Part shown: piece after piece, positions 1-64,000 of the stretch
How positions within the stretch are numbered: the first letter of the stretch is position 1
Layout of the letters: each line of letters starts with the position of its first letter
Assembly (NCBI RefSeq): GCF_006345805.1
Contig: NC_042998.1
Location: forward strand, 14,260,001 to 14,324,000
Direction of reading: 5' to 3'
DNA: 64,000 nt
DNA from: Octopus sinensis
Lineage: Eukaryota
Program-made: the position numbers and the translations under genes
The notes under the pieces: model-generated
What the model saw: the letters and a program-made list of their open reading frames with translations, nothing else
Database searches by the model: none
What the model was told of the DNA's origin: nothing

Positions 1-1036
1 GTCAGATATTTCTTGACTAGTGACAGAGGAGAAGAAAAGTTATCCCCAAACCAGAAACCTCACTTAAGTGAACTCTGGCTATGTTATCCAATATATCAGG
101 GGGCGTTGCTTAATTGGACATTGAATTAAGTCTACGACCCCAGAAAGCATTTGGTGGGTTTTGAACTCAAAAGACAAGATCTGTGAAAGGTAACGTAAGG
201 CGTCTCGTCTGACTTTCTCACAGCTCCAAGAATCCCCTGCTTCAGAATTGTAATTTTAACCGATCCGATAAGATGTGAACATCTTTTAAGAAACTTAAGA
301 TTTTCAAGACTACCTCGTTTAGTTAAATGGAAACCATCCAAGTAAACTTTTACAGAAACACGGTGATAATATAAGTATCAAGTTGTCACGAAGAAGTCTC
401 ATATGGCCTACTGGAAATATGGCCTACTGGAAATAGCAGCCAAATATCCCCCAAACTTCGTGCTACTATCTTAAAAATGGACGAATGTACTGGAAAACGC
501 AGTGGCAGTCCTGGATATAACACCAACAATTATTCTGGAATGGTCTAATCTAGAGCGCTTGTTGGACTGAACAGCAACATCAGAGCACTTGATTTCTCCT
601 CCTTCATATTGTATGTTATTGCTACGTTATTTAAATACACAAAATAGTATTAACATGACAGCTCTGTTACATTCATATATCCAAGACAACCGAGAATATC
701 CACAAGCACACACAGACTGAATGACATCTCCAGTCAAGTATACACAAGCATTACAGGCCAGTTATAAACATAGGGTGTATTTAACGCACTATTGTCCGAA
801 CACGGCCACTGAGGAAAAAATTGCAAAAATGGAGATGGTAATTAGGATTATAGAGGAGGGCGATTTAACGCGTGCCAGGCATGGAGTGTATATTCATAGA
901 CATACAAAATTATAAAAAATTAAAGGTAAGCTTTGTCGATGATGTGAACCCACTATGTCGGGAAGCAAGATACGATTGTCTACCACATGTGAAAGAATTT
1001 GAACAATTGAGACCATATTTTATATACTTAGATTAA

Positions 1037-1240
1037 GGCGGCGAGCTGGCAGAAATGTTAGCACGCCAGGTGAAATGCGTAGCTATATTTAGTCTGCCGT
1101 TACGTTCTGAGTTCAAATTCCGCCGAGGTCGATAAATTAAGAACCAGTTATGCAATGGGGGCGATATAATCGACTTAATCCGTTTGTCTGTCCTTGTTTG
1201 TCCTATTTGTGTTTAGCCCCTTGTGGGTAGTAAAGAAATA
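1037..1240 (+). mobile_element. SINE family A (tRNA-derived head), internally deleted copy
   Basis: Head ggcggcgagctggcagaa...gagttcaaattcc (A/B-box-like), tail ...gtgggtagtaaagaaata; imperfect tattttatata... duplication on both flanks; many copies in the window. Confidence 0.85.
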
Positions 1241-2196
1241 TATTTTATATATTAAGATATGCTAAAGTGATAAATGTTGGTATAAGAAAGAGGAAAAAAA
1301 TATAGGTAAAATGGTACTACTCGAAAGTGGGGGTCCGAGTAGCATTATACCTTTATCCATTATTTTATTCTATTTCATTCATTCGTTTTTTTTATGTCCC
1401 CACTTGTACTGTATTGTCTGTCATAGTTCGTCCCCTCTAAGTTGTCCCCTAGTGATAATAAAAAAATAACGTCTGTTACATTCATTCAGTGCTTCATATG
1501 GTAAATAGTTGAAATTCTTTCAAAGACAAAAAGAAAAAAAGAAAATTATGAAACAAAGAGATATCTTTTAAGCTCTCAGTATCTGTAAAACTTAGTAAAT
1601 ATTTCAGTAAAACATATATGAATGTAGTATAACATTCATTGAATACAAAGTAAAATATAACAACTATGAGGTTTTCTTAAAGTGGTACAAAGTGACAAAA
1701 TCCCTAAAATGGACAATTGAACTGAATACAGTATAAGCTTGGTAAGACGGCTAATTGGTACAAAGTTTTAATGGGTGGTTCGAATCCTACGTGGTATTCT
1801 GTTTTTCTGCGCTATAAGTTTGAGACTCACCGAGATCGACTTTCATCCTCTTGAGAGTCGACAAATAAATGTCTAGTCCAGGCCAGTGCACTGACGGAAT
1901 TGCCACAGCGTTTGATTGGATATCTCAGGCTACTGATCGATTCATCAATTTCTAACAGCAACGAGGGTAACGACAGTGATATTAAGCTGTATTGGCATTT
2001 GCTGTTCTTTTGTCGATATCGACGAATCAGAAAGAAAACGAAACTTGCCTGCATGGCCTTTACAAGTCTTCCACAAAAAATAAACCTTGATCATGCCTGC
2101 AACTTGGAGAGAACTATTGCAGGTGATTATCTAGAGCGCCATGAAGCATACAGAAGATTCACATATGCATGGCTCTTATTTTAATATTTTCTTTTA

Positions 2197-2680
2197 GGCG
2201 ACGAACTAGCAGAATTGTTAACACGCCAGACAAAAATGCTTAGCAGCATTTTTCCCGGGTCTTTACGTTCTGGGTTCAAATTTCACCGTGGTCGACTTTG
2301 CCTTTTATCTTTTCATAGTCGATAAAATAAGTATCGTGGAAGCGCGTGGCTTAGTGGTTAGGGTGTCAGTATCATGATCGTAAAGTTGTGGTTTTGATCC
2401 CTGGAGCGGGTGATGCGTTGTGTTCTTGAGCAAAACACTTCATTTCATGTTGCTCCAGTCCACTCATCTGTCAAAAATGAGTAATGCTGCGATGGACTGG
2501 CGTCCTGTCCAGCTGCGGAACATATACGCCATAGAAACCGGGAAACCGGGCCCATGAACCTGGCTAGGCTTTAAAAGGGCGCATTTATTTTTTATTTTTA
2601 AAATAAGTATCAGTTGAAGACTATATTCGATAAAATCGACTTACTTCCACACCTGAAATTACTGGTTTTATGTCAAAATT
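2197..2680 (+). mobile_element. Older SINE A copy interrupted by another SINE
   Basis: Degenerate A head and core gtcgactttgccttttatc; sequence resumes after the insertion at 2599. Confidence 0.7.
2336..2598 (+). mobile_element. tRNA-derived SINE (family C-related) with 13-bp TSD
   Basis: A-box tggcttagtgg; TSD taaaataagtatc at 2323-2335 and 2599-2611. Confidence 0.85.
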
Positions 2681-5161
2681 TCATCGTCTTCTTAATGATG
2701 CCAGGTCGGCAGTATCGCCATAGCGTCACTTAATGTTTTACCGCATTTGTCCTTGCCCTTTATGTACTGGATTTAAATACCACCCAGATTAACGCTGCCT
2801 TTCATCTTTTCGGGCTCGATCAAATAAAATTCCAGTTAACGAATGCTGCTAATTGCATCGACTTAAACTTTGTCCTCAAAATTGCTGGCCTTGTGTCTAA
2901 ATCTGAAGCTATTTTTATTGCATTTTTAAAGTGATGAATGACAAAGTCCAATGTGGAAGGACTTTAACAAACAAGGTCGCAAAACGAAACAAACGCAGAA
3001 AAAATTTGAATATTATGAAACAAATGTACATCTTTAAAAGTCTTAACGAATTATACGAATAAAAACTAGTAATCTTTGTGTAGAATACCCAAGAATGAAA
3101 TCCAACATAACATAGAGCATGCAGTGAATGCCCGGTAATGTTTATCGTTTTTTTTTTTTTTTTTTATGAACAAGTAAAACAATGACTGTATAATTTTCCC
3201 CAGTGGATATTGTTCAAAATATATATTAAGGCTTTATAAAATCCATGCTTACGTACGAGAACCATGAAAAGTAGGTTAATTATAGATCTCTTATATGCAA
3301 GTCCAATTAACAATTCCTGTTTCAGGCGCAATGCCAACGATATCTTCTTAGTTCAAATACCGTTGTGATCAAATTTGCCCTTCATACTCTCGGTATTGAT
3401 AGATAAATGTACCGGTTCTTGACTGCTACTTGACTGATACTATTCAGTATAATCTTCTTTATGCCTCCCTACAAGATACAAGGCCTTGTGCTTACGTAAA
3501 AAATCAATAGTTTGATGCTCTTTTCTCGGTTACTCTGCCATCTTTATTGCTCTTCGCCCTTAGCAGTGCATGACACTAACTTTTTAGCAAATACTACTTC
3601 AGGTAATATCGGTTAATTTTAGGGTGCTCTTTATGAATAGGAAATCCATTTTACTTCATCACGTCTACATTTTGACCTACAAGTTGAAAAGAAGAATTAA
3701 AACACAACAGTCAACAATGAACAGATCAATTACCGTTTTGATACTGCAAGTCACAATGACACCCGAAGCAAACATTTAAATCAAAGTGTTCTAATAAACT
3801 TGATCTGATATGAGTTAATCTATTTTAACAGATCGTTAAAGGTCATAACAAAAAGAACAATCAGTGCAATTCTTCAAAAACAAATTGGAACACTTGATGT
3901 TTTGCACGCTACATTACATTTCTGTATATTTGGTATCTTGTATATGAAAATCTGGATGTGATGAAGCAAAACTGGTTTTATATCTGGAAAGAGCACCATG
4001 AAGTTAGCTAAAATTACTCTAATTATATCTTGCTAAAAGAAAGTTTTATTTCATTTTGTCATGCAGTGTAAATAAGACATTTTGTTTTACAAGATCCAGG
4101 CAACATATTGTAGATAATTATAGTGTATTATGTAATCCTTTGTATATAATGGTTCATATTTTATGAAACACAGGTGGATGATAGGCTAGCTGACCTCAGC
4201 AGGAGTCTGGCTCGGGAATTTAATGAACAGGAAACTGAATTACATAATGCAGTTTTCTTGTGACATTAATGATTTTACTATCTATTGTGTGTTCGTTCGT
4301 TTTTTTTTTTTTGTTTCTTTGCTTCCCCCAAAAGAAACTGCGATTCAAAGTCAGCTCGCTGTATTTGATTTCATAATGATAAATTCCTCTTTCTTACCTG
4401 TTTGACAACCCTTCTTCATAGTGTCTGATAAATTGCCATGAAGTATTTCAGATCCCACCTGAGATGACTTAGACTTTCACCCTTGCCAGTCACTAAAATA
4501 AAGTCCCCGACATGTAGTGATATGAGTATAATTGACTGTTTTCTCCACCCAAATTTTTTGTACATTTATTATAAATTATTATTAAACTATTATTATGCAC
4601 AGCAGAATTACTTCCGACGCTTTACGTTGAGGCCAACTTTGGCTGTCACCCTTTCGAGGTTGATAAAATAAAGCACCAGTCAAGGACAGGAGTTGATGTA
4701 AACGACTACTCCCTACAACCCAAATTTTAGGTCTTGTGCCTGCAATAGAAAAGAATATTCTTATAATTAAAGCTGTGAATTGACAGACACTGCAGAACAT
4801 TCGAACAAAATGATTAGCGTTATTTCTTCTTAGTCATTACAAATTTGAGTTCAGATTCTGCAAGGACCAACTTTGCTTCTGACCCTTTCGTGGTCTATAA
4901 ATGAGTACCAGTTGAGCGCTGGGAGTTGATACTGTCCACAAACCCACTCTCCCTAAATCTATTGGCCCCTGTGCCAATATCTGATTAACATAAACATAGT
5001 TCCACATTTTTTGAAGAGTACGGATTGACAACTATATCATTGATTGTTACTTTATTTCATCGAACTCGGGAAGAATAAAAATAAAACTTGACCCTGGTGG
5101 GATTCGCACCCATGTCGCAATGAGCTGTAACTAGATACTGCAAGGTATTTTGTCATTCCCA

Positions 5162-5947
5162 TTTCTTTATTTGGCACCACGGCCACAACACAGAGGGGGA
5201 CACTACAAGGACAGACACAACACCACAATGGGGACATAAAACATAAAACGAATGAGAATGAAATGTTATATATAAATGTAGAAATGAAATGGCTGCATGG
5301 GCCCCATTCCCATGCAGTACCATTTGAACGTTTATACACACTATTTACAAGGCGGCGAGCTGGCAGAAACGTTAGCACGCCGGGCGAAATGCTTAACGAT
5401 ATTTCGTCTGCCGTTACGTTCTGAGTTCAAATTCCGCCGAGGTCCACTTTGCCTTTCATCCTTTCGGGGTCGATAAATTAAGTACCAGTTACACACTGGG
5501 ATCGATGTAATCGACTTAATCCCTTTGTCTGTCCTTGTTTGTCCCCTCTGTGTTTAGCCCCTTGTGGGTAGTAAAGCAATATATACACGCTATTTACAAT
5601 CGTTCTATTTTTCTATTGTTTTTTTCTTAATCATCTTTTTTTTTTACTTTTCCCTTTTTTCTTTCAACAAAACAATTTTACTTACTCTTTTTTTTTTCCT
5701 TTTTAATACCTCATGAAGGTCTCCAAGTCTCTGAGTTCAACTACGGGCGGCGGTTCGTCGAACTCCACCAAAACTCCGGGCGGGTCAATCTTGTCTCCGC
5801 ACATGTCTCTCAGTCTCTTGTATGTGTCTTTGTCGACCACAATGGCCTTCACATTTTCCGCATACATATCCGGAGGTAACCTCTCTCTTATGATATGCTT
5901 AAATTTTACAATTTTTCTTTCCGTCTCTTTGTTTTTTTGCATAATAA
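5162..5947 (-). mobile_element. 5'-truncated LINE 3' end (ORF C-terminus plus 3' UTR), putative partner of SINE A
   Basis: GC-richer ORF 5703-5942 (...DKIDPPGVLVEFDEPPPVVELRDLETFMRY*); 3' terminus resembles the SINE A tail; 13-bp TSD tttgtcattcYca at 5149-5161 and 5948-5960. Confidence 0.7.
5351..5581 (+). mobile_element. SINE A, full length, 18-bp TSD
   Basis: TSD tatacacRctatttacaa at 5333-5350 and 5582-5599. Confidence 0.92.
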
Positions 5948-6349
5948 TTTGTCATTCTCACTACGAATAAAACCATATTCAGGCGAATGTATATGAAACG
6001 GCACGAAGTAGATCGTGATGCCACATGAGCTGGTGGTGAATGTTCACGTGTAAAGAATGGGTGTGTAGCGAGATATTCGAAACACACAATTCATGTGGAC
6101 TATTTTGACACATACCTACATTGACTGTTGCCATTTCACTCACGCAAAAGATGAATGAAATTACAACTATCCTTCGATCATATAGTTGTTTGATCGACTT
6201 TTCCTACTATTAATTACTAGTGGCACTCGTGAAGAATGTACTATTTTAAAAAATTATTTTCATGCACCAGGTTAAAGGTTTCCCTAGTTTATTTCTTTAT
6301 TCTAAAGACAGTATATCCACTCTGTTTGTAAGGATTGCACCAATGAGTC

Positions 6350-6760
6350 TATTTGTTAAAACTAGAGTTTTCAAAGCCCCTGTGGAACCAATCCTTCTCT
6401 ATAGCTCAGTCATGAATCCTAACATCTGCTCTGACAAGGAAGTTAGGGGGTTACTACATCCGTTCCTCGCGTACTGCTCTTAATATCTCTTGGCAGTCGC
6501 ACTCAATTAGCAAGATCCTATGTAGGCGTCTTCCGAAGACTTCAGTTGTCATAAGAAAGTATCGTCCAGCTCTTGCTAGTCATGTAATGAGACACAATGA
6601 AGTTGCTGCGAGTGTTCTGTTATGATCCCCCGTTGTCACTCGTAGACGTGGCCACCCGAACCTGACCCTCAAGAAAATCATTGAAGAAGACGTTGGACTA
6701 TATGGTAGTGTCTTTATGAACGCAGTGCAAGAGGGCGATGCATGGAGGAACCTTACAGTG
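6350..6760 (+). pseudogene. Highly degraded RTE-like LINE ORF C-terminal fragment
   Basis: KTRVFKAPVEPILLYS matches KLEIFKATVEPILLYGS of the 14354-15037 element; downstream frames are broken. Confidence 0.6.
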
Positions 6761-7609
6761 TAACCAATTCGTGCTGAATGATTAAAATATCTTCAAGATT
6801 TAAATCATGTCTTCGATTTCGTTCCGTAATCAAGATTGTTTGATTTGTCCCGGTTACGCCTGGGACAAAATTATCTTTTTTTTTCTATTTCATAAAGTTA
6901 AATTTCAGAAGAGATTCAAATCAACCAGAAAACAATTTTTGAAAGATTTGGCAGATCTCAGCCCCTGAAAATTCACAAAGTTTTCAGAAAATGCGTCTTC
7001 AGGCATCGTTTAAATAGAATACGCCTACAAATCCGTATAAAAATATTTCTTTTCCGGAAGGATCACCTCACTACCTACAGGCGTCAAAATTTTCCTAATG
7101 AAGAAAAGATACTCAGAGTATATCTGAAAATAACATTAAGATGCAAAAAAACACAAAAATGGTTTAAACTGCATTCGCGTATAATTAACCTGTTTAACAC
7201 TGGTTCTCGCGCGAACCATTCAAACCCTCGAATGATACTTGGTTTATAAGAACCCCGGGTTGAGTAGCACAAATTTGAAAAGGGATGCTTCAATACGCCA
7301 ATAAATAATACAGGTTATTATTTTTCACAGTTTATTATTTTCCCCATCAACACGATAGCATAATAAATGCGGATGGGTTTACTCGCTTTCTTTGGCAATC
7401 CTTTACTTCCAGCTGCTGGCTGGGTGATATTTTATCAACTATAAATTAATTAAAAGGAAATGTCAACCTTGTGGGGATTTGAACTCTATATATAAATTAA
7501 TAATAACCAAATAGCAAACGGCATTTTCACGATATTCTACCAGTTCTGTCATAATAAATACGAGTAGGAAGGCAAACGGATGAAGAACAAGCAGACGAAC
7601 AACAACATA

Positions 7610-7660
<51 letters not shown>

Positions 7661-8419
7661 ATACAAGAATACATATACACTCATATACACACATATATGT
7701 CTAATGTATGTATACATGATTTACTATTTTCATGCAAGCGGTTAAACTTAAAAATAGATAGCGTCTAACTGCTTTGTTACGCGGTTATTCCCCGTCTTCC
7801 ATCTTCTCCTTCCATCTCCCCCGCTCTTATATTCACATGTAACAATATTGATTAAGCAAAACTACCCATTGATCTTTTACTGTAGCTAACCGATTATGTC
7901 TGCGGCATGTCATCGATCCATCTACTCTACACGCTTGAAAATATATGCCAATCAATTCTTCAGGAAGAAATATGCCTAAAATACAACTGATTTCGCCTAT
8001 TTAGCTATCCATGCGTATATCGACGTTTCTGGATGGAAGTGATGGTAGTGGAGGGGTATTTACAGGCTTCTATATATAATGTTTGTATGAGTGCGACGTT
8101 GAATATGTGTATGTGTGTATGTGTGATGTTGAATGTGTATATATGATTGTGTCGGTGAATATTCGTGTGTTTGACGGGGAATATGTTTGTGACGTTTTGA
8201 GATATGACGATGCATATTTGTAATGAGTATTCTCTGTAGTTTTCTATGCGTTTCGGTTTTCACTTACAAGACGTAAACACATATGAATATATATTTCCGT
8301 ACTTGGTTACGCTTTATCAATATGCCACCGATAGATGTGTGGGTGTGAGAGTGATTGTGTGTGTCTATGTGTATCTCTATCTAGCTATGTGTGTGTGTCT
8401 CTCTCTCTCTCTCTTTTTC

Positions 8420-8660
8420 TCTTTTCTCTTTTACTTGTTTCAGTCATCTGACGGTGGCCATGCTGGAGCAACGCCTTTTTTAGTCGAGCAAATCGCCCCC
8501 AGGACTTATTCTTTGTAAGCCTAGTACTTATCCTATCGGTCTCTTTTGCCGAACCGCTAAGTAACGGGGACGTAAACACACCAGCATCGGTTGTCAAAGG
8601 TTTATGTATGTATGTATGTATGTATGTATGTATGTATGTTGGAGAGACAAACACAGACAT
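8420..8660 (-). mobile_element. SINE B 3' half
   Basis: Reverse complement of ...ccagcatggcc...gactgaaacaagtaaaagag tail. Confidence 0.85.
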
Positions 8661-9292
8661 AAATTCACATAAAGCACGCACATGTATGTGAATATCCTTA
8701 TTTATGCATACTGTGCAGATATATATGAACAAAAATGCATTGTCCATGTTGGAAGATACTTCATATATTTTACAGCTTTTAATAACCCTCGAGTCACGGA
8801 GGACGGACAAATCACAGAAAAAGCAGTTTCAGTGGTCTGCTCCGTCAGGTTAGTGAATGGTATACACATAATAGTGCGACTTGCTCTAACAGGTAAACTA
8901 CATTGCATCATCATACTTCTTATTCAACTAGGTTAAAAGATCCTGGGAATATAATGGAAAATTACTCCTCGGTTCTGTATAAAATCATGACAATCCCATC
9001 ATTTTCGTTGATTGTAACGTCAGGATCAGACCAGTCTGCAAAACATGGGCGGCTTTCATTGGAAGCTATGGAATCATATAGTTGAAATGTAGTACAAGAG
9101 TAGTAGCATTTAGTTGCTCAGTGTATAGAATAGAACACAACCTGTTTATTTTAGTATTGTTACCTCCTTCCCAACATAAGATACTATGGATGTATACCTA
9201 ATCTAAACGAATACAAACAGGGAAGGCCGTTATGTATGTGTGTATGTATGTATGTATGTATGTATGTATGTATGTATGCATGTATGTATGTA

Positions 9293-9576
9293 AGTGACAA
9301 CCTGGCCACTGTTGGTGGTGTAACACACCATACTAATCATATCTGTCGGGCATGTGGAAGAGAGTGTAATTCGGCAGGAGGACTTAAACGACATGCACAG
9401 ATACATAAAGCCCAGTTACATCTACAGCCGGCTATTACCAGTAAAGGTTTTAGTTGCCAATTTTGTACAAGACATTGTAGATCTTTAGCTGTGCTAAATG
9501 TCACATTCGATCACAGCACTAGTAACATTTAAGCCTCGTGCAATGGCCATACTCGATAACGAGGGGGCAGCCATAA
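9293..9576 (+). mobile_element. 5'-truncated LINE 3' end with C2H2 zinc fingers (RTE-like)
   Basis: CRACGRECNSAGGLKRHAQIH and CQFCTRHCRSLA; short 3' UTR stem ctcgataacgag; (TATG)n on both flanks; second copy at 45573-45988. Confidence 0.75.
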
Positions 9577-9607
9577 TGTATGTATGTATGTATGTATGTA
9601 TGTATAA

Positions 9608-9641
<34 letters not shown>

Positions 9642-10190
9642 TCCCTCCCTCATCACGGTTGATAATCGGTGTTGGTGCCTTTACGTTCCATAACTTAACG
9701 GTTAGGTAAAAAGAGACGGATAAGATAAATACTAGGCTTAAGATATAAATTATGGGGGCGATTTTTTTCGATTAAAATCCCTTCATGGTAGTGTCAAATG
9801 ACTAAGAGAAATAAAAGATTAAAAGCCTATAGCTTAGTAATGTAACAGCCAGGAGATGTTATGTAGTTTTTGTTATTTAACAAAATTTCTGCTGTGAATG
9901 AGGATACAGAAATTTGATCGAGAGAGTTAACTTGCCCTGAATCAATTTGTAAATGACCAAGCTTTCGACAAACAGCTGTACTCTTAACATTATTCTGAAA
10001 CCGAATCTGCAGAGCAGAACAAGTTTGAACCTTTTGAATTAGAAGTACAGGTTTCTACCAATTCCCATCTGCTCCGTTCAATTCTTCAAAACGTATGTTT
10101 CAACTTGAGGCTTTAGAAAATTACCAAGACCAAGATGACACACAATGGAATTGAAATCGGGAACTCATGATTGTTCATATATATATATGA

Positions 10191-10540
10191 ATATAAGAAA
10201 TTAAAAAAGGAAAATACGCACACTTACATGGTTTTAATATACTTTTTAATATATCAACCGGTTTCGCTATCGCTATTCAGGATATGTTTAATTTATTTGA
10301 ATATATATTTTTTCTTAGAAGAAATTTGGTCCATGTTATGCGTGATGAAATTCACGAGTGAATGACTTCACTCGTGAATTTCATCACGCATAACATGGAC
10401 CAAATTCCTTCTTAAGAAAAAATATATATTCAAATAAATTAAACATATCCTGAATAGCGATAGCGAAACCGGTCGATATATTAAAAAGTATATTAAAACC
10501 ATGTAAGTGTGCGTATTTTCGTTTTATAATTTCTTATATA
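10191..10540. repeat. Near-perfect palindrome, ~172-bp arms with a 4-nt loop (Penelope-like inverted pseudo-LTR candidate)
   Basis: ...ttcacgagtgaa TGAC ttcactcgtgaa... centred at 10363-10366; arms differ at only a few positions. Confidence 0.93.
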
Positions 10541-10600
10541 CATTACAACCCACCACGTGGGGACAATCGAAATTCCTCTTTTCTATATATAAATATATAT

Positions 10601-12391
10601 AGTTAGTTAGTTAGTTAGTTAATTTGGCTCAAAAGCAAATAGCAAGGCCATGTAGGGGGACATGGAGTTAAGTACAGGATGGTGTTCATGTAAAGAGTTC
10701 AGGCCACTTGAGGTCCAGGGAGGCTTTGAGCAAAGCGGTCGTCGGCATCTTCACCATCTCGTCTGGCAGCTTGTTCCACGGATCCGCAACCCGGACGGAG
10801 AAAGCTCCTCTCCTTCGATTGAGATGAAATCGTCGCAGGTAGAGCTTTTCGGAATGACCCCGCAGCCGACGCTCTGGAGCAGGAGTGAAGAACAGCTCTT
10901 TCGAGAGGTTACACTTTCCGCTTATGATGTTGTGGGCGAGAATGAGATCACCACGGCGGCGGCGTTTTTCAAGAGAATAAAGGTCGAGCGTCCTTAGCCT
11001 TTCTTCGTAAGACAAATTTTTGAGACCATGAACCATGCGGGTAGCCAGCTTCTGGACTCTTTCGAGATGCTGTATGTCTTTGAGGAGATAAGGAGAAGAG
11101 GCTTGAATCCCATACTCCAATATGGGTCTCACCAGCGTGACATAGAGTGGCAGGAATATGGCTGCTGTGAGCATTCCGAATGACCGTCGAATCAAGAACA
11201 GAATTCCGCGTGCTTTGTTGGCAGCATGGACGCACTGGGCCGAAGGCGAAAAGGAGGAATCCACCAAGATACCCAGGTCCTTTACCTGATCGGTCCTCTC
11301 CAGCAGCAGACGACCCGGCTCGAAATCAAGTTGAGTTGCAGGAGTAGAGCCGACAGGCAGATGACAGCACTTTGACACGTTCAGACACAGGTCCCAATCG
11401 TTAGACCACTTCCAAATTTGGTGGAGGCATCGACGAAGATCCTCTATATTACCGCGAGGAGCGACCAGTTTGATATCGTCGGCAAATAGAAGGGTGTGTT
11501 GCGTGAGGTCGTCGGGCAAGTCATTTATGAAGACTAAGAACAACAAGGGCCCAAGCACTGAAACTTGACGTCGCACTGGAGACGTCGGACCGCGAACCAT
11601 TAACTTGGACTTGCAAGGAGAGATCTGAGAGGAAGGCACCAACCCATCGTACAATATCCGGATGGAAACTATATGCTTGAAGCTTGACAAGTAATAGGCG
11701 GTGGTTTACCGAGTCAAAAGTCCAATAAAACGATGTCAACAGCATCACTATCATCGAGGATGCGCGTCACCAATTCTTCCATTACTAGTAAGTTAGTCAA
11801 GCATGATCTCTTCGACACAAAGCCGTGTTGGGAATCAGAGATAGAGGCTGTGTTTAGGAGGTGGAGCATCATACTTTTCTTAAGGATGGTTTCGAACATC
11901 TTGCTGATTATTGATGTAAGGGAAACCGGTCGGTAGTTAAGCGGGTCTTCGCGGCTCCCTTTCTTGAAAATTGGGCAGATTATCGCTGTTCTCCAGTCTG
12001 CAGGTATAACACCCGTCGCCAATGACATATTGAATAGTCGTGTTAAGGGCTCGCAGATGACCGGAGCCAACGCTTTGATAACCCGTGGGTGTATGCCGTC
12101 AGGGCCGTGACCCTTGTTGACATCGAGGCCTTGAATAACACGTTTGACTTCGTCCCGCGTGATGACCAATCGAAGCATTGGAGGTACCGATCTATCAAAT
12201 GGAGGGGGTTCACGACCATCATCTTGTTTGAAAATAGTTGAAAAAGCCTCGGCAAATAATTGACTCTGTTGATAAGGGTCCTCAATCGATAAGCCTGTTG
12301 AGTCTACCAACGTTGCAATCTGGTTGTTCAAGCGGGAATTCCGCTGGACATGGGCAAAGAAGGTTTTTGGATTGCTACTGGCATTTGCCAT
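10601..12391 (-). mobile_element. 5'-truncated CR1/L2-group LINE, reverse transcriptase pseudogene
   Basis: NYRPVSLTS, QHGF, SCLTNL, LDF, SVLGPLLFLVFINDL, LFADDIKL, KDLGI, RPILEY, LERVQK, RRRRGDLI motifs split over frameshifted ORFs 11714-12391, 11521-11754 and 10686-11690; (AACT)n tail at 10601-10620. Confidence 0.95.
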
Positions 12392-12392
12392 T

Positions 12393-12776
12393 ATACTCTT
12401 TTACTCGATTAATTCAGTCATTTGACTGTGGCCATGCTGGAGCACCGCCTTTCGTCGAGCAAATCGACCCAGGACTTGTTCTTTGTAAGTCTAGTACTTA
12501 TTCTATCGGTCTCTTTTCCAACCATCGGTTGTCAAGCGATGTTGGGGGAACAAACACAGACACACATATACACTTACACACACACACACACACACCACAC
12601 ACATATATATATATATATGACGGGCTTCTTTCGGTTTCCCTCTACCAAATCCACTCACAAGGCTTTGGTCGGCCCGAGGCTATAGTAGAAGACACTTGCT
12701 CAAGATGCCACGCAGTGGGACTGAACCCGGAACCCTGTGGTTGGTAAACAAACTACGTACCACACCACTCCTGCGC

Positions 12777-12778
<2 letters not shown>
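12393..12778 (-). mobile_element. SINE family B (tRNA head, CORE-like ccttgggcaagt segment, internal microsatellite)
   Basis: Matches the other B copies; abuts the LINE 5' end. Confidence 0.88.
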
Positions 12779-12835
<57 letters not shown>

Positions 12836-13178
12836 CAAGGGTTATTAATAAGGGATAATCAATCTCAACAAAATTCTTCTCCAGCTCTTTGCTATATAGC
12901 AAGCGAAAGTGTCTATGTGCGTGTGAATGCGTGTATTTCCTCTAATCCAGGGGACGGTAAGTCTGGAATTTCTCCGACGTCTTGTTGTTTCCCCAAGCAG
13001 GAAAAGCTACATCTAGGTTTTCTTGTCTGACGAAATGAGTAAACGTCACGGAAATATGAGTGGAACCGGACACTGGATCGCGCGAAATAAATTATAACAC
13101 TCTTCTGGTTTATTGATTAATGTTTCTTTCGTTCACGTTAACGAGCACAGACACACGCACACACACACACACACGCAC

Positions 13179-13214
<36 letters not shown>

Positions 13215-13254
13215 TCATGCACACACACATATATGCATATATATATGTGTGTGC

Positions 13255-13289
<35 letters not shown>

Positions 13290-13326
13290 CACACACATAT
13301 TTATATATATATATATATATATATAA

Positions 13327-13505
13327 TGTGTCGTAAGTAGCTTGCTTCCAAGCAACATGGTTCCGACTTCAATCCCACTGTGTGGCACCTTTGGTAAGTG
13401 TCTTCTACTATAGCCTCGGGCCGACAAAAGCCTTGTGAGTGGATTTGGTAGACGGAAACTGAAAGAAGTCCGTCGTAAGTATATATATATATTATATATA
13501 TACAT

Positions 13506-13554
<49 letters not shown>

Positions 13555-27482: not shown

Positions 27483-28044
27483 GTGTGTACGCGTGTGTGT
27501 ATATATATATAATATATATAGAGAGAGAGAGAGAGAGAGAGCCAGACAAACAGACAGACAGATAGACGGACAGGTAGTTAGATAGACAGACAGACAGACT
27601 GATAGATAGATAGATACATACATACATGCAGACATACATTCATACATACATACATACATACATTCATACATACATACATACATACATTCATACACATGTA
27701 CTGTGAGCACTTATGTTCAATTTTTCTCACGTTTCATGAATCAGTGACTTTCTGTCACTTCGCATCAGAGCATCAGGAACGGATGTGGTTCTTTTCTAAT
27801 TCAGCCCTTTTCTACAATTTAACCAAAATTCAGATTACCCCTACAATCACTTTTTCATCGTGCATCAGTGAACTACTTCCCGTCGCCTTTACCGACGCCC
27901 TTTTCATTACAAATGAGCGTCCTTCATTCTTTAGTAATTTTCCTCACCCAAATTTCATCCACATGTTTTCCTTTTTCGATTCAGAACTGCATTGCATATA
28001 ATGTCTAATTAATATAGCTTAGCTTTGCAAATTTCAGAACCTAA

Positions 28045-28461
28045 TACTCTTTTACTCTTTTACTCTTTTACTTGTTTCAGTCATTTGACTGCGGACATGC
28101 TGGAGCACCGCCTTTAGTCGAGCAAATCGACCCCGGGACTTATTCTTTGTAAGCCCAGTACTTATTCTATCGATCTCTTTTGCCGAACCGCTAATTGACC
28201 GGGATGTAAACACACCAGCATCGGTTATCAAGCAATGCTAGGGGGACAAACACAGACACACACACACATGCATATATATATATATATATACATATATACG
28301 ACAGGCTTCTTTCAGTTTCTGTCTACCAATTCCACTCACAAGGCATTGGTCGGCCCGGGGCTATAGTAGAAGACACTTGCCCAAGATGCCACACAGTGGG
28401 ACTGAATCCGAACCATGTGGTTGGTTAGCAAGCTACTTACCACACAGCCACTCCTGCGCCT
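28045..28461 (-). mobile_element. SINE B, full length
   Basis: Head aggcgcaggagtggctgtgtgg; (GAGTAAAA)n tail. Confidence 0.92.
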
Positions 28462-29286
28462 AATATATTCATAATATTATATAAATAATAACCAACACTA
28501 ATTTCTGATCGAAAAATTTAACGAATCAATTTGCAGTTCTCGAATAATCTACCCGTCCCTTGCCTGTTACCCTATTTGTATTGAACCCCTGAGTAATAAA
28601 TCGACGTTAGCTAGCATGAGGGAGCCTCATGCATGAGAGCATTAAAACAGCCATATTACATTATTTTAGAAAAACATAACATCAAAATAAATTATTGCCT
28701 ATGTGTCGTTTGTAATTTATCATTTAAGCATCGACAGCTTCTAAGGTTCAACGATAAACAAATTTACATTAATGATTCAAATAAGATAGCGGTAGTGTTA
28801 CTTTACCGAATCGCTGAGTTTCTTCCTAAACTGTCAACGGGTTGAAATATCCACGTAGACCTGTCAAAGAAGTCAATGGTTACTTTATGCTATAACAATG
28901 AAAGGTTTCATGCTTCCTGTTGTTCTTGCAACGATGAAACAGCATGACTTGTTTGTTGCTCATTTTGAAAGACAGCGCTAAAAAAGTTGTACAAAGAATG
29001 CTAAAGCTCAATTGAATTTATGATTAACTGGAGCTAATTCGCCATACAAGTACAAGTGTAGTAAAAAATAACTGAAACATTTCTGACAGAGGAATCAAGA
29101 ACAAATAATCGTCAAGGAATAAGCAAATAGGTTTTGATGAACTTTTAGCGAGCTTTTAGCCCACTAATTTGATATAATGTCCCGTCATCCTTCGATAGCT
29201 GTAGGAATTAATCCAGTGAGAAACAACAACAATTCGTATGAGTTTTCGAAGCCTTCATGTACATGGTATATTTATTCCAATCCAAA

Positions 29287-29518
29287 AGGCGGCGAGCTGG
29301 CAGAAACGTTAGCACGCCGGGCGAAATGCGTAGCCGTATTTCGTCTGCCGTTACGCTCTGAGTTCAAATTCCGCCGAGGTCGACTTTGCCTTTCATCCTT
29401 TCGGGGTCGATAAATAAAGTACCAGTTACGCACTGGGGTCGATGTAATCGACTTAATCCGTTTGTCTGTCCCTGTTTGTCCCCTCTATGTTTAGCCCCTT
29501 GTGGGTAGTAAAGAAACA
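29287..29518 (+). mobile_element. SINE A, full length, 19-bp TSD
   Basis: TSD ggtatatttattccaatcc at 29265-29283 and 29519-29537. Confidence 0.93.
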
Positions 29519-30864
29519 GGTATATTTATTCCAATCCGGGAGGAGAGCATTCATACACAGCTTGTATATTTAACATTTAACAGAAGAGAATGGAAGTTGA
29601 ATAAGAAAAGGTTTTCGTCTTGCCGCCTTCCATAACTGGTATAGTGGATTCAACTCAATTCAAATCAACGCGGGGTAGTCCAGTAGATGAGTGGGAGACG
29701 ATGCAGTTAGCAGTAGGCCGCTTTGGTCAGCAAAAGAGGCCGTTCTTGGCTCTGCGCGTCTTTTTATCCTTATCTCACGAGCGCCACCTTGTTGTTAACG
29801 ATGTGACCAGAGGAGATAACTCCAGACCCACGTTCAGACATGGATTCAACTATGGTTGCCTACAAACTCTTCTTTGAATATGAGAGTCATAGTCCAAATA
29901 CAACCAAGTGATTTGTTTTCAATGCGTAGAAATTAAGTAGCAAATCGCGAGACAATTTTACCCAAAGCTTTGAGGACTCTACCAGTTATCTCCCCTTTGT
30001 TCGCTGTCGGTGATCAAAAAGCAGAAGTAGGAGACGGCCGACATCAAACAGAACAAGGCAAAGTTAAAACATGCTTTTTATTCTCAGAATACAAACGTGA
30101 TAATGATTGTTTTGCTCTGTCTTGATTCGACCAGATTAAAACTAGAAAGGAATTTACACACAAAATTCCGCCTTTCAACAACTGCAAAGCCACTTTTACA
30201 AAAAAATTCATCAAAGATTGCCAAACAGTAGACGTATTCACATGCAAAGAAATCGTTAACACAGTACTATAAATAATTAACAAAATTTAGAGATGAACCG
30301 TGCGATCAAAACTTTACTAATCTGCCTAAACGGATTCGATTCCCAATAGATTGACAAATCTATTTCATTTTTAATACATGTTCAGCTTAAATATTCAGTT
30401 CTTTTTCCGTCTCGATTGGTATACAATACAAACTACATAAGAACACCAAGAACAATTTTGTTTACTTAAAAAAATTGGTATCAATATTTTCCTTTGGCAT
30501 CAATTTCCTTCTTCAAAGTGCTCTAACATAATTCAGAAATTATCAGTGAAAGTATCGCTGTATGAAATTTTCTTTTTACGGTAAAAATTAATTTCCATAC
30601 CTTATCGAAAATCTTAAGCAAATGAACATTGATTGACTGGATAAAATTCTATTTCAGTACAAATACCAAACCACGATTTTTGTTCATGAGTGGGTACAGT
30701 AAAGAGAGTCGACTTTATTTCTTCGAATTAGATAAATACCATCATAATTCAGCAAAAATATGTTTTGTATTTGATCTGTTCCTCAATCTTACGCTTGAAT
30801 ATACATACATACGTACATATATACTTATATACATGCAGTCATACATACATGCTTACATACATAC

Positions 30865-31283
30865 ATAATATAAATAATATATAAATATATGCATATATAC
30901 ATATATGTACATACCTACATCCATATGTATATATACATGCATATATGGGTACAGGACATCAAAAAAACGTTGAACACAATGAGAAACGAAAACATAATAA
31001 CAAAAACATGGAAACGAACTATTTTTCCAACAAAGAAAAAACAGAGTACAAGACATACAACACAAGGAATATATCCCTTCTTCAGTTGTCCCTGTTTCGT
31101 CTACTCCGCGTTTTCGAAGGTAAGGACAAGACGCGACTTCGTTGAGACAGTCCTTCCCGTAAAGCAAATTAAATAAAATTTGGGATTTTTGCGGAGGGGT
31201 AAAAGTGGTAACAAGAACAGGACAGTAAGAACAAAACAAGACAGTAAAAACAATACAAGTAAAAACAGTAAAAGACTGAACAA
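30865..31283 (-). repeat. Interspersed repeat D, second copy
   Basis: Reverse complement of 18320-18770. Confidence 0.8.
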
Positions 31284-31305
31284 CATACATACATACATAC
31301 ATACA

Positions 31306-31336
<31 letters not shown>

Positions 31337-32083
31337 TCTATGAATCTTCATAAGCTGGGCTGCACAATTGGCATCGCTATACCCGTCCCTATAAAAATAT
31401 ATAAAATATCCAACAAGTATGGTATATAGTAATTGTGTGTGTGTGTGTTTGTGTGTGTGTGTATGTGTGTGTGTGTGTTTCTGTGTGTGTGCGTGTGTGC
31501 TATGATTCAGGAAAAAAGTTATGTTATGAACTTCCTTGGCATACGGCCGTTTCTGCTATAAGAAAGTGCGGACCCGTGGTTAAGAGCTTGAATCACGAAT
31601 GACCCTTACTTTTTTTTTCCTGTCCCTCTTATTGTTTTTCCTGTCCGCCTACATGTCCGGATGTTTTATTGTCCTTTATTGCGTTTTTGTCCCATTTTTT
31701 ACACACACATACAGAAACACACACACACACACACGCACACACATACACACACATAGATATGCAGTCATATTTGTGTATATAAATCAAAACATGCGGATCC
31801 GTACATGCAGTCATCGGAGCCGCGAATATGAAACGCCATATGCGCAGCTCTGACGAAGTTATCAAATGTTATTCAGGCACTGAACTACGAGTCCCCCGCA
31901 TTTAATAACAAAAACATTTGTAACCTAATGAAGTTCAGAACACAACTGTCGTTTTCCGTGTATCACCTCGCTTACTTATTACCGCTCTATACACGTCTTT
32001 GTTCTGAAATATACGTATACTGAGTTCAGCACCATGTTATTAGTCTCGCAATGTGAAAGCGAAACATAGACAGACAGACAGAC

Positions 32084-32134
<51 letters not shown>

Positions 32135-32157
32135 TAGATAGATAGATAGATAGATAG

Positions 32158-32206
<49 letters not shown>

Positions 32207-32208
<2 letters not shown>

Positions 32209-32800
32209 GCGGTGAATTGGCAGAAATGTGAGCACGCTGGGCGAAATGCTTAGCGGTATTTCGTCTGCCTCTACGTTCTGAGTTCAAATTCCGCCGAGGT
32301 CGACTTTGCCTTTCATCCTTTCGAGGTCGATAAATTAAGCACCAATTATGCACTGGGGTCGATGTAATCGACTTAATACCTATGTCTGTTCTTGTTTGTC
32401 CTCTCTATGTTTAGCCCCTTGTGGGTAATAAAGAAATAGGTATTTCGTCTGCCGCTACGTTCTGAGTTCAAATTCCGTCGAGGTGGACTTGCCTTTCATC
32501 CTTTCGGGGTCGTCGATTAAATAAGTAACAGTTACGCACTGGGGCCGATTATAGTCGACTTAATCCGTGTGTCTGTCATTGTTTGCCTTCTGTGTTAGCC
32601 CCTTGTGTGTAGTAAAGAAATAGGTATTCGTTCTGCCGTTACATTTCTGAGTTCAAATTCCGCCAGGTCGACTTTGCCTTCATCCTTTTAGGGTCGATTA
32701 AATAGTACAGTTACGCACTAGGGTCGATATAATCGTCAATCCATTTGTCTGTCCTTATTTGCCCTCTCTATGTCTAGTCCCTTGTGGGCAGTAAAGAAAC
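32207..32800 (+). mobile_element. SINE A tandem array (one head, three bodies)
   Basis: Junctions aaagaaata-ggtatt(t)cgt at about 32438 and 32622; (TAGA)n on both sides. Confidence 0.9.
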
Positions 32801-32850
<50 letters not shown>

Positions 32851-33700
32851 TAGAGAGAGAAATGCATATATAGACATGCAAACAGGTTTGTGTTCACATC
32901 CGTAAGTCAAAGTAGGTGGATCCCTACACACAATTATATCCATGCCCGTACTCTTTCTTCTTTCACTATGCTTATAAACATGTACATGCATGTTTATATG
33001 CATATAAGCACACACACATACGTACATGTCCGTGTATCTATGTGTGTGTGTGTGTGTGCTTGCTTGTCCAGTAAACACACTTGATAGACTTCTCGTATCA
33101 CTTCAGTCCATATTTATTTTTTATATGCATCCAATAAAATGCCAAGATCTAAATTCAACATGTAACGTTTCCCGGGTTCTCTGTCATTGAAGTAGTGTCT
33201 TTTTTGTCCACTATACAGTTTATACCTGGTTGAAGATCTGTTAATACGTAGAGAAAACTCCAGTGAAACAGGGAAGTGGTTCAGACACAATGAAGTGTTC
33301 TTCTGAACACTCACACATACACACACACATACACACACATACATATATGCATACACGGAAAATATATATATATATTGCCTAAACTGGCAACATAACCATT
33401 GAATAAAATAAATAAAAGTAAATTAAACGAACATGAATATCCAGGTGATACTGATAATACAGGCACCATACACATTTCCACACACACACATACTTACCAT
33501 AGACACACAGAGGGATATACGCATGCGCAAATAAAGACACATACAATAGGAATGGTAGATCGTAAGTAAGAGAGAGACACAAAAAAGAAAGAAGAAAGCA
33601 ATGGACCACTGACGAAGTCACAGACGTGTGACAAAAGAACGCTGGTCGAAATACAATTAATATAAAATAAAGCTGAAGCAAGTGAACACCATATATATAT

Positions 33701-33733
<33 letters not shown>

Positions 33734-33802
33734 TAAAACTTACCTGGATGAGGAGGGGGGGCGTTCAATTATATAAAAATGTAAATAATGAACATATATA
33801 TG

Positions 33803-33837
<35 letters not shown>

Positions 33838-34094
33838 CGGTCCAAAGGTATATTATTAGGTCGCGAAATATATATGTATAGCCCAATTTCTATTGCTATA
33901 TGTTATGTATTTTAATAATTACTGATATTTTTATATTTTATATATTATATATGGAAAGCATGATATGTTATACATGTATGTATATTGTTCTATTTGTCCT
34001 TTTAGTAAATAAATAAACTGACATAATATAATGTCTAAAAGTTGATGAATACCACCTATTGATCCTTCCATTTTCTTATTGTTCTATATATATG

Positions 34095-34136
<42 letters not shown>

Positions 34137-34142
<6 letters not shown>

Positions 34143-34320
34143 ATCCAAACAAGAAAACACAGAAAAAAAACACGCCAACGCGGGGACGTGGAACAATTAA
34201 AGTATTATTTGACGCTCAGGAAAGAAGGGAAGGAGGGTTTAACGTTTCGAGCGGAGCTCTTCGTCGGAAACAAAGGAGAAGGAAAGATCCCGAGAAGGGA
34301 AGACAGAGGGAAAAAATTTT
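34137..34320 (-). mobile_element. Penelope pLTR-like repeat with minimal hammerhead motif, copy 2
   Basis: Minus strand 34237-34271 gttt CCGACGA a gagc tcc gctc GAAA cg TT aaac. Confidence 0.68.
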
Positions 34321-34677
34321 TTTCGTGGTAGTGCTCAAGAGATCACAGATAAAACTTAGATATGTTTCGACCAAAGATTGGTCCAGGCCATGTCTAACTT
34401 AATAGCACCGCCAGATAGAATTATCTAAATCCTGTTTAAGTCAAGTTTTGTTTATGGTCCATTCAAGTAGTGAGATTTTGTTGGTTGAGTTGTATCCAAT
34501 TATGGGTGGCTTATATATATATGCGGAGAATTCACCAAAAAAAAAACAAAAGACGAAGACAACTGGTGTAGACAACAAATAGATTTATTATATATATGCA
34601 CACACATATATCTGCAGTAGTACCTTGCTTTTCGAAGAAATCTGATCGCGAATAAATCGTGCTTTATATATATATAA

Positions 34678-34843
34678 AGGAGTGGCTATGTGGTAAGTAG
34701 CTTGCTAACCAACCACATGGTTCCGGGTTCAGTCCCACTGCGTGGCATCTTGAGCAAGTGTCTTCTGCTATAGCCCCGGGCCGACCAATGCCTTGTGAGT
34801 GGATTTAGTAGACGGAAACTGAAAGAAGCCTGTCGTATATATG

Positions 34844-34874
<31 letters not shown>

Positions 34875-35092
34875 ATATATGTTTGTGTGTCTGTGTTTGT
34901 CCCCCTAACATTGCTTGACAGTCGATGCTGGTGTGTTTATGTCCCCGTTACTTAGCGGTTCGGCAAAAGAGACCGATAGAATAAGTACTGGGCTTACAAA
35001 GAATAAGTTCCGGTTTCGATTTGCGTGACTAAAGGCGGTGCTCCAGCATGGCCGCAGTCAAATGACTGACACAAGTAAAAGAGTAAAAGAGT
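34678..35092 (+). mobile_element. SINE B, full length
   Basis: Colinear with other B copies. Confidence 0.92.
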
Positions 35093-35147
35093 ATATATAT
35101 GTGTGTGTGTGTGTGGATTGATATTATATATATTATATATATATATA

Positions 35148-35202
<55 letters not shown>

Positions 35203-35781
35203 GTTTTATTTGGGACAGAGGAGTTCGTAAAACGAGGTACTACTGTAGTAAATGAATATGAGTAAGACAGAGATAAAGTACAAATTATTTGGGATGATAG
35301 TTGTTGAAAAACCGATGTTCTATGTATTTATATATTGTGTGTGTGTGGTTTGTGTGTGTGTTGTGTGTGTGTGTGTGTATAAATCGATCGGCATGTTGTA
35401 TTATGTTCATATCGGATTATTTTCCATCCTTTCAGTTCAGTTCTGAATACTTACGTGTGTTTGCTTGCGCGTGTCTGTGGATGTATGCTTTGTGTACATG
35501 TATATGAAGTGAGCAATAGTATCTACGTACGTGTACATGTGCGTTAAGGCGTGTGACTGTGTGTGCGCGTGTGTGAGTGCTAATTGTAATACGAGATGAT
35601 GGCAAACAGCGTCATAACGTCATGTCTCTTTGTCTGTGAGACGATGCATATCTAAGCTTATTCAAATATCCCTATCAAGAAATTGATTAGTGTCACAACA
35701 GAGATTAATATATAAGTACAAAACACAAACACACACACATAAACACACGCGCATACACACACAGTCCTTATATATTTGAGT

Positions 35782-35817
<36 letters not shown>

Positions 35818-35956
35818 TAGTTGGTAACTATGGCAGAGAAGATACGCATGTAAACATAGGTGAGAAGTTTGTCTGTTTCAATACACGTGATTGTGCAACC
35901 AACCATATGCATTTCCGCGTTATCTCGCGGTGACAGCAGACACGATGCACACACAC

Positions 35957-35991
<35 letters not shown>

Positions 35992-36462
35992 TTGTGTGCG
36001 TACATACATGTGTGTGTACGTATGTATGTATACACACACAAACACACACACAAATATATATAGAGAGAGAGCTGCTTAGAAGCTGGACTAAAGTCACAAA
36101 AGCCTTTTACGTGTCTGTGCATGAACATGTAATATAATACATTTTACTTACGTGTCTCACTGAGCATACAGAATAAAATATTAGCTCCATAAGACTGTCC
36201 ATCATTAAGAACTTCATTGATAGATATTAGATATTAGATGTTTAAAGCGATGGTGATAGAGATAATGCGGGTTGCCATTTTGCGATCTTTTAGATTATCT
36301 ATATTGGAGCAAAAGTACGTTTGCACATTGAAGTTCTACTGAAGGAGAATGTATAGTTTGTTCCTACGAGATGCTTAAGGAAAAAAGACCAACATAGATT
36401 CTTAGTTATTTTACTTCTTCAACCATTATATTGTGATGATGTTGAGGCAACGAAAGGAAGCC

Positions 36463-36812
36463 TATTTCGTCTGCCGTTACGTTCTGAGTTCAAATTCCGC
36501 CGAGGTCGACATTGCATTTAATCCTTTCGGGGTTGATAAATAAGTACCAGTTACGCACTGAGGTCGATGTAATCGACTTAATCCGTATGTCTGTCCTTGT
36601 TTGTCACCTCTGTGTTTAGCCCCTTGAGGTTAGTAAAGAAATAGGTATTTCGTCTGTCTTTTACGTTTTGAGTTCAAATTCCACCAATGTGGACTTTGCC
36701 TTTCGTCCTTTCGGGGTCGATAAATCAAGTACCAGTTGCGTACTGGAGTCGATTTAATCGATTGGTTCCCTCCCAAAAAATTTCGGACCTTGTGTCTAGA
36801 GTAGAAAAGAAT
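36463..36812 (+). mobile_element. SINE A composite (headless tail-1 unit plus tail-2 unit)
   Basis: Junction aaagaaataggtatttcgtctgtc at about 36640. Confidence 0.85.
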
Positions 36813-37381
36813 ATTTGATTGGTATTTCAGACCTGAGATGGATGAAAAGAAAATTTGACAAATTCAAAATGCAATGAGGCCGGAAAAACTACACAAAGCA
36901 TCTTATCCGACGCTCCAATGATTCCATCAATCTGGCTTCCTCTTCGCATAAATAATAATGAACACAATCTCTTCCTGAAATCGTATGGTAAATTGAGTGT
37001 TGAGTGTAAGCGGCTGATGTTATGTTCATTCAGTGCTCAAAGAAGAAATGTGTGTCAGAAGCCATTGCTAGATGTACTCAAAAAGATTATTTCGATGATC
37101 TAAAACCATTGATACACTATTATTTGTTTTCCGATGTTTCTACATCATGTTAGATGCAACGTATATAGAATCAGTAATTTTGAAGGGTATACGTAAACTG
37201 TGACCTAGGTTTTTTTTTATCAATACGGTCCTTACTTGCACTTAATGTATCTTAATTTGTTTCATGCATTTATCATGTCTCCCGGATCCAGAATATAATG
37301 ATCATCCTTCTATTCTCATGTCTGAAAGATCGCTGAGTGTGAAGCTGGAGTAGCATCAAGCCATCATATATGTGTGTGCAC

Positions 37382-37416
<35 letters not shown>

Positions 37417-37573
37417 TGCGTGCGTGTAGATTTGTTTTGTAATTTGAATCGGGTGGGAAATGAAACAATTGTAGGCAATGTTAAATAATAAATTAACTTA
37501 TATCCATTGAATCTCTCCATTTTCTAACGTTATAATATTTGGAAGTTATTAATATATTCCCACTCCTGACAAT

Positions 37574-37977
37574 TGCGTAGGAGCGGCTGCGTGGTAAGTA
37601 GCTTGCTTACCAACTATATGGTTCCGAGTTTAGTCCCCTTGCGTAGCACCCTTGGCAAGTGTCTTCTACTTGCCGACCAAAGCCTTGTGAGTTGATTTGA
37701 TAGACGGAAACTGAAAGAAGTCCGTCGTATATATTTCTATATATGTGTATGTATGTGTGTGTGTATGTTTGTGTGTCTGTGTTTGTCCCTCCAACATCGC
37801 TTGAGAACCGATACTGGTGTGTTTACGTCCCCATAAATTAGCGGTTCCTCAAAAGGGTCCGATAAAATAAGTACTAGACTTACAAAGAATAAGTCCTGGG
37901 GTCGATTTGCTCGACTTAAAGGCAGTGCTCCAGCATGGCCACAGTCAAATGACTGAAACCAGTAAAAGAGTAAAAGA
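37574..37977 (+). mobile_element. SINE B
   Basis: Colinear, slightly diverged. Confidence 0.88.
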
Positions 37978-38306
37978 GAATGTTTATTCGAGAAATATCT
38001 CTTCAAAATATTATATCATAAACCTGGATATCTTGGATAAAACTATCGCTATAGGAGGTTTAAATATCCTCATAATGAAAATACACACACACACATACAC
38101 ACAACTTAACATAGATGCCTTGGAAGAATACTGAAAGCTTGATGCATAAGCACGCGTGTGCTTTCATGAACTAAGCGCCGGTATGACAGGGTTTCTCAAA
38201 GCTAATAACGCAATATTCAGTGTTGTAACAAGTCATCCACATTCCGTTGGATATAAAGAATACCTTTTGCTATTAGCACTGCTTCCGTTGCAAATAATTA
38301 ATATAT

Positions 38307-38532
38307 ATTTCTTTACTACCCACAAGGGGCTAAACACAGAGGGGATAAACAAGGACAGACAAACGGATTAAGTCGATTGCATCGACCCCAGTGCGTAACT
38401 GGTACTTAATTTATCGACCCCGAAAGGATGAAAGGCAAAGTCGACCTCGGCGGAATTTGAACTCAGAACGTAACGGCAGACGAAATACGGCTACGCATTT
38501 CGCCCGGCGTGCTAACGTTTCTGCCAGCTCGC
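38307..38532 (-). mobile_element. SINE A
   Basis: Full head, core and tail. Confidence 0.9.
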
Positions 38533-38921
38533 TGTATGAAACCATTGCAGTTACGTGTAAGATTGTATTGCCTGTAGCTGTGCCATGATTTTGCCAAGAG
38601 CTTTCGGTGCTTCTGTAATCTCTGTAGCAGAGATGCATAGCAGCTTACTCTCAATTCAGCAAAGCTATGGGCTGTTATAGCAGCACAGGGCTGGCAGTCC
38701 TTTTCAATCGAGCAGATTGAACCAAAGTGAAATAAAACACTGAGATGCGTCACGCCTTCCAGACAGGGACGCGAACCTACGACCTTTTGATCATATCGAG
38801 AATCCAACACTCACCACTATGCTACATTGCTTCACACATACACAAAAATTTCGCACACATCCATATACATTAACCTATACATACATATATTATATATACA
38901 TATTCATACATATATTTATAG

Positions 38922-38956
<35 letters not shown>

Positions 38957-39240
38957 CACATATATATATATATATACACACATACATATATATATGTATA
39001 TATATATATATCTACATCCATAATCCACCATACGTACATATACATATACATATATATATGTATATATATACATGCATATATACATATATATATACATACA
39101 TATATGTATGTATATATATATGTATTATATATATATATATATAATATATATATATATATATAATATACATATATATGTATATATATATTATTATAATAGA
39201 TACATATATATGTATATATATATATATATATATATACATA

Positions 39241-39278
<38 letters not shown>

Positions 39279-39296
39279 GTGTATAATATTATCTAT

Positions 39297-39343
<47 letters not shown>

Positions 39344-39425
39344 CATATATGCGTATGTGCTGTATGTGTATATATCCAATTGACAGGATGTGCATTAATG
39401 CACATCTGTCTGATTGAATGTTCGT

Positions 39426-39490
<65 letters not shown>

Positions 39491-39914
39491 ATATAATATA
39501 TATGAATGTCTGTGCTGTGTTTGTCTGGCTGTCTAATAAATTTACTTCGCCGAAATGTTAGTGACTTAAATTTAACAAAGCTTTCAATATATTAACTGAC
39601 ATCATCAACTAATTTCACGCCTCAAATGTTTCTAATATTTACCTAAGCTTACTTATAGCTTCCCTTAATCAGCTAGAGAGTTCGCCGTTGGTTTTCTTGG
39701 CAACAGTTATATGTTACTGAAGCTAACTGTTGCTGTTGTTGTTGTATTCATTGTTATTGTTTAGTTGCTTGTTAGTAGCTTTGTGTGTTATTGGATTTCA
39801 GGAAAATGGATAATACATCAAACTTTATATTTGACTTTGCATTTCTCTGAGTTCAGATCTTAGAGTGATAGAATTTCCTTTCGGATTCTTCTGGAATTGA
39901 TTAAATAATTAGTA

Positions 39915-40250
39915 GGTATTCTTTTCTACTCTAGCCACAAGGCTCGAAATTTTGGGGGAATGGAGCCAGTCTATTAGATCGACCCCAATACGCAACTGGT
40001 ACTTAATTTATCGACCCTGAAAGGATGAAAGGCAAAGTCGACCTTGGCGGAATTTGAACTCAGAACGTAAAGACGGACGAAATACTTATTTCTTTACTAC
40101 CCACAAGGGGCTAAACACTGAGGGGACAAACAAGGACAGACAAAGGGATTAAGTGGATTATATCGAGCCCAGTGCATGACTGGTACTTATTTAATCGAAA
40201 CCGAAAGGATGAAAGGCAAAGTCGACCGCGGCGGAATTTGAACTCACAAC
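39915..40250 (-). mobile_element. SINE A composite (tail-1 plus tail-2 units)
   Basis: Same layout as 24318-24669. Confidence 0.85.
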
Positions 40251-40647
40251 TTATATATATATATACCCTCGCGTATATTTATAAGTACAGGAATGAAATT
40301 TGCTGAGGTGTTGCAAACCCAGGTTCAATATTTTGGAAATGTTTTACAAACAAGGCTAAATTTTACAATCTTGATATCAAAACAAAGGCAGGTATTATAA
40401 TGATTAATGATTATTACTATATTTGTACATCAATCAAATCCGATAAATCCAGTAATGGAAAAGTATTGTTTGAAATCCGTCCAAAAATGCTTCTACGCTC
40501 GTTCGTTCGTTTTGGCGATGAAGTCTTTCAGGAAGATATTCAAAGCGTTTTCATCGCTCCCACAAAATGTTAGTCGGGGCGCTCGCACCTCCTGCACCTC
40601 CTACGCCCCCTGTTCCTGAGTCTATGCGTTTGTTTTACAAATACATT

Positions 40648-40960
40648 GAGGAGGAGCACTCCGTCGGTTGCGACGACGAGGGTCCCAGCTGATACGTTCA
40701 ACGGAACAGCTTGCTTGTGAAATTAACGTGCAAGTGACTGAACAATCCAGAAACATGTGTACCCCTAACGTAGTTCCTAGGGAGATTCGGAGTGTGGCAA
40801 GACCGGCCCTTTGAAATGCAGGTACAACTCAGTGTTTGCCTGCTAAGTGGACTGGAGCAACGTGAAATAGAGTGTCTTGCTCAAGGACACAACGCGTCGC
40901 CGGGAATTGAACTCACGACATCGTGAGCCGAATGTCCTAACCACTAAGTACCGCGCCTTC
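40648..40960 (-). mobile_element. SINE family C
   Basis: tRNA-like head on the minus strand at about 40900-40960; tail ccctcgtcgtcgcaaccgacggagtgctcc; probable TSD acaaataMatt. Confidence 0.85.
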
Positions 40961-41385
40961 ACAAATAAATTACTTATAAGACTATGCTATCCCAGGAAGT
41001 CACTCCTTTAATAAAACTATAGATTATAATTTGAGGGAGATTTCGATGGCATTGATACTGCGTAGAGTTCCTTTCAATGGTTTCAATTCCGGACATTATA
41101 AGATGTAAGTTGTACTTGATTCCATCCAATAATGATCTTCTTTATGAAGCTAGAGAAAAAAGAAAAAACATTAGATTTATCTTTAGACATCCCTATAAGC
41201 ATTGTGCTTCTTTCGGTCAGATGAATATAACCGAAGCTGAATTAAATATCCATGTTATCACTTGTTGTTTTCCCCGTGATCGAAAAATAGTCCTTGCGAT
41301 TTGCACGATTTTACATTTCTGCTATGAATATGGTCCTATTCGAAATGCCCCAAAATTGTCTCTTGTGAGAAAAAGTATTACCATC

Positions 41386-41560
41386 AGCGTCGTCGTCGCA
41401 ATCATCGTCGTCATCGTCGACATCACCACCACCACCACCACCACCGCTACCACCACCACCACCACCACCACCACCACCACCATCGTCATCATCATCATCA
41501 TCATCGTCATCATCACCATCATCATCATCATCATCATCATCATCATTATTATTATTATTT
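41386..41560. repeat. Compound trinucleotide microsatellite (CGT/CAC/CAT/ATT)n
   Basis: Seen directly. Confidence 0.95.
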
Positions 41561-42007
41561 TTATCATTCTTAATAATTCTTTCGTAGTCTTACTTTTTAT
41601 TACTTGCCTACAGGTCGGACACATGTTTAAAGTGGAAGTAGTGCTTTTTATTATGTTTTTTTTTTTGGTTCATTTATTTACCTATTTTGGTTTTATATTG
41701 AAAATACTCTCTTAATTTGAGTAAATTGCCCAGTGTTGCTTGTTTGTGAATGCTCTGTATGTGTAATTTCCTATTTTTCAGCTATATAATAAGTCTGTAT
41801 CTTGTCTAATCATTCTCTATTTTTTCATCATTCCTTATCACTAAAAGGTTTGTTTCTGTCTTCAATAATCAAAACTCTTTTTATCTCTGCCTTTAAGTTT
41901 GCATATTTTGATAAGTGCTCAGTAGTTTTGTTTGGTGATTCCTTATCTTTATTTGTGAAGATATATCGATGGGAATCCATTTACTTTCTTGTGTCCAGAC
42001 AAAAATA

Positions 42008-42574
42008 TTGGGTTGTCCGGAAAGTTCTTGTCGATTTATAGTGGCTTAACTTTCGACTTATTTTAGAACGTGGTTGAGTCCATAAAATAGGATTTGACTA
42101 CACCTCTATTTAGAGCATAGCTTAAGCTATCTTTTCGTGGAATAAGGTTTATGTTCCTATAATCTGTGTTAATTCTGTAACCCTTTAAAATGGAAGAATA
42201 AGAAAGCTCATTTTCGGCACTTGATGCTTTGAGAACCAAACAAAAATTGCTGCAACTCGGCTGGGATGTGTTACCGCACCCTCCATATTCACCAGATATT
42301 GCTCCTTCGGATTTCCACTTATTCAGGTCTCTGAAGAATAGTCTTAATGGTAAAAATTTAAATTCCTTGGATGACGTAAAAAGATACCTTGATGAATGCT
42401 TTGCCATGAGACCCCCTCAATTCTGGGAAGAGGGTATTTTCAAGTTAAAGGAAAGATGGAGACACATTGTGCAACAAAATGGTTCATATTTAGTTGATTA
42501 AAAATGTAATGGAAAGTATTTATTGACCTTTTTCTTTCCTTTAAAAATCGGCACGAACTTTCCGGACAACCCAA
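42008..42574 (+). mobile_element. Internally deleted mariner transposon (567 bp)
   Basis: ~30-bp TIRs ttgggttgtccggaaagttc / gaactttccggacaacccaa; TA duplications at 42006-7 and 42575-6; transposase C-terminus LGWDVLPHPPYSPDIAPSDFHLF...NGSYLVD. Confidence 0.96.
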
Positions 42575-43079
42575 TATTTGCTGAGTAGTTATGATCAGCA
42601 TATTAAAATATATGGATATTTTGTAAATCTCTAATACCTCTACATTTTTTTCTTGTAAGCATATAGTACTCTGTCATGATAGTATTCTGTCATGTTGGCA
42701 TTATTTCCATTTTATAAAAACCAAATTATTTTACTCTCTATGTACATGTATTTTGACTAAAAACGGGCAGCTATACAAAATACAGGGGTCTCTTGCAGCG
42801 TATCGAAACCGATGGTGGACCGTCTCTCATGCAGTTTGTGAAAGCGCCTAGACAAGGTGTTATCAATGACACGATGAGCGTCGAGCGAAGCGCGCTGCGG
42901 TTGCTGCTAAATCGCTTCGAACACCCAGCCCATCGGTTCCTTGTCCGACCTGTGTGTTGCTCAGCTTTTGGTCTCTTCTCACATCGGCGTGTTCATTAAC
43001 AGCGTATGACATAATTTGAATGGATGTTGTTATCCTCAGAACCGAGGGATCTCCAAACAAGCAAGCGCTTATTGGTTCT

Positions 43080-43653
43080 TATTTCCTTATTGCCCACAAG
43101 GGGCTAAGCATAGAGAGGACAAACAAGGACAGACAAACGGATTAAGTCGATTACATCGACCCCAGTGCGTAAATGGTACTTAATTTATCGACCACAAAAG
43201 GATGAAAGGCAAAGTTGACCTCAGTGGAATTTGAACTCAGATCGTAGCGGCAGACGAAATACCTAATTATTTACTACCCACAAGGGGCTAAACACAGAGA
43301 GGACAAACAAGGGCAGACAAACGGATTAAGTCGATTATATCGACTCCAGTGCGTAATTGGTACCTATTTAATCGACCCCGACGGAATTTGTACTCAGAAC
43401 GTAACGGCAGACGAAATACTTATTTCTTTACTACCCACAAGAGACTAAATACAAACAGGACAAACAAGGACAGACAAACGGATTAAGTCGATTAAATCGA
43501 CACCAGTGCTCAACTGGTACTTAATTTATCGACCCCGAAAGGATGAAAGACAAAGTCGACCTCGGCTGAATTTGAACTCACAACGTAACGGCAGACGAAA
43601 TACGGCTACGCATTTCGCCCGGGCTGCTAACGTTTCTGCCAACTCGCCGCCTT
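43080..43653 (-). mobile_element. SINE A tandem array (one head, three bodies)
   Basis: Three units; head at 43600-43653. Confidence 0.9.
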
Positions 43654-45390
43654 ATATTATTTCCACTTAACTGTTCCTGTCAAACATCCACGTCTCATGC
43701 AGTTGTTAATGTATTCTGCTTCGTTATGTGCTTTTGGTGGTACCTGGTGAGAATGCTTTAATCCCATCAAAGTCAATACCTTTTAGCTTCCCCTTTGAGT
43801 TAACCGCATCACAGCTATTGTTACGAAGTTACTCTAATTTCTACCTGTACAGTTTTTTACGTTCAGGTAGGGAAAACCGATGTAGGTGTGTTTACCCCCG
43901 CTAATTTAGCAGTGAGGCAAAAGAGACCGATAAAATTAATATTAGACTTGAGAATATTAGTACTAGTAGAATATTCGTTCGACTAAAATTCTTCAAGCCG
44001 GTGCACCAGCATGGCCACAGTCTAATGACCGAAACAAATAAAGGATAAAAGACTCTACTCACGTAGAGGTTTTCCTTCTTACGAGGCATTCTATACGTTT
44101 CGCCATTTTTGTTTAGTTGTTAGATCTCTAGAATTTCTCCTGTCGATTTTCTGTCCTCTTCAAAAGAAATCTATCAGTTCAGTTCCACTTATGCATTTGT
44201 TGGCTTCTCTGAAGCAAAGAAAATATTGTTTTGGCTTTGTTCGTGCTTTGTGAAAATTTTATAGTACTTTCCTACTATTTTTATTAGATATTTTTCTTCA
44301 CCTCTAGTGGATATTTTGTAATTGACTAAGATTGTATAATGCGCCTACCTCTCCAAGGTGGTGGTAAAATATAACCACTTTGAGAAATGTATTTTGAACT
44401 AAGCAACTATTTCCTTGTTTTACTGACAGATCTTGCTAATTTCTTTATCATCCAACACAGAATACTATAATATATTACTGAGACTACTACAGTATTGTTT
44501 TATATTACCTACTTTTATTTCATTTCATTTCTTTTTTCCATTCAACTCTTTTCTAACTATCAATTTAATGCTACTACGCAATTCCTTCTTAACTTTCTCT
44601 TTCGTGTTATACACTGTCAAATCCATTGTCACCTGAACATTTGTTTGTGTCTGCTTTTGTTGTAATTTTCTTATGAATGTTACTTCATTTAGCACGACAT
44701 TAATGTTCTTAATTAATTTCCTCTTTTCAGTGTTTCTGTAGCGCATTCTTATAATTCGAATGCCATATCAATTTCTGTATTAAATCGGTTTGCTGTCTGC
44801 AGTAGAGTTTCTGATTGTTTATCGTCTACAATGTATAACTTGATGTCGTACTCAAGGTAAAAAAAAAAAGAGAGAAAACGAAAAAAAAAAATAAAAAAAG
44901 ACATCGTTGATGGACCTGTACAGCTCTTGTATCCAAGCCCAGTCTGATTTCACATTATTACTAAGTTAGAATCAGACTTCAAAGGAGTGTCTGTCTGCGC
45001 CCACGCGTGTATGTGTGCTCGCGCGCGCGAGTTTCTTTCAAATATTCTTCCAATAGAAAATAAAGATATATATTATATAACTTTTGTCTGAATCAGCAAA
45101 ATTGTTTGCTATTTTGTAAGGTACATAAGCATGATGAACTTAATATATGTGATTGCTATTAGCGCTGCCATCTTTATTGCCAACATTTCTAAGATCTACG
45201 AGTGGGCTGGTCCATCAAAAGCTTATTTAAAAGGTTGGTTTTAAATTTGTTATGCAATAATTGATTTTTCTCTAGACGTATGAGTCTTTCCAGCATCGCT
45301 GCTTCTCTTCTAAAGATATTGTATACTTACATACATACAACCGGCTCCCTAGACAGTGGAAGATTTATAATAATTAAAAAATAGAGGAGA

Positions 45391-45445
45391 CATACATACA
45401 TACATACATACATACATACATACATGCATGCATGCATGCATGCAT

Positions 45446-45520
<75 letters not shown>

Positions 45521-45570
45521 CACACACACATACATACATACATACATACATACATACATACATACATACA
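45391..45570. repeat. Compound microsatellite (CATA)(CATG)(CACG)(CA)(CATA)
   Basis: Seen directly. Confidence 0.95.
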
Positions 45571-45572
45571 TG

Positions 45573-45988
45573 TTATGTTATGGCTGCCCCCTCGTTATCG
45601 AGTATGGCTATTGCACGAAGCTTAACTGTTACTGGTGCGGTGATCGAATGTGACTTTTTAGCCCAGCTAAAGATCTACAAAGTCTTGTACAAAATTGGCA
45701 GCTAAAACCTTTACCGGTAATAGCCGGCTGTAGTTGTAACTGGGCTTCATGTACCTTTGCATGTCGTTTAAGTCCTCCTGCCGAATTACACTCTCTTCCA
45801 CATGCCCGACAGATATGATTAGTATGGTGTGTTACACCACCACCAGTGGCCAGGTTGTCACTCATCTGTCTCGTTTTATGACTACGAAGATGACTCATGA
45901 GTTCAGCTTTACTGAGGCAGGGTCTTGCACAGACATTGCATGTCAGAATCAAAGGAAGACCCTTCCCTTCTGGAAGTGTAACAACGAT
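45573..45988 (-). mobile_element. 5'-truncated C2H2-tailed LINE, copy 2 (three fingers)
   Basis: CNVCARPCLSKAELMSHLRSH, CRACGRECNSAGGLKRHAKVH, CQFCTRLCRSLAGLKSHIRS; same 3' UTR as 9293-9576. Confidence 0.78.
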
Positions 45989-46255
45989 CATACATACATA
46001 CGTACGTACATACGTGTGTGGGGTGGTTTGTGTATGTGATGCACTTGTGTCGAATATCGGGCTGCGCCCATGATGGAGGACCTCTTGGGAGTGTTTAGTC
46101 CAACGAGTGGACTCTGACGCTTATTATTTTTAAGTACTGGTACTCGTTATTTCGTTCTGTTTTGGCAAGCCGCTAAGTTATGGGGATTTAAACTAACCAA
46201 CAGCTGTCAAGTAGTGTTGGGACACACTAAGACACACAGACATTTGTATGTATGT

Positions 46256-47228
46256 CATTATTCAGTTTATTTCAAGATTTCTTGCCAATAGAGAAAGAGC
46301 CGGTTTCTAACCTAAATCCAAGCCTCCTTCATTGGAATTTCAACATCAACAACAGGGTATTTTGGTATTTATGTATGTATATATGTATGTATATATGTAT
46401 GTATGTACATATGTATGTATGTATGCATGTATGTATGTATGTATGTATGTATGTATGTATGTATGTATGCATGTATGTATGTATGTATGTGCACATTTGT
46501 ATGTTTTATGTATATGTTCTCATGCATATAGTTGCATATCGAGACATACTCATATATGTTTAAATGATGAACTTCTGGAAATCTTTACAGATTTTTAGGT
46601 TTCAGTGTTGGATTGGATCTATAGTCTTCGAATTAGCTTTCTCTTTTCTGCTTTTGAGAAGCCTAATTTCTCAAGATTGATATTTAGGCAGTGTGTTACA
46701 TATCCCAAGGCCACAATAATTATAGGTATAAACCTGAACTTGTAATCTGGATAGAGTAACTGCAGATTTCTCAATAGTTCAGCATAGGTGTTCTCTTTTT
46801 AACTGATCTTCAGCTTTAGGTTGGAATCTGCTGGGCAGCTAATTCCCACAACGGTGCACAGTTTCTCTTCCCTATCTCAAATCATTATATCAGGCCTGTT
46901 GTGCTTACGTTCTATTGAGGACTTCACTGGTACATTCCACCAGTATTCTTTTATATGTTGAGTGGCTATGGCTTCTAACATATTGTGGGTTCTTATTTCT
47001 TTGTCCTCGGGTTTATCCTTCCGATGGATTTCCTTATAGAGTGTCCTAGCTACAGCATCATGTCTCATCGGTAGATAATTCCGTGATGATATTTGCGGAC
47101 AACTACTTATGAAGTGGGTAATATCTTCAGTGTGAACTCCCCAAATTCTGTATCGATTGTCACCTTTTACTGTTTTTACTGCATCTCTATCCCTCTGATG
47201 CATGAGGTACTTGGTTGATATTTCCTGT
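46256..47228 (-). mobile_element. 5'-truncated R4/Dong-like non-LTR retrotransposon (restriction-like endonuclease domain), decayed
   Basis: Degenerate knuckle ...EDITHFISSC, RHDAVA, YWWN, HNRPDIMI, then KENTYAELLRNLQLLYPDYKFRFIPIIIVALG; a second 3' UTR copy at 47357-47443. Confidence 0.8.
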
Positions 47229-47633
47229 ATTCCTGTATGTGTGTATGCATGTATGTATGTATGTATGTATGTATGTATGTATGTATGTATGTATGTATGT
47301 ATGTATGTATGTATGTATGTATGTATGTATGTATGTATGTTCGTATGTGTGTATTTCATTATTCGGTTTATTTCAAGATTTCTTGCCAATAGAAAAAAAG
47401 AGGTTTCTAACCTAGATCCAAAGCTTCTTCATTGGAATTTCAACGTATGTACGTATGTGTGTATGTTATGTATGTATGTGTGTGTATGTATGTGTATGTA
47501 TGTGTGTATGTATGTGTGTATGTATGTACGTATGTGTGTAGGTATTATGTGTATGCATGTATGTCTGTGTATGTATGTGTGTATGTGTGTATATATGTCA
47601 TAAGCCATTGGAGGACCCGAGGTTATATAGAAG

Positions 47634-47951
47634 ACACTCGCCTCCTTATGAGAGCTCAAAATCTCTCGTGGAAGCGTCATCCAACCAAAGTACAAATATA
47701 TGGGAAACTACCAGCTGTGACATCTCTTGTGAAACGTAGGAGAGTCCAGTTTGCTGGACATTGTTGTAGAGCTGAAAACGAGGTAATTTCTACTCTTCTC
47801 CTCTGGAAGCCATCTACTCGCAATACCAGAAGGCGCACACTCTCCTAACCTGATGTAATCTCCAGGGATACAGGCATCCAGCAACAGCACCTCCGTAATG
47901 CTATGATGGACCGTGAAGTCTGGCGTAGCATGCTAAATTCCATTGTCTCGA
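47634..47951 (+). mobile_element. RTE-like LINE fragment
   Basis: TRLLMRAQNLSWKRHPTK...QFAGHCC, same family as 14354-15037. Confidence 0.9.
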
Positions 47952-48230
47952 TGAAGGTATCATACCGTGGGACTGAACCTAAAAAAAACGTGGTTACAGA
48001 GAATAATGGCCAAATTTGTTTATTCCTTGCATTAATTCTGAAGTAAAGATTTAGTCGTCTGTAGACTTAAAAGATAACTATTTCTTAAATCATTAAAACT
48101 AAGATGATATTTTTTTCCTGTCATTGCGCTACCTACATAATGTCACTGCTTCCGACATAAGACATTTCAGATATTTCAGTCTTGGGGGGGGGGGGAGATC
48201 TTATTACAACACGGTGCCTTTAATGCTTCT

Positions 48231-48261
<31 letters not shown>

Positions 48262-48324
48262 GGCGTCTGGTCTAGATTTTTGTTTATTTTCATTTATACC
48301 ATCCAACGCTTTTCCAGATGATGT

Positions 48325-48557
48325 ACTCTTTTACTCTTTTACTTGTTTCAGTCATTTGACTGTGGCCATGCTGGAGCAACGCCTTTAGTCGAGCAAATCG
48401 ACCACAGGACTTATTTTTTTGTAAGCCTAGTACTTATTCTACCTGTCTATTTTGCCGAGCAGCTAAATTACGGGGACTTAAACACACCAGCATCGGTTAT
48501 CAAGCGATGTTGGGGGGGGGACAAACACAGACACAGAAACATAAACACATACATACA

Positions 48558-48652
<95 letters not shown>

Positions 48653-48805
48653 CATATATGCGACAGGCTTCTTTCAGTTTCCATCTACCAAATCCACTCA
48701 CAGGGCTTTGGTCGGCCCGAGGCTATAGTAGAAGACACTTGCCCAAGGTGCCACGCAGTGGGACTGAACCCGGAACCATGTGGCTGGTAAACAAGCTACT
48801 TACCA
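48325..48805 (-). mobile_element. SINE B
   Basis: Colinear with other B copies. Confidence 0.9.
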
Positions 48806-49531
48806 CCCAGCCACTCGTACGCCTGTTGTGTTCATTATTATTTAACATTCTCGTCTGTCCTGTTCTTTCTCCGCTCATTCTCTCCCTGAGAAATGTTTTT
48901 TTTTTTAATTCCATCTCTCATTACTAATACGGTTGCATTGATTTCTGATTTCCATTTACCTGGTTCAGGAACAAATCGATGTCGGTTGACTGTGGATCAG
49001 TTTTTGTTTACCGGAGGATTCTTGACAATTTGACAAAGGTCACATGAATAAATTGCCCTTTTCTTTTCAGATTCCTACTTTCCTTTTATTTTTCCTTGGC
49101 ATGTTATAATACAGAGGTATTTGTTTCTCTCTTTTGTTATACTTTCAATTGTGTCGTTTCGTGACTGACTACTTTAAGAGTTGTTTTTACCTTAATTAGC
49201 AAGATTTTTCTGCGTACTTGCTTCGCAAGCTGTTTGTCTTATTTGTCTTTTAAAAATATTTCAGCATTAGTATGTCTGAAGGTATGTCTACTTTTCATTC
49301 TACAGTCACTAGTACTTATGTTATTTCGTTTCACCTGATGGTATTGTTTTTATCTGCTTTCATTAATACCATGGTAACCAGGCTTGCAATTTTATTGCTG
49401 TTTCGTTGTTTTTGTTTTATTCTTGGTTGGCACATTTTTTTTTTTTTTTTTTGTTCTATACGAAAATGCTTAACTGGATTTCTTCTGATGCTTTAAGATC
49501 CGAGTTCCGCCTTTAAGAACCAAATTCCGCC

Positions 49532-49841
49532 GAGATCCACTTTCCTTTTCCTTATTACAAGATCGATTAACAACAAGAAAACTAGTGTTCAGGGAGAGCT
49601 TGATCAATAAACAGTTCCCCCAAATTTTCAGCTCTTGTATTTTAGTAGAAAGAAGTATAAAACTGTGTAACACGACTTTTGTCTTTGAGATCCACTTTCC
49701 TTTTTCTTATTTCAAGATCGATTAACAACAAGAAAACTAGTGTTCAGGGAGAGCTTGATCAATTAACAGTTCCCCCAAATTTTCAGCTCTTGTATTTTAG
49801 TAGAAAGAAGTATAAAACTGTGTAACACGACTTTTGTCTTT
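49532..49841. repeat. Tandem duplication, 2 x 155 bp
   Basis: Units start gagatccactttcc at 49532 and 49687; about 3 substitutions. Confidence 0.95.
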
Positions 49842-50099
49842 GGCTACCAAATGTTATTTCCCCTTTGCTTACCCCTGGAATGTATGGAAAATGGCTAATA
49901 TTTCCTTCAAATTTTGTTTCTGTTAAATTTATTTAAACCTCAAAGAATTTCTCTCAACACTATTCCTGCTCATGATCAGAGATGCACATGTTGTCAGCCA
50001 CTATGGGACACGTTCAAATGGTTATGGTCAAGCAAATGACAAGCAAATTTATGGTATTGAGCAGAATATTTGCTATAACGATATTTCTGCTTCGGCAAC

Positions 50100-50760
50100 T
50101 CAGCGCTGAATGTGTCTGAAATGTAATGGAAAATAGGTTGGTTCGAGATATGAGACGGGCTTGTCCGAGGTGCGTGCATTGTGATGAAACCGTTCTGCAC
50201 GCACTCGTTCAGTATCCGAAAATTGCTGACTTGTGGAGTTATGTCGAGCAGCTACTCTCACGTGTGGGATGGATCCATCCATCGGCCGACTCCATAGTGA
50301 TGATTGGCCCGCTGCTCTCCTTTAATCGGACAGGCAAGGCAATTTTCCATTGCCTGGTGGCTGTGAAAAAAATAGGTTATCTGGTGGCCGAGGCTGAAAG
50401 GTATGAGGGCAGATATATTCCTATTTGGTGGAGGTCTCATTGACTTTTTCAAGTTTCACTTGAAAAGAAAATTGAGGGTGGAGAGAGAAGTGCTAACCTG
50501 GAGTGAGTTTATTGAAAAGTGGGTGACAGTTGCGAAACTGGCTAGAGTGGGAGGTACCTCTCTAAGTGTAGCTGTGAGTCGAAGAAAGGGAATTAAGAGG
50601 GCACTTGATTTTGGTGTTCTGTGAGATCTTCGACAATGGAGTTCTTAGATAATCCTTAGAGGTCATCCTCTGTCAGAAGAGCTAAATCTGTATCAGCCCC
50701 TTCCCTTTGTTTTAATCTTTGCATTCTATCTATATTCCTCTTCCTTTTCATTGTATACCG
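50100..50760 (+). mobile_element. Tx1/L1-clade LINE 3' fragment, decayed
   Basis: Knuckle CPRCVHCDETVLHALVQ, then LWSYV, and FFKFHLKRKLRVERE...FIEKW across a frameshift. Confidence 0.75.
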
Positions 50761-50882
50761 TAAATTCTCGATCAAACTGGCCGTTACATTACACAATTTA
50801 GTTTTTCTTCTTTTTGTTCTTTCTCGCGTAATTAAATTTATAAAAAATGCTTCTTTAATAAGTTTAATGTACTTTTCTTAGA

Positions 50883-51192
50883 GTGGAGGCACTTGGCCTA
50901 GTGGTTAGAGCAGTGGACTCGCAGTCGAGGGATCGCAGGTTCGAATCTCAGGCCGGGCGATGTGTGTGCTTATGAGCGAAACACCTAAGCTCCACGCGGC
51001 TCCGACAGAAGGTAATGGCGGACCTTTGCTGACTCTTTCGCCACAACTTTCTTTCACTTTCCTCATGCATCTAGCAGCTCACCTGCGACGGACCGACGTT
51101 CCGTCCAGGTTGGGAACCTATACGCCAATGAAACCAGGAAACCTGCCCTTATGAGCCAGGGATGGCTCGAGAAGGAACAAATAACAAAACAA
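50883..51192 (+). mobile_element. tRNA-derived SINE (family C-related)
   Basis: A-box tggcctagtgg, B-box ggttcgaatct, (AAC)n-like tail. Confidence 0.85.
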
Positions 51193-51837
51193 CCTTTCTT
51201 GAAAATGTCAGAAAGAATACACCAGCAGTTTCTGGCTACCATTCTTTCGGCATATTTTTATTTAACATAATCTTGACTGCTATTACCGAGTCTAAGACAT
51301 TTAAGCCCCCCCCCAAAAAAAAAAAACACACACACAAGTACAATAACCCCTGAGGACAACAAATGATGATTTAAAACTTCTTAATATATTGGAGAGGGGG
51401 TAATGAAACCTAGGGAGTAGTTGTAATCGGGGATGGAGGTAATTGTCTTTGCGGGGTAATTGTCCTGATACGTTATTACCAAGTAAGATCTTTATATATC
51501 CATAGATACACGCAACGTAAAGAGCCAGAACAAGTATGACAGCATTGGATTTTCTTTACTGCTCAAGCCATTTCATCAGCCCTTAGCCCTGGACTGCTAC
51601 TGCACTTTAGCGATCCTGGGGGTTAGAGTAAGAGTCTACCAATCTTCCTTCCAGTCTAGGCAAAAGATCTGAAAGTTGATGGATAGCATCACGCCTAGTA
51701 CTTGACGGGCCCTTTATGTCCCAGACTCCTGTGAGATGAAGAGCAGAACTGAGTTAGGTGCTAATTGCGCGTAGATCTTAAAGGGCCGGAATAAATATTG
51801 CAGGGCATTTTGTTCTGCGTTCAGATGTATCAGCTAT

Positions 51838-52113
51838 CATCATCATCATTGTTCGACCGTGGTCGAGACAATGGAATTGACCATGCTACGCCAGACTTCA
51901 CGGTCCATCATGGCATTACGGAGGTCCTGTTGCGGGATGCCTGTATCCCTGGAGATTACATCAGGGTAGGAGAGTGTGCGCCCTCTGGTATTGCGAGCAG
52001 ATGGCTTCCAGAGGAGAAGAGAAGAAATTGCCTCGTTTTCAGCTCTACAACAATGTCCAGCAAACTGGACTCTCCTACCTTTCACAAGAGGTGACACAGG
52101 TGGTAGTTTCCCA
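51838..52113 (-). mobile_element. RTE-like LINE 3' fragment
   Basis: Same family as 14354-15037; TSD tatcaRctat at 51828-51837 and 52114-52123. Confidence 0.92.
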
Positions 52114-52217
52114 TATCAACTATACTGCCGCTTTAATGTATTCATAATCCCAGATTATGTCTTAAACTCCATCAGTGTCTACCTGAGGCAAAATAACATC
52201 AATAGCAAAAAAATATT

Positions 52218-52745
52218 GTACATTATTTACATTATTTACATTTGACGGATATTTGTCTTCAACGTTTCGGCAAATATACCCTCCAGCCTTCATCAGGTGT
52301 CTTGGGAAAATTTCCCTCGGCCATAATTGACCCTATTTTTCGATGGTGTTATTGTTATTATTATTATTATTATTGTTGTTGTTGTTGTTGTTGTTGTTGT
52401 TACTGTTGTCATTGTTGTTATTGTTGTTATTCAGGTCACTGCCTGGAATTGAACTCGGAATCTTGGGGTTAGTAGACCGCGCTCTTAACCACTATGCCAT
52501 ATGCCCGTGGGTCCCCCTTACTTTTTTTAAAAACTTATTGGGTTCTAATCACTGTCTTCTACATCTCTTAAATAATCCCGGGTAATAAGGGGGATCTCAG
52601 GTCACACAGTATCAAGGTCTGTTATATGTAAACCTATGGGCCCACGGGCATATGGCATAGTGGTTAAGAGCGCGGTCTACTAACCCTAAGATTCTGAGTT
52701 CGATTCCAGGCGGTGACCTGAATAATAATAATAACAGCAAGAACA
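52218..52745. mobile_element. Inverted pair of tRNA-like heads, left copy continuing into a hammerhead-like motif
   Basis: Arms about 52420-52511 and 52641-52735 are reverse complements with A-box tggcatagtgg and B-box gagttcRattcc; minus strand CTGATGA-aggc...gcc-GAAAcgTT at 52261-52296. Confidence 0.75.
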
Positions 52746-53710
52746 ACACCACATTGCAAATTATTCAGTGCAGCTTTCGACTAATCTTCTATGTACTCTC
52801 ATACAAAGGAAATTGAATTGCCAGAGCCGTTAGAAGCGTTGGCCACAGTTCCGGCTCATTGCATTCTAAGTTCAAACCAGAAGTCATTTTGCTTGTCGTC
52901 TTCCCGGGTAAAACTGAAGTACTGAAGGCTGTTATCTCTCTCTCTCACACACACTCTCTCTCACTCTCACACACTCTCTCTCTCTCACACACTCTCTCTC
53001 TCTCACACACTCTCTCTCTCACACACACACTCTCTCTCTCTCTTTTGCCGTCTGAATTTTATCTATAATTACAAGGTTTAAGCCTTGACACAAAGTATCA
53101 TACCGTTTAGACATAGGAATTGTATCAAGGTTACACGCATTTGAACTAAGTTCACATATTATACGTTTATGTCAAGGCTAGAAACACAGTTGCTCGATAA
53201 ACTGTTTGTTCATCGTCGAAATCGACGAAGATCCTATCAAAATATTCAGAGGGCCTTGTGTATTTTAAAGCAAAACCAAGTAACTTTGGAAAATAACAGC
53301 GATATGTTTATTTAAGTATAAATACATACACACATACATGTATATGTGTGTGTGTGTATGTATGTATGTATTTATGTATGTACGAATTTATGTATGGATG
53401 TATGGATGTATGGATGTATGTATGTGGCGACTTCAATCTGCTGTCTCCCCACGCTCTTCCCTCGGCCCATAATTGACCCTATATATATTGTCACACAATG
53501 ATTCAATGCGTCTTTGACTGAATTCGTGTTTGCTAATGGAAAATATATGCATTCTGATTATTTTCCAAGAACACCTATATTATTCGTGCACATGTACCTA
53601 TGTACACGTATATACTCACACACACACACAAATAATTATATGACATATGTGTGTATATGTGTGTGTGTTTGCTTGCTTTCCTATATTATGTACTCACACG
53701 GTCATATATG

Positions 53711-53744
<34 letters not shown>

Positions 53745-53809
53745 GTATGTGTATATATATATGTATGTATATATATATATGTATGTGTGTATATATATAT
53801 ATGTATGTG

Positions 53810-53874
<65 letters not shown>

Positions 53875-54012
53875 TGTATGCATGTATATATATATATGTA
53901 TGTATATATATATATGTATGTATATATATATATATATATATAATATATATATACATATATATATATATACATACATATATATATATATATATATACATAC
54001 ATATACACATAT

Positions 54013-54064
<52 letters not shown>

Positions 54065-54455
54065 TACACACACACACAAGTGAGAGAGATTGAGATAGAG
54101 AGAGAGAGAGAGGGAATAAGAGAGGGCTAGGAAATTAGGAAATAGAGAGAGGGAGAGGCAAAAGGATGGTGTCGGGGAGATAGGCAAGATAATTCCAGCT
54201 AGTGTTGTTCAAAAACAATTTGGAAGTTGTAATCCCTGGAGATAACATGCGTGTCTAGCGACTGAAGGTTCACCATTTCGACCTGATTGGCTCTCATCAG
54301 CCTTGGTCGGTTTAGATCAACACAAACTCTCTCAGGGGTTATGACCTGCGAAATTATTTTAGAGGAACGCTTGCAATATATTCCGATATAGAATTAATTA
54401 ATTCATAAGTTCTATAGTGCGTTATATAATTTATACTTACACACACGTACACACA

Positions 54456-54490
<35 letters not shown>

Positions 54491-54639
54491 CTATTTCCAT
54501 ATCCCATACGTGTTTGTGATTTTGCGAGTGCGTGTTCATGCTTGCTCTTGAGTGCTTGAATATAAGTGTGTTTGTTGTTTGTCACAGTCTCTCTCACTTG
54601 TGTGTGTGTGTGTATAATATATATATATATGTGTGTGTT

Positions 54640-54686
<47 letters not shown>

Positions 54687-54688
<2 letters not shown>

Positions 54689-55089
54689 TCTTTTACTCTT
54701 TTACTTGTTTCAGTCATGTGACTGTGGCCATGCTGGAGCACCACCATTTAGTCGAGCAAAACGCCCCCGGGACTTATTCTTTGTAAGCCTAGTACTTATT
54801 TTATCGGTCTCTTTTTGCCGAACCACTAGGTTACGGGGAGGTAAACACTCCAGCATCGGTTGTCAAGCGATGTTGGGGGTTCAAACACAGACACACAAAC
54901 ACGCACATACACATATATATATATACGACGGGCTTCTTTCAGTTTCCGTCTACCAAATCCACTCACAAAGCTTTTGGTCGGCCCGAGGCTATAGTAGAAG
55001 ACACTTACCCAAGGTACCACGCAGTAGGACTGAACCCGTAACCATGTGGTTCGTAAGCAAGCTACTTACCACGCAGCCACTCCTGCGCC
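54687..55089 (-). mobile_element. SINE B, full length
   Basis: Colinear with other B copies. Confidence 0.92.
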
Positions 55090-55159
<70 letters not shown>

Positions 55160-55161
55160 AT

Positions 55162-55195
<34 letters not shown>

Positions 55196-55234
55196 AAAGT
55201 CAAATGCGATACAATAAAATTAATTATTATCGCC

Positions 55235-55275
<41 letters not shown>

Positions 55276-55970
55276 GTTGTAAGGGACTATTATAATAGCT
55301 TTAAGATGAATATTTCTGTTGTCACATTTTTTTTCTTGCATACAAATACTTATATTCTATATAATCACAAACACACACACACACACATTCACAAATACAC
55401 ATTCACATAAGAGGCACACACATACACATACATAAATAGATAGAAAGATAGATAAATAGAAAGAGAGAGAAAGCTTTAAAAGAAGTGTAGTCATGGACAT
55501 CATATCTTATTTCAGAGTTATATAAAATTTATTTATCTAATATGTGTCTGTTCTTATACAACAATATAGAGACGTGAGATATGAAGAATATCTCACTGCA
55601 AGTTCTAGCACGTCGAGCGACCATTTCATGTCTTCTCTCATTGCTTTCTTATTCAATAAAGATTTTTTTTCGTTATATGTTGTTCTGTTGTTAGTGATTA
55701 CTGCTGCTGATGATGATCGTTATGATGGTGGTGGCGACAGTTGTTGTGGTGGTGGTGGTTCTAGGAGGTTATTGTTCAGTCCCGAGTCAGCTTTAATTTA
55801 AGAACAAATTTATGATCAAAAGCATTGCAGCCTTTATTATATGTGTAGACACATGGTCTCAAGTTCAGTTCCGCTGCGTTGCAACTGGGTCAAGTGTCTT
55901 CTACTATATCCTCGAACAGACGAAAGTCGTGTGAGTGGATTTGGTTGACAGAAACTGAAAAAACCCGCCT

Positions 55971-56019
<49 letters not shown>

Positions 56020-56320
56020 TCTTGAATTCGCCTTAAATGTTCCTTTTACATACTGAACACTTGGTGAAATTGATTAATTAATTTTACCCTCAATTGTTGA
56101 TATTATAATTCATTTCTCTCTGTCATACTGCCTCGGTTCTCGCGGTAAAATATAATGTTTGCTAGATAGACCACGTGGGTGGAAAAGGAGTGCAGAAATT
56201 TACGCCTGCGCATTTTGAATTTGTTGGCACTGTCAGTTGGAGCTGGTTCATTTGAAGCGACAAGTTCGCAGATAGGTAAGGTTCCTTCTTTTTAGTGTTT
56301 CCAAATCCAAATTAAGAAAT

Positions 56321-56383
56321 TTTGAGCTGACGAAAGAAATGCTGATTTTACTTGGCTAATCTTGAAACGTTGACGTACTCAAA
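56321..56383 (+). ncRNA. Type I hammerhead ribozyme, unit 1
   Basis: Helix I tttgag/ctcaaa; core CUGACGA; helix II aaga/tctt plus gctga/ttggc; GAAA; helix III cg-ttga-cg; GUA cleavage triplet (cut after 56377). Confidence 0.85.
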
Positions 56384-56881
56384 CGATCTATGTACTTGTG
56401 ATATTTTTCTGTATTTACCTCCAAACCTTCGTGAGCTGTCTGGAGTAAACATTATCTGAGAGAAATTTTCTTTAAGTAGTAGAAACGGGTAAAAAAATTT
56501 TCCTTGGCTGCTATTTCTACTAAGTTCAGTATGTGGCAAAGTAATTTATTTTACTAAGCCCTAATTATATAATGTAATATTTTGAATTCGCCTTAAATGG
56601 TCCTTTTACATATTGAACACTTGGTGAAATTGATTAATTAATTTTACCCTCAATTGTCGATATTATAATTCATTTCGCTCTGTCATACTGCCTCGGTTCT
56701 CGCGGTTAAAATATAATGTTTGCTAGATAGACCACGTGGGTGGAAAAGGAGTGCAGAAATTTACACCTGCGCATTTTGAATTTGTTGGCACTGTCAGTTG
56801 GAGCTGGTTCATTTGAAGCGACAAGTTCGCAGATAGGTAAGGTTCCTTCTTTTTAGTGTTTCCAAATCCAAATTAAGAAAT

Positions 56882-56944
56882 TTTGAGCTGACGAAAGAAA
56901 TGCTGATTTTACTTGGCTAATCTTGAAACGTTGACGTACTAAAA
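56882..56944 (+). ncRNA. Type I hammerhead ribozyme, unit 2 (helix I mismatch)
   Basis: Same core; C>A at 56941 breaks one helix I pair; cut after 56938. Confidence 0.75.
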
Positions 56945-57438
56945 CGATCTATGTATGTGATATTTTTCTGTATTGACCTCCAAACCTTCGTGAGCTGTCT
57001 GGAGTAAACATTATCTGAGAGAAATTTTCTTTAAGTAGTAGAAACGGGTAAAAAAATTTTCTTTGGCTGCTATTTCTACTAAGTTCAGTATGTGGCAAAG
57101 TAATTTATTTTACTAAGCCCTAATTATATAATGTAATATTTTGAATTCGCCTTAAATGGTCCTTTTACATATTGAACACTTGGTGAAATTGATTAATTAA
57201 TTTTACCCTCAATTGTCGATATTATAATTCATTTCGCTCTGTCATACTGCCTCGGTTCTCGCGGTAAAATATAATGTTTGCTAGATAGACCACGTGGGTG
57301 GAAAAGAGTGCAGAAATTTACACCTGCGCATTTTGAATTTGTTGGCACTGTCAGTTGGAGCTGGTTCATTTGAAGCGACAAGTTCGCAGATAGGTAAGGT
57401 TCCTTCTTTTTAGTGTTTCCAAATCCAAATTAAGAAAT

Positions 57439-57500
57439 TTTGAGCTGACGAAAGAATGCTGATTTTACTTGGCTAATCTTGAAACGTTGACGTACTCAAA
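57439..57500 (+). ncRNA. Type I hammerhead ribozyme, unit 3
   Basis: Intact helices and core; cut after 57494. Confidence 0.85.
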
Positions 57501-57681
57501 CGATCTATGTACTTGTGATATTTTTCTGTATTTACCTCCAAACCTTCGTGAGCTGTCTGGAGTAAACATATCTGAGAGAAATTTTCTTTAAGTAGTAGAA
57601 ACGGCTAAAAAAACTTTTTTTGGCTGCTATTTCTACTAAGTTCAGTATGTGGCAAAGTAATTTATTTTACTAAGCCCTAAT

Positions 57682-57740
<59 letters not shown>

Positions 57741-57842
57741 AATAATAATAATAATAATATTAGGAATAAATACAAACTTACAGGGAAAAATTAGATTTAG
57801 GATTAAATCCAATTTTATAGTATAAATATATTATATTATATT

Positions 57843-58047
57843 ATATTGAATTAGAGATAAAACCACTATTAGGCAAATCGAACAGTGAAAAACATAAGCC
57901 AATACATAAAATTAATTTTAAAATACAAAAGTTATTTAAATAATTTTTTAGATTTTAACTTTTATATTTTTAAATTAATTTTATGTATTGGCTTATGTTT
58001 TTCACTGTTTGACTTGCCTAATAGTGGTTTTATCTCTAATTTAATAT
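57843..58047. repeat. Inverted repeat, ~80-bp arms
   Basis: aattagagataaaaccactattaggcaa...aagccaatacataaaattaattt versus its reverse complement at about 57965-58047. Confidence 0.9.
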
Positions 58048-58154
58048 TATATATATATATATATACACATATATATATATATATATATAATATATATATA
58101 ATATATATATATATAATATATATATATATATATACACATATATATATATATATA

Positions 58155-58370
58155 TAGTTAATCCAAACATGAAAACACAAAGAGAAAACACAACAACGCG
58201 AGAACGTGGAACAAGTATAGTATTATTGGACGATCAGGAAAGAAGGAAAGAAGAAGGGTTTAACATTTCGAGTGGAGCTCTTCGTCAGAAACAAAGGAAA
58301 AGGAAAGATCCAGAGAAGGGAAGACGGAGGGAAAAAAATCGCCAACGGTACACACGCGGTCACATTTTGA
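58155..58370 (-). mobile_element. Penelope pLTR-like repeat with minimal hammerhead motif, copy 3
   Basis: Minus strand 58258-58292 gttt CTGACGA a gagc tcc actc GAAA tg TT aaac. Confidence 0.68.
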
Positions 58371-58404
58371 ATGTTGTTTACATATATATATATAGAGAGA
58401 GAGA

Positions 58405-58578
58405 CAACTTATAAATAAGGGCAAAAGAAAAAAGAATTCCTATGCCAAATATGCTGAGAATAGACTTTAAATCGTCAATAACCACATAAATTATATATGT
58501 AGTTATTGACGATTCAAAGTCTATTCACGGAATATTTGGCATAGAATATTTTTTTCTTTGGTTCTTATTTATAAGTTG
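58405..58578. repeat. Inverted repeat, ~83-bp arms, short loop
   Basis: caacttataaataag...gactttaaatcgtcaataaccacata / tatgtagttattgacgattcaaagtc...cttatttataagttg. Confidence 0.9.
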
Positions 58579-59291
58579 AATATAATTTTCATCTTAAAAG
58601 GTATTTTTTAATATGCTGGCCACTGATAAATTTTTTGAAAGATTTATCCTATATTAGATGTATATAATATAGATATATATACGTGCATATATGCATGCAA
58701 ACATATCTATATCTAAATATATATGTGTGTGTGTATATATATATGTATGCATGTATATGTGTATATGTGTATATATGTGTGTATATGTGTGCGTCTTTGT
58801 GTCTGTGTTTGTCCTGCACCACCACTTGACAGCCAGTGATGGTGTGTTTACTTACGTAACCGAAACCTAGGGATTTAGCAAAAAAAGATCGATAGAATAA
58901 GAACTAGTTTTATAAAAAAAAATAGTTCTACTAAGAATTCTTCAAGGTGGTACACCACCATAACCGCAGTCTGAAAACTGGAACAAATAGAAGTTAAAAG
59001 ATAAAATATAAGTGGGAACACAGAACTACCAATATCTAATATGTTCTTTGTATAGTAAACTTGTAGCGATTGATTTTAGGGAGTTTGGGATATTTCTTAC
59101 AGACCTAGCGACCTTTTAGAAACGAAACTTCTGCTTTAGATTATCAGAATGGCTCTCATAATTGGTGATCGCATTTGTTAGTATTGTTGCTGTGGATTAG
59201 CCCACCGTTTGCTCTTTTTCAGTGGGTCTTATGATTCAAAATTTGAAGCTATGACCATCTTATCCGTTCTGTGAAACAAGGAAAAAATTGT

Positions 59292-59673
59292 GGATGGAAG
59301 CACTCCGTCGGTTACGACGATGAGGGTTCCGGTTGATCCGAATCAACGGAAGAGCCTGCTCGTGAAATTAACGTGTAAGTAGATGAGCACTCCACAGACA
59401 CGTGCACCCTTAACGTAGTTCTCGGGGATATTCAGCGTGACACAGAGAGTGACAAGACCGGCCCCTTGAAATACAGGTACAACAGAAACAGGAAGTAAGA
59501 GAAAGTTGTGGTGAAAGAGTACAGCAGGGATCACCACCATCCCCTGCCGGAGCCTCGTGGAGCTTTTAGGTGTTTTCGCTCAATAAACACTCACAACGCC
59601 CGGTCTGGGAATCGAAACCGCGATCCTATGACCGCGAGTCCGCTGCCCTAACCACTGGGCCATTGCGCCTCCT
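59292..59673 (-). mobile_element. SINE family C, full length
   Basis: Head ggaggcgcaatggcccagtggttaggg...ggtttcgattccc; TSD ggaMaaaattgt at 59280-59291 and 59674-59685. Confidence 0.9.
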
Positions 59674-61808
59674 GGACAAAATTGTACAATATGTTTAAAT
59701 ACCTACTTTCAAGACATCAGTGAGTTTTTGAGGAAATTTGGTTGCTACTTCCAGTTGATCAATATATCATTTATGGGCTCTGTCATTGGTCTGTTGTTAT
59801 TGGTGCCGGTTTGAGTATATTTTTGCTGCGCTTATTAATATTATGGTGGTGGTGGTGGTTTTCGTTGTTGGAGGTGATGGTGGTTGCTGATAATGTTAGT
59901 CTTAGTGGCGGTGGTTGTGCTCCCGGTAGTGGTGTTAGTGTTGATAGTGTTGGCGGTGTTAATGGTGGTGATATTAACTGCTGGTTGTGGTGGTTGTGGT
60001 GATGGTTGTGGAATTGGTGTTGCTGAGAATTAGATATTCATTAGCTTGAAAGACAAACAAGCTTGCTGAAATGATTTCCTGTTGTGAATAATTATTAAAT
60101 AGAGATCTGTCGTCTAAACGTGTATACACACTTTAGCGTGGTTCCATACACTTCTGTATACACCCGGCAAACACACATACACGAGCATGCATACATCTAC
60201 ATATATGCACACATACGATTACACACGTAAAAGGACACATTTCCGCTGAGGCACATCTATTCATACTCAGAAATGAATTAAAAATTGTACACACACACAC
60301 ACATACATACATATATATATACTCACACACAGGCACACAGATATGGATGCATTGATTCTGCGACATATATACACAGATAATCAAAAATGAATACGCACAC
60401 ATGCACAGATACATACGCATGCCCACACACGCGGATACAGACACACACATATGCAAACACACACACACACACACACAAACACACACACGCAAACTCAATG
60501 CTTTTAAGGCATATATACACAGACACTGCATAACTAATATTCACACAGCCATTGACACCCATATACACACAAGTACACACGCGCATACACGCTAAATATC
60601 AGGATTAATAATTAAAGCTAATAATTTTATTCTCTTTATTATGAGAACAAATTTTAATTAATTAAGCATATTTTGTTTTGTTTTGTAATCTATTTTATGC
60701 ATGGGATAGGAAGGACATAATTCCTAATTCCTACCCGACGGATACCCGGGTGGCAGACTGGGAAATGCTTCCTAGATACATAACCATGACCAAAATGGAA
60801 ATATGACATTTTGAAGAAAACATTGCTAGCTCTATGGTGAGCATAGTATCCGACGGCCACCCGACGTAGAATTACAGGTGAAAAGTGTCACCCTTGTTGC
60901 TGAATAAAGGGTCTCGTGTCAGATCAATGACTACGATCATCGATTTCTCATTATATGCTACTTGCAAACGTCAATACACCTGGTGACCGTGGACATTATC
61001 AGCCAATGAAAGATTTCAATTCCAGTAAATTCAACCAGACAATGATTAAACAAGTTACACTCAATTTAACTATATATTTTTCACACAGGAAATGTCCCTC
61101 GCTAAATTCTCCATTTCTAGTTATTCGCAAACTTTACAGATTTACCGATGTACCTACACACGAATTATTCATTATATTCTCTCTCACCCTCTCTCCCTTT
61201 TCTCTCTCTTTTTCTTTGTCTCACTCTCTCAATTTCTTTTTCTCTCTCGCTCTCTTTCTCGTTCTCTCTCTCCTTCAGAATCTCGCAAGCACTGGTAACC
61301 CAATACTGCATTGAAGAGTTCTAATAAGATCGAAAAGTGTTCGGAGTTGTCTTCTCTTTAGCTAAAGATTAGACTCATTCCATACTACACTTCCTTAGTC
61401 AATGTGTAATTAATCGGACTTTATAGTTATCATCATAGTCTTTCGTAACGAAGATTAAGCATTTAGTTAAAGATTTCACTCTTTTTCTTCTCACTACGGG
61501 TATAATTTTAATTAATTTAATAGTTTTTAAAACTCACTACATTGAGGAGGTTATCACCCTATGTAACAATATCAAAATAAATGGTTTTCTTCCATTGATG
61601 GCATTTTAATTATTGGGCTGGCACCTAGCTGGATTAGTAGAAAAAATCAGTCGGAGTACTTATTCAACTTTGATTCTGCTTTAACCAGTATTTGTCACAA
61701 TGCGAAAAAGAAAAAGACTTTAACACGAAAGGACGTAATACAACTTACCGTTTTCTCTCCGAAAAACACACACGCACATTATTCCCTTCCACTCACATAC
61801 ACACACGC

Positions 61809-61869
61809 ATACATACGTACATACATACATACATACATACATACATACATACATAGACAGACAGACAGG

Positions 61870-61966
<97 letters not shown>
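61809..61966. repeat. (CATA)n-(TAGA)n microsatellite, representative of dozens in the window
   Basis: Seen directly. Confidence 0.95.
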
Positions 61967-61967
<1 letters not shown>

Positions 61968-63057
61968 CACACAACAGCCTTCTATGTTTCTGTCTACCAT
62001 ATTCCCCTTATAAATCATTGGTTAACTTAAACCTAGTCTACACTGGAAGTCTCTTGCCCGCTAAATTATGTATTAGGAATAGATCCAGAAACACGTTGTT
62101 GTGAATGATGTAATTTTTTGAAATTGCACTCTGATGAAGATACCTTGGATCCATACCCCAATGCGTTTGTGAAATCCCTACAATCTAATTACAGGAGATG
62201 CTACTGCAATAGTACCAAGCGCATGGTGGCTCATTATTATTCATTTCATTCCAGCGAAGTGGAAGTTTTTCTTTAGCTAACTTTGACGTTATGTTTGTTA
62301 AATATTTAATGCTATTTGTAAAATTGGTATCTCTCGAAAATGTCGGCATATCCATATGATACATTTTTTTTTAGCTTAGTTGATTACGACAGTTATACTA
62401 AGCTATGTAGGCGAGCCGTATTCATTTTATATCACTGTTTTTGCGCAATTGCTGTTTTCTATGCAATGTTCTTTTTTTTTAGTCAAAGCTTCTAGTGGTT
62501 TGTTTCAGAAATATGCAGCGTGACTAAGTGAGACTTTTATTTTAAAACGTTTTGAAAAATATGTTTGGTAACGTTGCTGACTCTAATGGTTTTGATTTTA
62601 GGTGGACAACAAAATATATGCTTAATTCGTTATATACTCTTTCTAAGACGCTTAGAATTATGTTAGTTCTGGAGGTGATTCCTTAAAAATCATTTCTATT
62701 AAATCTTAGATGTATTCATCTAAATAGTAAATGTTAATAAATATATAATTGTTCGAGTCTGGTAGACAAGTTTGCCTGGGGGCTGAACAAGAACGACGCT
62801 AGCCAAATCTCTATTAACTATAATTTAAATATGGTGGCGACAAAACAAGAGACTGTGATAATGTGTGTTGTGTGCATGTGTGCGCGCGCGTCCTAGTGTC
62901 ATAGAGGAGAGCTAACGAAAGAGGACAAGAGAACGACAGAGAGGGAAAAGAAAAGAGAGCATGAAGAGGTGGAGAAGGTAAAGGAGAAGAGTGAGTGGTG
63001 AAAGTAGTATGAGAAGACAAATACAGGAAAAATCTAGAAGAAATATAGAGGAAATAG

Positions 63058-63229
63058 AGGCGCAGGAGTGGCTGTGTGGTAAGTAGCTTGTTTACCAACC
63101 ACATGGTTCCGGGTTCAGTCACACTGCGTGGCACCTTGGGCAAGTGTCTTCTACTATAGCCTCGGGCCGACCAAAGCCTTGTGAGTGGATTTGGTAGACG
63201 GAAACTGAAAGAAGCCCGTCGTATATATG

Positions 63230-63270
<41 letters not shown>

Positions 63271-63483
63271 TTGTGTGTCTGTGTTTGTCCCCTTAGCATT
63301 GCTTGACAACCGATGCTGGTGTGTTTATGTCCTCGTCACTTAGCGGTTCGGCAAAAGAGACCGATAGAATAAGTCCCGGGGCTTACAAAAAGAATAAGTC
63401 CCGGGGTCGAGTTGCTCGATTAAAGGTGGTGCTCCAGCATGGCCGCAGTCGAATGACTGAAACAAGTAAAAGAGTAAAAAGAG
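63058..63483 (+). mobile_element. SINE B, full length
   Basis: Close to consensus of the other copies. Confidence 0.93.
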
Positions 63484-64000
63484 TGTAAAGAAAAGGAGGA
63501 TATTTATGATAAATTCACAATCAATCACGTTGTTGAGCATTGAGATGCTCAACAAGAAGTATTCATGAATTTTCTAAGTGGCTGAGTATTCCGCAGGCAA
63601 GTGTACATTAAGTGCAATTCCAGTTTCGATGCAAAATGACAATCTTGTATCTCATTTTTTCATTCTTTTTTTCATTGCAGATATAATATAATCCAGAGAA
63701 GAAAAAGAAGAGGAAAAAAGAGAGGAAGTGAGGAAAAGAATGAGGTCGGGAAGGCGAAAAGAATAAGGATTGGCCGCAGTCATGGCAGATATTGTACTTA
63801 TTGACCTCGACAATATGAAAGACAGTAAAGGTATTTGAACTCAAAGTGCAGAGACTCGGAACAAATAGCACATGACAAACCATGCAACGTTCCACAGATT
63901 CTACGGATTTGCAGCATTGTGTGTTGCCGACAGAGCTTGTGTAGTTTTTATGTATGCTTGAAAGCATATATGTGCTTGTATATATGCATGTGTGTGTGTA

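What the first reader, a model, noticed from the sequence alone, without database searches (positions are those of the whole stretch)
56022..57689. Retrozyme-like array: three ~560-bp tandem units, each with a complete type I hammerhead ribozyme
Seen: each unit contains tttgag-CTGACGA-aaga(aat gctga ttttac ttggc taa)tctt-GAAA-cg ttga cg-TA-ctcaaa. That gives a 6-bp helix I (extendable by aga/tct beyond a 3x3 internal loop), a canonical core, a bulged helix II, a short helix III and a GUA triplet. The units have no credible ORF and the array sits in (TA)n. Established: non-LTR retrozymes of metazoans are non-coding tandem repeats with type I hammerheads that self-cleave to monomers, circularise, and are thought to be mobilised by Penelope-like RTs; described monomers are usually shorter. 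Inference: cleavage after 56377, 56938 and 57494 would release 561- and 556-nt monomers, i.e. a long-monomer circular-RNA-forming mobile element whose integer three-unit array fits rolling reverse transcription of a circle. I cannot tell whether this family is already described.
Basis: partly seen in the sequence, partly recalled or inferred. Interest (0 to 1): 0.9.

Follow-up and report, generated by a model that had tools for sequence, protein, structure and literature searches.

The report
Hammerhead retrozyme with Penelope-type insertions
This is one of thousands of genomic copies of a 560-base, protein-free repeat that carries a predicted self-cutting RNA (a hammerhead ribozyme) and sits in TA microsatellites with the ends typical of Penelope-like jumping genes, which likely copy it; the kind is known from many animals, and neither cutting nor RNA circles have been shown for this family.

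Summary
The array is real: three head-to-tail units (56022-57689, about 98% identical, no ORF) in (TA)n, each with a type I hammerhead core. Unit 2 has a helix I mismatch. It is one locus of a large family: a 26-base end motif has 7,312 exact genomic hits. Hammerhead helices covary across subfamilies and a 600-bp relative, and helix III stays self-complementary, as in dimer-acting hammerheads. Of 100 sampled insertions, 71 are two head-to-head arms; in 64 of these one arm ends at one fixed site and the other about 100 bases further on. That is the Penelope 'tail' signature. [quoted passage not shown] Two claims weaken: 560 bases is within a published range (51-972), and the 'integer trimer from one circle' argument fails, because adjacent units share locus-private alleles pairwise and integer arrays are not enriched. 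A pile-up of 5' ends at the cleavage site did not replicate. Cleavage and circles are untested.

The parts
55974..56016 (.). (TA)n tract, left flank of the insertion (target site)
56022..56581 (+). Unit 1 (560 bp); its start is a 5' truncation point inside the tail region, not a natural element end
56582..57140 (+). Unit 2 (559 bp); mosaic: 5' part shares private alleles with unit 3, 3' part with unit 1
57141..57689 (+). Unit 3 (549 bp), ending at the family's fixed 3' end 'A' and running into (TA)n
56315..56389 (+). Hammerhead 1, type I: extended helix I, core CUGACGA/GAAA, bulged helix II, self-complementary helix III strand, predicted cut after 56377
56876..56950 (+). Hammerhead 2: core intact, helix I broken by C>A at 56941; predicted cut after 56938
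57433..57506 (+). Hammerhead 3: complete, one base shorter in the helix II bulge; predicted cut after 57494
56574..56667 (+). 'Tail': about 95-100 nt between the family's two alternative 3' ends (internal copy; a second lies at about 57133-57226)
56623..56648 (+). Conserved tail hairpin closed by GGUG/UACC (also 56063-56088 and 57182-57207); candidate binding or start site for the Penelope protein (inferred)
57690..57741 (.). (TA)n tract, right flank

Best explanation
The array is one insertion of a protein-free, 560-base repeat family with a predicted type I hammerhead ribozyme in each unit (a non-LTR retrozyme), likely copied into (TA)n tracts by the reverse transcriptase-endonuclease of a Penelope-like element acting in trans. 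Shown: thousands of dispersed copies, TA targets, random 5' truncation, head-to-head arms, two fixed 3' ends about 100 nt apart, and a hammerhead fold and a tail hairpin kept by covariation. Inferred: arrays are transcribed as multimers; pairs of hammerheads fold together through the self-complementary helix III and cut; monomers would be ligated to circles as shown for coral, mussel and axolotl retrozymes; the Penelope protein would nick both strands of a TA tract, start cDNA inside the RNA at the two sites flanking the tail, and run on through successive units, most likely round a circle; the two cDNAs would then join at their truncated ends. This particular trimer was likely a dimer that gained a unit later by local duplication or conversion. 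Identity of the element about 0.9; circle as main template about 0.55.
For: Copy number: 139 matches from 40 of 2,103 candidates scored, full units 93-98% identical; 7,312 exact hits of a 26-nt end motif, control 0; 953 of a window-subfamily 41-mer. Anatomy of 100 insertions in 107 loci: 96 with TA on both flanks, 71 inverted, 64 of those 71 with one arm ending at end A and the other at the tail end (60 of the loci were picked by an end-A+TA pattern, so one flank is by selection there). This matches Fig. 2 legend of Craig et al. and the two internal RT start sites bracketing the tail in Frangieh et al.. The two arms come from one source: median difference 0, maximum 0.043, against 0.055 to other loci, in 43 insertions. 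Units mostly group by locus, inverted ones included (tree). Ribozyme: core intact in 66 of 69 window-subfamily units and 116 of 176 units of the 107-locus sample; position 7 varies (C/U/A) and position 17 is A, U or C; helix I goes U-A > U.G > C-G in one lineage; the homologous 600-bp family D (score 44, shuffle maximum 33) and family B change helices I and II but keep the pairing, and the helix III strand is self-complementary in all five types. Reverse transcription passes the cut site freely: 80 of 174 5' ends lie upstream of it. An intact young RT + GIY-YIG family exists in the genome (781 aa, about 99% identity among copies).
Against: No cleavage or circle data. No autonomous partner sharing the unit's sequence or tail was found among 30 GIY-YIG loci and 16 longer stretches; only 150 of 5,029 candidates were scored. 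The tail is about 100 nt, against 30-40 in print. In vitro, hammerhead mutants of the anole Penelope insert normally and uncut RNA is the main substrate. Only 1 of 9 Xenopus dimers cleaved. 51 of 176 units carry a U4C core, which lowers activity in vitro, yet that lineage spread. The window's units share private alleles only pairwise. Within-array difference (median 1.1%) is barely below that to the nearest other locus (1.3%; lower in 18 of 26 arrays), so homogeneity discriminates weakly between a circle and a uniform multimer. Rfam gives no hit.
Confidence: 0.6

Rival explanations
1. Same element and same Penelope machinery, but the template is the uncut linear multimeric transcript; the hammerhead only trims transcripts slowly or acts as a structure, circles are by-products or absent, and long arrays are renewed by local DNA duplication.
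For: Hammerhead mutants do not affect Penelope insertion in vitro; a U4C lineage amplified (51 of 176 units); the window trimer looks locally duplicated; no replicated pile-up of 5' ends at the cut site.
Against: Helix pairing and the palindromic helix III are kept across families, even inside the U4C lineage; U4C supports viroid infectivity in vivo and U10.1-U11.1 is tolerated; several young arrays have identical or nearly identical units (0.000-0.005) and a family B array has 17 units between an inverted head and a tail end, while the median insertion is about one unit.
Confidence: 0.3
2. The units are pseudo-LTR debris of an autonomous Penelope-like element that I did not find, not a self-standing non-autonomous family.
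For: The insertion anatomy is that of Penelope elements; Xenopus retrozymes are homologous to pLTRs; the search of Penelope ORFs was far from complete.
Against: Units join head-to-tail with no ORF between them; in 107 sampled loci no Penelope coding sequence is joined upstream of a unit (tblastn hits in 6 loci lay 3' of the element or hundreds of bases away); the subfamilies each form their own arrays.
Confidence: 0.07
3. A local tandem duplication, satellite or assembly artefact with a chance hammerhead-like motif.
For: Several unit differences are one-base homopolymer indels of the kind long-read assemblies make (recalled pattern); raw reads of this locus were not seen; no Rfam hit.
Against: 0 of 5,000 shuffles match the descriptor; thousands of dispersed copies; covariation; the junction is in contigs of 3 of 4 runs. 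An artefact could at most explain the third unit.
Confidence: 0.03

Closest known systems
Metazoan non-LTR retrozymes (Cervera and de la Pena 2020, PMC7229834; passages and sections 14 and 17 read, supplement unreadable)
   Same: Non-coding tandem units, GC 35% (under 45%), one canonical type I hammerhead per unit, short palindromic helix III as in dimer-acting salamander ribozymes, coexistence with Penelope elements.
   Different: Unit 560 nt against about 170-400 nt; no octopus or cephalopod in its main text; it shows cleavage and circles, which are untested here; the parts I read only suggest Penelope mobilisation and describe no inverted arms or tails.
Animal retrozymes as non-autonomous Penelope sequences (Li, Clavereau and Pollet 2026, bioRxiv 10.64898/2026.07.22.740005; parts 1-3 of 5 read, supplements closed)
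   Same: Same class; size within their 51-972 bp range; mostly few units per array.
   Different: Their sample is 31 vertebrates, 3 insects and a coral; they argue from co-occurrence and pLTR homology, whereas here the link is insertion anatomy and no homologous pLTR was found.
Penelope-like elements and their non-autonomous forms (Craig et al. 2021, PMC8557442, 12 passages and a supplement search; Frangieh et al. 2024, PMC11167929, parts 1-2 of 4; Cervera and de la Pena 2014, PMC4209133, part 1 of 4)
   Same: Partial tandems, inverted 5'-truncated arm, tail at one end only, microsatellite targets without clear target duplication, hammerhead near the end, multicopy head-to-tail non-autonomous insertions (MRC1).
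   Different: No ORF; tail about 100 nt (about 140 in family B) against 30-40; canonical rather than minimal hammerhead.

Membership tests
Non-LTR retrozyme | Tandem repeat of two or more units, each with a type I hammerhead | tested here: met
   three cores; units 1 and 3 complete, unit 2 with a helix I mismatch, so the two complete ribozymes are not consecutive at this locus; family-wide 66 of 69 units have an intact core
Non-LTR retrozyme | No protein coding capacity | tested here: met
   Longest stop-free frame 66 codons; longest ATG ORF inside the array 46 aa; no significant match to three Penelope proteins
Non-LTR retrozyme | Small, AT-rich monomer | tested here: met
   561/556 nt, GC 0.35; inside 51-972 bp, above the 170-400 nt
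Non-LTR retrozyme | Dispersed multicopy family, in a genome with autonomous Penelope elements | tested here: met
Non-LTR retrozyme | Self-cleavage of the transcript | not testable with these tools
   Only indirect: covariation; the 5'-end test did not replicate
Non-LTR retrozyme | Accumulation as circular RNA | not testable with these tools
   Only contigs could be laid; predicted circular monomers fold better than shuffles, z -4.0 and -3.4, 40 shuffles each
Penelope-like element (insertion signature) | Partial tandems with an inverted 5'-truncated arm | tested here: met
   71 of 100 insertions inverted; the window copy itself is not inverted
Penelope-like element (insertion signature) | Tail: two alternative 3' ends, extension at one end only | tested here: met
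   64 of 71 inverted insertions; about 100 nt rather than 30-40
Penelope-like element (insertion signature) | Microsatellite target | tested here: met
   96 of 100 insertions with TA on both flanks, 4 on one
Autonomous Penelope-like element | ORF with reverse transcriptase and GIY-YIG endonuclease between pLTRs | tested here: not met
   None joined upstream of a unit in 107 loci
Non-autonomous derivative of a named Penelope family | Homology to the pLTR of an autonomous partner | tested here: inconclusive
   None in 46 GIY-YIG loci and stretches; only 150 of 5,029 candidates scored, 30 fetched
Rfam hammerhead families | Score against the covariance models | tested here: not met
   no hammerhead family listed

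The most novel reading that the evidence does not exclude
This genome holds a guild of long-tailed retrozymes (families A, B, D and their subfamilies) that share one Penelope enzyme through a common tail hairpin; a protein dimer starts two cDNAs at two sites 100-140 nt apart on ribozyme-made RNA circles and joins them head to head, sometimes switching between circles of different families (two chimeric insertions seen). The insertions would then be a genomic record of rolling reverse transcription of circular RNA in an animal.
Probability: 0.3. Interest if true: 0.75.

Novelty: new member of a known kind. Interest (0 to 1): 0.45.

Why it matters
Which enzyme moves animal retrozymes, and whether the ribozyme-made circle is the real template, are open questions; the papers I read argue from co-occurrence and terminal-repeat homology. 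This family gives a direct footprint: thousands of young insertions with the two-start-site tail and inverted arms of Penelope elements, natural core variants (U4C) that still spread, and a conserved hairpin that predicts where the enzyme binds. It makes the template question testable. The locus itself is an ordinary copy of that family.

Tried and rejected
1. 5' ends piling up at the cut site (would show cleavage in vivo). Discovery: 14 of 151 ends at offsets 0-14 against 32 in the flanking 120 nt, p=3e-4 (window chosen after looking, two ends from a biased query); 11 against 16 in the 47 unbiased loci. Test written down beforehand and run on 60 new loci: 4 against 32, p=0.58. Rejected. The replicate used the first 60 of 87 new places listed and no window-subfamily loci. 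2. Autonomous partner: none found; the young 781-aa family has no DNA homology to the unit, no canonical hammerhead by my descriptor and what looks like its own short tail. 3. Homology of family B to the unit: not detectable (score 21, shuffles 22.6+-2.6); it shares architecture only. 4. Expression: no RNA holder listed; 20 rows in 8 studies and five organism labels hold part of the unit, RNA status only guessed; contigs cannot show starts or ends. Not used as evidence. 5. Rfam: no hammerhead hit. 6. End motif in metagenome contigs: 0. 7. Earlier scan notes: none by sequence or in this genome. 8. Literature: no description of this family in searches or in the passages; the supplement of PMC7229834 and the bioRxiv supplements were not readable, and no repeat library (Repbase, Dfam) was available, so it may be catalogued there.

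Full report
OBSERVATION. Each has CTGACGA ... GAAA ... GTA, with predicted cuts after 56377, 56938 and 57494. With the core held open, unit 1 folds into a 6-bp helix I extended by AGA/UCU past a 3x3 loop, a bulged helix II and a 3-bp helix III; a strict descriptor finds this in 0 of 5,000 shuffles. Unit 2 has C>A at 56941 and loses helix I. There is no ORF. Rfam's hammerhead models do not match. The host is likely an octopus; this rests on recalled repeat sequences, not on a call.

A LARGE FAMILY. The unit has 139 matches among the 40 of 2,103 candidate places scored, full units being 93-98% identical, on many contigs. A 26-nt motif at the unit end has 7,312 exact hits, control 0; the first 100 fall in 47 loci, which extrapolates to roughly 3,400 loci. 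The window's subfamily (A) accounts for 953 hits of a 41-mer. Subfamilies A1 (558 bp) and A2 (542 bp) are about 77% identical to A overall by BLAST (A1), 92-93% over the last 59 nt and 82-84% in the tail, but 60-62% in the middle. Family D (600 bp) is homologous (score 44, shuffle maximum 33 of 200); family B (533 bp) is not detectably so.

THE RIBOZYME IS CONSERVED AS A STRUCTURE. The core is intact in 66 of 69 A-type units of the A-enriched set and in 116 of 176 units spanning it in the 107-locus sample; 51 carry U4C and 9 other changes. Position 7 takes C, U or A and position 17 A, U or C, as the hammerhead consensus allows (established knowledge). In the U4C lineage one helix I pair goes U-A to U.G to C-G. 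D and B have different helix I and II sequences that still pair, and the helix III strand is self-complementary in all five types, 10 of 10 positions in A. A short palindromic helix III is the mark of hammerheads that work as dimers in tandem repeats (PMC4209133; PMC3088659). U4C lowers activity in vitro but supports viroid infectivity, and the U10.1-U11.1 mismatch common in A1/A2 is tolerated. Activity itself is predicted, not shown.

THE INSERTIONS CARRY THE PENELOPE SIGNATURE. Of 100 insertions fully inside 107 loci, 96 have TA on both flanks; 71 consist of two head-to-head arms; in 64 of these one arm stops at end A (the point where the window array stops) and the other about 100 nt further, at the end of a tail (60 loci were selected on an end-A+TA pattern; the 46 unselected insertions give 44, 31 and 28). 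Craig et al. describe partial tandems, an inverted truncated arm, a 30-40-bp tail at one end and microsatellite targets for Penelope-like elements. Frangieh et al. show that the anole protein nicks and extends both strands at AT-rich DNA and starts reverse transcription inside the RNA at two sites that bracket the tail. The tail here holds a hairpin closed by GGUG/YRCC in A, A1, A2, D and B, a candidate recognition site (inferred). Both arms come from the same source: median difference 0, none above 0.043, against 0.055 to other loci, in 43 insertions. Family B shows the same anatomy with a tail of about 140 nt and arrays up to 17 units. Two insertions join different families with no TA between them (A1 to D in L173, B to A in L198), which suggests a shared enzyme and template switching, though later rearrangement is not excluded.

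NON-AUTONOMOUS, PARTNER UNKNOWN. No Penelope coding sequence lies joined upstream of a unit in the 107 loci. [quoted passage not shown] Only 150 of 5,029 candidates were scored.

CIRCLE OR MULTIMER. Reverse transcription crosses the cut site freely: 80 of 174 5' ends lie upstream of it, besides all full units. A linear cut monomer therefore cannot be the only template; a circle or an uncut multimer is needed. For a circle: conserved ribozyme, units that mostly group by locus across both strands, some arrays with identical units, long arrays although the median insertion is about one unit, and circles shown for other retrozymes. Against: hammerhead mutants of the anole element insert normally; only 1 of 9 Xenopus dimers cleaved; the U4C lineage spread; within-array difference (1.1%) is close to that to the nearest other locus (1.3%), lower in 18 of 26 arrays. 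A pile-up of 5' ends just after the cut site appeared in the first sample and failed in a test fixed beforehand on 60 new loci (4 against 32, p=0.58). I put the circle at about 0.55.

THIS TRIMER. Against 30 other A loci, units 2 and 3 share four alleles found nowhere else in their 5' parts, units 1 and 2 share two in their 3' parts, units 1 and 3 share one homopolymer deletion, and no locus-private allele is shared by all three. A single pass round one circle followed by independent mutation would not give this; duplication of a 560-bp stretch across a dimer's junction, gene conversion or an assembly mosaic would. Near-integer length is not enriched in the family (8 of 102).

COMPARISON AND NOVELTY. 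The element meets every testable feature of a non-LTR retrozyme; cleavage and circles could not be tested. Its size is above the 170-400 nt of Cervera and de la Pena and inside the 51-972 bp of Li et al.. I found no description of it in searches or the passages; unread supplements and repeat libraries may hold it. Earlier scan notes report a sea-squirt retrozyme and ribozyme-free tandem units with Penelope-type ends in other genomes (unchecked), so the anatomy is probably not unique. Verdict: a new member of a known kind, with an unusually clear footprint of Penelope mobilisation and a long tail. Interest 0.45.

Noticed in passing
window 57740-58045: A second element with inverted arms and a tail-like extension shares the same TA tract; similar sequence at L065:900-1060. 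Read, not aligned by a tool.
   Followed up: no
window 58266-58288, minus strand: Minimal hammerhead-like core (CUGACGA, short helix II, GAAA) inside another repeat that ends in (TA)n; probably a further Penelope-type family.
   Followed up: no
window 58420-58660: Inverted fragment of another repeat family; related sequence at L063:60-360 carries a hammerhead-like core.
   Followed up: no
window 22808-22916: Full-length U6 snRNA match, 111.9 bits; gene or pseudogene not determined.
   Followed up: no
window 10686-12400, minus strand: Two frames with RVT_1 matches, a broken LINE-type element.
   Followed up: partly
L063-L067 (G000): Young intact Penelope-like family, 781-aa RT + GIY-YIG frame, about 99% identical copies, with an overlapping upstream frame of 479 aa, repeated CRE/CCAAT-like motifs in the 3' UTR (labels recalled) and no canonical hammerhead by my descriptor.
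   Followed up: partly
L197, L065:5964-7060, L104-L122: Retrozyme family B: 533-bp unit, long helix II, GUC triplet, tail about 140 nt, arrays up to 17 units.
   Followed up: partly
L173:742-4301 and L198:957-4206: Chimeric insertions joining A1 to family D (600-bp unit with its own hammerhead) and family B to A without a TA spacer.
   Followed up: partly
L200 and other A2 loci: A subfamily with a U4C hammerhead core has spread widely (51 of 176 sampled units) while keeping helix I by a compensatory change.
   Followed up: partly
window 56175-56300: Upstream of the ribozyme lie an E-box-like CACGTG and a splice-donor-like AG/GTAAG (labels recalled); Penelope pLTRs hold a promoter and an intron start. 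The donor-like motif is not kept in A1/A2.
   Followed up: no
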